In this document: piece by piece, positions 1 through 63,311 of the stretch | Numbering within the stretch: the stretch's first letter is position 1 | Layout of the letters: every line of letters begins with the position of its first letter | Virus record (IMG/VR): IMGVR_UViG_3300037742_000095 | Location: 1 to 63,311 of that record | Length of the DNA stretch: 63,311 nt | From: a virus | Taxonomy: Duplodnaviria > Caudoviricetes | Reading direction: 5' to 3' (one strand) | Position numbers and translations under genes: made by a program | The notes under the pieces: generated by a model | Databases searched by the model: none | Told to the model about the DNA's origin: nothing | What the model saw: the letters and a program-made list of their open reading frames with translations, nothing else

Positions 1-127
1 GCAAGATGGCAGCTTCGACGAGCGTGTGCGACTCCCAGTCGGGACCGGTACCGTCCAGCGTCGGATTGTGCGCGTTGACCGTGGCGAACAGCCCGGTCGG
101 TTCGGTGGCGCCGAAACCGCCCTGGAT
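1..127 (+). repeat. 127-bp exact direct repeat of 61669..61795
   Basis: Direct comparison; first mismatch at 128 (T vs G), identity resumes to about 154. Confidence 0.95.
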
Positions 128-232
128 TCCACCGGCGTAGTAGTACGTGGTGCTCGCTTGGGCGGCAGGAACCCCGGCTACACCGACGAGCATGAAGCCC
201 GCGACCACCGCGTAAATGATTCTTTTGAGCAA
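1..232 (-). CDS. 5' part of a second neprosin-like secreted protein gene (truncated by window start)
   Basis: TTG at 232 after GAGAGGAG; reads MLKRIIYAVVAGFMLVGVAGVPAAQASTTYYYAGGIQG..., with mature part matching 61034..61897 but a different signal peptide. Confidence 0.8.
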   Translation of the reverse strand, partial: MLKRIIYAVVAGFMLVGVAGVPAAQASTTYYYAGGIQGGFGATEPTGLFATVNAHNPTLDGTGPDWESHTLVEAAIL

Positions 233-267
233 GACGCTCTCCTCTCGGATTTGTGAATCCGTCCAGA

Positions 268-296
268 ACTTTACAGCACTGCCGGGGAAGTATCAA
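268..296 (-). promoter_or_regulatory. Phage promoter motif copy
   Basis: TTGATA-CTTCCCCGGCAGTGCTG-TAAAGT on minus strand. Confidence 0.75.
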
Positions 297-327
297 ACAG
301 CAGGCCTAGCCGGGGCCGGGCCTGCTG

Positions 328-606
328 TCAGAGGTAGTCGACGCCGATCAGGTCGCAGAAATCGCGATCTCGCTTGGACGTGGCCGGGTGTGGTAGCGCC
401 CATTCGCACTCCCCCATCTCCCGGTCAGCCGGGCCGGGGAAGACCCAGCCGTCACAGAAATAGTTGCCGTTGTAGACCACCGGGTTCTGACCGCACTCCG
501 GGCAGGAGACACCGCCCGAGCGGCCTGCCGGGGAGACGATCCGGCCTTGCCGACCTTCCGGCATCGGACCGTCCGTCTCCCACCACCGAGCGGGGCGCGT
601 GCTCAC
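328..606 (-). CDS. Hypothetical Cys-rich protein
   Basis: CPECG and further Cys; overlaps stop of the upstream gene. Confidence 0.65.
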   Translation of the reverse strand: MSTRPARWWETDGPMPEGRQGRIVSPAGRSGGVSCPECGQNPVVYNGNYFCDGWVFPGPADREMGECEWALPHPATSKRDRDFCDLIGVDYL

Positions 607-815
607 TGTGACCTCCCCTTGGTCAGGTCAGCCAGCACGAATACGCTCCCGGTCATGCCGCCCAGGCCCAGGGCTGTTACCGCGATGACGGAGATCGGGT
701 CTGCGTACTGGCCGAGCGCGGCTAGCCCTCCCAAGATCATTGTTGTCCAGAACCCGGCCAGGATCATCAGCCAGCCGACCACCGAAACCTTCACTTTCCC
801 TGCCACGGAACCCAT
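603..815 (-). CDS. Small two-TM membrane protein
   Basis: ATG at 815 after GAAAGG; two hydrophobic stretches. Confidence 0.6.
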   Translation of the reverse strand: MGSVAGKVKVSVVGWLMILAGFWTTMILGGLAALGQYADPISVIAVTALGLGGMTGSVFVLADLTKGRSQ

Positions 816-1147
816 CCTTTCTCGGTCAGAAACGTGGTCACCTGGTCGACGTCGATTTGTGGAATCAGGGTCGCCGAGCAGTAGTCGCAGGCCAGATAGA
901 AGATCGTCGACACGTCGCTCACACGCAGACGACCGTCCCCTACGCCGCTCCGATTGCGAGGGTGAGTGCCCCAGCTCAGGCGTTTCTCTTCCCCGCACGC
1001 CGGACACACGCCCCGGTTGATCAGCGCGATCCGGCAGTTTTGACAGTCCACATCCTCCACGTCGGTCATCAACGATCTGGGTAGGGCGATCGTCAGCCCG
1101 CACTCGGTGAGCGCGTAGCCGCTGGCTATCAGGTGCCTCTCCATCAC
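791..1147 (-). CDS. Hypothetical Zn-finger protein
   Basis: CQNC, CPAC, CDYC; start directly after promoter motif 1151-1173 (possibly leaderless). Confidence 0.65.
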   Translation of the reverse strand: MMERHLIASGYALTECGLTIALPRSLMTDVEDVDCQNCRIALINRGVCPACGEEKRLSWGTHPRNRSGVGDGRLRVSDVSTIFYLACDYCSATLIPQIDVDQVTTFLTEKGWVPWQGK

Positions 1148-1210
1148 TTCACCTTACCGTCATGGCTGCAAAGAAGGAAGGGGCCCCGGCTGGAGCCGGG
1201 GCCCGCTGGA

Positions 1211-1873
1211 TCACTTGTCGATACAGATGGGGCCAATCCCCGCCGCCCGGCTGGCCTCATCGGTCAGCGTCCGGCCGCAGCGACCGCAGATCCCCAGCTC
1301 CCGGCCGTACCGCACCATCGCGGCCTGCGGGTCCTTGGCGATCTCGGCCAGGATGCTGGTCCGGCGGGCCCGGTCGCGGATCGAGTGCCATTCGTCGCTG
1401 GCCTGGATGTCCAGGAAGACCATGCCCGGGGTCCGGCCGTTCTTGACCTTGAAGAACTTCAGGACCCCGTTCGCCTCGACCGCGTAGCGACCGTCCGCGA
1501 CCTCGGTAGCGGCCGGTGCCGTGGTCTTGGCGGCAGCCTGGGCCAGCTCGCGCTTCTTGGCGATCAAGCGACCGATCCAGCGCTTGGTGTTCTCCGGGGT
1601 CCAGGCTTTGTTCTCGGTCATGCCTCGGCTGTAGGTGGCTGCTCGCTGGCCGATCGTGGCGTCCAACTCAGCGATCTCATTGCCCAGGTCCATGATCAGC
1701 TTGCACTGGCCGGGAGTGGGTTGGAAGGCCGGAGCCTCCACCGGGACCTCGTCGAGCAGGTCGGCCGGTGCCGTGTCGGTGCGGTTGTAGTTGGCGCCGT
1801 TCGCGTCGTGGAAGGTGCGCAGGAAGCTGGCAGTGTGGGGGTTCTTCCGGTAGTTCCGCTCGATCGTGTGCAT
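1211..1873 (-). CDS. DUF6011-like C-terminal Zn-finger protein
   Basis: CGRCGRTLTDEASRAAGIGPIC, typical of actinophage proteins; RBS GGGGAGG. Confidence 0.75.
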   Translation of the reverse strand: MHTIERNYRKNPHTASFLRTFHDANGANYNRTDTAPADLLDEVPVEAPAFQPTPGQCKLIMDLGNEIAELDATIGQRAATYSRGMTENKAWTPENTKRWIGRLIAKKRELAQAAAKTTAPAATEVADGRYAVEANGVLKFFKVKNGRTPGMVFLDIQASDEWHSIRDRARRTSILAEIAKDPQAAMVRYGRELGICGRCGRTLTDEASRAAGIGPICIDK

Positions 1874-1923
1874 CGTTTTCGTCCCTCCCCCTGGTGACCA
1901 CCCCTTGTGGCCTCACAGGAACT

Positions 1924-1952
1924 ACATTACAGGCATGACTGTAAGGTGTCAA
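1924..1952 (-). promoter_or_regulatory. Phage promoter motif copy with palindromic operator-like core
   Basis: TTGACA-CCTTACAGTCATGCCTG-TAATGT; core TTACAG-N-CATG-N-CTGTAA. Confidence 0.8.
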
Positions 1953-2094
1953 TGAGGGAGGGTGGACGAGTTCCGCCGGACATCTCAGCCGGAACGCCTG
2001 GTCACGGTGCTATTCTGCTGCCAGAACGCGCGGTGCCTGAGTTTCGGACCGGCCGGGCGGTCGAGACACGTAAGCCCTAACAGAGGACGAGACG

Positions 2095-3831
2095 ATGGAA
2101 TTCGAGTTCCCGTTCGAGGTCCCGGCCGACCTGACCGCGCTGAGCGCCGAGGAGTTCGCCGCGTTCGCCGCGCAGGCCCGGGAGCACGCCCGTCAGGCGC
2201 TGGCCGTTGACGAAACCCCGGCGGACGCGCTCATCGCCTACCGCGACCTGATGGTCTCGGTGGACGGGGAGCAGACCCGGCGCTCCGACGAGCTGGCCGC
2301 CGCTGCCGATGCACGCGCCGCGCTGGCCGGTCTGACCGCCGAGCCGGAGCCGGAGCCCGCCCCGGAGCCGGAGCCCGCCCCGGAGCCCGCCCCAGTCCCG
2401 GGCAGCCCGAACCAGCCCGCCCCGGCGCCCGGCAACCCGGCGCCGCGCTCCGAGCCGACCGGCAGCACCCTGGATGATCCTGAGCCGGAGCCGCGTGAGC
2501 ACTCCGCCGTACTCATCGCGTCGGCCGACGCCCCCGGCGTACGCGGTCAGCTGGACGACTTCAGCGCGGTCGGACGCTTGCTCGACACCCAGTTCGGCCG
2601 CTACGGCCGCGGTGGCAGCGCGCTCAGCAACGCCCAGGCCGCCGCGCTCAGCGCCCGGAAGATGGGCTCGGGCCGCTACCGGATGCCCGGCGGCCGGTCG
2701 CTCATCCGCCACTCGATCGCCGCGATCCAGCGCGAGTACGCGCCGGAGTTCCGGGTGACCGACGGTAACGACGCGCGCCGGGTCATCGAGCACGCCCGCA
2801 ACGAGCGTCGCCTCCCCGGTGGCTCGCTCGCACAGTCAGCTCAGCGTCAGGTGGACGCCGGTCGGTCACTGACCGCCGCCGCTGGCTGGTGCGCCCCGTC
2901 CGAGATCATCTACGAGCTGTGTTCGTTGTCCTCGATGGACGGGATGCTGGACATCCCCACCATCCAGGCCAGCCGGGGCGGATTCCAGATCCCGGAGGAC
3001 GGCGGCCCCAACTTCGCGACGATCTATGACCTGATCGGCGACGAGGGCGACGTCATCCTCACCGAGTACGAGGTCGAGAACGGCGCCGAGAAGGTCTGTG
3101 TCGAGGTCCCCTGCCCGCCGTTCGTGGACATCCGGCTGGACGTGGCCTACCTCTGCCTCACCGGTAACCTGCTCCAGCAGCGCGGCTACCCCGAGGCGGT
3201 CACCCAGTTCAGCCAGGAGGCGGTCACCGCGCTGGCCCACAAGGTCAACGCCTCGATGATCGCGCGCCTGGTGGCGGGCTCCACCGCTCCGGCGACCATC
3301 GCCGAGCCCGCCAGCTCGGACGACGCGGCCAGCAACCTGCTGTCGGCCGTCGAGCTGGCGATCATGGACATGCGGTACCGCAACCGCATGAGCCTCAACA
3401 CGACCGTTGAGGTCGTCTTCCCGGCCTGGGTTGTCGGCCCCATCCGGGCCTCGCTGGCCCGGCGCCAGGGCGTCGCCGAGATGGCCGTCTCGGACTCGCA
3501 GATCGTCAGCTGGTTCACGCTGCGCGGTGCCCGCGTCCAGTTCGTCTACGACTGGCAGGACGCTTTCACCGGCGGTGCGTTCGGTGGCTCCGACTCGGCG
3601 ACGGCCTTCCCGACCACGGTCACCTTCCTGGTCTACCCGGCCGGTACCTGGGTCAAGGGGGAGCAGGACGTCATCAGCCTGGACACGGTCTACGACAACG
3701 CGATGCTGACCAGCAACCAGTTCACGGCCCTCTTTGTCGAGGATGGCCTGAGCGCGATGAAGATGTGCTCGGACTCGCGCCTCTACACCACCGATGTCAG
3801 CCCGGCCGGTATCACCGGCTGCTGCGCTTGA
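2095..3831 (+). CDS. Major capsid protein with N-terminal scaffold-like, Pro-rich extension
   Basis: SLTAAAGWCAPSEIIYELC motif of actinophage capsid (hexamer-type) proteins; follows head protease in circular order. Confidence 0.85.
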   Translation: MEFEFPFEVPADLTALSAEEFAAFAAQAREHARQALAVDETPADALIAYRDLMVSVDGEQTRRSDELAAAADARAALAGLTAEPEPEPAPEPEPAPEPAPVPGSPNQPAPAPGNPAPRSEPTGSTLDDPEPEPREHSAVLIASADAPGVRGQLDDFSAVGRLLDTQFGRYGRGGSALSNAQAAALSARKMGSGRYRMPGGRSLIRHSIAAIQREYAPEFRVTDGNDARRVIEHARNERRLPGGSLAQSAQRQVDAGRSLTAAAGWCAPSEIIYELCSLSSMDGMLDIPTIQASRGGFQIPEDGGPNFATIYDLIGDEGDVILTEYEVENGAEKVCVEVPCPPFVDIRLDVAYLCLTGNLLQQRGYPEAVTQFSQEAVTALAHKVNASMIARLVAGSTAPATIAEPASSDDAASNLLSAVELAIMDMRYRNRMSLNTTVEVVFPAWVVGPIRASLARRQGVAEMAVSDSQIVSWFTLRGARVQFVYDWQDAFTGGAFGGSDSATAFPTTVTFLVYPAGTWVKGEQDVISLDTVYDNAMLTSNQFTALFVEDGLSAMKMCSDSRLYTTDVSPAGITGCCA

Positions 3832-3927
3832 CGTTCGTGATCTCTCCCCGGTGCCGGACCACTTGACGAAGCGGCGCCCCGGCACCGGGGAGCACGACTT
3901 GAGATCACGAATGGAGGTGAGCAACTG

Positions 3928-4791
3928 ATGGCCCTGATTCCTGGACTGGCGGTTGAACCGCCCGAGCCGCTCGGGCGCCGTCCCGGCCTGTTCGACGCGG
4001 CCAGCGGCCCGCTGCCGCTGGCCACCCACGGCGAGGGCGGTGGCGTCCGCTACACGCCGGTGACTTGCGGGGAGGGCTACGCCTATGGCGTGTCCTGTTA
4101 TGACGGCGAGGTAGCCGCTCCGGCCAAGACGATCGATGCCGATGCCGCCGAGGTGGCCACTGGCGTGTTCCTGGCGCTGGCCACCCTCGGCTGTAACGCG
4201 GTCGGCTACTCCGAGGAGGAGCTTCGGACCAAGGTCCGGCGCCGCCTGGAGGGCGCGGAACAGCATGTCGCCGAGCGGGTCTTCTGGACCGGTGAGGACG
4301 ACGCGGGCAACGACATCGACATCTTGAGCCTGGAGAAGAACGCCACGGCGATCTTCCCCCCGGCCGCAGGTATCGACCAGATAACCACCGTGCTGGCCAC
4401 CCTGGAGGAGTACGCCTACCTGACCCAGAGCTACGGCTACCGGGCCTACGTCCACGCTCCGGCCCGGTTCGCGCCGTACGCGGCCGAGGCTGGCCTGATC
4501 ATCCCCGAGGGCCCCGGCCCGAACGCCCGCAAGCTGACCCCCAACGGGTCGGTCTGGGTCTTCGGTGGCGGCTACCCGGGAACCGGCGCCAGCGGTGGCT
4601 CCGGCTGGCCGGGTGGTGGCTTCCTGCACATCACCGGTCAGACGACTGTCTGGCGGGCCTCGGAGACGCAGGTCTACTCCACGTACGAGACGGCCACCAA
4701 CCAACGGTTGCTGGTCGCTGAGCGGGCGTACGCGGTCTCTTACGACTGCTTCAACGCTCGGGCCGAATTCAACCCGTTGAACCTCTCGTAA
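3928..4791 (+). CDS. Second capsid-associated protein (putative pentamer-type capsid protein)
   Basis: Position after the major capsid gene, strong RBS, size; family assignment is recollection only. Confidence 0.55.
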   Translation: MALIPGLAVEPPEPLGRRPGLFDAASGPLPLATHGEGGGVRYTPVTCGEGYAYGVSCYDGEVAAPAKTIDADAAEVATGVFLALATLGCNAVGYSEEELRTKVRRRLEGAEQHVAERVFWTGEDDAGNDIDILSLEKNATAIFPPAAGIDQITTVLATLEEYAYLTQSYGYRAYVHAPARFAPYAAEAGLIIPEGPGPNARKLTPNGSVWVFGGGYPGTGASGGSGWPGGGFLHITGQTTVWRASETQVYSTYETATNQRLLVAERAYAVSYDCFNARAEFNPLNLS

Positions 4792-4804
4792 GGGGAGACC
4801 TCTC

Positions 4805-5491
4805 ATGGCCAACCTGGTCTGTGCCAAGCCTCTCCAGGGGTCAACCCTCCGGGTGACCCGTCTGGACGAGTGCGGCAACATCGAATACGGGGAGTGCGCG
4901 TACGCAGTCTCCGACGGTTTCGTGTCCGTCACCCTCACCCCCAACACGGAGGAGGGTGAGCGGTTCCTTCAGCGCGGCGCCAACGGCCGGGCCATCGTGA
5001 ATCAGCGCGGTGCCCCGATCCTCAACTGGTACGACGTCTCGGCGGTCTTCCAGGAGGTGGATCCGGAGCTGTTCACCATCATCACGGGCCTGGAACCCTA
5101 CATGGACGACCAGGACCGGGTGATCGGGTTCCCGGTGACCGAGTCCGACTACGCCACCGCAAACTTCGCGCTGGAACTGTGGATGGGCAACGCCGAGGAG
5201 GCGTGCACCGGCGCTGACCCGTTCTACGGCTACAACCTGCTCCCTTGGGTGACCGAGGGCGCGCTGGCCGAGGACATCGTGATTCAGAACGACCTGATCA
5301 CGTTCACCGTCAACGGCCGGACCCGCAAGGGCACGCCGTGGGGCGTCGGCCCGTACGACGTCGTGATTGATGCGGCGGATGCACCGTCCCCGCTCTACAC
5401 CACGATCCCGGACGACACGCATCACCTGCCGATCTGGACCCAGCTGGCGCCGCCGGAGGCCAGCTGCGGTTGCCAGTCGCTCAGCTCCTGA
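4805..5491 (+). CDS. Major tail protein
   Basis: LRVTRLDECG...SDGFVSVTL...PWGVGPYDV resembles actinophage tail tube proteins; followed by a terminator. Confidence 0.75.
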   Translation: MANLVCAKPLQGSTLRVTRLDECGNIEYGECAYAVSDGFVSVTLTPNTEEGERFLQRGANGRAIVNQRGAPILNWYDVSAVFQEVDPELFTIITGLEPYMDDQDRVIGFPVTESDYATANFALELWMGNAEEACTGADPFYGYNLLPWVTEGALAEDIVIQNDLITFTVNGRTRKGTPWGVGPYDVVIDAADAPSPLYTTIPDDTHHLPIWTQLAPPEASCGCQSLSS

Positions 5492-5505
5492 TCGACTCGG
5501 AAGAA

Positions 5506-5547
5506 CGAAACAGGCCTGGCGGTAACTTCCCCGCCGGGCCTGTTTCG
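5506..5547 (+). terminator. Hairpin terminator
   Basis: CGAAACAGGCCTGGCGG / CCGCCGGGCCTGTTTCG. Confidence 0.7.
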
Positions 5548-5585
5548 CACCGTATGCTGGGCCTGACCAGCAGGGGAGGGACGCC

Positions 5586-6404
5586 ATGGCGCAACCGTGT
5601 ACGACCTGGGACGTTGACCCGGCCGCGCTCGGCGTGTGCTCGGGATGGAACGAGTACTCCGCAGAGATCAAGTTCTGGTCCCTGAAGCTGGCCACACTGT
5701 GGCTCTGGGGTGCGACCGGCCGCCGGTTCGGGCCCTGCCCGATCACCGTCCGGCCCGCTCAGCCCAAGGGCTCCCCGCTGGCGTACCGGGATTACCCCGC
5801 GATGCCCGGCGCCGAGGGCCTGGGCGTGCCGGGCGGTCCCTACCTGTACGCCGGTCGCTGGTACAACGCCGGGTGCACGATGGGCTGCTGCGGATCGGGC
5901 GGTTGCTCGATCGTGCTCCGCGGACCCGTGTACGCCATCGACGAGGTACTGGTGGACGGGACCGTGGTCCCCCCGTCAGCTTATCGGGTCGACGTCACGG
6001 GCGGTGCCTGGTTGCTCGTTCGTACGGATGGCAGTTGCTGGCCGACCTGCCAGAACTTCACCCGGGCCACCACCGAGGACGACACGTTCGAGGTCAGTTA
6101 CTCGATCGGGGAGGAGATCCCGGACGGACTCCTGCTGGCTGCCGGGATGCTGGCCTGCGAGTACGGCAGCCATCTGACCGGCGGCCGGTGCGCGCTGCCC
6201 GCCAAGATGACCCGGCTCTCACGCCAAGGCGTCGAGGTGGAGATCGAACCACCCAGTCCGGCGGACGGCCGGACCGGCATCGCGATGGTGGACAGCGTCG
6301 TGGCGACGCTGAACCCGAGCGGGCTGAAGGCGCCGCCGGTCGTGCTCTCGCTCGACCTCCCCGAGCAGTGCGATCGGTTCACCGTGATCCCGGCGGGCAG
6401 CTGA
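5586..6404 (+). CDS. Head-to-tail adaptor
   Basis: LWGATGRRFGPCPITVRP, CALP...LSRQGV, TGI..VD motifs; synteny. Confidence 0.7.
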   Translation: MAQPCTTWDVDPAALGVCSGWNEYSAEIKFWSLKLATLWLWGATGRRFGPCPITVRPAQPKGSPLAYRDYPAMPGAEGLGVPGGPYLYAGRWYNAGCTMGCCGSGGCSIVLRGPVYAIDEVLVDGTVVPPSAYRVDVTGGAWLLVRTDGSCWPTCQNFTRATTEDDTFEVSYSIGEEIPDGLLLAAGMLACEYGSHLTGGRCALPAKMTRLSRQGVEVEIEPPSPADGRTGIAMVDSVVATLNPSGLKAPPVVLSLDLPEQCDRFTVIPAGS

Positions 6405-6405
6405 G

Positions 6406-6957
6406 ATGGCCATCTCCGACCCCCTCGTCATGCCGCTGGCCCTGGAGCTGCTGGAGTGCTACGAGCAGGAGCTGGCCAAGGTAGCCAGTCCGCCGGAGTA
6501 CATCGGCATCCGGCCGGGCACCACCGTTGACTTTCTCCTGTCAACGTCCGAGGACGAGTGCTGCGCCGGGCTGGCCTGGATCCGCCCCGCCGGGTTCTTC
6601 CCCAGCTCGGGCCCGTTTCCGAACCCGGATGAGACGCCATTGACCAAGGGCGTGCTGGCCTGGGGAGTGACGCTGGAGATGGGCATCGTGGTCTGCGCCC
6701 CGACGCCGGATGCCAACGCGATCCCCAGCGCCGAGGACTGGCTGGCCACCACTCAGGAAGTCATGGACGCGGCGGCCGCGATGCGGCGGGCGATCTGCTG
6801 CTTCATCGACGCCAAGCCGAACCAGCGCAAACAGAACGTTCTCCCCGGCCTTTGGCAGCCGGTGGCAGTGCAGGGCGGCTGTGTCGGCGGTGTCCTGCCG
6901 GTCACGCTGCGCGGACCAGCCTGTGATTGCGTGGACGCGGGGCCGACCTCATCCTGA
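6406..6957 (+). CDS. Virion neck / tail-terminator-like protein
   Basis: Synteny; C-terminal QGGCVGG motif. Confidence 0.55.
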   Translation: MAISDPLVMPLALELLECYEQELAKVASPPEYIGIRPGTTVDFLLSTSEDECCAGLAWIRPAGFFPSSGPFPNPDETPLTKGVLAWGVTLEMGIVVCAPTPDANAIPSAEDWLATTQEVMDAAAAMRRAICCFIDAKPNQRKQNVLPGLWQPVAVQGGCVGGVLPVTLRGPACDCVDAGPTSS

Positions 6958-6961
6958 ACAG

Positions 6962-7570
6962 CAAGCGGCCCCCACGGGGATCTCTGCCACACGTAGGGGC
7001 CGCGCCAACTGAGAAGTACTTTACAGGCGTTGCTGCGAAGATTACAAGGGTTCACCTCACGTCATTGTGAACCTTGTCCGGAATCACGACTGAATTGGTC
7101 CTGATGCCCGCATTACGTTCGCGGCACTCGGTGTCCATCAGTATCCGGCTGTTTGGTGCAACCCGAGGGACGGACGATGACCAGGGTTTCCCCTGCCGTG
7201 TTTGCTCTCCCTCCGCTCGGGCTCGTGACGACGGGTGAACTTGAACCACCGGGGCCTATCGGCCACTCCTCCCCCTCAGAACCGTTGATCAGACGGGCGG
7301 TTTGCCGGGACGTGCGCACGTCCTGCACAACCAGGGGTGCTCTACCAACTGAGCTACGTCGCCTAGTTTTGGTGCGACCTGGCCGGGATTACTCCCGGCC
7401 AGGTCAGCCGGATTCTGGTGGGCCGACTCCCCTGGTCCCGCTTCGCTCCGGACCTCAAGCGCTCCCTTGCTGCTGCGGTCTTTGAGTAAGGCAGGAGAGG
7501 TGTCGATTTTCCCTTGGGGATCGATCCTTCCGACCCTTGCGGTTATTGCTGTTCCCGGCCTGCCTTACAA
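6962..7570 (-). ncRNA. Putative ~600-nt structured non-coding transcript
   Basis: No credible ORF; minus-strand promoter 7576-7604; many hairpins, with GNRA loops on the minus strand. Confidence 0.6.
7226..7363 (-). tRNA. Aberrant tRNA-like RNA (138 nt) with expanded anticodon arm
   Basis: Acceptor GGCGACG/CGTCGTC, D-arm TAGCTCAGTTGGTAGAGC, T-arm GGTGG-TTCAAGT-TCACC, stem CCCCT/AGGGG enclosing 56 nt. Confidence 0.7.
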
Positions 7571-7575
7571 GATGA

Positions 7576-7604
7576 ACCTTACCGGCATGCCGGGGAGGTG
7601 TCAA
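7576..7604 (-). promoter_or_regulatory. Phage promoter motif copy driving the ncRNA region
   Basis: TTGACA-CCTCCCCGGCATGCCGG-TAAGGT. Confidence 0.8.
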
Positions 7605-7620
7605 CCCGTATCGTGAAGAC

Positions 7621-8034
7621 ATGGTCGCTCACACGCTTCGGCTCAACAAGCCCCAGCTCAACGGGGTCGGCATCCGCGGGGCCCGGCGAGCTGTCGGCCG
7701 GGTGGTCCGGCAGACTTTGAACCGGTCCCAGGCGCTTTGCCCGGTGGACACCGGGAACCTGCGCGCCACCGGCCAGAGCAACGTCACCACTGCGGGCCTG
7801 GTGGTCGTCGGGGAGGTCGTCTACACGGCGGACTACGCCGCTGCCGTGCACAACGGCCGCCGCGCGCTGACCATCCGGTCCACCCGGCCCGGCGGCATGC
7901 TGAGGTTCCTCGTCGGCGGCCGGACGGTCTACGCCCGGCAGGTCCACCAGCCCGCTCGGGCCGGGCGCCCGTTCCTGGCTACCGCGCTCCGGGAGGTCGC
8001 GGCTCAGGAAGGCTTCTCGGTCTCGATCGGCTGA
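7621..8034 (+). CDS. HK97 gp10-like tail completion protein
   Basis: CPVDTGNLRAT, YAAAVHNG, RPFL motifs. Confidence 0.75.
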   Translation: MVAHTLRLNKPQLNGVGIRGARRAVGRVVRQTLNRSQALCPVDTGNLRATGQSNVTTAGLVVVGEVVYTADYAAAVHNGRRALTIRSTRPGGMLRFLVGGRTVYARQVHQPARAGRPFLATALREVAAQEGFSVSIG

Positions 8035-8092
8035 CTATGATCTGGCACTAGCCGCGCTGAGATGTCCCCCTCCTCTCGGTTACAGTGACACC

Positions 8093-8524
8093 ATGACTGA
8101 ACAGGGTGGGGAGCAGGCACAGGAGGTGCCGCCGGAGCTGGAAATCGTTTTCAAGTTGGAAAACGCCAGCGGCGGCCCGGTGCACGAACGTGCGATGTGG
8201 GTCAAGATGCCGACCCCGGAGAAGATCCTGGTCTGGCAGCGCACGGTGGACCGTCTGACCAAGGTCGCACCGGATGCCAGCTGGACCGGTTCTGAAGTGA
8301 TGGCTGCTCTGGAACGGCTCCGCAAGATCATAGATTCGCTGCTGGTCAATCAGACCGACGTGGTCTGGATCGATGACCAGTTCCTGGAGGGAACGCTGAA
8401 CTTCCGGACGCTGGCGCCGTTCGTCAACCAGGCAGCTTTGGCATTCCAGCAGGTGATAGCCGAGAGCGGCAACCGTGAGACCCGACGCGCTGCCAAGAAG
8501 GCGGTCAAGAGGAAGGCACCGTAA
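8093..8524 (+). CDS. Putative tail assembly chaperone
   Basis: Synteny; NRETRRAAK C-terminus common in such chaperones. Confidence 0.45.
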   Translation: MTEQGGEQAQEVPPELEIVFKLENASGGPVHERAMWVKMPTPEKILVWQRTVDRLTKVAPDASWTGSEVMAALERLRKIIDSLLVNQTDVVWIDDQFLEGTLNFRTLAPFVNQAALAFQQVIAESGNRETRRAAKKAVKRKAP

Positions 8525-8928
8525 TGGAGAGTCTCGGAGAGATCGATTCTCAGTTCGTGGCAGGCACCCGCGAGCACGCGGCGGTCAGCACGGAGGGCAG
8601 GCATCCCGGTGTCGTCACGGCGCTGGCGTGGTTGACCTACTCCCACCTCCCCGAGGAGCTGCGTACCTACTCAGCGCCGTTCTATCACGCGGCCATCGAC
8701 CTGATCGGTAGCATCCGGGTGGACTCGGCTGAGCTGACCAGCGCGCTCAACCGGCTGGTGGAAGCCAAGGACTGGGCGGTCCGGGCAGGCATCCGTGCAC
8801 GCTCGGGTCAGCCTGGTCCGCACCTGCGTCCGCAGACCGTGGTGGACCGGCCGGAGTTCCGAGGCTCGGTCGACAACCGCATCGGCCCGAACTTCGGCCG
8901 CCCGATCCAGGACCGGCCGCAGGCATGA
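8524..8928 (+). CDS. Small helical protein, possible Acb2/Tad1-like hairpin domain
   Basis: YSHLPEELRTYSAPF...SAELTSALNRLVEAKDWAVRA. Confidence 0.5.
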   Translation: MESLGEIDSQFVAGTREHAAVSTEGRHPGVVTALAWLTYSHLPEELRTYSAPFYHAAIDLIGSIRVDSAELTSALNRLVEAKDWAVRAGIRARSGQPGPHLRPQTVVDRPEFRGSVDNRIGPNFGRPIQDRPQA

Positions 8929-9467
8929 CGACTGAGGGCGTGAAGTACAGCGAGGTGGAAGCAGATCCGGGCGACGCAGAGGGCCGGGTCCTGGAGACTC
9001 TGGCCGAGGGGATGCCGTATGCATTCGTGGTCGCCACCAGCGTGGAGCCGTTAAATCTACGGGTGGCGAGCTGCCACGATACCGACACGGTTCGAGCCCT
9101 GCTCGGGCAGACACTGTGCGCACTACCGGGGGGTGCCTCCCAGGTCAGCGACGGCTACCACACGTTCGGCGAGCTGTACGACCATCGCCGCGCGCTGACC
9201 GCTGTGCTGGCCGCTGCGGCGGCTACTGAGGGAGATTCCTGGCGGAGCAAGCAGCACCACCCGGACGGCGACCCGATGTTCGACGGCTACTTTATCGTCG
9301 GCATCCAGCTCCCCACCGGGATCATCACTTACCACTACAAGCTGAAGTACTGGGATGACTTCGCAGCTGTGCCTGAAGTTGAGCATGCGCCTGAGTGGGA
9401 CGGCGCCACCCCGGCGGACACCGTGACCCGGTGCCTGGAGCTGGCCCGCATGGTTGCCGGACGCTGA
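8925..9467 (+). CDS. WDGH-type conserved phage protein
   Basis: SDGYHTFGELYDHR...LPTGIITYHY...APEWDGAT. Confidence 0.7.
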   Translation: MTTEGVKYSEVEADPGDAEGRVLETLAEGMPYAFVVATSVEPLNLRVASCHDTDTVRALLGQTLCALPGGASQVSDGYHTFGELYDHRRALTAVLAAAAATEGDSWRSKQHHPDGDPMFDGYFIVGIQLPTGIITYHYKLKYWDDFAAVPEVEHAPEWDGATPADTVTRCLELARMVAGR

Positions 9468-9469
9468 CC

Positions 9470-10123
9470 ATGCATGTGGACCCGACGGCCTCTATGCGCT
9501 GCTGGGCCATCACGCTGGAGATCGGGGGCCGGGAGTACGAGATCCCGGCCCTTCCGGCAGTGGACTGGTGGCCGGTACTGCTCAGTGGCGGGCCCGGCCA
9601 GGTCATTGGTCTTATCCCGTCAAAGCTCGGCGACCCGGACGACCTCGACGCCCAGTTGCTGGCCGGGGAAGTGGACGGCAAGGAGCTGGGGAGCGTTCTC
9701 ACGGAAGCCATCGAGGAGGCAACCGGCCGCTCGATGCACGTGGCCACAGTGCTCGCCATCATCGCTCATGACCGCTGGGACATCGTTGGCCCGGCCGTGG
9801 CTCAGACCGGGTTCCGCTGGGATCAGCAGCCGATCGGCGCCGCTCTCGACCTGATCTACGGGATCGTGCTGGCCGGGATGGACGAGGAGAACCGGACCAA
9901 GTTCCTTCAGCTTCTGGAGAATGAGTCGCTGACCCAGCCCGGTAAAAAGCGCCAGCCGACCGAACGGGTCATCAAGGAGTTCGAGGCGATGGCAGGGCCG
10001 CGTCCTGCTCCCCGCCCGCGGCCTGGGCGATCCAGCGCCGCGCCGTCCGATGGTGTACGCCCCAGAACTCCGAGACAGCCCCGGCAGCGCCGCCAGGTCG
10101 GCCGATCCGGCGAGCCCAGCTAG
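9470..10123 (+). CDS. Pre-tape-measure (chaperone-like) protein
   Basis: Synteny upstream of the tape measure gene. Confidence 0.5.
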   Translation: MHVDPTASMRCWAITLEIGGREYEIPALPAVDWWPVLLSGGPGQVIGLIPSKLGDPDDLDAQLLAGEVDGKELGSVLTEAIEEATGRSMHVATVLAIIAHDRWDIVGPAVAQTGFRWDQQPIGAALDLIYGIVLAGMDEENRTKFLQLLENESLTQPGKKRQPTERVIKEFEAMAGPRPAPRPRPGRSSAAPSDGVRPRTPRQPRQRRQVGRSGEPS

Positions 10124-10445
10124 CGACCAGACCGACGCGCCGGAAGTGGTCCCGGGGCCAACTACGGACGCCGTGAGGGCGTGGCTGGGCCAGCATGCGG
10201 TACTGGGTCTCACCCTCCCCTCGCAGCGCGCTAGCGGCCACGCTGGCGATCTGCCGTAGCGGCAGAGCCAGCAGCACAGTCCCGTTGACCGGATGCTCAT
10301 CGTCGCGCGCCCAGATCACCAGGCCCCGGATCTCGGGCCGCTCCGTGTTGCTGGTCAGGTAGACGTCTACCGTCCACGGAAAGGACGGATCGACCAACTG
10401 GACCATGTCCCCGGTGTTGGTCAGCTGGGCCGCTGTCACATCCAT
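9972..10445 (-). CDS. HTH DNA-binding protein (DUF6214-like)
   Basis: C-terminal AGAVSEFWGVHHRTARRWIAQA HTH; fills the otherwise empty 10124-10445 gap. Confidence 0.6.
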   Translation of the reverse strand: MDVTAAQLTNTGDMVQLVDPSFPWTVDVYLTSNTERPEIRGLVIWARDDEHPVNGTVLLALPLRQIASVAASALRGEGETQYRMLAQPRPHGVRSWPRDHFRRVGLVASWARRIGRPGGAAGAVSEFWGVHHRTARRWIAQAAGGEQDAALPSPRTP

Positions 10446-10518
10446 CCGGCCAGCCTAGCCGAGATGCCACCCTAGTTTGGATCGACGTGACAGCTTGCGG
10501 CCATCTAGGCTGGTCACC

Positions 10519-13239
10519 GTGGCAACAGATGTCGGTTCGGCCCGGGTAGAGGTCACTGGGGATGTCCGGAGTTTCGCGCGTCAGACTCAGCGCGACCTCA
10601 ACCGTGCCCTGGACGGCATCGACCTCGATCCGGTGGAGATCGAGGTAGACAGGGATGCCGCGCGCAAGGCCGGGAAAGAAGCCGGGGAGGTACTGGGCGA
10701 CTCGGCCGGAGAGACGGCAGGCCGGGCAGCGGGCCGGGCGTTCAGCCCGGCGATCCGCAAGAACACCGACGAGAGCGGCATTCGCCGGTTCATCGCCGGT
10801 CTGTTCGGCCGAACCGGCACCGACTCGGCCACCATCTTTGCCAACGCACTCGCAGGCGGCCTGGCGTCATTGCCCAAGCTTCTTACCCCCGTACTGATTA
10901 CAGCAGGGCTTGGCATCGTGGCGGGCCTGGCAGCTGTCATCGGCCCGGCTCTGGGCGCGCTGATCGCTTCCGGCGTGCTGCTGGGCGCCGGGGCAGGGCT
11001 GATAGGTCTGTCCGCCGTACTGCTGAAAGAGGAGCCTGCCCTCCAGAGCGCGGCCAAACAGCTGACCCAGACCATGGCGGACGAGTTCCGGGCCGCCGCC
11101 CAGCCGATGCTTCAGCCACTGGTCGAGTCACTGGGTGTGTTCCGCCAGTTGGTGCTCGATATCGCGCCAGAGCTCAAGGGCGCTTTCGCCGACCTCGCGC
11201 CAGCTATCGAGCCATTCGCCCGAGGGCTGGCCGACCTGGTCCGCAACACGCTGCCCGGGTTCCGGGACCTGATCCGGGCAGCTAATCCGTTCCTGCGCGG
11301 TCTGGCGTCGGTCCTCCCCGGACTCGGCGACGATATCGGCCGGTTCTTCTCGATCATCGCGGATGCTGGTCCTGAGGCCACGATTTTCTTCCAGGACTTC
11401 ATCCGGGGCCTGGGCAACACCATTGTCAAACTCGGTGAATTCATAGCGTGGCTCACCCGGACCTATGTCCGGGTGAAGGAATTCATCTCTGGGTTCGAAT
11501 CCTGGGGAGAGGTATTCGACTTTGCTGTTGACGGCATTCAGAACCTGATCAGCCAGGGCCTGGCTTATCTGGCCAATAACCTCCCCCGGATCATCGAGAG
11601 TATCGTTGCCTTCCGTGAGCAGGTCACCGATGCCGTGCTCCGGATGGTCAGCGGCTTGGCCGAGGCCCTGCCGACTCTCGTCCCCCAGATCATCAGTGGT
11701 GTGGTCCAGCTGGTCACCCGGCTGGTGGAGGCACTGGTAGCAGCTGCTCCTCGGATCGTCGAGGCGGCCGGGCAGTTGATCAACGGTCTGGCCGACGGCA
11801 TCGTGAACGCTCTCCCGACGCTGATCCCAGCGGTCGTGCAGATCGCTACCACCCTGGTCGTTGGCCTGATCGGTTTGATCCCGGTGATCATTCAGGCAGG
11901 GCTACGCCTGATTGAAGGCCTGGTCAGCGGCATCCTCCAGGCGATGCCTCAGGTCGCAACGGCGATCATTCAGGCCATCCCCCAGATCATCGGGGCGATC
12001 AATGAGGCCGGACCTCAGCTGTTGCTGCTCGGTGTCAACATCATCGTGGCGATTATCAACGGGATCAGTCAGGCCATGCCGCAGGTCGTGGCCGCGATTC
12101 GTGACCAGGTCATTCCTGCTCTGATCAGCACGCTGGAAACCCAGGGCCCCATCATTCTCGAACAGGGGATGAAAGCCATGGAATCTCTGGTGCAGGGGAT
12201 GGCTGAGAACATCCCGGTGATTTTGAACTTCATCACCGGAACCTTGATCCCGCAATTGATAGCTCTTTTCCAGAACAGCCCGCAGATCATCACCTCCGGC
12301 GTCAACATCGTTGTCTCGCTGGTCCAGGGAATGGCGGACAATGCCAGCCAGATGATCAACGTTGTTTCTACGGTGCTCATTCCGGCCGTGGTGGAAGCGA
12401 TTGTGGCCAACGCGCCGCAGCTGATCCGTGCTGCTGGGATCCTGATCCTGGCACTGGCCGCCGGGTTCATCCAGAACATCCCGGGTATCAGTTTGGCGAT
12501 CCTGAAGATCAACGTTGCTATCCTCTCTGGCATCCAACAGGTAGCCGGTTCACTGGTCGCAGCTGCCGCCCGGCTGATCCTCGGGTTCGCAACCTCGCTG
12601 GTGACCACCGGTATCCCGGCAGTTCGTGGTGCCATCAACTCGGTACGCGGTGCGATCAACCAGGCAGTGGGCAGTGCAGCTAGCTGGCTCACGGAGCCCG
12701 GTCGCCGGGTGATCAACGGACTGGCCAACGGCATGCGCGCAGCGGTCGGTCTTGTCCGCTCGGCGGTCAGTGCCGCCCGGTCGGCCATCACCGGCGCGTT
12801 CAGCGGCGCTGGCGGCTGGCTGATCGACGCGGGGCGCCGGATCATCAGCGGCCTGATCTCCGGCATCCAGGCCGGGTTCTCCCGGGTGCGCGGCCTGCTC
12901 TCCTCGCTGACCTCGATGCTCCCCGACTGGAAGGGCCCGGCCGACGTCGACGAGCGCATCCTGCGCGAGTCCGGCCGCCTGGTGATGCGCGGATTCGAGG
13001 CAGGTCTGACTGATCAATTCGACAGTGTCCGCCGGACGCTCAGCGGGCTCACCGGTAACCTGCCGACCTTCACCGCACCGCCTGGTTCTGCCGGGACGCC
13101 CCGTGGAGGGGACGGGGCGTCCACGGTAATCAATGTGACCTTGCAGCCGGGTGCCATCCAGGTCACCGGTCAGGGCGCGGAGGCCGGGGAACAAGCGGCT
13201 GAAGCCTTGCTCCAGGCGCTGGCCAACGCGCAGGACTAG
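10519..13239 (+). CDS. Tape measure protein
   Basis: ~900 aa, Ala/Gly/Ile-rich with Pro-spaced helical repeats; C-terminal LPDWKGP motif. Confidence 0.9.
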   Translation: MATDVGSARVEVTGDVRSFARQTQRDLNRALDGIDLDPVEIEVDRDAARKAGKEAGEVLGDSAGETAGRAAGRAFSPAIRKNTDESGIRRFIAGLFGRTGTDSATIFANALAGGLASLPKLLTPVLITAGLGIVAGLAAVIGPALGALIASGVLLGAGAGLIGLSAVLLKEEPALQSAAKQLTQTMADEFRAAAQPMLQPLVESLGVFRQLVLDIAPELKGAFADLAPAIEPFARGLADLVRNTLPGFRDLIRAANPFLRGLASVLPGLGDDIGRFFSIIADAGPEATIFFQDFIRGLGNTIVKLGEFIAWLTRTYVRVKEFISGFESWGEVFDFAVDGIQNLISQGLAYLANNLPRIIESIVAFREQVTDAVLRMVSGLAEALPTLVPQIISGVVQLVTRLVEALVAAAPRIVEAAGQLINGLADGIVNALPTLIPAVVQIATTLVVGLIGLIPVIIQAGLRLIEGLVSGILQAMPQVATAIIQAIPQIIGAINEAGPQLLLLGVNIIVAIINGISQAMPQVVAAIRDQVIPALISTLETQGPIILEQGMKAMESLVQGMAENIPVILNFITGTLIPQLIALFQNSPQIITSGVNIVVSLVQGMADNASQMINVVSTVLIPAVVEAIVANAPQLIRAAGILILALAAGFIQNIPGISLAILKINVAILSGIQQVAGSLVAAAARLILGFATSLVTTGIPAVRGAINSVRGAINQAVGSAASWLTEPGRRVINGLANGMRAAVGLVRSAVSAARSAITGAFSGAGGWLIDAGRRIISGLISGIQAGFSRVRGLLSSLTSMLPDWKGPADVDERILRESGRLVMRGFEAGLTDQFDSVRRTLSGLTGNLPTFTAPPGSAGTPRGGDGASTVINVTLQPGAIQVTGQGAEAGEQAAEALLQALANAQD

Positions 13240-13250
13240 GGGAGTCGATC

Positions 13251-15395
13251 ATGGGAACGATCACCACGCTGCGACCGTCGGCCACTTCATCGGGAGTCGG
13301 CTGGACCCCGAGTAGCGGAACCCTGCACGGGGTCACCTCGGACAACAACGACAGCACCTATGCCACCTGGGGTGGCTCCGGCTCCGCGCTGATCCTTGCC
13401 ACCCCGCTGGACAGCCCGCCAGCGGGGGAGATGCGGCACCAGATCCGGCTCCGCATGCGCGGTGAGGACGGTAACGCCTGGGGCGCGGTCCGGCTGGCCA
13501 GTGGCGCCCTGGCGGCTGGAGCCGCTGCCCAGTTCGCTTCCTCCCCGGAGACGGTGACCGGAGCCTGGGGGTTCGGCGCACCCGCGGACGGATCAACGAT
13601 CCTGTCGACGTACGTGACCGGGCAGTCCACCGGTGTGCGGCTTCAGGAGCTGTACATCGACGTGGACTCCCGGCTGGCACCGACCTTCACCGGCCAGGTG
13701 ATCGATGGTTCCGGCGCTGTGACCACCACAGTCAGCGACACCAGCCAGCCGATCCTGCGGGCCAACGCGATCGACCTGGATGATCTTGCAGCCCGGCAGT
13801 TCCGCTACTGGGTGACCCTGGACGGGTCGATCATCTGGGACACCGGTGTCGTCTCCGGCCCGAGTGCGGACCAGCAGACCACTCCCCTGGACAATGGCTC
13901 TTATACCGCTCACTACCAGGTGTGGAGCACGGTAGGCAGCAACACGGCGTACGCCAGCGACGAAGAGACGCTGGACTTCACCGTTGCGGTGGACGCGATC
14001 GTGGCGCCGGACCCGCCGACCGTCACCCAGGTTCCCGACTCGCCCCTGGTCGAGATCGAGGTGTGTGCACCGGACACGACCGGGTTCGACGGCAATATGG
14101 CCTTCATCGAGATCCAGCGGGTGGACTGCCCGATGGGCGGCTACCTGGTCAACACGCGCGAGGGTGACGGTTACGCGTCAACTCCCTCGGGAGGTGCACC
14201 CACCGACCTCCAGGTAACGGTCAAGGCCGGGCGTGATGACGACTGGTTCCCGGCGGCCGGGACGTACGAGACGCTGGCTGCCAACTGGAACCAGGACGCT
14301 GGAGAACGAGGGTGGCACCTGGTCCTGCCGCAGGAAGGACAGGTGGCGCTGACCTGGAGCCCGGACGGAACCAGCACGGTAGGTGTGCAAGCCACAGAAA
14401 GAGTGCAGCCTGATCCGTTCGGTGTCGTCTGGATCCGGGCTCTGCTTGATACCGACGACGGTGCCGGGGGCTGGACGGTCACCTTCTACACCCGGGAATC
14501 GGACGACGGTACCTGGACCCAGCTGGGGGAGGTGATCGACAACGACGGGGCCGGGACCACGGCGATATTCAATTCCCCCGAGGCTTATACCGTCGGCGCC
14601 TATCTGGATACGGCGCTGGTGGTTGAGCAGTTCGCGGGCCGGTTCTACGAGGTCGAGATCCGTGATGGTGCGGCTGGTGCTGTTCTGGCCAGCCCGGACT
14701 TTACCGGGCACCCGGCCGGGACATTGTCCTTCAGCGACGACCAGGCCAACACCTGGACCGTGCATCCCCCGGCCCAGATCACTTCGGACCAGGTCATCAC
14801 GCCGATCACGATGATCGGCCCGATCGCGGCCGACGTCTGCGTGACGCACTCGGACTACTTCCTGCCCCGGACCGGGGTGGGTGCCAGCTGCACGCACGAG
14901 CCGGAGCCGTGCTGTTCCTACTACCGGATCAGAACGCTGGCCCGGGTGGACGGCTCGCTCCAGGTCAGCGCCTGGGTCGAGGACGCCCAGCTGTTCTGCC
15001 TGACCTGGACCGACGAGGAGCACCTGCTGCGGAGCCGGGACGCCGACGGCCCGTTGTGGATGTCGATCGGCGGGGTCTTCAGCTGGGATCGGGACCGGCC
15101 GTTCACCAGCGCCACAGGCGTGATGGGAGGGCGGTATGTGACCAGCGCTCCGCCCGGTGGCCGGAACCTGAAGCTGACTACGGCAGTCGAATCGGAAGCT
15201 GCGCTGGCCCAGCTCCAGGAGATCCTCAACCGGCCGCTGGTGCTCGCCTCCCCGAGTGACTCGGACGAGGTCTGGGTGGCGCCGGTCGCGCACTCGTTCC
15301 GGGTGATCAAGGTCGGCCGGGTGCGTCAGGTAGTGGCCGAGTTCATCGGCACCGGCCCGGAGCCGCCACCACAGTCCGCCGATCTGCGAGTATGA
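13251..15395 (+). CDS. Minor tail protein with inserted LamG-like beta domain
   Basis: Follows TMP; beta-rich; paralogous scaffold to the next gene. Confidence 0.75.
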   Translation: MGTITTLRPSATSSGVGWTPSSGTLHGVTSDNNDSTYATWGGSGSALILATPLDSPPAGEMRHQIRLRMRGEDGNAWGAVRLASGALAAGAAAQFASSPETVTGAWGFGAPADGSTILSTYVTGQSTGVRLQELYIDVDSRLAPTFTGQVIDGSGAVTTTVSDTSQPILRANAIDLDDLAARQFRYWVTLDGSIIWDTGVVSGPSADQQTTPLDNGSYTAHYQVWSTVGSNTAYASDEETLDFTVAVDAIVAPDPPTVTQVPDSPLVEIEVCAPDTTGFDGNMAFIEIQRVDCPMGGYLVNTREGDGYASTPSGGAPTDLQVTVKAGRDDDWFPAAGTYETLAANWNQDAGERGWHLVLPQEGQVALTWSPDGTSTVGVQATERVQPDPFGVVWIRALLDTDDGAGGWTVTFYTRESDDGTWTQLGEVIDNDGAGTTAIFNSPEAYTVGAYLDTALVVEQFAGRFYEVEIRDGAAGAVLASPDFTGHPAGTLSFSDDQANTWTVHPPAQITSDQVITPITMIGPIAADVCVTHSDYFLPRTGVGASCTHEPEPCCSYYRIRTLARVDGSLQVSAWVEDAQLFCLTWTDEEHLLRSRDADGPLWMSIGGVFSWDRDRPFTSATGVMGGRYVTSAPPGGRNLKLTTAVESEAALAQLQEILNRPLVLASPSDSDEVWVAPVAHSFRVIKVGRVRQVVAEFIGTGPEPPPQSADLRV

Positions 15396-15427
15396 GGTGT
15401 CACCGTGATCTGGAATGAGGGGGCACC

Positions 15428-18244
15428 ATGTCGGTAACCGATGTCCTGCGACCGGTATCGGTCCGCAAGGCTGGTGGGGGGACCTCAGTCCCTTCAGGGA
15501 CGCTGGCCGCTGTGACCTCGGACAACTCCGACGCCACGTACATCGACCTGAACCTGGTCGACACCGGTAACAACTGGAACCTGCGAGTCGGGTCACACAC
15601 TCCAGGTGCTGGATACCAGCGGCACGCCATCCGGGGCCGGGTTCGTATCCGGACCGATGCCGGTACGGCCGTGGAGGATATCGACCTCGGCCGGGGCACC
15701 AGCGATTACATCGAATATGACACTGTCAGTGTCACCAGCACGCTGACCGACCTGGCCACGGCCTGGTATTCGACACCTGACTACGGTCTGGCAACCGCCG
15801 GGGCCCTTGCCGACCTGAACATCGGTGGCGGCTGGATGGCCGAGGCCAGCGGAGCAGCCGAACTGCGCACCGCTGAGTGCTACGTCGACATTGATTGCCG
15901 TCTCTCCCCCCAGTACAGCCCGGAGCTGCGCGACGCGTCCGGCACGGACCAGACCGGCGGCACGGTCACTGACACCAATCAGCCGACGATCTTCATCGGT
16001 GCGGTGGACTACGACGGTCTGCCGTCGCTGAGCTGGGCGGCCGAGATCCGGGCTGGATCGTCGGCCGGAGCGGTCGTGTTCTCGGCCTCAGGCTCCGGGA
16101 TCCCGCCGACCCAGGTAGCGGTCACCGACGGCTTGGATGACGGCACTTACGCGGCCGTGGTGACGGTTCGGTCCACCATCCGGGGCTCGGACCCGTACAC
16201 CAGCGAAGAGGTCATGGACTTCACGCTGGAGAACACCGTGCCGCCGCCCTCGCCCCCGCTGCTGGAGGTGACCGGGGAATTCGGCGGATACCGGGTCACC
16301 TGGACCAACCCAGGCGGGCAGGAGTGGGACAACGATTACGTGGTTGCCGAAGTCTGGCGCGATGATTGCACCGGCAGCCAGCGCATCGCCACCGTGCCCG
16401 ATGGGCTCAACGGCTCGTATCTCGACCTGGCCATCCCGCAGCTTGATCCGCAGCGCAGCGGGGTTGACTGTGAAGTGTCAACCGAGGCGTGCGACATCAC
16501 CTACCGGGTGCGCTACCTCGGGTACGTGTCCACCACGGTCGAGCTGCCGGACACCATCCCGGCCGACCTGATCCTCGGCTGGCCGAGCACGGCCGCCAGT
16601 ATCCCGAGCGGCTGGAGCCGGGTTACCTCGCTGGACGGGTTCTTCCCCCGGGGAGCGAACACTGAGGCTGCGCCGAGCGCTACGGGCGGCGCCGCTACCC
16701 ACGAGCACACGACCCCGGGTCACTCGCACTGGATCGAGGCGCACAGTCACGGCGTTGGGGGCAGCACCGGCACCAGCAACAGTTCAACCACCAGTGCGCG
16801 ATTCAACGGCGCCAGCCAGCCACAGGCTGATCAACCGCACTCGCACTCGTTGCCGTCGAGCACCGGGTCGGTTGGGGGCGGCAGCTCAACCACCACAGCG
16901 CCGGACACCAGCAGCACGAGCAACGCGCCGCTGGCGCTGGACGTGATCTGGATCGAATCGAACGGCGCCCAGCCGACCTACCCGGTCGGTATCGTCGGCT
17001 GGGCCACCGAGAGCGTGTCCGGCTGGGAGACGTACGCCAGCGCCGTAGGCCGGTACCTGAAGGGTGCGGCAGCAGCCGGGAACGGCGGTGCCACCTCGGG
17101 CGCCAGTACGCACACGCATAGCGTGGATGCACACACCCACAACGGGTTCAGCCACGACCACGGGATCAGCAACACCGGGTTGAGCAACCCGTCCAGCTCG
17201 CAGGAGGCGGGCACCGGCTCGCAGACTCCACGCTGGCTGCCCCGGCACACCCACCCCCTGAACGCGGCCAGCAACTCCACCGGCAACAGCAACTCGGTCT
17301 CGGGGGGAAGCACCGGCAGCGGCAGCCTGGAACCGCCGCACCGCCGTCTCAGGGTGCTGCGCAACACCGGCGGTGGAACTCAGACCCGGATCATCGGCCT
17401 CTACACCGGCGCCGTTGCGGACCTTGATCCGCTGCTGACCTTGTGCAACGGGAGCAACGGCACGCCGGACATGCGGACCTGGTTCGCCCGTGACGCCGGG
17501 TCGGACTCGATCAACTCCACCGGCGGCTCCAGCACGCACACCCACACGACCGGCAGCCACACCCACGACCTCGGCAACCACAGCCACGCGATCGACGTGC
17601 TGGCCTCCACTACCAGCTCGTATGAAGCGCCCTCGTCCGGCGACCTGGGCAGCTCTCCTACCACCACCCACGACCACACGGCGCCGAACTCCGATTCGGC
17701 CTCCCCGACGATCCAGAGCAACAGCTCCGGGACCACGGGCAGCGGCAACCACCTGCCGCCCTACAAGGAGGTCCATTTCGTCCGGCTGGACGGCACGATC
17801 TCCGGCGGCCCGTTGCCGGTGCCCGAGCTGAAGGTCTCGGACTATGCGGAGACCACGGTTCCGGCTTTCACCTATGACGACGGGCTGGACCGGCTGGCCA
17901 GCCTGACTATGAAGCTGGCTGTGGCGACTGACCGCAATCACAGCTTCCCCAAGCTGGTGGCCGACTCCGTGCCGCTGGATGGCGGCCTGCACACGGTGAG
18001 CAGCACGACCGCTGGGGAGGATGTCACGCTGGTCATCGCGGCTGAGGGCCTGCCCGCGATCAACGCGCTGGAGGATCTGCTGGCGAGCGACCGGATCTAC
18101 TGGTCGCCGGTCGGCGGCACGCCCGGCTGGTTCGCGCCGGGCAGCTGGACGGTGGCCGCGCCGGTGCCGGGCGTCAAGGTCGTCACTGTGCCGATGGTCC
18201 GGCAGGACTGGCCCGCGACCGACGATCCGGAGGACTACCTCTAA
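15428..18244 (+). CDS. Minor tail / tail fibre protein with His-x-His repeats
   Basis: Three collar-like modules (IPSGW..., LCNGSNGTPDMR) each followed by HxH clusters. Confidence 0.8.
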   Translation: MSVTDVLRPVSVRKAGGGTSVPSGTLAAVTSDNSDATYIDLNLVDTGNNWNLRVGSHTPGAGYQRHAIRGRVRIRTDAGTAVEDIDLGRGTSDYIEYDTVSVTSTLTDLATAWYSTPDYGLATAGALADLNIGGGWMAEASGAAELRTAECYVDIDCRLSPQYSPELRDASGTDQTGGTVTDTNQPTIFIGAVDYDGLPSLSWAAEIRAGSSAGAVVFSASGSGIPPTQVAVTDGLDDGTYAAVVTVRSTIRGSDPYTSEEVMDFTLENTVPPPSPPLLEVTGEFGGYRVTWTNPGGQEWDNDYVVAEVWRDDCTGSQRIATVPDGLNGSYLDLAIPQLDPQRSGVDCEVSTEACDITYRVRYLGYVSTTVELPDTIPADLILGWPSTAASIPSGWSRVTSLDGFFPRGANTEAAPSATGGAATHEHTTPGHSHWIEAHSHGVGGSTGTSNSSTTSARFNGASQPQADQPHSHSLPSSTGSVGGGSSTTTAPDTSSTSNAPLALDVIWIESNGAQPTYPVGIVGWATESVSGWETYASAVGRYLKGAAAAGNGGATSGASTHTHSVDAHTHNGFSHDHGISNTGLSNPSSSQEAGTGSQTPRWLPRHTHPLNAASNSTGNSNSVSGGSTGSGSLEPPHRRLRVLRNTGGGTQTRIIGLYTGAVADLDPLLTLCNGSNGTPDMRTWFARDAGSDSINSTGGSSTHTHTTGSHTHDLGNHSHAIDVLASTTSSYEAPSSGDLGSSPTTTHDHTAPNSDSASPTIQSNSSGTTGSGNHLPPYKEVHFVRLDGTISGGPLPVPELKVSDYAETTVPAFTYDDGLDRLASLTMKLAVATDRNHSFPKLVADSVPLDGGLHTVSSTTAGEDVTLVIAAEGLPAINALEDLLASDRIYWSPVGGTPGWFAPGSWTVAAPVPGVKVVTVPMVRQDWPATDDPEDYL

Positions 18245-19317
18245 TGCCCAATCCATTCGGCAGTGTCCGCCACCAAGCGGTGCTGTCTACCCCCACGGGG
18301 TATCGGCGCTGGATGCGTTTCACCTTCATCCGTGAGGGTGAGTCGGTCGAGCTGGAGCCGATCAGCGGTCAGCTGACTCAGGACATCCGGCGCAACGGGA
18401 TGTGGGACGGACGCTTGACGTTCGCCGGTGACGACCTGCTGCCGACCCGGCCGGGTGACCTGCTGACCCCGTTCGGCACCCGGGTCGAAGTAGAACTGGG
18501 CCTGGAGATTCTGGAGGGCTCGGTTGCCACCGTTCCTTACGGCGTCTACGAGGTGGCGTCTGCCCGGACTGCTGTGCAAGCTGACCGGCGGGTGGTCGAA
18601 GTCGGCCTGGCCGACCTGTCCGGTGCGGTCGAGCGGTACCGGTTCGAAACGCCTTTCACCGTAGCCAGTGGTACGACGCTGCCGGACATGATCAACGCGA
18701 TCGTGATCAACCGGCTGGGGGTCAATCCGGGCGTACCGGTGGACGCTACCGCCCTGGGCTCGGCCCGGACGTTCGGCTTGGATCCGGAGACTGGGCCGTG
18801 GTCGGAGATTCAGGATGTGCTGGCGTCCTTCAGCCGTAAGGCGTACTACAACCGGGTCGGTAATATCAATCTGGCCAGCACGAACACCGATCCGGACTCG
18901 GCCTACACGCTGTCGTCGCTGGCCTCGCTGTCGGCCGACTTTGACACCAGGCCGCCCAATGTCATCGTGGTCCGGGGTGAACCGCAGGACGGTACGGCGC
19001 CGGTCCAAGCGGTGGCAATGGACACCGACCCCTCCTCCCCGACGTACGCCGGTCCGGCTCCGGGCACCAGCCCGTACGGGAGGGTGACGATGTTCTACGC
19101 GTCACCGCTGCTGCGGACGGTGCCGCAGGCCCAGGCTGCCGCCAACACGCTGCTGGCTGCCAACGTCGGCGCCGGTGCGACATACGAGCTGACCATGCCG
19201 TATGACCCGACGGTGAACGCTGGTGATGTCATCAGCCTGGGCGGTGCGGTGCTGGCGGTGGACGCGGCCACGGTCAACCTGACCGGTGACACATCCCTCC
19301 AGGTCCGGGAGCTGTAA
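18244..19317 (+). CDS. Minor tail protein (DUF5047-like)
   Basis: LTPFGTRV, DTDPSSPTY, PYGRV..FYASPLL motifs. Confidence 0.75.
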   Translation: MPNPFGSVRHQAVLSTPTGYRRWMRFTFIREGESVELEPISGQLTQDIRRNGMWDGRLTFAGDDLLPTRPGDLLTPFGTRVEVELGLEILEGSVATVPYGVYEVASARTAVQADRRVVEVGLADLSGAVERYRFETPFTVASGTTLPDMINAIVINRLGVNPGVPVDATALGSARTFGLDPETGPWSEIQDVLASFSRKAYYNRVGNINLASTNTDPDSAYTLSSLASLSADFDTRPPNVIVVRGEPQDGTAPVQAVAMDTDPSSPTYAGPAPGTSPYGRVTMFYASPLLRTVPQAQAAANTLLAANVGAGATYELTMPYDPTVNAGDVISLGGAVLAVDAATVNLTGDTSLQVREL

Positions 19318-20021
19318 TGCCCATCGATCTCAGCCAGATCAAGAAGAAGATCGTCGGACCGCAGGACGGCCAGGACGTGGTCCGGCTACGGGTCGGCACG
19401 GTCAGCGCAGTGAATGCCGACGGCACGTTGGACGTGACGATCTCGGGGATCGTGGTGCCGAGCGTGCCCCGGCTCCGGGGTGAACCGCTGGCGGTCGGGG
19501 AAGTGGTGCAGCTGACCAGCTACCGGGGCTCGCTGATGGTCCTGGACTCGACAGCCAGCAACGCGAACACCTACGGCAACGAGCCGTTCGTGCGGGCGTC
19601 GGCCACGTCCAACTCCGGCGCGATCAACGCGGAGACCGTGGTACTGACGTTGGCCTCCCGGACCTACAAGTCCGGCCGGGCCTACATCGCCTGGGCGGGG
19701 GGTGGCGTTCTGTTCTCCGCCAACTCCGCCTTCTCGGCCTGGAACATGAAGAAGGGCACGACCACCGGCGGCAGCACGGTGGTCAGTTACCCCCGGCAGA
19801 GCAACGGCGCGGCGACCACCACGCTGGAACAGCACTTGAATCTTCAACAAGTGTTCGCGGTTACCGGCGGGTCGGACGTGACCACTCAGATGGTTCTGAC
19901 GCTGGCCGCCAACGGCGCCAACACCGCGACGCACGCTGGGAGCGCAGTCAACCCCCGGCACCTGACCATCCTGCCCGCAGGCCGGGCATCCGCCTGGAGC
20001 AACCCAGCCGTTCTGAGTTAG
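19317..20021 (+). CDS. Minor tail protein
   Basis: N-terminal LRVGTVSAV OB-like segment; synteny. Confidence 0.65.
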   Translation: MPIDLSQIKKKIVGPQDGQDVVRLRVGTVSAVNADGTLDVTISGIVVPSVPRLRGEPLAVGEVVQLTSYRGSLMVLDSTASNANTYGNEPFVRASATSNSGAINAETVVLTLASRTYKSGRAYIAWAGGGVLFSANSAFSAWNMKKGTTTGGSTVVSYPRQSNGAATTTLEQHLNLQQVFAVTGGSDVTTQMVLTLAANGANTATHAGSAVNPRHLTILPAGRASAWSNPAVLS

Positions 20022-20030
20022 GGGAGCGAG

Positions 20031-20213
20031 ATGAGCGACAACCCCGAGTTCGAGGGCCCGTACGACCCGGCCAAGGGGTCCTGTTACCCGGAGGGTCACC
20101 CGGTCAACGAGTTCGGCCGGTGCCAGACGCTGAACGAGTTCGGGGTGTGCCCGCCGGTGCCGCCGGACCCGGATCCTGACGAACCGGACGAAAGCCCCTC
20201 AAGCGTCGTCTGA
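20031..20213 (+). CDS. Small hypothetical protein
   Basis: RBS GGGGAG; NEFG-x-C repeated twice. Confidence 0.5.
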   Translation: MSDNPEFEGPYDPAKGSCYPEGHPVNEFGRCQTLNEFGVCPPVPPDPDPDEPDESPSSVV

Positions 20214-20215
20214 CC

Positions 20216-20360
20216 CGGGGGAGCGGGGGGACCGGGGGAACCTTGTCCTCTCAGCCCCCCACGAAAAAACGTCTCTAGGGGTGTGCGGGCGGGCGCGAGG
20301 GCGCGTGCACGCGTGCGCGAGGAGCAAAGTGGGTTCCCCCGCTCCCCCCGCTCCCCCCGC
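20216..20360. other. Origin-like intergenic element
   Basis: Inverted G-rich/C-rich short repeats flanking an A-tract and a CGCGTGCACGCG palindrome. Confidence 0.4.
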
Positions 20361-20405
20361 CGGACAGCCCGGCCGAGATGCCCCCTCGTCCGCTAGAGTG
20401 AGGAC

Positions 20406-21077
20406 ATGACAGTCATGCCGCCAACGTGGACGATCCTGGTCCCGACGCTCGGCGAGCGGCGTGCACTGTTCGAGAAGCTGATGCGCGTGCTGCTGCCGCA
20501 GCTGGACCCGTACGGCGGTCAGGTCCGGGTGGTCGGCTGGTTCAACAACGGCCGCCCGTCCCTCCCCGAGATCCGCCAGCACATGATGGCCGGGGCCGGA
20601 TCGGACTACGTCTCGTTCGTCGACGATGACGACCTGGTGCCGCCGTACTACGTCGACGAGGTGATGAGCGCGCTCGGCCAGCGGCCGGACTACGTGGGCT
20701 GGCTGGTCCAGTGCTATTCGGACGGGCGGCCGACAGCGATTGCGCACCACTCCCTGGAGCACTCGACCTGGTCCAACGAGGGGGCCCGCTACCTGCGCGA
20801 CATCTCGCACTTGAACCCGGTCCGGCGGCAGCTGGCACTGAGGGCCGACTACCGGGCGGGCAAGCGTGGCCAGCCGGAGGACCGGGCCTGGGCCGACCAG
20901 ATGCGCCGTGGCGGCTACCTCAAGACCGAGGTGGTCATTCCCCGGATCATGTACCACTACCTGTTCTGTACCGGCCGCAAGGCTGGGCTCGGCAGCCGGG
21001 CGCGCAACACGCGGCTGATCCGGCCGAGCAACACGCGGTCAGAGATCAACCACCCGTATTTCACCTGGAGCGCCTGA
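20406..21077 (+). CDS. Glycosyltransferase family 2
   Basis: WTILVPT, YVSFVDDDD (DxD), EDRAW. Confidence 0.85.
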   Translation: MTVMPPTWTILVPTLGERRALFEKLMRVLLPQLDPYGGQVRVVGWFNNGRPSLPEIRQHMMAGAGSDYVSFVDDDDLVPPYYVDEVMSALGQRPDYVGWLVQCYSDGRPTAIAHHSLEHSTWSNEGARYLRDISHLNPVRRQLALRADYRAGKRGQPEDRAWADQMRRGGYLKTEVVIPRIMYHYLFCTGRKAGLGSRARNTRLIRPSNTRSEINHPYFTWSA

Positions 21078-22762
21078 TGAGCAAGAAGGCCGAGCTGGCC
21101 GTGATCGTTCCGACCCGGGGCCGACCGGCCAACTTGAATCGGGTTATCGGTGCCTGGGACTTCACGAACGCCTGGGACGTGGCGGACCTGATCGTGGTGG
21201 TGGACGCGGACGATCCGGAGATCCGGGGCTACCGCGACGCGGTAAACGAGATCTTGGACAACGTCCCCGACGGTGCAGCTGACCCCATCCGGCTGATCGA
21301 ACATCCTGAGTGGATGCCGATGGTGCACAAGCTCGACGCAGCGGCTACCGCGCTCGCGGTCAGCGGGAAGTATTTCGCGCTGGGGTTCGCCGGTGATGAC
21401 CATCTCCCCCAGACGATCGGCTGGGCCGAGACGTACCTGACCGCGCTGCGCGAGCTTGGCACCGGCATGGTCTACGGGGACGATGGTTACCAGGGCAAGA
21501 AGCTGGCCACCGAGTGGGCTGTGACCGCCGATGTGGTCCGGACGCTGGGCCGGATGGTCCCGGCGCCGGTCGAACACCTCTACTGCGACAACGCGATGAT
21601 GGACCTGTTCGACGCTGCCGGGGCGATGCGCCACCTCCCCCAGGTTCGCATCGAGCACATGCATCCGGCCGCCGGGAAGGCAGCCAGCGACGACCAGTAT
21701 CAGCGGGTCAACTCGCGGGCACAGTACGCCCAGGATCGGGACCGCTACCAGAGCTGGAAGAACGGCAAACTGTCCGAGCAGTTGGCCGTGCTCCGGGCGC
21801 TCCGTCCAGGACGCCTGACCCGTTCCTTCAAGAAGGAGGCAAGGACGATGAGCAAGACCCCGTTCCCACATCATTTCAAGCAGGTCAGGGGAGCGACACC
21901 GCCCGAGATCGAGGTGACGCTGGCCGACCTCGCGCTCCGGGTGCCGATGGATCAGGAAATCGTCGAACTCGGTGTGTTCCAGGGCAAGACCGCCCTGGTG
22001 ATGGCCTGGGGTGCTCGGCAGGGCGCCGGTGCGCACGTCACGGGGATCGACGCCTGGGACCTGCCCGGCAACACCTACGATGCACCGTTCACCGACGAGG
22101 GGTCCCGGCGCTGGGCCCGGTACTGGGTGCAGAACCTCGGCTACGCCAACCACATCGAGCTGATTCACGCCTTCAGCCATGATGTGGCCGCCAGTTGGTC
22201 CGGTAAGCCGATCGGTCTTCTGTTCGTGGACGCTGACCACTCCTACGAGGGCGCGCGCCGGGACATCGAGGATTGGGCACCATACCTGGCGCCGGACGCC
22301 GTCATCGCGGTGGACGACTACGGCCACCCGGACTGGCCGGGCGTGAAGCAGGCTGTGGACAAGCTCGTGGACGAGGGCTTCTTGACTCCGGTCGTGATCT
22401 ATCACGAGCGGCTGGCCGTCACCGCGCTGACCGGGAAGGACCGGGGTAAGAGCCGGGCGGACGGTGCGGTCACGGCCATCACCAGCGATGGCGTCTCTCC
22501 CTCCCCCAAGCTGCCGGACCGGGACACGCTGGAGGCGGAGTGGGAGAAGGTGGACCCGGAAGGCGTGGCCCGCGTTGACAGTGAAGTGTCAGGTGGCGAG
22601 ACCGTTCAGGCTGGGGAGTTGGAGGACATCCCGGCCGGGACCAGGATCACCGACCTCAATACCGTCCAGCTCCGGGCGCTGGCCAAAGCGCGTGGCATAT
22701 CGCTGGGCGCCCGCAAGGACAAGCGCTCGGAGATGCTCCAGGCGCTCCGAGACGGTCAGTGA
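21077..22762 (+). CDS. GT2-like glycosyltransferase fused to class I SAM methyltransferase (Methyltransf_24-like) with Rho-N-like tail
   Basis: VIVPTRGRP, FAGDDH; VELGVFQGKT, LLFVDADHSYE, VDDY; LNTVQLRALAKARGI. Confidence 0.85.
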   Translation: MSKKAELAVIVPTRGRPANLNRVIGAWDFTNAWDVADLIVVVDADDPEIRGYRDAVNEILDNVPDGAADPIRLIEHPEWMPMVHKLDAAATALAVSGKYFALGFAGDDHLPQTIGWAETYLTALRELGTGMVYGDDGYQGKKLATEWAVTADVVRTLGRMVPAPVEHLYCDNAMMDLFDAAGAMRHLPQVRIEHMHPAAGKAASDDQYQRVNSRAQYAQDRDRYQSWKNGKLSEQLAVLRALRPGRLTRSFKKEARTMSKTPFPHHFKQVRGATPPEIEVTLADLALRVPMDQEIVELGVFQGKTALVMAWGARQGAGAHVTGIDAWDLPGNTYDAPFTDEGSRRWARYWVQNLGYANHIELIHAFSHDVAASWSGKPIGLLFVDADHSYEGARRDIEDWAPYLAPDAVIAVDDYGHPDWPGVKQAVDKLVDEGFLTPVVIYHERLAVTALTGKDRGKSRADGAVTAITSDGVSPSPKLPDRDTLEAEWEKVDPEGVARVDSEVSGGETVQAGELEDIPAGTRITDLNTVQLRALAKARGISLGARKDKRSEMLQALRDGQ

Positions 22763-23484
22763 GACTCTCTGTCTCGATCCAGGCTCACCCGGACCGGTTC
22801 GACCTGGTGACAGGGCTACGGCTGTCGCTGTCCCTGACCGACCAGTCCGAATTGGTCCCGGTGGCTTGGGACGACGAAGGCCCGCCGAACGGCAACGCTG
22901 ACCGGGGCTGGCGCACGGCGCGCCGGGCCTGGCAGCTGGCTGACCCGGACGCTGACTGGCACTTGGTACTCCAGGACGACGCGGTGCTGTGCGCCGACCT
23001 GGTGCCCGGCCTGGAGCGCGCGCTGGAGCACGTACCGGCGGATGCCGTGGTCTCTGCGTACCTGGGACGGGGAGGAGGCAACGGGTACCGATGGCGCACC
23101 ATCGCGGCCCAGGCCATCGAGTCTCACCCGAGTTGGGTGGTCAGCTCGAAACTGAGCTGGGGGGTGGCGATCATCCTCCCCACCCGGCTCATTCCGGAGA
23201 TGCTCGATGCTTGCGACCGCAAGCACGGGGTAACCGATGACATGCGCGTAGCGGGCTGGGCCGAGAAACGTCGCAGTGAAGTCTGGTATCCGTGGCCGTC
23301 TCTCGTGGATCATCAGCCCGTACCGTCACTGACCAAGCACCGTGCCGCCGATCGGGTGGCATGGAAACATCACAGGGAGTCAGCGCTGGAGCTGGACTGG
23401 ACGGGAGCGAAGATCATCGATCCTGCTCTCAGGCGGTTGAGGCCCTTGAGGTCAGGGCCATCAATGTTACGCCGTGTAGTCTGA
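22759..23484 (+). CDS. Glycosyltransferase-like protein
   Basis: IQAHPDR, LVLQDDAVLC, PSLVDH motifs of actinophage glycosyltransferases. Confidence 0.75.
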   Translation: MRLSVSIQAHPDRFDLVTGLRLSLSLTDQSELVPVAWDDEGPPNGNADRGWRTARRAWQLADPDADWHLVLQDDAVLCADLVPGLERALEHVPADAVVSAYLGRGGGNGYRWRTIAAQAIESHPSWVVSSKLSWGVAIILPTRLIPEMLDACDRKHGVTDDMRVAGWAEKRRSEVWYPWPSLVDHQPVPSLTKHRAADRVAWKHHRESALELDWTGAKIIDPALRRLRPLRSGPSMLRRVV

Positions 23485-23525
23485 ACAGCGTCAGAGCTAG
23501 GCACCGGAAGGGCTGGGGAACGTGC

Positions 23526-23795
23526 GTGAGCAGGCGAGAACTGCCCCCTTTGCGACGAGACCTGTTCTTTCTGGTCCTGGGCGGAAGTTGGGGAACATGG
23601 ACAGTCGTAACCGCGGGTCCGTGGCCGATCATGCTGATCAGCGCGGCGACGATGCTGGGACCTGGCTTTCTCAGGCTCTGGCTCTCCACGCCCGCTACCG
23701 GGGCCAGTCTCTCGTTGCCGCCGCCGGAGTCACCGGCGCTGCCGGACTCCTCATCGCCTGGGCCGCCAACGGCGGGATCGGCGGCTGAGGCATGA
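23526..23795 (+). CDS. Small membrane protein
   Basis: Two hydrophobic segments; stop overlaps next ATG. Confidence 0.5.
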   Translation: MSRRELPPLRRDLFFLVLGGSWGTWTVVTAGPWPIMLISAATMLGPGFLRLWLSTPATGASLSLPPPESPALPDSSSPGPPTAGSAAEA

Positions 23796-24091
23796 CGCCG
23801 GAAGACATCCCGGCCGAGATCTACGCTCGGGTCCGTGACGAGGTACGACGTGGCAGGCGCCGGGACCGGCTGGTGCTGACCAGCTGGGGGATGGCTGTGC
23901 TGATCCTGGCGGGCCTGTTCTCGGCGTGGGTGGCGAACAACGACCGCCAGCAGGATCGTGACCTGTGTGCGCTGATCAGCGTGTTTCAGGGCGGGCCCGA
24001 ACCGGTGCCAGGCCCGGAGGGCGATCGTGCCCGGACGATTCGGCGGGCGCTGGATGACTGGTCCGGTCGTCGGCACTGTCCTCCCCGATGA
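23792..24091 (+). CDS. Single-TM membrane protein
   Basis: TM segment plus C-terminal Cys pair. Confidence 0.6.
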   Translation: MTPEDIPAEIYARVRDEVRRGRRRDRLVLTSWGMAVLILAGLFSAWVANNDRQQDRDLCALISVFQGGPEPVPGPEGDRARTIRRALDDWSGRRHCPPR

Positions 24092-24097
24092 TCAATA

Positions 24098-24127
24098 TTG
24101 CTAACCGAGCAGGCATGACTGTATGGT
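24098..24127 (+). promoter_or_regulatory. Degenerate promoter motif copy
   Basis: TTGCTA-N18 (contains CAGGCATGACTG)-TATGGT. Confidence 0.6.
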
Positions 24128-24195
24128 GTTATGAGTTGAACACTCGCAAGAACCAGGGACAGCCCTGGATCCTGCCTTGAACTACGCGAGAGAAG

Positions 24196-24453
24196 GTGAG
24201 CACTGTGACGAGCCAGGACGAGACCGAGGCCCCTGACACGTTCGTTGGATATGGTCCGGCGGCTGAGTACCTGGGTCTCCAGCGCAACACGCTCTCCAGC
24301 TACTCGGCCCGGGGTATCGGCCCGAGGGTCGTCGAGTTCGATTTCAGCGGTCAGTACCGCCAGCCGGTCTTCACGAAGGCCGATCTGGACAAGTGGCGCG
24401 CCGAACGGCCTGGACAGGGTGCCCGGACAGACCTGGTCGAGGTAGCTGTCTGA
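24196..24453 (+). CDS. AlpA/excisionase-like HTH regulator
   Basis: AAEYLGLQRNTLSSY...GP...F..ADLDKW...RPGQGARTDL. Confidence 0.75.
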   Translation: MSTVTSQDETEAPDTFVGYGPAAEYLGLQRNTLSSYSARGIGPRVVEFDFSGQYRQPVFTKADLDKWRAERPGQGARTDLVEVAV

Positions 24454-24471
24454 CATTGCTGCGTCCCAGAT

Positions 24472-24519
24472 AGAACCTCCCGAGATCCAAGTGCCCTGGA
24501 TCTCGGGAGGTTCTTTTTT
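24472..24519 (+). terminator. Rho-independent terminator
   Basis: 18-bp perfect stem followed by T-tract. Confidence 0.85.
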
Positions 24520-24597
24520 GCCCCGGAGGCTAAAAATTGAAACGTGTCAGTCGATCTTGAAGAGAAGGCCCGGCCCCTCTCGGCCGGGCCTTACTGT

Positions 24598-25074
24598 TCA
24601 GGCCGCTCGCAGCGTCCGGACGTTGCTCTTGGCTTTCGTGGCTGCCCGGCGCCGGGCCCGCGGCCGGACCGTCTTGGCCTTCATCCCCGGGGAGGCGAAC
24701 GCCATCATGACGTCTACCGTCAGCGGCAACAGGTGGGAGCTGACCGAGTCCATGCCTGCCGTGGTGAAGAACTCGACCAGGTGCCAGTACGAGACCCAGC
24801 CTGCGATCCCGGCCAGGAACAGCATGCCGACGAACCGGGCCTTGCCTGCCAGACCTACTGCCGGGACGTTCTCCATCAATGCCATGGCCAGCAGGAAGGC
24901 GATCGGGGCCCAGAGCCCGGACGCTACTCCCCGGAAGGTCGGCTCGCTCGCGTCGACGTTAGCGGCCAGGCTGACCACAACACCTACCGCGAACACCGCG
25001 CGGGAGGTCTGGATGGCTCGCCGGGCGGAGCGCTGCGCGGCGGTCGGGCGTCGGGTCGTGTTCTTGGCGGTCAT
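24598..25074 (-). CDS. DUF2637-like membrane protein
   Basis: SLAANV, VSYWHL, LLPLTVD; ATG inside repeated cassette. Confidence 0.75.
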   Translation of the reverse strand: MTAKNTTRRPTAAQRSARRAIQTSRAVFAVGVVVSLAANVDASEPTFRGVASGLWAPIAFLLAMALMENVPAVGLAGKARFVGMLFLAGIAGWVSYWHLVEFFTTAGMDSVSSHLLPLTVDVMMAFASPGMKAKTVRPRARRRAATKAKSNVRTLRAA

Positions 25075-25542
25075 CTCGTTCTCCCTCGTTCGTCCTGCCC
25101 TGATGAGAACTACTTTACAGGCATGACTGTGAAGTGTCAACCGGTAAAGGCCCGGCTTTTCGGCCAGGCCTTTTATGAGGTTCAGATCCCGGCAGCCACG
25201 CGACCGGCGTCAGTCAGCTCGTAACGGAAGCCCAGGCCTTGACGCTTGACCCATCCACGCGACTCGCAGGTGTTGTAGACAACCGGCTTCATCCGGGGCT
25301 GTCGGTCTTCAAGGCCAGCGAGGGAGCGGAGGAGGTTCATCTGCGGCTTGCTCGGCTTGGCGGTCATCTCGTTCTCCCTCGTTCGTCCTGCCCTGATGGG
25401 AACTACTTTACAGGCATGACTGTGAAGTGTCAACGTGCTGTGAACTACTTCACAGGCACGGCTGGGAGGTTGACACTTCACAGTCATGCCTGTAAAGTAG
25501 TTCCCATCAGGGCAGGACGAACGAGGGAGAACGAGATGACCG
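25063..25542. repeat. Three copies of a 74-79 bp promoter-leader-RBS-ATG cassette (25063-25141 minus, 25356-25434 minus, 25469-25542 plus)
   Basis: TTGACACTTCACAGTCATGCCTGTAAAGTAGTTCYCATCAGGGCAGGACGAACGAGGGAGAACGAGATGACCG; one mismatch among copies. Confidence 0.95.
25182..25367 (-). CDS. Small winged-helix-like protein (61 aa)
   Basis: ATG of cassette copy 2; RGWV...YELTDAGR. Confidence 0.7.
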   Translation of the reverse strand: MTAKPSKPQMNLLRSLAGLEDRQPRMKPVVYNTCESRGWVKRQGLGFRYELTDAGRVAAGI

Positions 25543-26429
25543 AGACCGAGACCGCGCGGCAGGCCGATCACGCCGAGGCCCTGGAGATGAACGCCGGGCG
25601 GGTAGACGCGCCGAACTTGATGACCCAGGCAGCCGACACCGAGATCATGGACCAGGCGCTCCTAGCGCTGGCCGCTGAGCGCGACGAGGAGCCGGTGGAG
25701 CAGACTCCTGCCTCCCCGGCTACCGAGACCACGGGATCGGCCGTGGTGAGCCTGCTGGAGCGGGTCTGGGCGCGGATCCGCGAAGACCATCCCGAGCTTC
25801 CGGACGTGGTGATCGTGACCGGCTCCGGCCTGCTGGGAAGCAGCAAGTGGGGCCACTTCCGCGCCGAGGGCTGGAAGGTCCGCGAGGAGGGCGCGGCCTT
25901 GCGCAAGCACGAGCTGTTCCTGGCCGGTGAGGCGCTGGCCAAGGGAGCACACCAGGTGCTCCAGACCATGCTCCACGAGGGGGCCCACACCCTGGCCAAG
26001 GTCCGGGACTTGAAGGACACGAGCCGCCAGAACCGCTGGCACAACCAGACTTTCAAGAAGTTGGCAGAGGAGATGGGCCTGGAGCACAAGGGCACCACGG
26101 CTGACAAGTCGCACGGCTACTCGTTCGTCACTCTGACCAGCGCGACCAAGGAACGGTACGAGGACCTGCTGGCTGAGCTGGATCGTGAGATCCGGCTGAC
26201 CTGCCACCTCCCCACCTGGCTGGGTGGAGACGGCGGTCAGACCGATGAGGACGAGAAGGGTGGCGAGCGGATCACCGGCGGGCCGGACAGGGCTGAGAGC
26301 AAGGGCAGCGGAAGCCTCAAGCTGACCTGCGCGTGCCCGGAACCCAACATCATCCGGGCCAGCCGGAAGGTCGCGGACAAGCTGGTCGTCAAGTGCGAGG
26401 ACTGCGACGAGCTGTTCGGCGAGAAGTGA
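25536..26429 (+). CDS. SprT-like Zn metalloprotease-domain protein
   Basis: MLHEGAH (HExxH) ...RWHNQTF; C-terminal CAC...CEDC. Confidence 0.75.
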   Translation: MTETETARQADHAEALEMNAGRVDAPNLMTQAADTEIMDQALLALAAERDEEPVEQTPASPATETTGSAVVSLLERVWARIREDHPELPDVVIVTGSGLLGSSKWGHFRAEGWKVREEGAALRKHELFLAGEALAKGAHQVLQTMLHEGAHTLAKVRDLKDTSRQNRWHNQTFKKLAEEMGLEHKGTTADKSHGYSFVTLTSATKERYEDLLAELDREIRLTCHLPTWLGGDGGQTDEDEKGGERITGGPDRAESKGSGSLKLTCACPEPNIIRASRKVADKLVVKCEDCDELFGEK

Positions 26430-26470
26430 TCGCCGGAGGGGCGGCCCGGGAAACCGGTGCCGCCCTCCCC

Positions 26471-26500
26471 CTTGACAACCTTACAGTCATGACGGTAACG
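26471..26500 (+). promoter_or_regulatory. Phage promoter motif copy
   Basis: TTGACA-ACCTTACAGTCATGACGG-TAACGT. Confidence 0.75.
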
Positions 26501-26547
26501 TAATGTACGGTGGGAGAGGTCCTGCCGTTGGGGGAGGAAGGGGAGAG

Positions 26548-27444
26548 ATGATCGAGACATTGGGCCGAGCGGGTTGGACGCTCCAAGAGGCGCTGTCCGA
26601 GGAGAACGATCTGGCTGCTGTTCAATGGGCCGTGGTCCGTGAGAAGGCCATTCGGGACGGGATGGCCAAGACTGGCGAGGGCCGGGAGATCGTGGCCCAG
26701 ACACTGGACGCGATGGAGGCCATGGACCAGGAGGCCGTGCTGGACTTGACCGAGGGCAGCCCGACCACGCTGGCGGATGCGCTGGCCCGGTACATCCGGA
26801 TCATGCGGACCTGGGAGGAGCCGGACGGCCGCGTGGAGCGGGATGTGGTGCTTAGCGACCTCTCGGCCATCCTGGAGTATCCCTGGCGCGATGAGGAGGC
26901 GCTGCTGGCGCTGCACGAGCCGAACGTGCGGCTGTACATAGAGGAAGGCGACAACCGGGACCTGGAGATCCGGATCGGTGACAACCGCTGGCTGGTCGCC
27001 ACGGTCAATTGGGAAGAGGCCGGGTCCGCTGGCCAGCATGCCGCCGAGCAGGTAGCTCGGGCCGTGCACCGCGCCGTGCTGGTGCGGGTGCTCGCGGACC
27101 GTGACCACCACGTCCAGCTGAACGCGGTCCAGACCGCTGACCTGGCCCAGTGGCTGACCCGGCCGAATGGGTCGATGAGCGACGGTCAGCGGCTGTCGGT
27201 GGACGCGGTGGCTGGTGGCGGTGTGCTGGTGCGCACCCGGCCCTACAGCTACCAGCGGCCCGGCCACGCGATGGCCCGGGATCAGGAGTCGGCCGACGTC
27301 CGGCGCCCGGCGCCGACCATGGACGGTATCCGGGGTCACCTCCCCATGACGGCTGAAGAGGCTGAGCAGCGACGGAGGTTGACCGAGGAGATGTCCCGGC
27401 CGATCGATCTCAGCGCGTTCCGCAGCTCCTGGCCTGACGCATGA
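26548..27444 (+). CDS. Hypothetical protein
   Basis: Strong RBS; stop overlaps next start. Confidence 0.65.
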   Translation: MIETLGRAGWTLQEALSEENDLAAVQWAVVREKAIRDGMAKTGEGREIVAQTLDAMEAMDQEAVLDLTEGSPTTLADALARYIRIMRTWEEPDGRVERDVVLSDLSAILEYPWRDEEALLALHEPNVRLYIEEGDNRDLEIRIGDNRWLVATVNWEEAGSAGQHAAEQVARAVHRAVLVRVLADRDHHVQLNAVQTADLAQWLTRPNGSMSDGQRLSVDAVAGGGVLVRTRPYSYQRPGHAMARDQESADVRRPAPTMDGIRGHLPMTAEEAEQRRRLTEEMSRPIDLSAFRSSWPDA

Positions 27445-27953
27445 GTCTCAAGGTGCTCGGGCTGGACCTCTCGATCACGGCCACCGGGCTGACCCACACG
27501 GTGGAGGGTGCGGCCTGCTCGCATGTGATCAAAACTCGGGAGAAGGACAAGGACCGGCGGCTGATCCAGCTGCGCAACACGGTTCGGGAGCTAGCGCCGG
27601 GCGCTACGTTCGCGCTGATCGAGGCGCCCACTGCGCGCTCGTTCGCTGCCGTGATCGCGGGCATGGTCCAGGCCACCGTCCGGATCGAGCTGCTGGAGCT
27701 GGGTATCCCGTACGGCACGATCCTGCCCGCTGGTCTCAAGAAGTACGCCACGGGCAAGGGGTCGCATCCGGGTCAGGGCAAGACACCGATGCGCATGGAG
27801 GCGTTCAAGCGCTTGGGCCTGGAGTTCGAGGACGACAACGCCTGTGACAGCTGGTGGGCCTGGGCGATGGCCTGCGATTTCCTAGGCCACCCGGTCCTGG
27901 AGATGCCCAAGCTGAATCGAGAGAGCCTGAGCAAGATCAGGATGGAGGGGTAG
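27441..27953 (+). CDS. RuvC-like Holliday junction resolvase
   Basis: VLGLDLSITATG, LIEAP, LKKYATGKG, DDNACDS. Confidence 0.85.
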   Translation: MSLKVLGLDLSITATGLTHTVEGAACSHVIKTREKDKDRRLIQLRNTVRELAPGATFALIEAPTARSFAAVIAGMVQATVRIELLELGIPYGTILPAGLKKYATGKGSHPGQGKTPMRMEAFKRLGLEFEDDNACDSWWAWAMACDFLGHPVLEMPKLNRESLSKIRMEG

Positions 27954-27956
27954 ACC

Positions 27957-28331
27957 ATGAGAGCGTCGGTAATAGCCGCGCGGCGCCAGGAGATCCTCGA
28001 TGAGGCCCCGTGCGAGGGCTGCGGCGGCACGCTGGAGACCTGCAAGGCCAACCGGGGGAAGGACCCAACCGCGCCGAAATGGTTCGGCTGCTGCGCGCGT
28101 GGCCTGGACTTTCGGCCGTGTGTGCACGTGCCGAGCGTGAACCGGCTCCTCGCGCTGCTGGAGGAGATCGAGAGCGGCCGGGTCCAGCCGGTGCTAAGCG
28201 AGGAGGACAAACTGCTCAGTTCGCTGAGCGAGGGGCCTTCAATCTCCGGTCTGCGCCGGATGGGCCCGCGTGAGGGCCTCCTGGACGGCATTTACTCAGC
28301 TGACTACTACGCAAGGGACGAGTATCCGTGA
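27957..28331 (+). CDS. Hypothetical Cys-rich protein
   Basis: RBS GGAGG; CEGC, GCC. Confidence 0.55.
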   Translation: MRASVIAARRQEILDEAPCEGCGGTLETCKANRGKDPTAPKWFGCCARGLDFRPCVHVPSVNRLLALLEEIESGRVQPVLSEEDKLLSSLSEGPSISGLRRMGPREGLLDGIYSADYYARDEYP

Positions 28332-28455
28332 TAACCCAAGAGGTTCAAGATCAACTCGATGAGTTGATCGAGGAGCTGAGCCCGGTGACACCATTTCCCG
28401 GCTTGCCGCAGATCTGTGAGATTCCGGGTTGCGGTTGCACGGGGGAGGCGCACCC

Positions 28456-29562
28456 GTGACGACCGTCGAGAAGTACCTGGCCCGCTCTGGCGGCCGGTTG
28501 GCCTGCCCGCACCCGGTGCACCGCTTCGCCCAGGTTCCGGACAGCCCGGCCCGTCTCATCCTCCCCGAGTGCGCCGGGCGTGACCGCTGGCTGGCCGCCC
28601 GGCACGAGGGCATCGGCGGCTCCGAGGTGGGCGCACTGGTGGGGGTCAATGAGCACGAGACTACCTGGTCGATCTGGAACAAGAAGATCAACAAGGTCGA
28701 CAAGGATCTCTCGGACCGCGCGGCCGTCGAGTGGGGCCATCGGCTGGAGGAGGTTGTGGCCGCCAAGACTGCCGAGGAGATCGGCATGGTCTCCCGGTTC
28801 GCCGGTGGCCTCTGGGCGAACCCGGAGAAGCTGCACCTGCGGGTGACGCCGGACCGGTTCTTCACCGCCCCCCGGTCGTGGAGGGCGCTCGGGGTGATCG
28901 AGTGCAAGACGGCCGGGGACGATGAGCACTGGGAGTCCGGGGTGATTCACCCCAAGCAGGCCAGCACCGGCCGTGCTCCGTTGACGTATCAGTGTCAACT
29001 TCAGTGGCAGCTGGGCATCCTCGGCCTGAAGGTGGGTTATCTGGGCTGTTACGTGTCGAACATGCAGCGCGATTTCTTCACGGTCGAGGTGCATTTTGAC
29101 GCCGACTGGTTCGCCGAGATGGAGCGCGCCGCTGACCGGTTCTGGATCGACAACATCCTGACCGAGACCATCCCCGAGCATGACCTCCGGCATCCGATCA
29201 CCGAGGAGTTGCTGAAGGCTCAGCACCCCGACGTCATCCATCCGTCCGTCCAGCTGCCCGAGGAGACGGAGGAGTGGCTGCTGGCTTACATGGAGGCCAA
29301 GGAGGAATTCGAGCGCGCCGAGGCGAACCTGAACGGCACGAAGAACTATTTCCGGATGATGACCGCCGACGCCGGGGCGGGCTACCTCGGGGAGGAGAAG
29401 ATCGTCGGCTACCCGGTGGTCACCACGAGCCGGATCAACGTCGAGAAGCTGCGCAGCGACTTCCCCGAGGTCGCCGAGGCGGTCACTGAGACCAGTACCC
29501 ACCGGCGGCTGAACATCCGCGTCCCCAAGCGGCTCAAGCAGCAGGCGGAGCAGGAGAAATGA
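28456..29562 (+). CDS. YqaJ / lambda-exonuclease family protein
   Basis: WLAARHEGIGGSE, WGHRLE, TPD, IECKT, YQCQLQWQ. Confidence 0.9.
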   Translation: MTTVEKYLARSGGRLACPHPVHRFAQVPDSPARLILPECAGRDRWLAARHEGIGGSEVGALVGVNEHETTWSIWNKKINKVDKDLSDRAAVEWGHRLEEVVAAKTAEEIGMVSRFAGGLWANPEKLHLRVTPDRFFTAPRSWRALGVIECKTAGDDEHWESGVIHPKQASTGRAPLTYQCQLQWQLGILGLKVGYLGCYVSNMQRDFFTVEVHFDADWFAEMERAADRFWIDNILTETIPEHDLRHPITEELLKAQHPDVIHPSVQLPEETEEWLLAYMEAKEEFERAEANLNGTKNYFRMMTADAGAGYLGEEKIVGYPVVTTSRINVEKLRSDFPEVAEAVTETSTHRRLNIRVPKRLKQQAEQEK

Positions 29563-29792
29563 GCAAGCCGGACCTCAGCGTCCACCGGTGTCCGGGCTGC
29601 CACAAGCCGGGCGTTCCGAACGCCCTGCTGGCCTGTTCCGGCTGCTGGGGCGCGCTGCCCCAGGTGCTGAAACAGGAGGTACGCGCGTCCGTGCGGTACC
29701 CGCTGACCCATCCCCGGCGCCGGGAGGCCCTAACCGCCGCGATGAAGTTCTGGAGGTCGTCTGGCGACCTCCCCGGCAGTGCTGTAAGGTAA
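29559..29792 (+). CDS. Small Zn-binding protein
   Basis: CPGC...CSGCWGALP. Confidence 0.6.
   Translation: MSKPDLSVHRCPGCHKPGVPNALLACSGCWGALPQVLKQEVRASVRYPLTHPRRREALTAAMKFWRSSGDLPGSAVR
29762..29790 (+). promoter_or_regulatory. Phage promoter motif copy upstream of structured non-coding region
   Basis: TGGCGA-CCTCCCCGGCAGTGCTG-TAAGGT. Confidence 0.65.
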
Positions 29793-29794
29793 TA

Positions 29795-30260
29795 CCCGCA
29801 AGCCGGTTCGGACCCCCGACCGGCGAGCACTCGGGCCGGTTTCGCGGTCGGCCCGATCCGGCGACCTGGCTTGTGCCAGGGTTTTGACCCGTAGGAGGGT
29901 GTGACCGATCCAGGAGTCAGGTTCGCTACCTGGCTCCGGCGCTGGCCCTGTAGCTCAACGGCAGAGCATCCGGCAGAAACCGGAAGGCCCAGGCTCGACA
30001 CCTGGCAGGGGCACGACCGAGACGAGTTTGCGGTACCCGGCAGGTTACACCGGTGGAGCACAGAGAGGCCGGACGCGTGGAGAACCGTGGTGGACACAGC
30101 TACCTGAAATCTGTGTGACGGCACCCAGAGGGTGCGACATCCCGGATAGACGGGAACATGCAGGCCCGCACCCACAAGCACGACGCGGGCCGAGCACCAG
30201 GCCGGGGCTTGCGCCCTATCCACGGAGTAGGTTCCGGCCTGGACCAAACCACCGGGAACT
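29795..30260 (+). ncRNA. Putative structured non-coding transcript
   Basis: No credible ORF; serial hairpins including GGAGTCAGG-TTCGCTA-CCTGGCTCC and CCAGGCCGG...CCGGCCTGG-ACCA. Confidence 0.55.
29944..30013 (+). tRNA. Degenerate tRNA-like element (anticodon not assignable)
   Basis: GGCCCTG-TA-GCTCAACGGCAGAGC-A-TCCGG-CAGAAA-CCGGA-AGGC-CCAGG-CTCGACA-CCTGG-CAGGGGC-A; 6-nt anticodon loop. Confidence 0.65.
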
Positions 30261-30293
30261 ACGTACAACGTACAAACAGAAAGAGAGACCAGA

Positions 30294-30770
30294 ATGGTCA
30301 AGGCCGCCACCACCCCCGCCCCGTCCGAGCCGGACTTCGACGAGGCTGACGCCCTGTTCGGAGACGCCGGGGCCGAGCCGACGGACGATGATTTCGCCGG
30401 TGCGGACGACCTCTTGGACGAGGTCGAAGAGGACGACTCGGAGGGCTGGAACCCGACCGAGAAGGGGGAGGGCATCGCGGGTCTGATTACCAAGATCGGC
30501 GAGACCCGTTCCGACTTCGCCAAGCCGGGCGAGAACCCGATGGTCCCGACCGTCACCATCCAGACCCGTGACGGCAAGTACCGGGTCATCGGTTTCGGCT
30601 CGGTCCTCAAGCGCGAGCTGGAGGACGGCATCGAGGCCGGGACGATCAAGGTCGGCAACCTCATGGCCGTCAAGTACTGGGGTGAGAAGCCGATCAAGAA
30701 GGGCCCGTTCGCGGGCAAGAACTACCGGCACTACTCGGTGGCCGCGCAGGCGCCGAAGAAGAAAGCCTGA
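30294..30770 (+). CDS. Putative single-stranded DNA-binding protein
   Basis: Acidic N-terminus, OB-like beta core; replication context. Confidence 0.55.
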   Translation: MVKAATTPAPSEPDFDEADALFGDAGAEPTDDDFAGADDLLDEVEEDDSEGWNPTEKGEGIAGLITKIGETRSDFAKPGENPMVPTVTIQTRDGKYRVIGFGSVLKRELEDGIEAGTIKVGNLMAVKYWGEKPIKKGPFAGKNYRHYSVAAQAPKKKA

Positions 30771-30851
30771 CCTATCCGTCCGGCTGATTCTCAGGGCCGC
30801 CCGGTGCACTACGGCCGGGCGGTCCGTCCGTCTCTTCAGGAGGAAAAGCGA

Positions 30852-31136
30852 ATGGATCTCACAGCGATTGCCAACCGCTGCGCGGACGGCACCGTGTGGC
30901 TGATGGGCGTGCAGTATCGCTCCCCGGACATGGAGCCCGAGGCCCGCGAGAAGGTCTTCGAGTATGCCTGGATCAAGGCCAATGGCCTCTGGTTCGGCTC
31001 CGGTAGCGGGAAGGTGCCGCAGGCTGCCGGGTGGGGCGCTGTCCAGCGCTGGCTCGGGGAGCGTAACCGGCGGCTGGTCTGGCTCCGGTTGATGGTCCAG
31101 GACGTGGTCGTCTACGACGCGACCGGCCCAGGTTGA
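30852..31136 (+). CDS. Hypothetical protein
   Basis: RBS AGGAGG. Confidence 0.6.
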   Translation: MDLTAIANRCADGTVWLMGVQYRSPDMEPEAREKVFEYAWIKANGLWFGSGSGKVPQAAGWGAVQRWLGERNRRLVWLRLMVQDVVVYDATGPG

Positions 31137-31161
31137 TACTTTGCAGGCATGGCGGTAAGGT
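31133..31161 (+). promoter_or_regulatory. Phage promoter motif copy
   Basis: TTGATA-CTTTGCAGGCATGGCGG-TAAGGT; ATG follows 7 nt after the -10. Confidence 0.75.
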
Positions 31162-31168
31162 AGACGCC

Positions 31169-31345
31169 ATGGCAAAGGACGAGGATTTCACCGAGCTGGA
31201 GCTGGCTCTGACCGAGGAGGTCACCGGTACCCGGCCGGTCGTGCGCAACGACTGTGCGTTCTGTGGCCGGGAGCGAAGCGCCAAGGACGACAACCACGCG
31301 CCGGAGTGCGCGTACTGGACGTTCTTCGGACCGAGGGAGGGATGA
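31169..31345 (+). CDS. Small hypothetical protein (probably leaderless)
   Basis: CAFC...H..EC. Confidence 0.55.
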   Translation: MAKDEDFTELELALTEEVTGTRPVVRNDCAFCGRERSAKDDNHAPECAYWTFFGPREG

Positions 31346-33006
31346 TGCTGGCGCTTCGTGAGTATCAGGAGAAAGCGCTGGCCGCTGTGGACCAGGCCGA
31401 GCGCGAGGGGGTCAAGCGGCCTCTGGTCGTGCACCCGACCGGCACCGGGAAGACCGTGACGTTCTCGCACGTGGTTGATCGACGCGCGTCGCTCGGCCGC
31501 TCCCTGGTGATCGTGCACCGCGAGGAGCTGGCCGAGCAGGCGGCCGACAAGATCCGGCGGACGGCACCGCACCTCAACCCCGGCATCGTCAAGGCGGAGC
31601 GCAATGAGGTGGACCGGGATGTGGTGATCGCCAGCGTGCAGACCGCGCACCGTGACACCCGGCTGGCCCAGCTGGGCGAGTTCGCCACGGTCATCGTCGA
31701 TGAGGCGCACCACGCCCCGGCGCCGACCTGGACCAAGCTGCTGACCGGTCTCGGTTCCTTCTCCCCGTACGGGCCGCTGACCATCGGGTTCACGGCCACG
31801 CCGGAGCGCGATGGCAAGTCGCTCGGTGTGTGGGAGAAGGTTGTCTCTTACATGTCAATCCGGGAGGCGATCTACGGCGGCTGGCTCTGCCCGATCCTCC
31901 CGGCCGTGGTCGTCGAGACCAACATGGACCTGGACCGGGTCCGCAAATCGGGGGGCGACTACTCCGACGGCGATCTCGGCCACGCTCTGGAGGAGTCCGG
32001 CGCCATCGCGCAGATGGCCGACGCGTACAAGGCAGAGGCCGCAGATCGAAAGGGCGTTGCCTTCCTGCCGACCGTGAAGACCTCAGCCATGCTGGCTGAT
32101 GCACTGCGGGCACGCGGCATCCCGGCCGAGCACCTGGACGGCACCACCGCGGCCGACGAGCGCCGGGCCATCCTCCGGCGGCTGAAGACCGGCGAGACCC
32201 AGGTGGTAACCAACTGCGGGGTCCTGACCGAGGGGTTCGACGAGCCTTCGATCTCCTGCGTGCTGGTCGGCCGCCCGACCAAGTTCCACGGCCTGTACGT
32301 CCAGATGGTCGGCCGGGGCACCCGGCTGTGCGTCGGCAAAGAGAACCTGCTCGTCATCGATGTGGTCGGCGCTTCCACCCGGCACGAGCTGGTGGGCCTG
32401 GTGGACCTCGGGCTGGAGCTGGACGACCCCCGCAAGAAGCGCGACGGGGAGCCGGAGCGCAAGCCGTGCCCGATGTGCCAGGTGCCTTGTGAGTTCGCCG
32501 AGCACCGGTGCGCGCTGTGCCACCGTTACCTCCCCCGGGAGGCGCTCTATGACGGTGCCACGCGGCACGAGAACTGCCACGCGGGCAAGGCCAAGAAGGT
32601 TGATGTCTTCGGCTCGTCCAAGTTGCGGTGGCTACCGGTGGAGAACGGCTGGTGCCTGGGCGCCGGTCAGGAGGTCGTGGTCATGGTGCCCGCCGGGATC
32701 GACACGTGGCGGCTGGCCGCTTACAAGGGCGGCAAGGTCGAGGTGCTGCACGAGGAGCTGCCGACTGACTGGGCGATGAACATCGGCAACGACCGGGCGA
32801 AAGCGTTCCTGAAGCTCGTCGAGCGGGATGCGCGCTGGTTGCGTGGTGCTGTCACGGACGCGCAGAAAGGTCGTCTGATCCGCGAGGGCTTCCCGGAGAG
32901 CAAGCTGCACCGGGTGGAGACGCGCGGGGACGCGGCCGACTTGATCACGCGGATCAGCGGACGTCGGGCGGTACGTCGATTGACTACCTCCCCGGCAGGG
33001 CGGTAA
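31342..33006 (+). CDS. Superfamily 2 (DEAD/DEAH) helicase with Zn-finger insert
   Basis: LREYQ, PTGTGKT, DEAHH, TATP, LTEGFD, QMVGRGTR. Confidence 0.95.
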   Translation: MMLALREYQEKALAAVDQAEREGVKRPLVVHPTGTGKTVTFSHVVDRRASLGRSLVIVHREELAEQAADKIRRTAPHLNPGIVKAERNEVDRDVVIASVQTAHRDTRLAQLGEFATVIVDEAHHAPAPTWTKLLTGLGSFSPYGPLTIGFTATPERDGKSLGVWEKVVSYMSIREAIYGGWLCPILPAVVVETNMDLDRVRKSGGDYSDGDLGHALEESGAIAQMADAYKAEAADRKGVAFLPTVKTSAMLADALRARGIPAEHLDGTTAADERRAILRRLKTGETQVVTNCGVLTEGFDEPSISCVLVGRPTKFHGLYVQMVGRGTRLCVGKENLLVIDVVGASTRHELVGLVDLGLELDDPRKKRDGEPERKPCPMCQVPCEFAEHRCALCHRYLPREALYDGATRHENCHAGKAKKVDVFGSSKLRWLPVENGWCLGAGQEVVVMVPAGIDTWRLAAYKGGKVEVLHEELPTDWAMNIGNDRAKAFLKLVERDARWLRGAVTDAQKGRLIREGFPESKLHRVETRGDAADLITRISGRRAVRRLTTSPAGR

Positions 33007-33009
33007 GGT
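32980..33009 (+). promoter_or_regulatory. Phage promoter motif copy
   Basis: TTGACT-ACCTCCCCGGCAGGGCGG-TAAGGT. Confidence 0.7.
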
Positions 33010-33081
33010 TCACCTCCCGGTTGGGGGGAGATAGGTCCCCCAACCAGGTCAACCAGGGGAAATAGGACGGGGAGGTCCAGA

Positions 33082-33693
33082 ATGGTTAGAACATTGGCGG
33101 AGGTCAATGCGGACAGAGTCCGCGTGACCATAGAGCTGTTGGACGATAGATTTTTCAGCTCGGAGGATGTGGCCCGAGCGCAGAGCAGCGAGGCTGAGTT
33201 GGTCGCGGCTCCGCTCCGTGCCCGGATCGAGGAGCTGGAAAGGCAGCTGAGGCGCGCCTCTTACGGGCACGTCTGCACGGACTCGTGCAAGCCGAACAGC
33301 CATGTCGCGTTCATCGGCCGAGAGCGGTTGACCGAATTGGAGCGCGAGGTTGCTGGGTACCGCGAGGTGATCAAGAACCTCCAGGACGAGGCAACCTCGC
33401 TGAAGGCTGACCGGGACTCCTGGAAGCACAAGGCCGAGGGCTGGGACCACGACCGGCACACCGAGCGGGTTCGGGCTGATCAGTTCAAGGCTGAGCTGCG
33501 GCGCGCCCTTGAAGAGTTGCAGCGCCGGTTCACTACCGCTCAGGTAGAGGACGCGAAAGCAGCTGCATGTGCAGAAGCACGTGTATTGGAAGGTGCACGC
33601 ATTCGGAACGAGATCCGGGCCATCGTGAATCCGCCGGAGTCAATGGCGCTGGCGGAGGTCCTTCGTCAGGTTCGGGAGTACCTGGACAAATAA
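33082..33693 (+). CDS. Coiled-coil hypothetical protein
   Basis: RBS GGAGG; heptad-rich. Confidence 0.65.
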   Translation: MVRTLAEVNADRVRVTIELLDDRFFSSEDVARAQSSEAELVAAPLRARIEELERQLRRASYGHVCTDSCKPNSHVAFIGRERLTELEREVAGYREVIKNLQDEATSLKADRDSWKHKAEGWDHDRHTERVRADQFKAELRRALEELQRRFTTAQVEDAKAAACAEARVLEGARIRNEIRAIVNPPESMALAEVLRQVREYLDK

Positions 33694-33780
33694 CCCACAC
33701 GGTCAGAACAGCAGCAACGGAGAGGGGCCGCACCCAGGAGAGGTGCGGCCCCAACAGATCAACCAGAAAGGTGACCAAAC

Positions 33781-36700
33781 GTGGGTGACGATACCAGCCG
33801 TTCGGCTGAGGGCAAGCTTACCGAGGATCATGCGGTCTACCTCGCCTCGCAAGCGGTGGACGTCAAGCTGGCTGAGAGCCTGGGCGTCCGGTCCCTGCTG
33901 ACCGCGGAGGACGTGGCTGCGCTGGGTGATCCGGCCTGGACCAACTTTGCCAACCTGCCTGCGATCGCCTTCCCCTGGACCAACGAGGACGGGGAGGTGA
34001 TGTGGCAGGCCCGGCCGGACAACCCGACCGTGGACCAGAAGACCGGCAAGCCGCGTAAGTACGTGTTCGCCCGGCAGGCGGTGCCCAAGCTCTGGGCGGT
34101 TCGGCCGGTCGCCGACGCTCAGCAGATCCTGCTCATCGAGGGGACCAAACAGTGCTTGGCCGGTGCCAGCTACGCGCCACCCGGGGTAGGTGTCTACGGG
34201 TTCGCGGGCGCCCGGCTCTGGCAGCACAACGGCCATCCCATCCCCGACCTGATAGTGGCCGACGGTCGCGAGGTGATCGTCATCCTCGATGCCGACGCGG
34301 CCACCAACCCGCAGGTCTACGACGCGGGTACCAACCTGGCCGCCGCACTCGGCATGGAGGGCGCGACCAAGGTGCTGTTCACCCGGCTGATGGGCGCCGA
34401 GAAGAGCGGGCTGGACGACATTCTGGCCGGGCGCCAGCCGGAGCGGCGCGCGTCGATGCTGGCCCGGCTGATCAAGAACGCCAAGCCCAAGCCCGCCGAC
34501 GTCAAGCCCAAACCCGCGAAGAAGGCCGGTAAGGCACCGGCCGGGGAGGAAGGACGAGTGACGATCATCGTCAACCGGGACCGGCTGGCCGTGATCAACG
34601 ACCTGACCCAGGCCCTGTTGGACAAGTGGAACGCCAGCGCGCTGTTCTGTCATGGCGGTGTGATCTCGCGCCGGGAAGGCGACCGGATGACCCCGGTCGA
34701 TCGCGGCTCGTTCCACGACCTGGTCCAGGCCACCGCGATGACCGTGAACGAGAACGAGGGCGCCAACGGCACCACCTACTCTTTCGCGTGGCCGGACTCC
34801 GGCACGATGGCCGCGACCATGAGCCGGGCCAACCAGTTCGCTGCGCTGGACCGGATCACGCACGCGCCGTTCATCCGGCCGGATGGCACCGTGGCGTCCG
34901 AACCCGGCTACGACGAGGACACCAGGACTCTCCTGCTCCCCGACGAGGTGTTCGCGGGCCTGGAGGTGCCCGAGGACCCGACGCCGGAGCAGGTGGCAGC
35001 GGCTCGAGAGTTGATCATGACCGAATGGCTCGGTGACTTCCCGCTGGACGCGGAAGCCGACCGGGCCAACTTGCTTGGTCTGATCGTCACTCCGGCCATC
35101 CGGGGCATGGTGCCCCGCGTGCCGCTGGCCGTGGTCGACGGCCTTCAGATGGGAGTGGGCAAGAACCTGCTGGCCGACTCGATCCTGACCGTCTACACCG
35201 GGCATGCTGCTCAGCCGATGAACTGGGTCAGTGAGCCCGAGGAGCTGCGCAAGCAGATTACGGCCGCGTTCCGGACCGGCGCCGAGTTCTTCCTCTTCGA
35301 TGAGGCGCACACGGTCGAGGGTGCGCCGCTGGCCCAGGCACTGACCGCCGAGACCTGGCAGGACCGGATCCTGGGCGTCAGCACGATGGCCAACTTCCCG
35401 AACCGGGTCACCTGGATCTCGCTGGGCAACAACGTCCAGGTCAAGGGGGACATCACCCGCCGGGTCTACCGGATCGCGCTGCGGCCGGAGTACGCCAACC
35501 CGCAGGACCGGCCGTCGTCCAGCTTCCGGCACCCGGGCACGTCCGGGCTGGATCTGGGCAGCTGGACCCGCAAGCACCGGCGCGAGCTACTGACCGCGGT
35601 CCTCACGCTGGTCCGGGCCTGGTTCTCCGCCGGGTCCCCTTACCCCAAGCGGGGTGTTTCGTTCGGCTCGTTCGAGGCATGGGAGCGCATCGTCGGCGGG
35701 ATCGTCGAGCATGCCGGGATGACCAGCTTCCTGGGCAATCTGAAGGTCTGGCGCTCCGAGAGCGACTTCGATACCCAGTACTGGCTAGGCCACCTGGCGT
35801 GGCTCCGGGAGCAGTTCGGCGACGAGGGCTTCCGGACCTCGGACGTCAAGAACAAGGCGAACACGATCGGGGTGGATCTCTACTCGGCCCCTCCCCGGCT
35901 GGACGATCCGACCGAGCGGACGTACGGCAAGGCCCTCGGGGAGGCATACAGCCGGATCGCGGGCCGCCGGTACGGCGCACTGTGGGTGGAGCGGGCCGGA
36001 CATGCCCACGGACACGTGAGCCTCTGGAAGGTGCACGAGAGCGAGTCGCTGCCGCCGTTCCCCCCTGGTGAGGGGCCGTCCGGTCCGGACACCGGACCGG
36101 ACACTCCGCCGGACAATGTCCCGGACAGCGACCTGGACATTCCGTTGCTCGACCCGGCGCCGGAGAACGAGCACGCCGAGGCGCGCGGTGCGGCGCCGGA
36201 GGACACCGACGGGGAAGGCCACGACGAGGTCCGGGGGGCGGTTGACACTTCAGTGTCAATCTCTGGTCCGGCTGCGATTCTGCACGGTGAGGCCCCGGGG
36301 CTGCTGGCCGAGATGGGCCGAGCGCTGGCTGCTCAGGGACTGGACACCAACGGCGAGCCCCAGCACGCGGGCGCCGATGGCTCGTGCCCGGACTATGGCT
36401 CGGCACTCGATCCCTGCCCGCCTGGGTGTGCTTCCGGGACCTGCGTGGCGAACCTCCGTCCACAGCCTGTGGACAAGGTTGGGGACACGGTCACCTTTGA
36501 CTTGGAGACTGGTGACGCCGGGGACCAGTACAAGCACCCGGGTCCGGGGTACACCCGTATCGGTGCGACTGCCATGGGCGACGGCCCGGTCAAGGCATAC
36601 GACCTGGCCGTGGTCACTCAGGTGGCTGACGACATCCGTCAGGGCAGCACGATCACTGGTCATAACGTGATGGCGTTCGATCTCCCCGTCCTGGTTCGCG

Positions 36701-38268
36701 AGGGTGTCATGACGATGGAGGAGGTCCACCAGCTGGCGGCCGACGGCCGGGTGTTCGATGCGCTGCTGGCCGCCCGGTACCTGGACCCGCCGATGGCCCG
36801 GGACAAGGGCGTGGACGCCACCCGCAAGTACGACCTCGGGGCGCTCGGGGAGAAGTACGGGCTGGGCGCCAAGCAGACCGACGTCAGCAAACCGTTGGCC
36901 AAGAAATATGGCGGTTGGGGAGAAATCCCGATCGATGTCAGCGACCCAGACCCGGATCGGGCCGCTGATGCTCAGGCGTTCCAGGGCTACATGGTCCAGG
37001 ACGTTGAACTGAGCCGCTCGTTGTACTCGCGGTTGATGGAGGAGTTCGGCGGCACCGTGCCGGAGTATCTCCGGCGCGAGCACCGGGTGGCCGCCATTGC
37101 CAGCCAGATCTCGGTGAATGGCTTCCTGGTGGACCAGGAGCTGTTGAGCCAGCGGGTGACCGAGATCGAGCGGCGCAAGGCCAGCGCGATGGAGATGCTG
37201 GCAGCCAAGTACGGGGTACCCACTCACGACCCGAAGGGCAAGCCGTACAAGTCGCCGCTGGCGACCAAGGGCGGCAAGGAGGCGATCGGCGCCGCGCTGG
37301 TGGCCGCCGGGATCCCGGCCAAGGCGCTCTGGCGGACCGAAACCAGCAAGGATCTCCAGCTGAGCGCGGACGCGATGCTCCACTACGGCCGGGATTACCA
37401 CCACCTCCCGGCGGTGGTCGAGGTGGCCAAGGCGGTCTACCGGATCGTGTCGGCCCGCTCGATCTACGAGACGACCCGCAACAGCATGGGTCCGGACGGC
37501 CGCATCCACCCGAAGGTCAGCTTCCGGCAGGCCACCGGCCGGTGGTCGCTGACCGAGCCCGGGTTGACAGTGTTCGGCAAGCGCGGTGGCCGCCACGTGG
37601 AGCGTGATGTGCTGCTGGCCGACCCGGGCGAGGTGCTGGTGGCATTCGACCTCTCGCAGGTCGACATGCGCGCCATCGCTGGTCTCAGCCAGGACCAGGC
37701 GTACATTCAGATGCTGCTCACCGAGGACCCCCACGCCGAGCTGGCGGAGCTGCTGCTAGGCGACCGGAGTAAGCGCGAGACGGCCAAGCCGATCGGTCAC
37801 GGCTGGAACTACGGCCGGGGAGTCAAGGCGATCTGCCAGGCCAACAACCTGGACCCGGCGGTGGGCTGGAAGTTCGACCAGTCGATGCGTGAGCGCTTCC
37901 CCCGGGTGGTCGACTGGCAGACCGAGGTCCGCGCGCTGGCTGCTTCCGGACAGCTGCTCGATAACGGGTTCGGGCGGCTGATGCGGCCGGACCCCCAGCG
38001 GGCACACACCCAGGGCCCGGCGCTGATGGGTCAGGGTGCAGCTCGCGATCTGATGATGGAGGGCATGCTCCGGCTCCCGGCCGAGTGCCTGCCGATGCTG
38101 CGCGCCCAGGTGCATGACGAAATTGTGCTGAGCATCCCGGTCAAGCAGGTCGAAGAGGTCAGCCGGGCCGTCATCGAGGCGCTCTCGTTCGAGTGGCGCG
38201 GGGTGCCGATCCTGGCCGACCGGTCGCGCGCTGGAGCGTCGTGGGGTCGCTGTTACACCAAGGATTGA
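33781..38268 (+). CDS. Primase(Toprim)-helicase/ATPase-DNA polymerase A fusion
   Basis: LLIEGTKQ/ILDAD; GVGKNLL and FLFDE; exonuclease FDLET, GHNVMAFD, YMVQD; PolA DLSQVDMR, RETAK...YG, VHDE. Confidence 0.92.
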   Translation: MGDDTSRSAEGKLTEDHAVYLASQAVDVKLAESLGVRSLLTAEDVAALGDPAWTNFANLPAIAFPWTNEDGEVMWQARPDNPTVDQKTGKPRKYVFARQAVPKLWAVRPVADAQQILLIEGTKQCLAGASYAPPGVGVYGFAGARLWQHNGHPIPDLIVADGREVIVILDADAATNPQVYDAGTNLAAALGMEGATKVLFTRLMGAEKSGLDDILAGRQPERRASMLARLIKNAKPKPADVKPKPAKKAGKAPAGEEGRVTIIVNRDRLAVINDLTQALLDKWNASALFCHGGVISRREGDRMTPVDRGSFHDLVQATAMTVNENEGANGTTYSFAWPDSGTMAATMSRANQFAALDRITHAPFIRPDGTVASEPGYDEDTRTLLLPDEVFAGLEVPEDPTPEQVAAARELIMTEWLGDFPLDAEADRANLLGLIVTPAIRGMVPRVPLAVVDGLQMGVGKNLLADSILTVYTGHAAQPMNWVSEPEELRKQITAAFRTGAEFFLFDEAHTVEGAPLAQALTAETWQDRILGVSTMANFPNRVTWISLGNNVQVKGDITRRVYRIALRPEYANPQDRPSSSFRHPGTSGLDLGSWTRKHRRELLTAVLTLVRAWFSAGSPYPKRGVSFGSFEAWERIVGGIVEHAGMTSFLGNLKVWRSESDFDTQYWLGHLAWLREQFGDEGFRTSDVKNKANTIGVDLYSAPPRLDDPTERTYGKALGEAYSRIAGRRYGALWVERAGHAHGHVSLWKVHESESLPPFPPGEGPSGPDTGPDTPPDNVPDSDLDIPLLDPAPENEHAEARGAAPEDTDGEGHDEVRGAVDTSVSISGPAAILHGEAPGLLAEMGRALAAQGLDTNGEPQHAGADGSCPDYGSALDPCPPGCASGTCVANLRPQPVDKVGDTVTFDLETGDAGDQYKHPGPGYTRIGATAMGDGPVKAYDLAVVTQVADDIRQGSTITGHNVMAFDLPVLVREGVMTMEEVHQLAADGRVFDALLAARYLDPPMARDKGVDATRKYDLGALGEKYGLGAKQTDVSKPLAKKYGGWGEIPIDVSDPDPDRAADAQAFQGYMVQDVELSRSLYSRLMEEFGGTVPEYLRREHRVAAIASQISVNGFLVDQELLSQRVTEIERRKASAMEMLAAKYGVPTHDPKGKPYKSPLATKGGKEAIGAALVAAGIPAKALWRTETSKDLQLSADAMLHYGRDYHHLPAVVEVAKAVYRIVSARSIYETTRNSMGPDGRIHPKVSFRQATGRWSLTEPGLTVFGKRGGRHVERDVLLADPGEVLVAFDLSQVDMRAIAGLSQDQAYIQMLLTEDPHAELAELLLGDRSKRETAKPIGHGWNYGRGVKAICQANNLDPAVGWKFDQSMRERFPRVVDWQTEVRALAASGQLLDNGFGRLMRPDPQRAHTQGPALMGQGAARDLMMEGMLRLPAECLPMLRAQVHDEIVLSIPVKQVEEVSRAVIEALSFEWRGVPILADRSRAGASWGRCYTKD

Positions 38269-38293
38269 CACCTCCCCGGCATGGCTGTAAGGT
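38265..38293 (+). promoter_or_regulatory. Promoter of the TIGR-Tas-like locus
   Basis: TTGACA-CCTCCCCGGCATGGCTG-TAAGGT; first unit starts 7 nt after the -10. Confidence 0.85.
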
Positions 38294-38300
38294 TTTGTTT

Positions 38301-38483
38301 GTTCCGCCGGGCCACACCTGACTCGACATCCAGGGGTCCTCCGCCTGGCGGAACCCCAAGATTTGCCTGACCAGGCCATAGAGCCGTCGATAACCAATGA
38401 CGTTTTGCCTGGTCAGGCGCCAAGCACGCCCCGCTGGATCACGCCCCATCCCGATACCCATGGGACATGCATCCGGCGGGGCG
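38301..38483 (+). ncRNA. TIGR-like stem-loop guide array, units 1-3 (38301-38354, 38365-38418, 38427-38483)
   Basis: 11-12 bp stems enclosing YCA-spacer-CGAnnnCCA-spacer-YR. Confidence 0.85.
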
Positions 38484-38503
38484 CTCAGAAACGGAGACCG
38501 AAC

Positions 38504-46818: not shown

Positions 46819-47001
46819 ATGGTCTCATCAGCTGGCGGCAGGAAGGGCTACGTCTCGCGCAACCGGCACCGGGCCTACAAGGCGTTGCGGCGCAAGGGGA
46901 TGAGCAAGAGCAGCTCGGCCAGGATCGCCAACGCGGGCCGGACGGCGGCCGGACGCTCCCGGATGGCTAGGAAAGCTGCTAGGGCTCGGCGCGGACATTA
47001 G
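46819..47001 (+). CDS. Small basic protein
   Basis: RBS AGGAGGT; YKALRRKGMSKSSSARIAN. Confidence 0.65.
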   Translation: MVSSAGGRKGYVSRNRHRAYKALRRKGMSKSSSARIANAGRTAAGRSRMARKAARARRGH

Positions 47002-47449
47002 CTCGATGACGGCGGCTAGCCTCACGTCGGCAGATGAAGCACTCTCGACGGTTCGGTCGGTCTGGGCGCCGATAGGTGTTTTCCGGTGTGAAGGTGTGGC
47101 CTTGACTGCATTCGTTTTTGTTGCGCTGCCAGCCGCCCACATCAGCACGGGCCAGGTTCTCGGCCCGCGTGGTGGGTTCTAGGTGGCTAGGCCGAACACA
47201 ATGCCGGTTCGTGCAGCCTCGGGTCTTCACGTGATCCAGATCCAGCCCATCAGGTATCGGGCCTACCTCCAGTTCATAGACAATCCTGTGGGCTGCCTCG
47301 GACGGGTCGCCATGGTGCTTACGGAAACGGGCGTACCCGTTTTTTGCGATGTGACCAGTCCACAGCCAGCATTGATTGCCAGGCGCCTTGCGGATCTTGG
47401 CCCACAGCCGAGGCTCCCAGGGCGTTCTCTTCGGTGGCATGGCACACAT
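46979..47449 (-). CDS. HNH homing endonuclease
   Basis: CWLWTG, AHRIVYEL, DH...CTNRHCVRPSHLE. Confidence 0.88.
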   Translation of the reverse strand: MCAMPPKRTPWEPRLWAKIRKAPGNQCWLWTGHIAKNGYARFRKHHGDPSEAAHRIVYELEVGPIPDGLDLDHVKTRGCTNRHCVRPSHLEPTTRAENLARADVGGWQRNKNECSQGHTFTPENTYRRPDRPNRRECFICRREASRRHRANVRAEP

Positions 47450-47545
47450 GCTACTACGATAAAAGCTGCTCGCACGCGAGGTTGACCGATCCATCCTTGT
47501 AGCTGTTACTGTAAAGTGACGGATACAAGGGGAGGGAGAAGGCTG

Positions 47546-48448
47546 GTGGCCGACTGGATACTGGTGCCCTGCCTGGTCGAACTTCGCAACGAGTTCAACG
47601 AGATCGCGCCCGGCCGGGACAAGGCCAGCGACGGCTCGATCGGGGACCCGGCGCACCAGAACACGATTTCCGACCACAACCCCGATGAGATCGGTACGGT
47701 TCCGATCCGTGACGCGGACTCCAGGAACGAGGTCCACGCGATCGACGTGGACATCGATCTGCGTCTGCCCGGCCTCTCGATGGAAGAGGTCGTTCAGTTC
47801 ATCCTGAAGCGGTGCCGGTCCGGCGCTGAGAAGCGTCTCCGGTACATCATCTACAACCGGCGGATCTGGTCCGCTTCAAGCGACTGGGTGCAGAAGCCCT
47901 ACTCGGGCGCCAACGCACACGACAAGCACGCACACTTCAGCGCGAGCTATGACACTGCACGCGAGGCGTCCACCGCCTCATGGCATCTGGAGGATCTTGT
48001 GGTACTGACTGACGCCGAGATCGAGAAGATCGCGAAGCGGACCAAGGAGCTGGTCTGGAACCACGAGGAGCCAAACCCGTACGACGACGGCGCCACCAAG
48101 CGCCGCATGGGTGGCGACCTGCGGATGATGGAGTACCGCGACGACAAGCGCGCCGAGGCCACCAACATTCACCGGCTGGACAATCAGGTCATCCCGATGT
48201 TGCGCGAGGTCCTGGCGGGCCAGGTGGCGATCGCGGGCAAGGTCGAAGCACTCGACGTCATCGACGAGCAGGACCGGGCCGCGATCGCCGCGCTGGTGCT
48301 GGCCGGTCTGCCGACCGAGGCCATCGCGGCGGCCCTGGCCGTTGCCCTGCCCCCTGAGCTGGCTCAGGAAGTGGTCGCACATCTGCTGCGCGAGATCAAC
48401 CGGATCACCTCCCCTTCAGCCGGGGAGCAGGAAGGGGAACCGCAGTGA
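47546..48448 (+). CDS. Endolysin (Zn peptidase, M15-like)
   Basis: SDGSIGD..H...SDHNPD, HAIDVD, YIIYNRRIW, HDKHAHFS; followed by holin. Confidence 0.8.
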   Translation: MADWILVPCLVELRNEFNEIAPGRDKASDGSIGDPAHQNTISDHNPDEIGTVPIRDADSRNEVHAIDVDIDLRLPGLSMEEVVQFILKRCRSGAEKRLRYIIYNRRIWSASSDWVQKPYSGANAHDKHAHFSASYDTAREASTASWHLEDLVVLTDAEIEKIAKRTKELVWNHEEPNPYDDGATKRRMGGDLRMMEYRDDKRAEATNIHRLDNQVIPMLREVLAGQVAIAGKVEALDVIDEQDRAAIAALVLAGLPTEAIAAALAVALPPELAQEVVAHLLREINRITSPSAGEQEGEPQ

Positions 48449-48804
48449 AGATCTTCGGACGCGAGCCCGCCCTCTGGCTGGGTCTCATCGGCGCCGTGCT
48501 GATCTGGGTGGTAACGCTCGGGCTGGACTGGCTCAACGCCGGGCAGTCGACGGCCATCATGACGTTCCTGACCGGTCTGATTATCGCGATCATGACCCGG
48601 CCCTGGGCCCCGGCGCTGTTCACCGGCGTCCTGTCCGCACTGGCCGCCGTGTTCGCCGAGTACGGGCTGCACTGGTCGGACGCCAGTGTCGCCGGTCTGG
48701 GCGGCATCATCCTGGCCGGGTTCGCACTGTTCGGCATCCGGCCGCAGGTCACGCCCAAGGCCGACCAGGCTCCTATCTCTCCGGCCAACGGTCAGATACG
48801 CTGA
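48445..48804 (+). CDS. Holin
   Basis: IFGREPA start, four TM segments, RPQVTP. Confidence 0.8.
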   Translation: MKIFGREPALWLGLIGAVLIWVVTLGLDWLNAGQSTAIMTFLTGLIIAIMTRPWAPALFTGVLSALAAVFAEYGLHWSDASVAGLGGIILAGFALFGIRPQVTPKADQAPISPANGQIR

Positions 48805-48902
48805 TCCGGCTCGTTCGAACTGCATGATGCCGATAGCGCAAGGCCCCGCACAGCGATGTGCGGGGCCTTGTTGCGCTGCGGGGATCGAGTACGGGCTGAA
48901 AC

Positions 48903-49211
48903 TCAGTACGGACCGGGCTTGTGCATTCGGCGCCGCAGGTAGTCATCATCGTCCAGAGCGCTCTCCAGCTGGGCGTTGGCACGCTGGATCGCGATCCTCG
49001 CAGCCCGGCTGGCCAGGCTGATGGTGAACCAGAACGCCATCGAGGCACTCACCACCTCTCGCGCCCAGTCGCCGGTTTCCCCGATCAGGATCCAGAGCGC
49101 CACCAGCAGCATGATCACGGCGCCAGCCAGCGCGGTCCAGGCTTCCCAGGCCGACGGAACGGTGGGCTCCAGCTCGTAATCCGAGCTATCCTCGTCGTGA
49201 CGATTGGTCAT
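48903..49211 (-). CDS. Two-TM membrane protein
   Basis: Hydrophobic segments. Confidence 0.6.
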   Translation of the reverse strand: MTNRHDEDSSDYELEPTVPSAWEAWTALAGAVIMLLVALWILIGETGDWAREVVSASMAFWFTISLASRAARIAIQRANAQLESALDDDDYLRRRMHKPGPY

Positions 49212-49285
49212 CGTTTCTAACCCTTCCTGTTCGAGACGTGGTCCGGTTCCTGATGGAGCCGGACCGCTGTCGTTGCGATTGACTG

Positions 49286-49564
49286 TCAGTCGGTGTTGCA
49301 ACCGACCAGGAACTCATGGTCGACCGCCGGGTTGCCGACCACCGAGCTGGGGTCGACCCCCTGGACCTGTGCCACGTGCGAGTCCACGTGTGCTCGGGCA
49401 TCTTCCACTGCCCTGCCCTGGGACCAGCGGTGCATCGGCCAGCCGCACTCGGTACAGCAACCACGCCAGCCCTGGGCCAGCGACCGGGGGTCGTCCGGTC
49501 CGATGTACTCCAGGACGATTCCGATGGCCGGGTCGATGTCGTGCTGGATGACGATCTTTGCCAT
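49286..49564 (-). CDS. Hypothetical C2H2-like Zn protein
   Basis: CTECG...HVDSH; downstream of promoter 49600-49629. Confidence 0.6.
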   Translation of the reverse strand: MAKIVIQHDIDPAIGIVLEYIGPDDPRSLAQGWRGCCTECGWPMHRWSQGRAVEDARAHVDSHVAQVQGVDPSSVVGNPAVDHEFLVGCNTD

Positions 49565-49599
49565 GCTCACTCCCCGATCGGTGATGTTTTCCTGTTGCC

Positions 49600-49629
49600 A
49601 CCTTACCGGCATGACTGCTACGTTGGCAA
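49600..49629 (-). promoter_or_regulatory. Phage promoter motif copy
   Basis: TTGCCA-ACGTAGCAGTCATGCCGG-TAAGGT. Confidence 0.7.
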
Positions 49630-49667
49630 CCGGCCCGGACCGACCGGGTCCGGAAGGGGAGCAGGAG

Positions 49668-49901
49668 ATGGCAGCCGAGCTGTCGTACACCGGGCACGCC
49701 CTGGACCACCGGGAGACCGTAGAAGCGCTGACCAGCGCCATGCAGGCCGTGACCACGGATGAGCTGGAGCTGGCTGCCGACACGGCAGCTGAACTGGCCC
49801 GGGCAGGTTTCACGCTGGTCCGCATCGAGGAGACGGCCGGGCTGACCAGGCCCGGGATGGAGGCTGCGACCGGATGGTTCAGCCGGACGGAGGACATATG
49901 A
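49668..49901 (+). CDS. Hypothetical protein
   Basis: RBS-like GGGGAG; stop overlaps next start. Confidence 0.5.
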   Translation: MAAELSYTGHALDHRETVEALTSAMQAVTTDELELAADTAAELARAGFTLVRIEETAGLTRPGMEAATGWFSRTEDI

Positions 49902-50248
49902 AAGCCAAGGTCGTCAGGGACATGAGCAGGCGTGAGATCGCCATCGAGGTGACCGGCGCGCCGCACCTGGACGTCACCGAGAGCTGGCAGACGCGCACCA
50001 GGAAGATCGAGCCGGACAAGGCGGTCGTGGTGCTCATCGATGGCGAGTTCCACACGATCACGGTCAAGGGCTACCAGGTCAACAAGAGCGGTGCGATCAG
50101 CCCCAGCCAGCGTGGCGAGTGGGTGTACCGCCAGGATCCGAGGTACAGCCGGGCCGAGCGGCTGGAGTTGGCGCCCGACTGGGTGCAGGAGGTCGCCCGG
50201 GAATCTCCCCGGGAGGTCATCAGCTGGAACTGGCCGGAGCAGCTGTGA
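49898..50248 (+). CDS. Hypothetical protein
   Basis: RBS GGAGG. Confidence 0.6.
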   Translation: MKAKVVRDMSRREIAIEVTGAPHLDVTESWQTRTRKIEPDKAVVVLIDGEFHTITVKGYQVNKSGAISPSQRGEWVYRQDPRYSRAERLELAPDWVQEVARESPREVISWNWPEQL

Positions 50249-50457
50249 ACCGCACCGATCGCTGGTGGCACGTACTGAGCCAGGATGACGCGCTGTGGGC
50301 CCGGCAGCTGTACCGCGAAGGCATGACCGTGAGCCAGCTGGCCGCTCATTTCAAGGTGGCCACGTCCACGATCAGCGGGATCATCCGGGGCCGGGCCCGG
50401 CCGGTGCTCGGCCTGCCGAACATCTCGCGCGGCCGGGGACGCCCCCCGAAAGTCTGA
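50245..50457 (+). CDS. HTH DNA-binding protein
   Basis: GMTVSQLAAHFKVATSTISGIIRG. Confidence 0.7.
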   Translation: MNRTDRWWHVLSQDDALWARQLYREGMTVSQLAAHFKVATSTISGIIRGRARPVLGLPNISRGRGRPPKV

Positions 50458-50486
50458 TAGACACCTCCCCGTCATGACGGTAAAGT
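50458..50486 (+). promoter_or_regulatory. Phage promoter motif copy
   Basis: TAGACA-CCTCCCCGTCATGACGG-TAAAGT, followed by an inverted half copy. Confidence 0.7.
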
Positions 50487-50527
50487 AGAAGTCATGCCGG
50501 GGAGGTACTCCGGCGGGGAAGGACGAG

Positions 50528-50686
50528 ATGGCAGCGAGCAAGGGCACCAACGACGGTCAGGGCAGCAGCGGCAACGCGGGCCGGGGTTCCGGTCACGGGG
50601 GCCACGGCAGGCCCGGCGGGACGCGCCCGAACAGTGGCGGCACCGCTGGTGGCCGGGGCAATGCCGGTGGCGGGGCCAAGAACTGA
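50528..50686 (+). CDS. 52-aa Gly-rich peptide
   Basis: MAASKGTNDGQGSSGNAGRGSGHGGHG...; RBS GAAGGA. Confidence 0.5.
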   Translation: MAASKGTNDGQGSSGNAGRGSGHGGHGRPGGTRPNSGGTAGGRGNAGGGAKN

Positions 50687-50989
50687 TGATCCCGGGCACC
50701 GGGCCCGGCCGGGGCGTGCCGTGGTGGAGAAGGTTCAGCCTGATCCGCGTGCGGTACGTCCCGGGCTACCGGGGAAGTGAGCCGATCGGTCAGGTCCGTG
50801 AGGGCCGACTGATCGTGCGGTCATGAGGTTCCAGTGGTCGGACCGGCGGCACTGGGTCCTGGAGATCGGCCGGATCGAGATCTGCCGCTGGGGCCGGATG
50901 CATGTCCGGTTCTGGCGCCCGGCGTGGGCCCGGCGTTACGACAGCCCGCCGGTGAACAAGGTCGAGGAGTGATCCAGGCGTAGATCCAT

Positions 50990-51018
50990 TTGACACTTGC
51001 CTGTCATGACGGCAATGT
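50990..51018 (+). promoter_or_regulatory. Phage promoter motif copy
   Basis: TTGACA-CTTGCCTGTCATGACGG-CAATGT. Confidence 0.7.
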
Positions 51019-51062
51019 GCAGGGCTTCCGGCTGGGGCCGGGAGCGGACAAGGGGAGAGGAC

Positions 51063-51542
51063 ATGACGGACGAAGGACCGGCCGACTTACCCGCCGACGG
51101 CGAGGGCCACGACCTGCCGGGCCCGATCAGTGACCCGATCAGGGCTGGTGAGATACCGGCGCCGACTGAATACAGCAGGCCGCCCCAGCTGGACGAGACT
51201 CCGGAACCCTGGGCTTTCAGGGGTAGTGGTCATGGCATGGGCGCCGGAGCGACACGCGGTCGCGACGGCACCATCCCCACCGTGGCCAGCGGTACCGACC
51301 TGCCCCGGGACAGGCACATCGCGGCAGCGGCCCGGCTGGAGCAGGCTCTGGCCGCTGCCGAGCAGCGTTACGTCTCGGCGGCCGACGCGATCTTTGCGGC
51401 CATCGAACAGTTCGGTGAGCTGGGCCGGTATGACGCCGGTCTGCTGGCCTGGCTGGAGACGGAGCAGAAGAACCTGCGTGACCGGATCTTCATGATCCGT
51501 GGCGCGCTGAAGAACGTTCGCGATCATCTGGGGAGGTTGTGA
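51063..51542 (+). CDS. Helical hypothetical protein
   Basis: RBS GGAGAGG; first of six closely spaced genes. Confidence 0.6.
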   Translation: MTDEGPADLPADGEGHDLPGPISDPIRAGEIPAPTEYSRPPQLDETPEPWAFRGSGHGMGAGATRGRDGTIPTVASGTDLPRDRHIAAAARLEQALAAAEQRYVSAADAIFAAIEQFGELGRYDAGLLAWLETEQKNLRDRIFMIRGALKNVRDHLGRL

Positions 51543-51790
51543 TGGACCCTCGCGCACAGCACATCGAGGACGCCCAGCGTCTGGAGACCGCCCTGGCCGA
51601 ACTGCGTGACGCCTACCGGATCGCGGCGAAGAAGGTGGTCGTGGCCTGGGACGCGGCCATGCAGCTGGGACCCCGCACCCTGCCCGGCATCACCTGGCTG
51701 GCCGACGAGTACGGCAACGAGGCGGAGAGCCGGGTCGTCCAGGCGGAACAGGCGCGTGCCCGGGCACAGGCGCACAAGGAGAGTTTGTAG
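51542..51790 (+). CDS. Small helical protein
   Basis: RBS GGAGG. Confidence 0.6.
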   Translation: MDPRAQHIEDAQRLETALAELRDAYRIAAKKVVVAWDAAMQLGPRTLPGITWLADEYGNEAESRVVQAEQARARAQAHKESL

Positions 51791-52045
51791 ATGGATCCGA
51801 AGACTGAGCACCTGCTGGCCGTGACCGCGCTTCAGTCCGCGCTGGAGCGGGTGCACGGCTCGGCGGAGCAGCTGGAGATGGCGCTCGATGACTGCGTGAT
51901 CCTGCTGCCCCATGCACTCGGCGACCCGCCCGCGCTGCCGTCGGTCAGCCAGTGGGTGATCGAGGAGTCGCTGACCGCCGGTCCTCGCATCCGGACGGCC
52001 GCCGATAACAAGGAGAAGGTGTTGACCTACCTGGAGATGCTGTGA
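51791..52045 (+). CDS. Small helical protein
   Basis: RBS AAGGAG. Confidence 0.6.
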   Translation: MDPKTEHLLAVTALQSALERVHGSAEQLEMALDDCVILLPHALGDPPALPSVSQWVIEESLTAGPRIRTAADNKEKVLTYLEML

Positions 52046-52311
52046 GCTGGGCCAAGCACGTCGCGGCGGCCCGGGTGCTGAAACGGGAGCTGGAGACGTT
52101 GAACGGGCTCCTGCTCCCCGTCAGGGAACAGACCCGGGTGGTCCACCGGGCAGCTCTGAAGGTCATCGGGAAGCAGCCCTCGGACACCGAGATCGAACCG
52201 GCCCGGATGATCCGGCTCTGGACCGCGGACAACGTGAATACGGTTCAGGCCCTGATCCAGGGCGTTGACCACATCAACGAGAAGGTCGACGCGTTCTTGC
52301 GTCGGCTGTGA
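52042..52311 (+). CDS. Small helical protein
   Basis: GTGA overlap. Confidence 0.6.
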   Translation: MSWAKHVAAARVLKRELETLNGLLLPVREQTRVVHRAALKVIGKQPSDTEIEPARMIRLWTADNVNTVQALIQGVDHINEKVDAFLRRL

Positions 52312-52329
52312 CAAGGGGAGGGAGTAGTC

Positions 52330-52620
52330 ATGTCGTACGAAGCGCATTACGCGGCAGTGGACGCGGCTATTGAAAAATTGAAGGAGGTGGGTCAGGCACT
52401 GACAGCGGCCCGTGAGAAGGCGGCCGACGCGCTTTCGGCGGTGACCTCTGCCGTCGGCAGCGAACCGGCGGACGGCCCCGGCCGCGATGCACTGGTCAAT
52501 ACGGTGCTGATCGGCGGTGCCGCCGAGGGCCCGATCGCGGTTGCCGAGCAGGGTGTGGCCGCCACCATCGAGCACCTGCGCAGCTACCGGGCGCGCTGGG
52601 CGGGTCGAGGCGGTAAATGA
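52330..52620 (+). CDS. Small helical-hairpin protein
   Basis: RBS GGGAG. Confidence 0.65.
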   Translation: MSYEAHYAAVDAAIEKLKEVGQALTAAREKAADALSAVTSAVGSEPADGPGRDALVNTVLIGGAAEGPIAVAEQGVAATIEHLRSYRARWAGRGGK

Positions 52621-52931
52621 CGTCGTTCTTCCCTTGGCAGGAGCAGCCGGACGGACCCGGTTCGAGCGCGCCCGAGAATCCACGTGACAAGCACTGGCAC
52701 CGGTGTCAGCGGGTCTGGGCGGGTGTCCGGGGTTACCGCGATTTTGCCGAGGCGAAGAAGGACGAGTTCGAGCGTCTGTCGGACGCGATCCATCGGCAGT
52801 TCGGCGAGGAGCACGAGCTGGCGGTGCAGGCCTCGCAGTGTGTCGCCGAGGCCGGGCGGCTGATGGCCCAGGCGTACCAGCTGATGGGTATTGCCGACAG
52901 CAACCTCGAACAGGTGATGAAGAGGATCTGA
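52617..52931 (+). CDS. Small helical protein
   Basis: ATGA overlap. Confidence 0.6.
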   Translation: MTSFFPWQEQPDGPGSSAPENPRDKHWHRCQRVWAGVRGYRDFAEAKKDEFERLSDAIHRQFGEEHELAVQASQCVAEAGRLMAQAYQLMGIADSNLEQVMKRI

Positions 52932-52969
52932 CCAGGGGCCCGGGGGTGAAGACCTCCGGGCCTCTGCCG

Positions 52970-52999
52970 TTGACAACCTCCCAGGCATGGCGGTAAAGT
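52970..52999 (+). promoter_or_regulatory. Phage promoter motif copy
   Basis: TTGACA-ACCTCCCAGGCATGGCGG-TAAAGT. Confidence 0.78.
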
Positions 53000-53030
53000 G
53001 GACCTCCAGGAACCAGGGGAAGGAGACGCG

Positions 53031-53264
53031 ATGAGCGCTACCTACATGAGGCAGTGCACCGGGAAGAACCGGCACGAGACTCAGGCAGGTGCGAGTGGTC
53101 AGCGGGCCTCGCTGGCAGCTGCCAGGAACCTGCCGGTATCGACCTGGCACGTCTATTCGTGCGAGCAGTGCCTGGGATACCACGTCGGCCGCAACAAGCG
53201 GGTGCTGGTCACCCGGCGCCGTCGATCGGGCAAGCGGGCGAACAAGAGAATGAGAGGGCGCTGA
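53031..53264 (+). CDS. Small Zn-binding phage protein
   Basis: CTGK.RH...VYSCEQCLGYHVG. Confidence 0.7.
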   Translation: MSATYMRQCTGKNRHETQAGASGQRASLAAARNLPVSTWHVYSCEQCLGYHVGRNKRVLVTRRRRSGKRANKRMRGR

Positions 53265-53265
53265 G

Positions 53266-53772
53266 ATGACCGCTTCGGAAATCGCAACGACTTCGTCGTT
53301 GATCCTAACGGCCGTGTCAAGCGGGACCGGTGAGAAGGTCCCCTCGGGAATCGCAACGACTCCGTCGTTGATCCTAACGGGCCTGTCAAGCGCAGCGACC
53401 GAGGGGACCACGCAGAAGGTCCCCGCGCGACGCGGAACCAGCAACGGCAACGCCCGGGGAGGCAGTGACGCCCGACGGCGACGCCGGGAATGGCTGGTAC
53501 TGACGTATCGGGCCGACAAGGACGTGGTGGTGATCGAGCTGGCCCACGGGCCGTTGATCGTGGATGTGCCGTTGAGCAGCGAGAACGCGCAGCCCGCGTG
53601 CCGGTGCTACCGGTGCGGGCAGCTGCTTACCGTGGACACCGTGACCGTGGACCGGATCATTCCGGGCTGCCAGGGCGGCACCTACGCCCGGAACAACATT
53701 AGGCCCGCATGTAGTACGTGCAATAGCAGCACCGGCGCCACGACCAGGCGAAAGACGGGGAGGAGGTCATGA
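53266..53772 (+). CDS. HNH endonuclease
   Basis: CYRCG...TVDRIIPGCQGGTY..NNIRPACSTCN; start uncertain. Confidence 0.8.
   Translation: MTASEIATTSSLILTAVSSGTGEKVPSGIATTPSLILTGLSSAATEGTTQKVPARRGTSNGNARGGSDARRRRREWLVLTYRADKDVVVIELAHGPLIVDVPLSSENAQPACRCYRCGQLLTVDTVTVDRIIPGCQGGTYARNNIRPACSTCNSSTGATTRRKTGRRS
53275..53424 (+). repeat. Imperfect tandem duplication (about 69 and 81 bp) with internal hairpin
   Basis: AATCGCAACGACTYCGTCGTTGATCCTAACGG...TGTCAAGCG...AGAAGGTCCCC twice. Confidence 0.85.
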
Positions 53773-54059
53773 CCTGGTTGAACAGCAGAGCGGGCATGGA
53801 GCGGCTGGCCGACGTCCAGCGCCGGGACGTCCTGATCAGGACGTCGGCACAAGCGCTCGTGGACTGGCTGGACCTTCAGGTTGACGTGATCGGCACCGGG
53901 GAGGAGCCGGACGGGTTGTGCGACGACCGTGACGATCACCGGCCCCACCTGCACGATTCTCCGACGCTCGGCCGGTTTTGGTGTACGGCCGACCAGGACC
54001 AGCGCGAGCCCTACCGCAGCGAACGGCGCCGCCGTGAGCGTGCCGGGGGACCGTCATGA
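53769..54059 (+). CDS. Hypothetical protein
   Basis: RBS AGGAGG; overlap. Confidence 0.6.
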   Translation: MTWLNSRAGMERLADVQRRDVLIRTSAQALVDWLDLQVDVIGTGEEPDGLCDDRDDHRPHLHDSPTLGRFWCTADQDQREPYRSERRRRERAGGPS

Positions 54060-54286
54060 AGGTCCCCCCGCGTGCCCACACCCAGCCGCGCGGGCTGCGT
54101 GAGCTGCCCAAAGACCTGCGCAACCCGTGTCCGGTTTGCGAGGTCAGCCCTGGCTGGCGCTGCACTAAGACGGTGGCCGGAGTGGCGGTGCCGCGTATGA
54201 CGATCCATCCGGAGAGGAAGAACCCCGGATCTCGGGTTGGTCGTCGTGCGGTCAACTGGCTGACGGAAGACCACGGTGGATCGTGA
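54056..54286 (+). CDS. Phage Zn-finger protein
   Basis: CPVCEVSPGWRC...HPER. Confidence 0.65.
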   Translation: MKVPPRAHTQPRGLRELPKDLRNPCPVCEVSPGWRCTKTVAGVAVPRMTIHPERKNPGSRVGRRAVNWLTEDHGGS

Positions 54287-54569
54287 TGAAGGACTGGAGC
54301 CGGACCCGTCCAGGCCGCAGGCTGCGGCAACGTGTGCTCGACCCGCTCAGCCGCGAGCAGTTCCGGCGGATGGTTCGCGAGGCGTATCCGGTAGTGCTGC
54401 CCGGCCGGGACTCGGGCTGGTGGCAGCGCTGGGGCCATGAGGTGCAGCGATGAGGTGGCTGGCCGTCGCGTTCCTGGTCATCGGCATTGTGCTGGGCCTG
54501 ACGCTGATCTCGGCACTCTGGCTGGGCACCCCGGATCTCGGGTTGGTCGTCGTGCGGTCAGCTGGCTGA
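54222..54569 (+). repeat. 42-bp direct repeat (54222-54263 and 54528-54569, one mismatch)
   Basis: ACCCCGGATCTCGGGTTGGTCGTCGTGCGGTCARCTGGCTGA. Confidence 0.9.
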
Positions 54570-54819
54570 GGTAGGGCTGGGGTCGGCGGTCAACAGGCCG
54601 CTGACCTGGGCTTATTGGGAACGTAAAGTTCCTAATTACGACCTACAAGCTCCTAATGGCTCTCACCAAGCAGCCCTCCAGCAGCGCCCGGACGCCTGCC
54701 GAGAGCGGGCACCGGGGCTCGGTCGCGTATGGGGGACGGATACCCATACCCCCCAGGGGTTCTACTCAACCTCCCAGGTATGCCTACTAAGTTGCCCGGC
54801 CGCCGACCGTCCTAGGATG

Positions 54820-54990
54820 ATGTCGGGGGAGGGGAGGGGAGTACGGGACATGCTCCAGCTCATTCCCTTCAAAAACACAGTGTTCTGTGAACGCATGTGC
54901 GCACATGCGTGCACGCACGCGCGTGTATACGGAGCGCGCGTGAGGAAACATGTCCCCTAGTCGGCCCCGGTCCCCTAGAGAGTGAGGGAC
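54820..54990. other. Origin-like intergenic element
   Basis: GGGACATG/CATGTCCC inverted pair flanking an A-tract and alternating purine-pyrimidine palindromes. Confidence 0.45.
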
Positions 54991-55017
54991 GGGTAAGGGT
55001 CATGTAGGCTGGCTTCT

Positions 55018-55254
55018 ATGCCCTACGTGACGCACGAGGAACTGGAAGATCTCAGACCGGTGTTGGAGCCGCTGCGGTCCGGCCACTACTCGGCCAAGGA
55101 TCTGTACTGGCGGCACAAGAGCGTGATGGAACAGAAGGGCCGCAGGCCGGTGCACCCGGTGCGATTCGGCCAGATCTTGACCGCCTACGGCGCGCTGCGT
55201 AAAGCCAAGTGGGATAGCGAGGAGCGGCGGATGGTCAAGGGGTGGATGATATGA
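55018..55254 (+). CDS. Small winged-helix protein (primase C-terminal-like)
   Basis: SAKDLYWRH...GRRPVHPVRFGQIL...KGW. Confidence 0.6.
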   Translation: MPYVTHEELEDLRPVLEPLRSGHYSAKDLYWRHKSVMEQKGRRPVHPVRFGQILTAYGALRKAKWDSEERRMVKGWMI

Positions 55255-55568
55255 GCCCTCTCCCCGTCACGGCCGCGCCGGTGGCGCTGACCGCCGAGTG
55301 TCTCAAGACTCTGCTGGAAGACATGGGGGCCCAGCCTGGCTGGCACGAGAGCGGTCAGCTGTACCGCTGGTACGTCGGACTCTGCGAGCAGGACGGGTTG
55401 CCGCCGGTCAGCGCCAAGGCGTTTGGAACGAGTCTGAAGCGCCTCGGCTACGCCCCGGCCCGGCGCCGGTTCGGTGGCCAGATCGCCCGGTGCTGGTTCT
55501 TGACCCGCCGGGCGCTCCGGGGCCTGCCACCGTCTGACACTGCACTGTCAACAGGGCAGAAGAGCTGA
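55251..55568 (+). CDS. Small winged-helix protein (P4/D5 primase C-terminal-like)
   Basis: LYRWYVGLCEQDGLPPVSAKAFGTSLKRLGY. Confidence 0.7.
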   Translation: MSPLPVTAAPVALTAECLKTLLEDMGAQPGWHESGQLYRWYVGLCEQDGLPPVSAKAFGTSLKRLGYAPARRRFGGQIARCWFLTRRALRGLPPSDTALSTGQKS

Positions 55569-55589
55569 GATGTCCTCTCTCCCCGTAGG

Positions 55590-55910
55590 ATGGCCAGCAT
55601 GACGATCCCGGTCTGGCTCCAGCTGCTGATCTACGCGCTGGCCGTCGCCCGCGTGACCGGGCTGATCGTGGCCGACTCGATCACCGAGCCCATCCGCGAC
55701 GCGATCACCGCGCGCCTGGACGACCGGCCGCACACCCTGGGCGAGTCGATCGCCACCCTGATCACGTGCCCGTGGTGTGCCGGGATGTGGGTGGCCCTGG
55801 TCGCCGCTCCCCTGGTCTGGTTCTTCGGCGACTCGCCCGTCATGCTGATCCCGGCCCTGGCCCTGGCATTCAGCCAGATCACCGGCATGGTCGCGAGCGT
55901 AGGGAGGTAA
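55590..55910 (+). CDS. DUF1360-like membrane protein
   Basis: ALAVARVTGLIVADSITEPIR...LITCPWCAGMW. Confidence 0.8.
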   Translation: MASMTIPVWLQLLIYALAVARVTGLIVADSITEPIRDAITARLDDRPHTLGESIATLITCPWCAGMWVALVAAPLVWFFGDSPVMLIPALALAFSQITGMVASVGR

Positions 55911-55913
55911 CCG

Positions 55914-57851
55914 GTGGCCCTGCTGAAGCGCAAGCCCGCCCAGCACGACCAGGATCCGTTGGGCCTGAACCGGCGCGCGCTGAGCGCGGCTACCGCCCTC
56001 GTCCAGCTGGATGGCACCAGTAGCTGGAAAAACTGGAAGTTCGGCAACAAGGACTGGCAGGTTGAGGCGTGGCGTCTCTACGACGTCGTGCCCGAGGGCC
56101 GCTTCCTCGCTAACTGGATCGGCGACTCGCTGTCCCAGGCCCGGCTCTACGTGGCCGAGCTGGACGAGCGCGGCGAGGAGATCAACGAGACCGAGGACCA
56201 GCGGATCAGCGCGCTGGCCGGGATCCCGCTCGGGACCGGCAGCCAGCGTGATGACGCACTCCGGCTGGCTGGGGTGGACCTCGCTGTGGGCGGTGAGTGC
56301 TGGGTCATCGGTGAGGGTGCCGCCAGCAACCCGGAGTCGTCCAAGGGCGCCTGGTTCGTCGTCACCGGCTCGGCCTTCAGCAAGCGCGGTGGCCGCATCG
56401 AGGTCCGGCGGCCGAAGACCCTCGGCGGAAGCACGCTGGCGTTGACCGACGGCACCGACGTCCTGATCCGCTGCTGGCGCCCGCACCCCAACGACACGGA
56501 CCAGGCCGACAGCCCGACTCGGGCGGCTATCGTGCCGTTGCGCGAGGTCGAGCTGCTGACCAAGCGCGAGTTCGCCGAGCTGGACTCGCGCCTGACCGGC
56601 GCTGGGGTGTGGTTCCTCCCCGAGGGTGTGGACTTCCCGCGGGACCCGGCCGACAGCGCCGGGATCGCGGGCTTCATGCAGTACATGCAGCGGGCTGCCG
56701 CTGCCTCGATGCGCGACCAGAGCACGGCCGCCGCGATGGTCCCGATCATGGCGACCCTGCCGACCGACATGATCGAGCACATCGACAAGCTGAAGCCGAT
56801 CAACTTCTGGTCCGAGCTGTCGGCCGAGATCTCGCCGATGAAAGAGAAGGCGATCATCCGGGTGGCCGGAGCCTATGAGGTCCCGAATGAGGTCATGCTC
56901 GGGATGAGCACGGCCAACCACTGGACCGCCTGGATCATCAGCGAAGAGGGCATCAAGCGCATCAAGCCGTACGGCGCGCTGGTCGCCGACGCGCTGACGC
57001 GGGGCTTCCTGCGGATGGCTCTGACCTCGATGGGCATCCCGAACCCGGAGCGGTACGCGTTCGCGTTCGATTACGCCGCGCTGGCTGCCCGGCCCAACCG
57101 GATTGAGGATGCGGGCACCCTGCACGACCGGGGCCTGATCTCCGATGAGGAGTACGTCAAGGCCGCCGCGTTCGACCCCAGCGTGATGCCGGACCAGGAC
57201 AAGCGGGTGGCTCAGCTGCTCTACAAGCTGGTGCAGGTGCAGCCCGATCTGATCCTGGACCCGGAGGTCCAGCGGGTGCTCGGCCTGCCCAAGATCCAGA
57301 GCGTCGGCCTGCCCGCGACAGCGAACCAGAACGCGGACGGCCAGGACCCGGAGCCAGATGACGAGACCGAGGAGCGTGACGCGCCCAACGGGGGCGACGC
57401 CGATGGGCCGCCGGACGAGACCCGGGCGCTGACCGAGGCGCTCGGAGCCCGCGTGCAAGCGCTTGCTACGCGGCCTGTGCCCGCCCTGCCCTCTCCTGAG
57501 GCCGTTTTCAACGCGGCAGCCAAGCTTCTGGTCTACCGCGCCCTGGAGCTGGCTGGTGGCCGTTTGGCGACGCCTGCCGAGCGGCACGGCCGGTGGAAGG
57601 ACGTGCCCCGGCACGAACTGCATCACTGGGTCGGCCCGATCACGGCTGAGAAGGCGCACAAGGTCACCGAGGGCGCCTGGAACCACGTCACGGTGGCCGC
57701 TGCTGACCTCGGGGTGGACCCGGCCGACTTCCGGGCGCTGCTGGAGGGCTACGTGCTGGAGCTGCTGACCCGGGGGGTCCGGCACCATGACGACCTGCTG
57801 TTCGCCGCGCTGAGCATGGCGCGCCAGGGCCGGGGGCTGGTGGCCGCATGA
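55914..57851 (+). CDS. Portal protein
   Basis: WQVEAWRLYDVVPE, RCWRPHP...ADSP, SRLTGAG, NHWTAW motifs of actinophage portals. Confidence 0.85.
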   Translation: MALLKRKPAQHDQDPLGLNRRALSAATALVQLDGTSSWKNWKFGNKDWQVEAWRLYDVVPEGRFLANWIGDSLSQARLYVAELDERGEEINETEDQRISALAGIPLGTGSQRDDALRLAGVDLAVGGECWVIGEGAASNPESSKGAWFVVTGSAFSKRGGRIEVRRPKTLGGSTLALTDGTDVLIRCWRPHPNDTDQADSPTRAAIVPLREVELLTKREFAELDSRLTGAGVWFLPEGVDFPRDPADSAGIAGFMQYMQRAAAASMRDQSTAAAMVPIMATLPTDMIEHIDKLKPINFWSELSAEISPMKEKAIIRVAGAYEVPNEVMLGMSTANHWTAWIISEEGIKRIKPYGALVADALTRGFLRMALTSMGIPNPERYAFAFDYAALAARPNRIEDAGTLHDRGLISDEEYVKAAAFDPSVMPDQDKRVAQLLYKLVQVQPDLILDPEVQRVLGLPKIQSVGLPATANQNADGQDPEPDDETEERDAPNGGDADGPPDETRALTEALGARVQALATRPVPALPSPEAVFNAAAKLLVYRALELAGGRLATPAERHGRWKDVPRHELHHWVGPITAEKAHKVTEGAWNHVTVAAADLGVDPADFRALLEGYVLELLTRGVRHHDDLLFAALSMARQGRGLVAA

Positions 57852-58014
57852 CCCGGCGTGGTGGCTTGTGGGGAGGAACCAGCTTGCGTGAGCAGGCTGC
57901 TCTCTGGCGCGCGGCAGCCCGGGGCCACGAGGCAAACGGGTCCCGGGCGGAAGCGCTGCGCTGCTGGAATCAGGCCCGCCTGATCCTTGGGCTGCCGCCA
58001 CGGAAAGGGACAAC

Positions 58015-58233
58015 ATGAGCCAGATTCCTGAGCACCTGATCGGTGATGGCCCCTGTCAGGACTGCGGGGATGACAATGTCATCTGGTTCACCGAGAGCCC
58101 GCTCTGGAACCTGGTGATGGGCGGCCCCGAAGCGACCGATGATCCCGGTGGCATCGTCTGCGTCCCAGACTTTGTCCGTCGTGCGGACGCGGCGGGGGTT
58201 CACAGTGCAGCCTGGAAGCTGGTGCCCGCATGA
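58015..58233 (+). CDS. Hypothetical protein
   Basis: CQDCG...W...LWN.V...GIVC. Confidence 0.55.
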   Translation: MSQIPEHLIGDGPCQDCGDDNVIWFTESPLWNLVMGGPEATDDPGGIVCVPDFVRRADAAGVHSAAWKLVPA

Positions 58234-58563
58234 CCTCGCTGCTGACCTTGGACGTCCGGCCGGGACGTGCCCGGCATCGTCGCTCCCCGAGTGCGGACCG
58301 CACCTGGGCCTGGACGGCCGTCGTCGGCCTGGCTTACCTCGGGGCCACGGTCGCCTACCTCATCGTGCAGGTGCGGCCATGAAAGTTCGGACCGGACGGC
58401 GCAATCTGCACACTCTGTATCTACAACTCGGTGATCAACCGAGTGACGATGACCGGTGCATTGGTTTCATGATCCGTCCGGAAGCAGCGATCTTGCTGGT
58501 AGGGGCAGTCAACCAGGACGAAGACATCCGTGAGGCGTACCTGAAGCAATTGGCGAAGCTGCC

Positions 58564-59385
58564 GTGACCGGCGCCTGGAACGGTCAGGGCCGGGACCCGT
58601 GGCTGCCTGCTCGGCTGGATGCCCGGCTGGAGGTGGCCCAGACGGAGCGCAGCATCCGGCGGGTGGTCTGGTCCGAGCTGTCCGGCTGGCTGGTCGAGAC
58701 CGCGCGAGCCGTACTCTCCGGCGGTCAGCGGCCGGACCCGGACGCGGTCTGGGCGCGTGTGCCCGCCTGGCGTGACGCGGTGGACCTGATCCTGAACGGC
58801 GAGATCTTCAAGGCGATCGGCTTGGCGTTCGTCAAGGTGCTCGGGCCGGAGTACCGCTGGGACCAGCGGGTGGCGGTGACGACCTACCTGGCGGAGGTGC
58901 ACAACCGGCTGGTCCGGGTGCCCGAGGAGGTCTTCGCTCTGGTGGCACACCAGCTGGCCGTGGGGGTGAATCTCGGGGAGGGCATACCGAAGCTGCGGGA
59001 CCGGGTTGACGTTGTGCTGTCAACTACCGGGTCGAACCGCTGGCCGAACCGAGCCACGGTGATCGCGCGGACCGAGACGATCGGCGCGCTGAACGCGGGC
59101 CGGACTGAGGCGTTCCGAGTCGTTGCCGAGCAGGAGCCGGATATTGTCTGGCAGCGCCTTTGGCTGGCCACCGACGATACGCGTACCCGGGAGACACACG
59201 AGGACGCAGACGGGCAACGGGTAGGCCTGGACGAGCCGTTCATTGTTGGCGGATTCTCGCTCGCTTTCCCTGGCGACCCGATGGGCCCTCCCCAGGAAGT
59301 AATTCAGTGCCGGTGCGTCCCGCTCCTGGTGAAGCAGGGTGAATCGATCGATATGAGCAATCGTCAGTTCCGGCGTGGCCGGTAG
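58564..59385 (+). CDS. MuF-like minor head protein
   Basis: IARTET, WLATDDTRTRETH, FPGDP..P..EVIQCRC. Confidence 0.88.
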   Translation: MTGAWNGQGRDPWLPARLDARLEVAQTERSIRRVVWSELSGWLVETARAVLSGGQRPDPDAVWARVPAWRDAVDLILNGEIFKAIGLAFVKVLGPEYRWDQRVAVTTYLAEVHNRLVRVPEEVFALVAHQLAVGVNLGEGIPKLRDRVDVVLSTTGSNRWPNRATVIARTETIGALNAGRTEAFRVVAEQEPDIVWQRLWLATDDTRTRETHEDADGQRVGLDEPFIVGGFSLAFPGDPMGPPQEVIQCRCVPLLVKQGESIDMSNRQFRRGR

Positions 59386-59406
59386 CCTGATCAGAGGAGG
59401 GAAGTC

Positions 59407-60822
59407 ATGGGTACAAAGTTCCGCACTCTGCTGGCGCCGATCGGCCTCAGCACCGGAGACGGCCGCCGGTTCGCCGATGGCGGCATCACGCTGGCCGACC
59501 TGCCGATGCCGTTCGAGTGGGCCCGCGTGCGCGAGGGCGGTCACGATGGCGCGGTCGGCATCGGCGCCACGCAGGAAGCGGCCATCCTCAGCGTCAAGGA
59601 CGCGGTGGCCGGAGACTGGATCTCCGCCGAATCGGTCAAGGGCATGGCTCAGGACACGATGGGCGTCTGGGCCAAGGGTGAGCTGTTCGACGACGTAGAC
59701 CGTGAAGCACTGCCCCGGCTGGCCGAGGACGTTGCCGAGGCCATGCACCTGATGAGTGCTGGAACGCTCGGTCCCAGTGTGGACCTGGACTCGTTCGAGG
59801 CGGTGCCGGTGTTCGAGGGCACTGACGATCCCGTCACCTGGGAAGCGATCGAGGCGTACTACGAGGAGCACGGTGAGGAGCCCAAGCTGGAGCTGCTCAT
59901 CACCGAGGGCCGGGTACGCGCGGCCACGCTGGTCAGCATCCCGGCCTTCAGCGAGACCTGCCGTCCGCTGGAGCTGATCGAGGACGACTCTCTGACCGCC
60001 GACGAGGGCCGCGACGGGGAGGCGCGCGCCCAGCTGCTGGCGCTGGTCGCCTCCATGCAGACCGCGCCCGAGCACCGGCCGCCGGTGGAGGCGTTCGTTC
60101 GGCCGACCCTGGACGGCCCGACGCCGATCACCTGGGACTGGGACACGGGCCGGGTCTTCGGCCACATCGCGACCTGGCGCACCTGTCACACCGGCTACGC
60201 CGATGTCTGCGTCACTCCTCCCCAGGCTGAGAGTGGCTACGGCTGGTTCAACCGCTACGGGGTGGACACCGCCGACGGCGGCATGATCGCGGCCGGGAGG
60301 CTCACGCTGGGCGGGCCGCACGCGGCGTTGAGCTTCAGCGCCAGTTCCGCCATGCAGCACCATGACGGGCTGACGGTCGCGGCGGACGTGGTGGCGTATG
60401 AGGACGAGCACGGCATCGTGGTCGCCGGGGCCATCCGGCCAGGCCTGTCCGGCTCCGAAATGGCGATCCTGGAGCGCCGGAAGGTCTCCGGCGACTGGCG
60501 CGAGATCGGTGGCCAGCTGGCGCTGATCGAGGTACTTGCCCTCTCCCCTGGACCGCGTGCGACGTCCGAGCCGGGTTTCCCGGTGCAGACGCACTCGCGC
60601 GGTGGCCGTCAGGTGGCGCTGACCGCTTCGTTCGGCCCGGAGGACGTGCCGGGTGCCGCTCGGACGCTGTCGGTAGGCGCCATCGACATCCAGGGTGCCG
60701 TACGGGCTGCCCTGGCGGAGGACCGGCGTGCGCAGGCCGTGCGTCAGGAGCTGGCCGCCGCGCTGGCGGTCCAGACGAACAGGGAGCGCGAGGCGTTGTC
60801 CGCCGTGCTCGGGGAGGGATAG
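59407..60822 (+). CDS. Capsid maturation protease-like head protein
   Basis: TGDGR, ATLVSIPAF, GRVFGHIATW..CH, SGDWR; synteny. Confidence 0.75.
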   Translation: MGTKFRTLLAPIGLSTGDGRRFADGGITLADLPMPFEWARVREGGHDGAVGIGATQEAAILSVKDAVAGDWISAESVKGMAQDTMGVWAKGELFDDVDREALPRLAEDVAEAMHLMSAGTLGPSVDLDSFEAVPVFEGTDDPVTWEAIEAYYEEHGEEPKLELLITEGRVRAATLVSIPAFSETCRPLELIEDDSLTADEGRDGEARAQLLALVASMQTAPEHRPPVEAFVRPTLDGPTPITWDWDTGRVFGHIATWRTCHTGYADVCVTPPQAESGYGWFNRYGVDTADGGMIAAGRLTLGGPHAALSFSASSAMQHHDGLTVAADVVAYEDEHGIVVAGAIRPGLSGSEMAILERRKVSGDWREIGGQLALIEVLALSPGPRATSEPGFPVQTHSRGGRQVALTASFGPEDVPGAARTLSVGAIDIQGAVRAALAEDRRAQAVRQELAAALAVQTNREREALSAVLGEG

Positions 60823-60825
60823 ACG

Positions 60826-60975
60826 ATGGCGTGCAGTTGCAAGGACCGCAACAAGAAGCGCGAGACGTACAAGGTCAAGCTGCCCGGTGGGCTGACGGTG
60901 ACCAAGAGCAGCGAGGCCGACGCCAAGACGTTTGCTGCCAAGCACCCAGGCAGCAAGGTTCTCAAGACCGCGTAA
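60826..60975 (+). CDS. 49-aa head-region protein (not in ORF track)
   Basis: MACSCKDRNKKRETYKVKLPGG...; RBS GGAGG. Confidence 0.7.
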   Translation: MACSCKDRNKKRETYKVKLPGGLTVTKSSEADAKTFAAKHPGSKVLKTA

Positions 60976-60980
60976 ACGAA

Positions 60981-61017
60981 AACAGAGGGCCCTGGCGTCA
61001 CGCCAGGGCCCTCTGTT
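60981..61017. terminator. Bidirectional terminator
   Basis: 17-bp perfect stem between convergent genes. Confidence 0.85.
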
Positions 61018-61033
61018 GTTTGACAGTTACTTG

Positions 61034-61897
61034 TCAGCAGGCGCCAGGTCCGCCGTAGTAGAACGTCCGGACGTTTCCGCCCGGCACGGGCACGTAGACG
61101 TTGTACTTGGTCGCGTCGGTCACGTTCACGATCTGATCGATGTCGATCGCCGTGCTCGCCAGCGGCGGAGCGCTGACGCTGGCGATGAAACCGCCGGTGA
61201 TCGGCGGACCCGCCCCGGCCAGGACACCCGTGGCCATGTCGGTGCAACCGAGGGAACCGCCACCCGGCGCCACCTCGCCGAACACCCTGATCTCGTCAGC
61301 GCTGGTGAACGTGACGCCCGCACCGGACCAGAGCGTGCCCGGGATGTACCCGAGATACTCGGCGGTACCGCCGTTCACGTACGCCTGGGCCCACCAGGCA
61401 CCGCCGGAGTACTGAAGACCGATCCGCATGTTGGTACCGGCCGTCACCACCTGGCCGATGTCCCAGTTGTCGGTGGCCTGCCCGCAGTTGTTGACTCCGC
61501 CCACCGTGTCACAGTGGACGAAATTGACTCCCGTACCGCAGAGATTGGTCAGCGCATAGCCGCACGGCGTGTTGTTCAGCCAGGCATAGACCATGACCTT
61601 CTGTCCGGCATCACCGGTGGCCTTGCGCAGGCCAACCTCCACGATCTGGAGGTTGGCGCCGCTGCCCTGCAAGATGGCAGCTTCGACGAGCGTGTGCGAC
61701 TCCCAGTCGGGACCGGTACCGTCCAGCGTCGGATTGTGCGCGTTGACCGTGGCGAACAGCCCGGTCGGTTCGGTGGCGCCGAAACCGCCCTGGATGCCAC
61801 CGGCGTAGTAGTACGTGGTGCTGGCCTGCACGGGCTGTCCCAGCCCCAAGACGGCCAACAGTGCCATTGATAGCACCAATGCGAACTTTTTGAGCAT
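61034..61897 (-). CDS. Secreted neprosin-family glutamic peptidase
   Basis: Signal peptide; IVEVG, LGYIP..LW, FGEV, TDMATG, C-terminal FYYGGPG. Confidence 0.8.
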   Translation of the reverse strand: MLKKFALVLSMALLAVLGLGQPVQASTTYYYAGGIQGGFGATEPTGLFATVNAHNPTLDGTGPDWESHTLVEAAILQGSGANLQIVEVGLRKATGDAGQKVMVYAWLNNTPCGYALTNLCGTGVNFVHCDTVGGVNNCGQATDNWDIGQVVTAGTNMRIGLQYSGGAWWAQAYVNGGTAEYLGYIPGTLWSGAGVTFTSADEIRVFGEVAPGGGSLGCTDMATGVLAGAGPPITGGFIASVSAPPLASTAIDIDQIVNVTDATKYNVYVPVPGGNVRTFYYGGPGAC

Positions 61898-61911
61898 GCG
61901 CTCCCTTTCTG

Positions 61912-62088
61912 TCAGGCCGACAAGTGGCCATAAACGATGGCACCAGCGACGCTGGCCGCGATACCAATTGCCGTACCGTAGATGGCGATTGCCAGGCCTA
62001 CGGTCCGCCTGTCACCCCCGCCCGAGGACTTCTTGGGCTGCTTCGGTTGCCTGGGCCGCCGGGGTGGGTCCGGGAAATCGAGGGGCAT
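61912..62088 (-). CDS. Small single-TM protein
   Basis: RBS AGGAG; hydrophobic C-terminus. Confidence 0.55.
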   Translation of the reverse strand: MPLDFPDPPRRPRQPKQPKKSSGGGDRRTVGLAIAIYGTAIGIAASVAGAIVYGHLSA

Positions 62089-62155
62089 TCCCTGTTCTCC
62101 TTTCAGGAGAGACTGCCCGCCCCGGGACTGACCGGGGCGGGGGTCCGATTCGACT

Positions 62156-63226
62156 CTATCCGCCGAGCGCGGTCTGAGTCGGTGCAGATTCGGTCTTGCG
62201 GGTTGCCGGAGTCCCGGTCCGACCGATGTGAACGTCAGCAGCTGCGCGCTCGCCGCTCCGACGACCGGCCTGGGCCTCCGGAGAGAAGTACTTGCGATTG
62301 CTGCGGCGGATCTGGGCCTGGGTGACCTCGGTCGGCCGGTGGCGCCGGCACTTGCCGGTCTTAGACGTGGTCTTCTTGCAGTCCGCACAGTTCGCCTCTT
62401 CCTCGGCCTGCTGCTCCCAGTACTTAGCTGCCTCCTCGTCGCTCATCGGCCGGGCACTCGGGAACTCCGCGTAGAACGCCTTGTCCACGCGCTCCTTGCG
62501 GCCGTGCAGGACCAGCCCGCCGGAAGCCTTATCCACAGCCTCGCTGGCGGTCTGCAGCCGGTATCCCAGCTGCTCCACGAACCCCTGGGCGTATGCCTCG
62601 CGGTAGACGTCAACCTGGATCCCGCGACCGGATACCCGGGGCGTCTCACCGCGCTTGGCGCATTCGGCCATGTACATCTTCTGCACCCGGCCGTGCGCCG
62701 CACCGTCAGTCGGAGCGGAACCCCACAGCATCCGCGCAATCTCATTCCGTTTCATCCCGGAGTTCCGCATGTAGTAGCAGTTCTCCTGGTCCGAGAGGCT
62801 CCGGTCAACCCGGGCGTCGATCCGCGTCATGAAGACCAGCCGAGCGGCGGTGAACAACAGCTCCGCGTAGCGGATGTCACCCTCGTAGCCGACCACGTGC
62901 GCTACCAGCTGGGAGTCGTCCCCGTCCCAAGCCGTGTACTTGCCGTGAGACCGAACGCCGCAGTGGTTCGCGATCCGGCTCCACATCCCCCAGTAGAACT
63001 GGCGGAGCGGGTTGGTGTAGGCCCAGCGCTCCATGATGGTGATATGGTCCATGACCGGCACGGCTGCCGTGCTCTCGGTCGCGATAGCCTGCTCTTCCTC
63101 GATGCGGTACTCCCGCATCATCGCTTCCGCCTTCTCGCGGTAGCTCGCGCGGGCTGCCTCCGGGAGGCTCTCATCCTCGGCACAGGCAATCAGGTGGCCG
63201 ATGGTCTTCGCGTAGTCACGTGCCAT
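62156..63226 (-). CDS. DUF2786-like domain protein
   Basis: IGHLIACAE...EKAEAMMREYRIEE N-terminus. Confidence 0.75.
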   Translation of the reverse strand: MARDYAKTIGHLIACAEDESLPEAARASYREKAEAMMREYRIEEEQAIATESTAAVPVMDHITIMERWAYTNPLRQFYWGMWSRIANHCGVRSHGKYTAWDGDDSQLVAHVVGYEGDIRYAELLFTAARLVFMTRIDARVDRSLSDQENCYYMRNSGMKRNEIARMLWGSAPTDGAAHGRVQKMYMAECAKRGETPRVSGRGIQVDVYREAYAQGFVEQLGYRLQTASEAVDKASGGLVLHGRKERVDKAFYAEFPSARPMSDEEAAKYWEQQAEEEANCADCKKTTSKTGKCRRHRPTEVTQAQIRRSNRKYFSPEAQAGRRSGERAAADVHIGRTGTPATRKTESAPTQTALGG

Positions 63227-63266
63227 GATCTGGTCCCTTCAGAGTTCTCGCTTGGTGCCTTACTGT

Positions 63267-63311
63267 TGGGGCGTGAAGGATTCGAACCTCCCCCGAAGCG
63301 CTTAACGCTCT
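63267..63311 (-). tRNA. 3' part of a tRNA-like element, truncated by window end
   Basis: GGAGG-TTCGAAT-CCTTC-ACGCCCC-A. Confidence 0.5.

What the first reader, a model, noticed from the sequence alone, without database searches (positions are those of the whole stretch)
6962..7604. Antisense ~600-nt structured ncRNA operon inside the tail gene cluster
A consensus promoter fires leftward into ORF-free DNA made of serial stems: GTAAGGCAGG/CCTGCCTTAC, a 13-bp hairpin with GTAA loop at 7376-7405, CAGGG-GAAA-CCCTG, and GCGGCCCC/GGGGCCGC. Several modules end in ACCA followed by A-rich linkers (GGTCGC-ACCA-AAAC, GGTTGC-ACCA-AAC, GGCCC-ACCA-GAA, CAGG-ACCA-ATT). Inference: a polycistronic array of CCA-ended, minihelix-like RNAs.
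Basis: partly seen in the sequence, partly recalled or inferred. Interest (0 to 1): 0.7.

Follow-up and report, generated by a model that had tools for sequence, protein, structure and literature searches.

The report
Phage noncoding cassette with tRNA-shaped RNA
A 663-base gene-free insert between two head-tail genes of an uncultured actinobacterial phage is read backwards from a phage promoter and encodes a chain of folded RNAs built around a tRNA-shaped molecule that cannot decode, a kind of cargo that related phages carry at the same spot.

Summary
The stems, the leftward promoter and the lack of coding signal are all real. On the minus strand at 7363-7226 lies a tRNA cloverleaf (Rfam tRNA 36.5 bits, cut-off 29). 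Its anticodon loop is replaced by a roughly 55-nt three-way junction, and it has a long variable arm.

The 663-bp gap sits in a hypervariable slot. In about 90 related phage contigs the gap between the same two genes runs from about 0 to 1830 nt. The basal form, as in Actinoplanes phage phiAsp2, is about 110 nt: a leftward promoter plus a hairpin. Longer forms start with the same leftward promoter and carry either small protein genes or folded RNAs.

A strict T-arm motif occurs 16 times on the minus strand of 24.8 kb of gaps, 0 times on their plus strand, and 14 times in 654 kb of flanks. Homologous tRNA-likes have anticodon loops of 6, 7 or 8 nt, or 50-80-nt insertions, so they are kept for shape and not for decoding.

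ACCA itself is not enriched (P = 0.15). A helix-GCACCAA motif does recur directly upstream of the tRNA-likes in three lineages.

Best reading: an accessory noncoding RNA cassette read by the host polymerase, with a tRNA-shaped scaffold or processing handle. Its function is unknown and no RNA data exist.

The parts
7576..7604 (-). Promoter P1: TTGACA, a 17-nt conserved spacer, then TAAGGT. The inferred start is near 7569.
   Evidence: exact site, second copy at 38265 +. (4 copies in the genome). (same site and orientation in relatives). The generic scan did not flag it.
7486..7568 (-). Module A: a 10-bp stem starting at the inferred transcript start, closing a 63-nt branched interior.
   Evidence: I8. 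(z = -3.26, 1 of 200 shuffles as good). By eye on the sequence printed, L072 has an 8-bp closing stem of different sequence at the same place, with the inner CGAU/AUCG hairpin shared.
7429..7480 (-). Module B: GACC...GGUC hairpin and a short GCGAAGC hairpin.
   Evidence: 7366-7480: z = -3.63, 0 of 200. Weakly alignable with L072.
7406..7428 (-). 6-bp hairpin with the 11-nt loop CCCACCAGAAU.
   Evidence: Identical in L072. In L026 the stem has different bases on both sides at 3 of 6 pairs and the loop is CCUACCAGAAU (sequences). L011 and L017 have a similar ACYAGAA loop with compensatory stem changes.
7376..7405 (-). Perfect 13-bp hairpin capped by the GNRA loop GUAA.
   Evidence: I2. L072 and L026 have a different helix at this position.
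7364..7375 (-). Linker GCACCAAAACUA, copy 1 of the helix-GCACCAA motif. It abuts the tRNA-like 5' end.
   Evidence: D2; P = 0.0016 for two copies; the same motif directly upstream of tRNA-likes in L072 and L026. A 99.5%-identical strain diverges from the window exactly at 7364/7365 (run X2).
7226..7363 (-). tRNA-like RNA with these parts:
- a 7-bp acceptor;
- U8;
- a D arm with G18 G19;
- a 5-bp anticodon stem;
- a three-way junction in place of the anticodon loop;
- a 21-nt variable arm;
- a T arm with a TTCAAGT loop;
- discriminator A;
- no encoded CCA.
   Evidence: Rfam RF00005: 36.5 bits against cut-off 29, E 2e-5, and the only Rfam hit in 63 kb. The energy-only fold recovers the cloverleaf. 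Homologues in L072 and L008 keep all arms, with changes on both sides in 6 of 7 acceptor pairs. Default ARAGORN finds nothing.
7299..7332 (-). Insertion arm H1: a rod with a GCGC loop. It is nearly a perfect palindrome.
   Evidence: I3. Its length and sequence vary in L072 and L008, and the base helix covaries.
7282..7296 (-). Insertion arm H2: a 4-bp stem whose loop holds the self-complementary UGAUCA.
   Evidence: L008 has UGAUCA and L072 has UGUACA at the same place, and L072 has a further UGAUCA in the tip loop of H1.
7160..7223 (-). Long irregular hairpin capped by the GNRA loop GAAA.
   Evidence: z = -2.73, 1 of 200.
7149..7159 (-). Copy 2 of the helix-GCACCAA motif.
   Evidence: (D2).
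7135..7151 (-). 3' arm of a possible 17-nt long-range helix (15 of 17 paired) with 7405-7421. It overlaps the motif GAUGGACACC (7139-7130).
   Evidence: I1. L072 has no matching downstream arm by my reading of the sequence printed, so the helix is doubtful. GAUGGACACC also follows the tRNA-likes of L011 and L017.
7049..7127 (-). 3' hairpins. The last one (7073-7049) is followed by a U-rich run and may end the P1 transcript.
   Evidence: 7040-7152: z = -1.66, 15 of 200 shuffles as good, so weak. The terminator scan found none.
7018..7047 (-). Second leftward promoter-like site P2: TTGTAA, 16 nt (from the coordinates), then TAAAGT.
   Evidence: Conserved with about 40 nt upstream in relatives. 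Present in the basal 110-nt gaps, including phiAsp2.
6965..7003 (-). Terminal 12-bp hairpin directly after the stop codon of the upstream gene.
   Evidence: I5; z = -2.66, 2 of 200. Present in nearly all relatives. In several the loop reads like a T loop, GGTTCGAnCC.

Best explanation
The gap is an accessory noncoding RNA cassette, an 'RNA moron', inserted in a hypervariable slot between two head-tail connector genes of a phiAsp2-like actinobacterial phage.

Transcription. A host-type sigma-A promoter (P1) is used elsewhere in this genome for protein genes. Here it points backwards and drives a transcript of about 500-600 nt. This step is inferred from the sequence; no RNA data exist.

Folding. 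The transcript folds into separate modules: a 5' closed domain, hairpins, a tRNA-shaped RNA, and a GNRA-capped rod. This is shown by folding and by covariation.

The tRNA-shaped RNA. It keeps everything that makes the L-shape and the acceptor end: the acceptor, D and T arms, U8, G18 G19 and the T loop. A conserved three-way junction replaces the anticodon loop, so it cannot decode.

Mechanism I commit to (inferred). The tRNA body is a handle for the host's tRNA-processing enzymes and a stabilising scaffold.
- RNase P cuts at 7363 and a 3' tRNA-processing nuclease cuts after A7226.
- CCA is added by the host.
- This cuts the transcript into stable pieces.
- The tRNA-shaped piece displays the junction arms. 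One arm carries a self-complementary loop.
- The upstream piece is left with a helix-GCACCA(A) 3' region.

What the released RNAs act on is not known. The likeliest targets are host factors that recognise tRNA shape or tRNA ends.
For: The cassette is noncoding and structured:
- GC3 is flat and there are no family matches.
- Folding z-scores run from -3 to -5.

The promoter:
- There are 4 copies in the genome. At least two of the other three precede ORFs that have ribosome-binding sites.
- It is conserved at the same place and orientation in relatives.

The tRNA-like:
- The Rfam hit is above the cut-off and is the only hit in the window.
- Cloverleaf arms are kept in three divergent homologues. 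Canonical pairs are acceptor 7/7, 7/7, 7/7; D 4/4 in all three; anticodon stem 5/5, 5/5, 4/5; T 5/5, 4/5, 5/5.
- 6 of 7 acceptor pairs change on both sides.

Non-decoding:
- The insertion is 55-80 nt in the three homologues and shares the same two-arm junction.
- ARAGORN's 'intron' sits at position 31/32 in the window but at 37/38 in L008, so there is no conserved splice reading.
- A second family of homologous tRNA-likes (L011, L012, L017) has loops of 8, 7 and 6 nt on an otherwise conserved body with compensatory changes.

Locus-wide picture:
- All 5 Rfam tRNA hits found in the window and in 37 scanned relatives' loci lie in this gap on the minus strand.
- The strict T-arm motif occurs 16 times in 24.8 kb of gap minus strand (14 without one duplicate locus), 0 times on the gap plus strand, and 14 times in 654 kb of flanks.

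Modules are separable:
- A 99.5%-identical strain swaps everything upstream of 7364, exactly at the tRNA-like 5' end.
- Another relative keeps 7218-7324 but replaces 7325-7557.
- L008 has the tRNA-like about 8 nt after the promoter, with no 5' modules.
Against: - There is no transcript evidence at all. No RNA run holds the sequence.
- RNase P and 3'-end cleavage, CCA addition and stability are all inferred.
- Rfam's tRNA model does not score the L008 or L072 homologues. Default ARAGORN misses all three. Their cloverleaves rest on my manual segmentation.
- Relaxed ARAGORN is unreliable, with 45 calls in the window.
- G53 pairs with U61 in the window, and one T-stem or anticodon-stem mismatch occurs in each of L072 and L008.
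- In L011 and L017 a structured leader abuts the acceptor stem. That fits an integrated fold as well as it fits a cleavage site.
- The phage carries no tRNA enzyme, Ro60, RtcB or reverse transcriptase that would point to a pathway.
- Folding energy is as good on the plus strand.
Confidence: 0.5

Rival explanations
1. One integrated large ornate RNA of about 300-520 nt that works uncut. It would be a multi-way junction with a tRNA-like arm and GNRA loops for tertiary contacts. It may form dimers or larger assemblies through self-complementary loops, in the manner of GOLLD and ROOL.
For: - A 17-nt long-range helix (15 of 17 paired) would close hairpin, tRNA-like and rod into one domain (z = -4.96).
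- There are two GNRA tetraloops (GUAA, GAAA).
- Arm H2 carries UGAUCA in the window and L008 and UGUACA in L072. All are self-complementary 6-mers, and L072 has a further UGAUCA in H1.
- GOLLD and ROOL are phage RNAs found near tRNA islands. GOLLD can hold a tRNA or pseudo-tRNA and forms cages (passages read in PMC6582537 and bioRxiv 10.1101/2024.12.08.627333).
- In L011 and L017 a conserved leader helix abuts the acceptor stem.
Against: - L072 has the identical 5' arm of the long-range helix, but I saw no downstream partner in the sequence printed. A local hairpin using the same bases covaries with L026.
- Near-identical strains swap modules at the tRNA-like border. That would break an integrated fold.
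- There is no Rfam match to GOLLD, ROOL or any large RNA at E up to 10.
- The palindrome argument rests on three sequences and one double change.
Confidence: 0.15
2. Decoys. The tRNA-shaped RNA and the helix-GCACCA pieces soak up host factors that attack or use tRNAs, such as tRNA-cleaving or tRNA-end-modifying defence toxins, RNase P or the CCA enzyme. This would protect the host tRNA pool during infection.
For: - The cassette has a host-type promoter and opposite orientation to the structural operon, and sits in a fast-changing accessory slot with cassette swapping between near-identical strains. That is typical of arms-race cargo.
- tRNA shape is conserved without decoding.
- Phage tRNAs are reported to counter tRNA-targeting defences (PMC10264068 and PMC11555353; only titles and abstract openings seen in the listing).
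Against: - An anticodon-nuclease decoy should keep a target-like anticodon loop, and here that loop is what is lost.
- No 3' end at CCA is shown.
- ACCA is not enriched.
- The host and its defences are unknown.
Confidence: 0.15
3. A working tRNA gene, Arg(UCU) by ARAGORN's reading, interrupted by a short intron that is spliced out.
For: - With introns allowed, ARAGORN reads a 50-nt intron that leaves a loop with U33, anticodon UCU and a purine at 37.
- The insertion is flanked by an imperfect 7-nt direct repeat, GGTTGTG and GGTTCTG (read).
Against: - By recalled knowledge, bacterial tRNA introns are group I introns of about 200 nt or more. This insertion is 50-57 nt, and no intron family matched.
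- The predicted intron position differs between homologues: 31/32 against 37/38.
- The 'anticodons' in homologues are unlikely ones.
- A 21-nt variable arm is foreign to tRNA-Arg.
- The relaxed ARAGORN setting gives 45 calls in this window, mostly inside genes.
- The phage has no RNA ligase of the RtcB type.
Confidence: 0.04
4. No RNA function. The RNA content is debris of decayed tRNA genes in a recombination hot spot. What matters is backward transcription itself, which would interfere with or time the rightward late operon.
For: - P1 and P2 are conserved whatever the cargo is, whether protein genes, RNAs or nothing.
- Interior sequence conservation is very low.
- Some T-arm-like hairpins stand alone.
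Against: - Cloverleaf arms are kept by compensatory changes across homologues that have otherwise diverged beyond alignment. Decay would break them.
- The T-arm motif is about 30-fold enriched and strictly strand-specific.
- The junction arms and the leader motif are conserved in three lineages.
Confidence: 0.12

Closest known systems
GOLLD and ROOL large phage noncoding RNAs
   Same: They are phage or prophage RNAs of several hundred nt with unknown function, found in or beside tRNA islands. GOLLD can contain a tRNA or pseudo-tRNA in its variable part (passages read in PMC6582537 and bioRxiv 10.1101/2024.12.08.627333). Like those RNAs, this one has many stems and GNRA loops.
   Different: There is no match to either Rfam model at E up to 10 or at the gathering score in the whole window. 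This RNA has no large conserved core; only modules are shared. It lies in a structural-gene slot and not in a tRNA island, and it is shorter.
Phage tRNA arrays with co-transcribed small stable RNAs (T4 tRNA region, species 1 and 2 RNAs).
   Same: A polycistronic transcript in which tRNA structures direct RNase P and 3' processing and release non-tRNA stable RNAs. Spacers between members are short.
   Different: Here the phage has no canonical tRNA at all, and the tRNA-shaped member itself cannot decode.
tmRNA
   Same: The topology matches: acceptor and T arm form a tRNA-like domain, and a large insertion replaces the anticodon arm.
   Different: There is no G3:U70 pair. Neither ARAGORN nor Rfam calls a tmRNA. 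A 16-codon frame from GCA to UGA inside the window's insertion is not kept in L008 or L072, by my reading of the sequences. A full D arm and an anticodon stem are present.
tRNA-scaffold and tRNA-linked RNAs: the MALAT1/mascRNA system, gammaherpesvirus 68 tRNA-miRNA transcripts, and engineered tRNA scaffolds. Recalled.
   Same: A tRNA-like fold serves as a processing signal and stabiliser for an attached or inserted RNA. In engineered scaffolds the cargo replaces the anticodon loop, as it does here.
   Different: Those are eukaryotic, viral-eukaryotic or synthetic. No natural bacterial or phage example of a cargo in the anticodon loop is known to me. Two full-text searches listed none.
YrlA (bacterial Y RNA with a tRNA-like domain). 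Recalled.
   Same: A non-decoding tRNA mimic that keeps the D/T elbow. It is also found in some actinobacterial phages.
   Different: YrlA is permuted: its acceptor is closed by a loop and its ends lie at the anticodon side, and it works with Ro60. Here the order is standard, the acceptor is open, and the phage has no TROVE/Ro60 gene.

Membership tests
tRNA (Rfam RF00005), shape | Cloverleaf scoring at or above the family's gathering score | tested here: met
   36.5 bits against 29, model positions 1-71 of 71, minus strand 7226-7363.
tRNA, L-shape elements | 7-bp acceptor, U8, A14, G18 G19, a T loop TTCRANN closed by G53 | tested here: met
   Read. G53 pairs with U61, where C61 is usual.
Decoding tRNA | 7-nt anticodon loop with U33 and a purine at 37 on a 5-bp stem | tested here: not met
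   The 5-bp stem closes a roughly 55-nt three-way junction. Default ARAGORN finds no tRNA. Homologues carry 55-80-nt insertions.
Decoding tRNA | 3' CCA encoded or added, followed by aminoacylation | not testable with these tools
   CCA is not encoded; the discriminator A is followed by CGA.
Intron-bearing bacterial tRNA (group I intron) | A self-splicing intron with a group I core in the anticodon loop | tested here: not met
   The insertion is 50-57 nt, with no Intron_gpI or other ribozyme match at E up to 10. ARAGORN's intron position is not conserved.
tmRNA | G3:U70 alanine identity, a conserved tag reading frame, and detection by ARAGORN or Rfam | tested here: not met
GOLLD / ROOL | Match to the conserved core (Rfam models) | tested here: not met
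   No match in the window region at E up to 10, in 15 long-gap relatives at E up to 1, or in 20 further relatives at the gathering score.
GOLLD / ROOL | Homo-oligomeric assembly | not testable with these tools
   The only hint is the self-complementary loops.
tRNA minihelix / RNase P hairpin substrate with 3' NCCA | About 12 stacked bp with a T loop, one unpaired discriminator, then CCA at the 3' end | tested here: not met
   The stems are a 13-bp stem with a GNRA loop and a 64-nt irregular rod. Both are followed by three unpaired bases (GCA) before CCA. Whether CCA is a 3' end is not known.
YrlA / Y RNA | Permuted tRNA-like domain with a closed acceptor, and a Ro60 partner gene | tested here: not met
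   The order is standard, and the phage has no TROVE match.
attP with a tRNA fragment | An integrase in the phage and a partial tRNA identical to a host tRNA end | tested here: not met
   No tyrosine or serine recombinase match. Both halves of the cloverleaf are present.

The most novel reading that the evidence does not exclude
phiAsp2-like phages keep a dedicated, fast-evolving slot for non-decoding tRNA-shaped RNAs. The window's member would be a natural 'tRNA scaffold'. Its anticodon loop has been replaced by a conserved three-way junction whose self-complementary loop (UGAUCA or UGUACA) pairs two or more copies. That would make a new class of assembling phage RNA, or a new class of tRNA-mimic counter-defence RNA.
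Probability: 0.15. Interest if true: 0.85.

Novelty: new variant of a known kind. Interest (0 to 1): 0.6.

Why it matters
Phage tRNAs are usually discussed as decoders, for codon supply or for escape from anticodon nucleases. Here a whole phage group keeps tRNA shape under selection while letting the anticodon loop shrink, grow or be replaced by a branched insert. It does this in a swap-prone cassette slot with its own backward promoter.

This gives a compact test case of about 140 to 600 nt, with natural variants. It can address what a tRNA body is good for outside translation: processing handle, scaffold, decoy or assembly unit. It also adds to the open question of why large phage RNAs such as GOLLD and ROOL keep company with tRNAs.

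It also shows that standard tRNA finders miss these genes. ARAGORN called none of the three insertion-bearing elements.

Tried and rejected
Searches that found nothing or could not run:
- blastn of the gap against 50,697 phage records gave no match.
- An exact 27-mer of the tRNA-like 5' half had 0 hits in viral contigs.
- A gapped pattern for arm H2 plus the tail gave 14 hits. Only one was a real homologue, the contig already held as L008; the other 13 were chance.
- The genome-collection scan found only 2 distant Streptosporangium prophages at 31% identity, so no host was named.
- RNA evidence: no RNA holder was listed. The four DNA runs laid are contigs and say nothing about expression.
- Literature: two full-text searches found no description of this kind of phage RNA ('tRNA-like / bacteriophage / anticodon loop / non-canonical tRNA'; 'tRNA-like / RNase P / phage / stable RNA'). 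Six papers mention phiAsp2, and none looked relevant by title or abstract opening. Supplements were not seen.

Methods that proved unreliable:
- Relaxed ARAGORN with introns allowed gives 45 calls in the window, so its intron calls were dropped as evidence.
- The Rfam tRNA model misses L008 and L072.
- MAFFT alignments of the 5' modules and of the D arm of L072 were poor. I therefore segmented by hand. In that table the L072 H1 base helix is off by one and scores 2/4. Shifting the 3' strand by one base gives CCUG/CAGG, 4/4.

Ideas rejected:
- Coding region.
- attP.
- tmRNA, YrlA, retron-type or reverse-transcriptase-primer roles.
- A phage-borne CCA enzyme or RtcB ligase.
- A likeness of ACCAGAAUCCGGCU to the P4 strand of RNase P RNA. 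This was recalled; L026 does not keep it and there is no Rfam RNase P match.
- ACCA enrichment.
Full report
WHAT THE WINDOW IS

The window is a complete 63,311-bp virus record with about 67% G+C. Its nearest named relative is Actinoplanes phage phiAsp2, at 57% identity over 79% of the major head protein. Almost all genes lie on the plus strand.

The finding lies in a 663-bp gap (6958-7620). The gap sits between a phrog_810 gene (6406-6957) and a tail-completion/neck gene (7621-8034), inside the head-tail connector block.

CHECK OF THE OBSERVATION

- the 10-bp pair at 7559-7568 / 7486-7495;
- the perfect 13-bp hairpin with a GTAA loop at 7376-7405;
- the 12-bp hairpin at 6965-7003.

CAGGG-GAAA-CCCTG is the tip of a 64-nt rod.

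The region folds better than shuffles:
- whole gap, z = -4.29, 0 of 20 shuffles as good;
- 7130-7426, z = -4.96, 0 of 200;
- single modules, z from -1.4 to -3.6.

The plus strand folds as well (z = -4.84). The strand is therefore set by other evidence.

The promoter is TTGACA-17 nt-TAAGGT at 7604-7576. The generic scan did not flag it, finding 0 promoters and 0 terminators. The 29-mer recurs on the plus strand at 38265, with weaker copies near 32980 and 50460. The copies near 32980 and 50460 precede ORFs that have ribosome-binding sites.

The gap has no coding signal:
- GC3 is 0.56-0.63 in all six frames, against 0.87-0.91 in the flanking genes.
- None of 8 gap ORFs has a Pfam match at E up to 0.1; one has a chance-level match at E 0.27.

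ACCA is not enriched: 5 observed, 2.8 expected, P = 0.15. Two ACCA sites lie in a 12-nt direct repeat that follows helices. GCACCAA occurring twice has P = 0.0016.

Rfam finds a tRNA on the minus strand at 7363-7226. It scores 36.5 bits against a cut-off of 29 and covers the full model. A 59-nt stretch is skipped in the anticodon loop and there is an 18-nt extra arm. It is the only Rfam hit in the whole window.

Energy folding alone recovers the acceptor, D and T arms.

Default ARAGORN finds nothing. With introns allowed it reads tRNA-Arg(UCU) with a 50-nt intron. That setting gives 45 calls in this window, most of them inside genes, so I do not lean on it.

The 5-bp anticodon stem closes a three-way junction with these parts:
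- arm H1 (7332-7299), a near-palindromic rod;
- arm H2 (7296-7282), 4 bp with a 7-nt loop;
- a 5-nt single-stranded tail.

THE LOCUS IN RELATED PHAGES

Using the upstream protein I collected 2 + 40 + 54 related loci. Many of the last two sets are the same contigs.

The distance between the two flanking genes varies widely:
- In the first sets it ran from 16 to 1833 nt, and 13 of the 37 loci with both genes present had more than 300 nt.
- In the viral set it ran from about 0 to 1736 nt, and 22 of 52 had more than 300 nt.

The basal form of about 110 nt, which phiAsp2 has, is a leftward promoter-like site (P2) plus a hairpin directly after the upstream stop codon. The window has both, at 7047-7018 and 7003-6965.

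Longer gaps usually begin, next to the downstream gene, with the same leftward P1 promoter. Between P1 and P2 the content is almost unalignable. It is either small protein genes (for example L024, L025, L068, L078, L100) or ORF-poor folded RNA.

tRNA-LIKE GENES ARE THE RECURRING RNA CARGO

- Rfam found tRNAs in L011, L012, L017 and L026, all inside the gap and all on the minus strand.
- It found none in L006 or L007, and none in 20 further, mostly short-gap loci.
- ARAGORN adds a tRNA-Gly(UCC)-like gene in L026.

A strict T-arm motif was defined as five canonical stem pairs, a G before a TTCRANN loop, and a pyrimidine after it. Its counts are:
- 16 on the minus strand of 35 unique gaps totalling 24,824 nt (14 if one surviving duplicate, L082 = L026, is removed);
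- 0 on their plus strand;
- 14 in 654,052 nt of flanks, both strands;
- 3 in the rest of the window.

These tRNA-likes are not decoders. L011, L012 and L017 are homologous. They share an identical T arm and a C1-A72 mismatch with discriminator C, and their acceptor and anticodon stems covary. Their anticodon loops are 8, 7 and 6 nt. L026 has another with a 6-nt loop.

HOMOLOGUES OF THE WINDOW'S OWN RNA

L072 aligns with the window from the promoter into the tRNA-like (nhmmer E 1.5e-13). L072 has:
- P1;
- a 5' domain closed by a stem that starts at the transcript start, with different bases from the window's stem;
- the identical hairpin with loop CCCACCAGAAU;
- a second, different helix;
- GCACCAA;
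- directly after that, a tRNA-like with an 80-nt insertion.

L008 has a third copy of the tRNA-like about 8 nt after P1, with a 55-nt insertion.

Hand segmentation gives these canonical pair counts for the window, L072 and L008:
- acceptor 7/7, 7/7, 7/7;
- D arm 4/4, 4/4, 4/4;
- anticodon stem 5/5, 5/5, 4/5;
- T arm 5/5, 4/5, 5/5.

RNAalifold on the MAFFT alignment counts changes on both sides in 6 of 7 acceptor pairs.

The insertion has the same plan in all three: H1 of variable length, H2 of 4-5 bp, and a tail. The H2 loop holds UGAUCA (window, L008) or UGUACA (L072). All are self-complementary 6-mers, and L072 has one more UGAUCA at the tip of H1. This is suggestive of loop-loop pairing, but it rests on three sequences.

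Rfam's tRNA model does not score L008 or L072.

THE ACCA QUESTION

- The 'GGCCC-ACCA-GAA' site is the loop of a conserved hairpin. It is identical in L072. In L026 the stem differs on both sides at 3 of 6 pairs. L011 and L017 have a related ACYAGAA loop.
- 'CAGG-ACCA-ATT' is not at a helix end.
- The two GCACCAA sites do follow helices. The motif also stands 0-5 nt upstream of the tRNA(-like) 5' end in the window, L072 and L026. So an upstream RNA ending in ...GCACCA after RNase P cleavage and trimming is possible.
- Against that, three unpaired bases precede CCA, and no end is shown.
- Across relatives ACCA is not enriched.

MODULES ARE SEPARABLE

Contigs from other samples were laid on the region.
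- A strain with 6 differences in 1156 nt is colinear from 6209 to 7364. It then continues with 121 unlike letters, so it switches exactly at the tRNA-like 5' end.
- A more distant relative keeps 7218-7324 and 7558-8008 but has 408 other letters in place of 7325-7557.
- The 17-nt long-range helix (7405-7421 with 7135-7151) has no partner in L072, by my reading of the sequence. I therefore favour the local hairpin and an array of modules over one integrated fold.

CONTEXT

The phage has no match to a CCA-adding enzyme, Ro60 (TROVE), RtcB or reverse transcriptase. It has no tyrosine or serine recombinase, which also argues against an attachment site. No RNA run holds the sequence.

INTERPRETATION

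Shown:
- a noncoding, structured insert with its own promoter motif;
- a tRNA-shaped, non-decoding core maintained by compensatory change;
- a phage-group-wide slot enriched in such elements.

Inferred:
- transcription by the host polymerase from P1;
- processing at the tRNA-like borders;
- a scaffold or decoy role.

I rate the cassette-with-tRNA-like reading as very likely. The specific processing-scaffold mechanism is about even odds among the functional readings.

COMPARISON WITH KNOWN SYSTEMS

The nearest described things are GOLLD and ROOL. They are phage RNAs near tRNA islands, and GOLLD sometimes holds a tRNA or pseudo-tRNA (passages read). No model matches this RNA, and it has no large conserved core.

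tmRNA shares the topology, but its defining features fail here. tRNA-scaffold systems work the same way, but they are eukaryotic or synthetic.

I file this as a new variant of a known kind: phage tRNA-associated noncoding RNA.

Noticed in passing
window 6965-7047; L096 (phiAsp2) and most relatives: A mini-unit of a leftward promoter-like site (TTGTGA-N17-TGTAAGGT type) plus a 9-12-bp hairpin sits right after the upstream stop codon. It is the conserved basal content of this gap, even at 110 nt. In a subset of the gaps listed the hairpin loop reads like a tRNA T loop (GGTTCGAnCC). In L095 the stem is 12 bp, the length of a stacked acceptor plus T stem.
   Followed up: partly
L011 3120-3372, L017 3384-3656, L012 3532-3732 (minus strand): A second family of tRNA-likes has a conserved C1-A72 mismatch, discriminator C and anticodon loops of 8, 6 and 7 nt. 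Each is preceded by a conserved, roughly 60-nt structured leader that abuts the acceptor stem, and each is followed by a hairpin with an ACYAGAA loop and then AUGGACACC.
   Followed up: partly
L009, L012 and L008 gaps (minus strand): Two further conserved RNA modules are not present in the window. One is a CGCGCAGGAAUCCGCCGAGAACGGC...GCCGUGACA...GGARAGACG block. The other is a CACUCCGGGAUAUUGCCCGGAGCCGGGACGCUGG block. The short motif GACA-stem-GRARAGAC-stem recurs many times in L026, L034, L035 and L040. None has an Rfam match.
   Followed up: no
L067 gap (minus strand), idx 100-360: There is a row of four T-arm-like hairpins, two of which pass the strict motif. One element has an extended anticodon stem and the 6-nt loop UUGGUC, and the same loop occurs in L034 and L035. 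ARAGORN calls none of them.
   Followed up: no
L024, L025, L068, L078, L100, L034/L035/L040 gaps: The same slot, with the same leftward promoters, carries small protein genes in other relatives. Several have signal-peptide-like N termini. The slot therefore accepts both protein and RNA cargo.
   Followed up: no
window 7576-7604, 38265-38293, about 32980-33010, about 50460-50490: The promoter's 17-nt spacer (CCTCCCCGGCATGCCGG) is as conserved as its hexamers, within the genome and across relatives. It contains a short palindrome. It may be an operator or a phage-specific promoter element.
   Followed up: no
window 7325-7275 (minus strand): A 16-codon frame from GCA to UGA lies wholly inside the tRNA-like's insertion, which recalls a tmRNA tag frame. 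It is not kept in L008 or L072.
   Followed up: partly
P2 region of relatives: TGATCA overlaps the -35 of P2 in most relatives (TTGTGATCA), and it is also the loop motif of arm H2 in the tRNA-like. This could be chance, a shared protein site, or an RNA-RNA contact within the read-through transcript.
   Followed up: no
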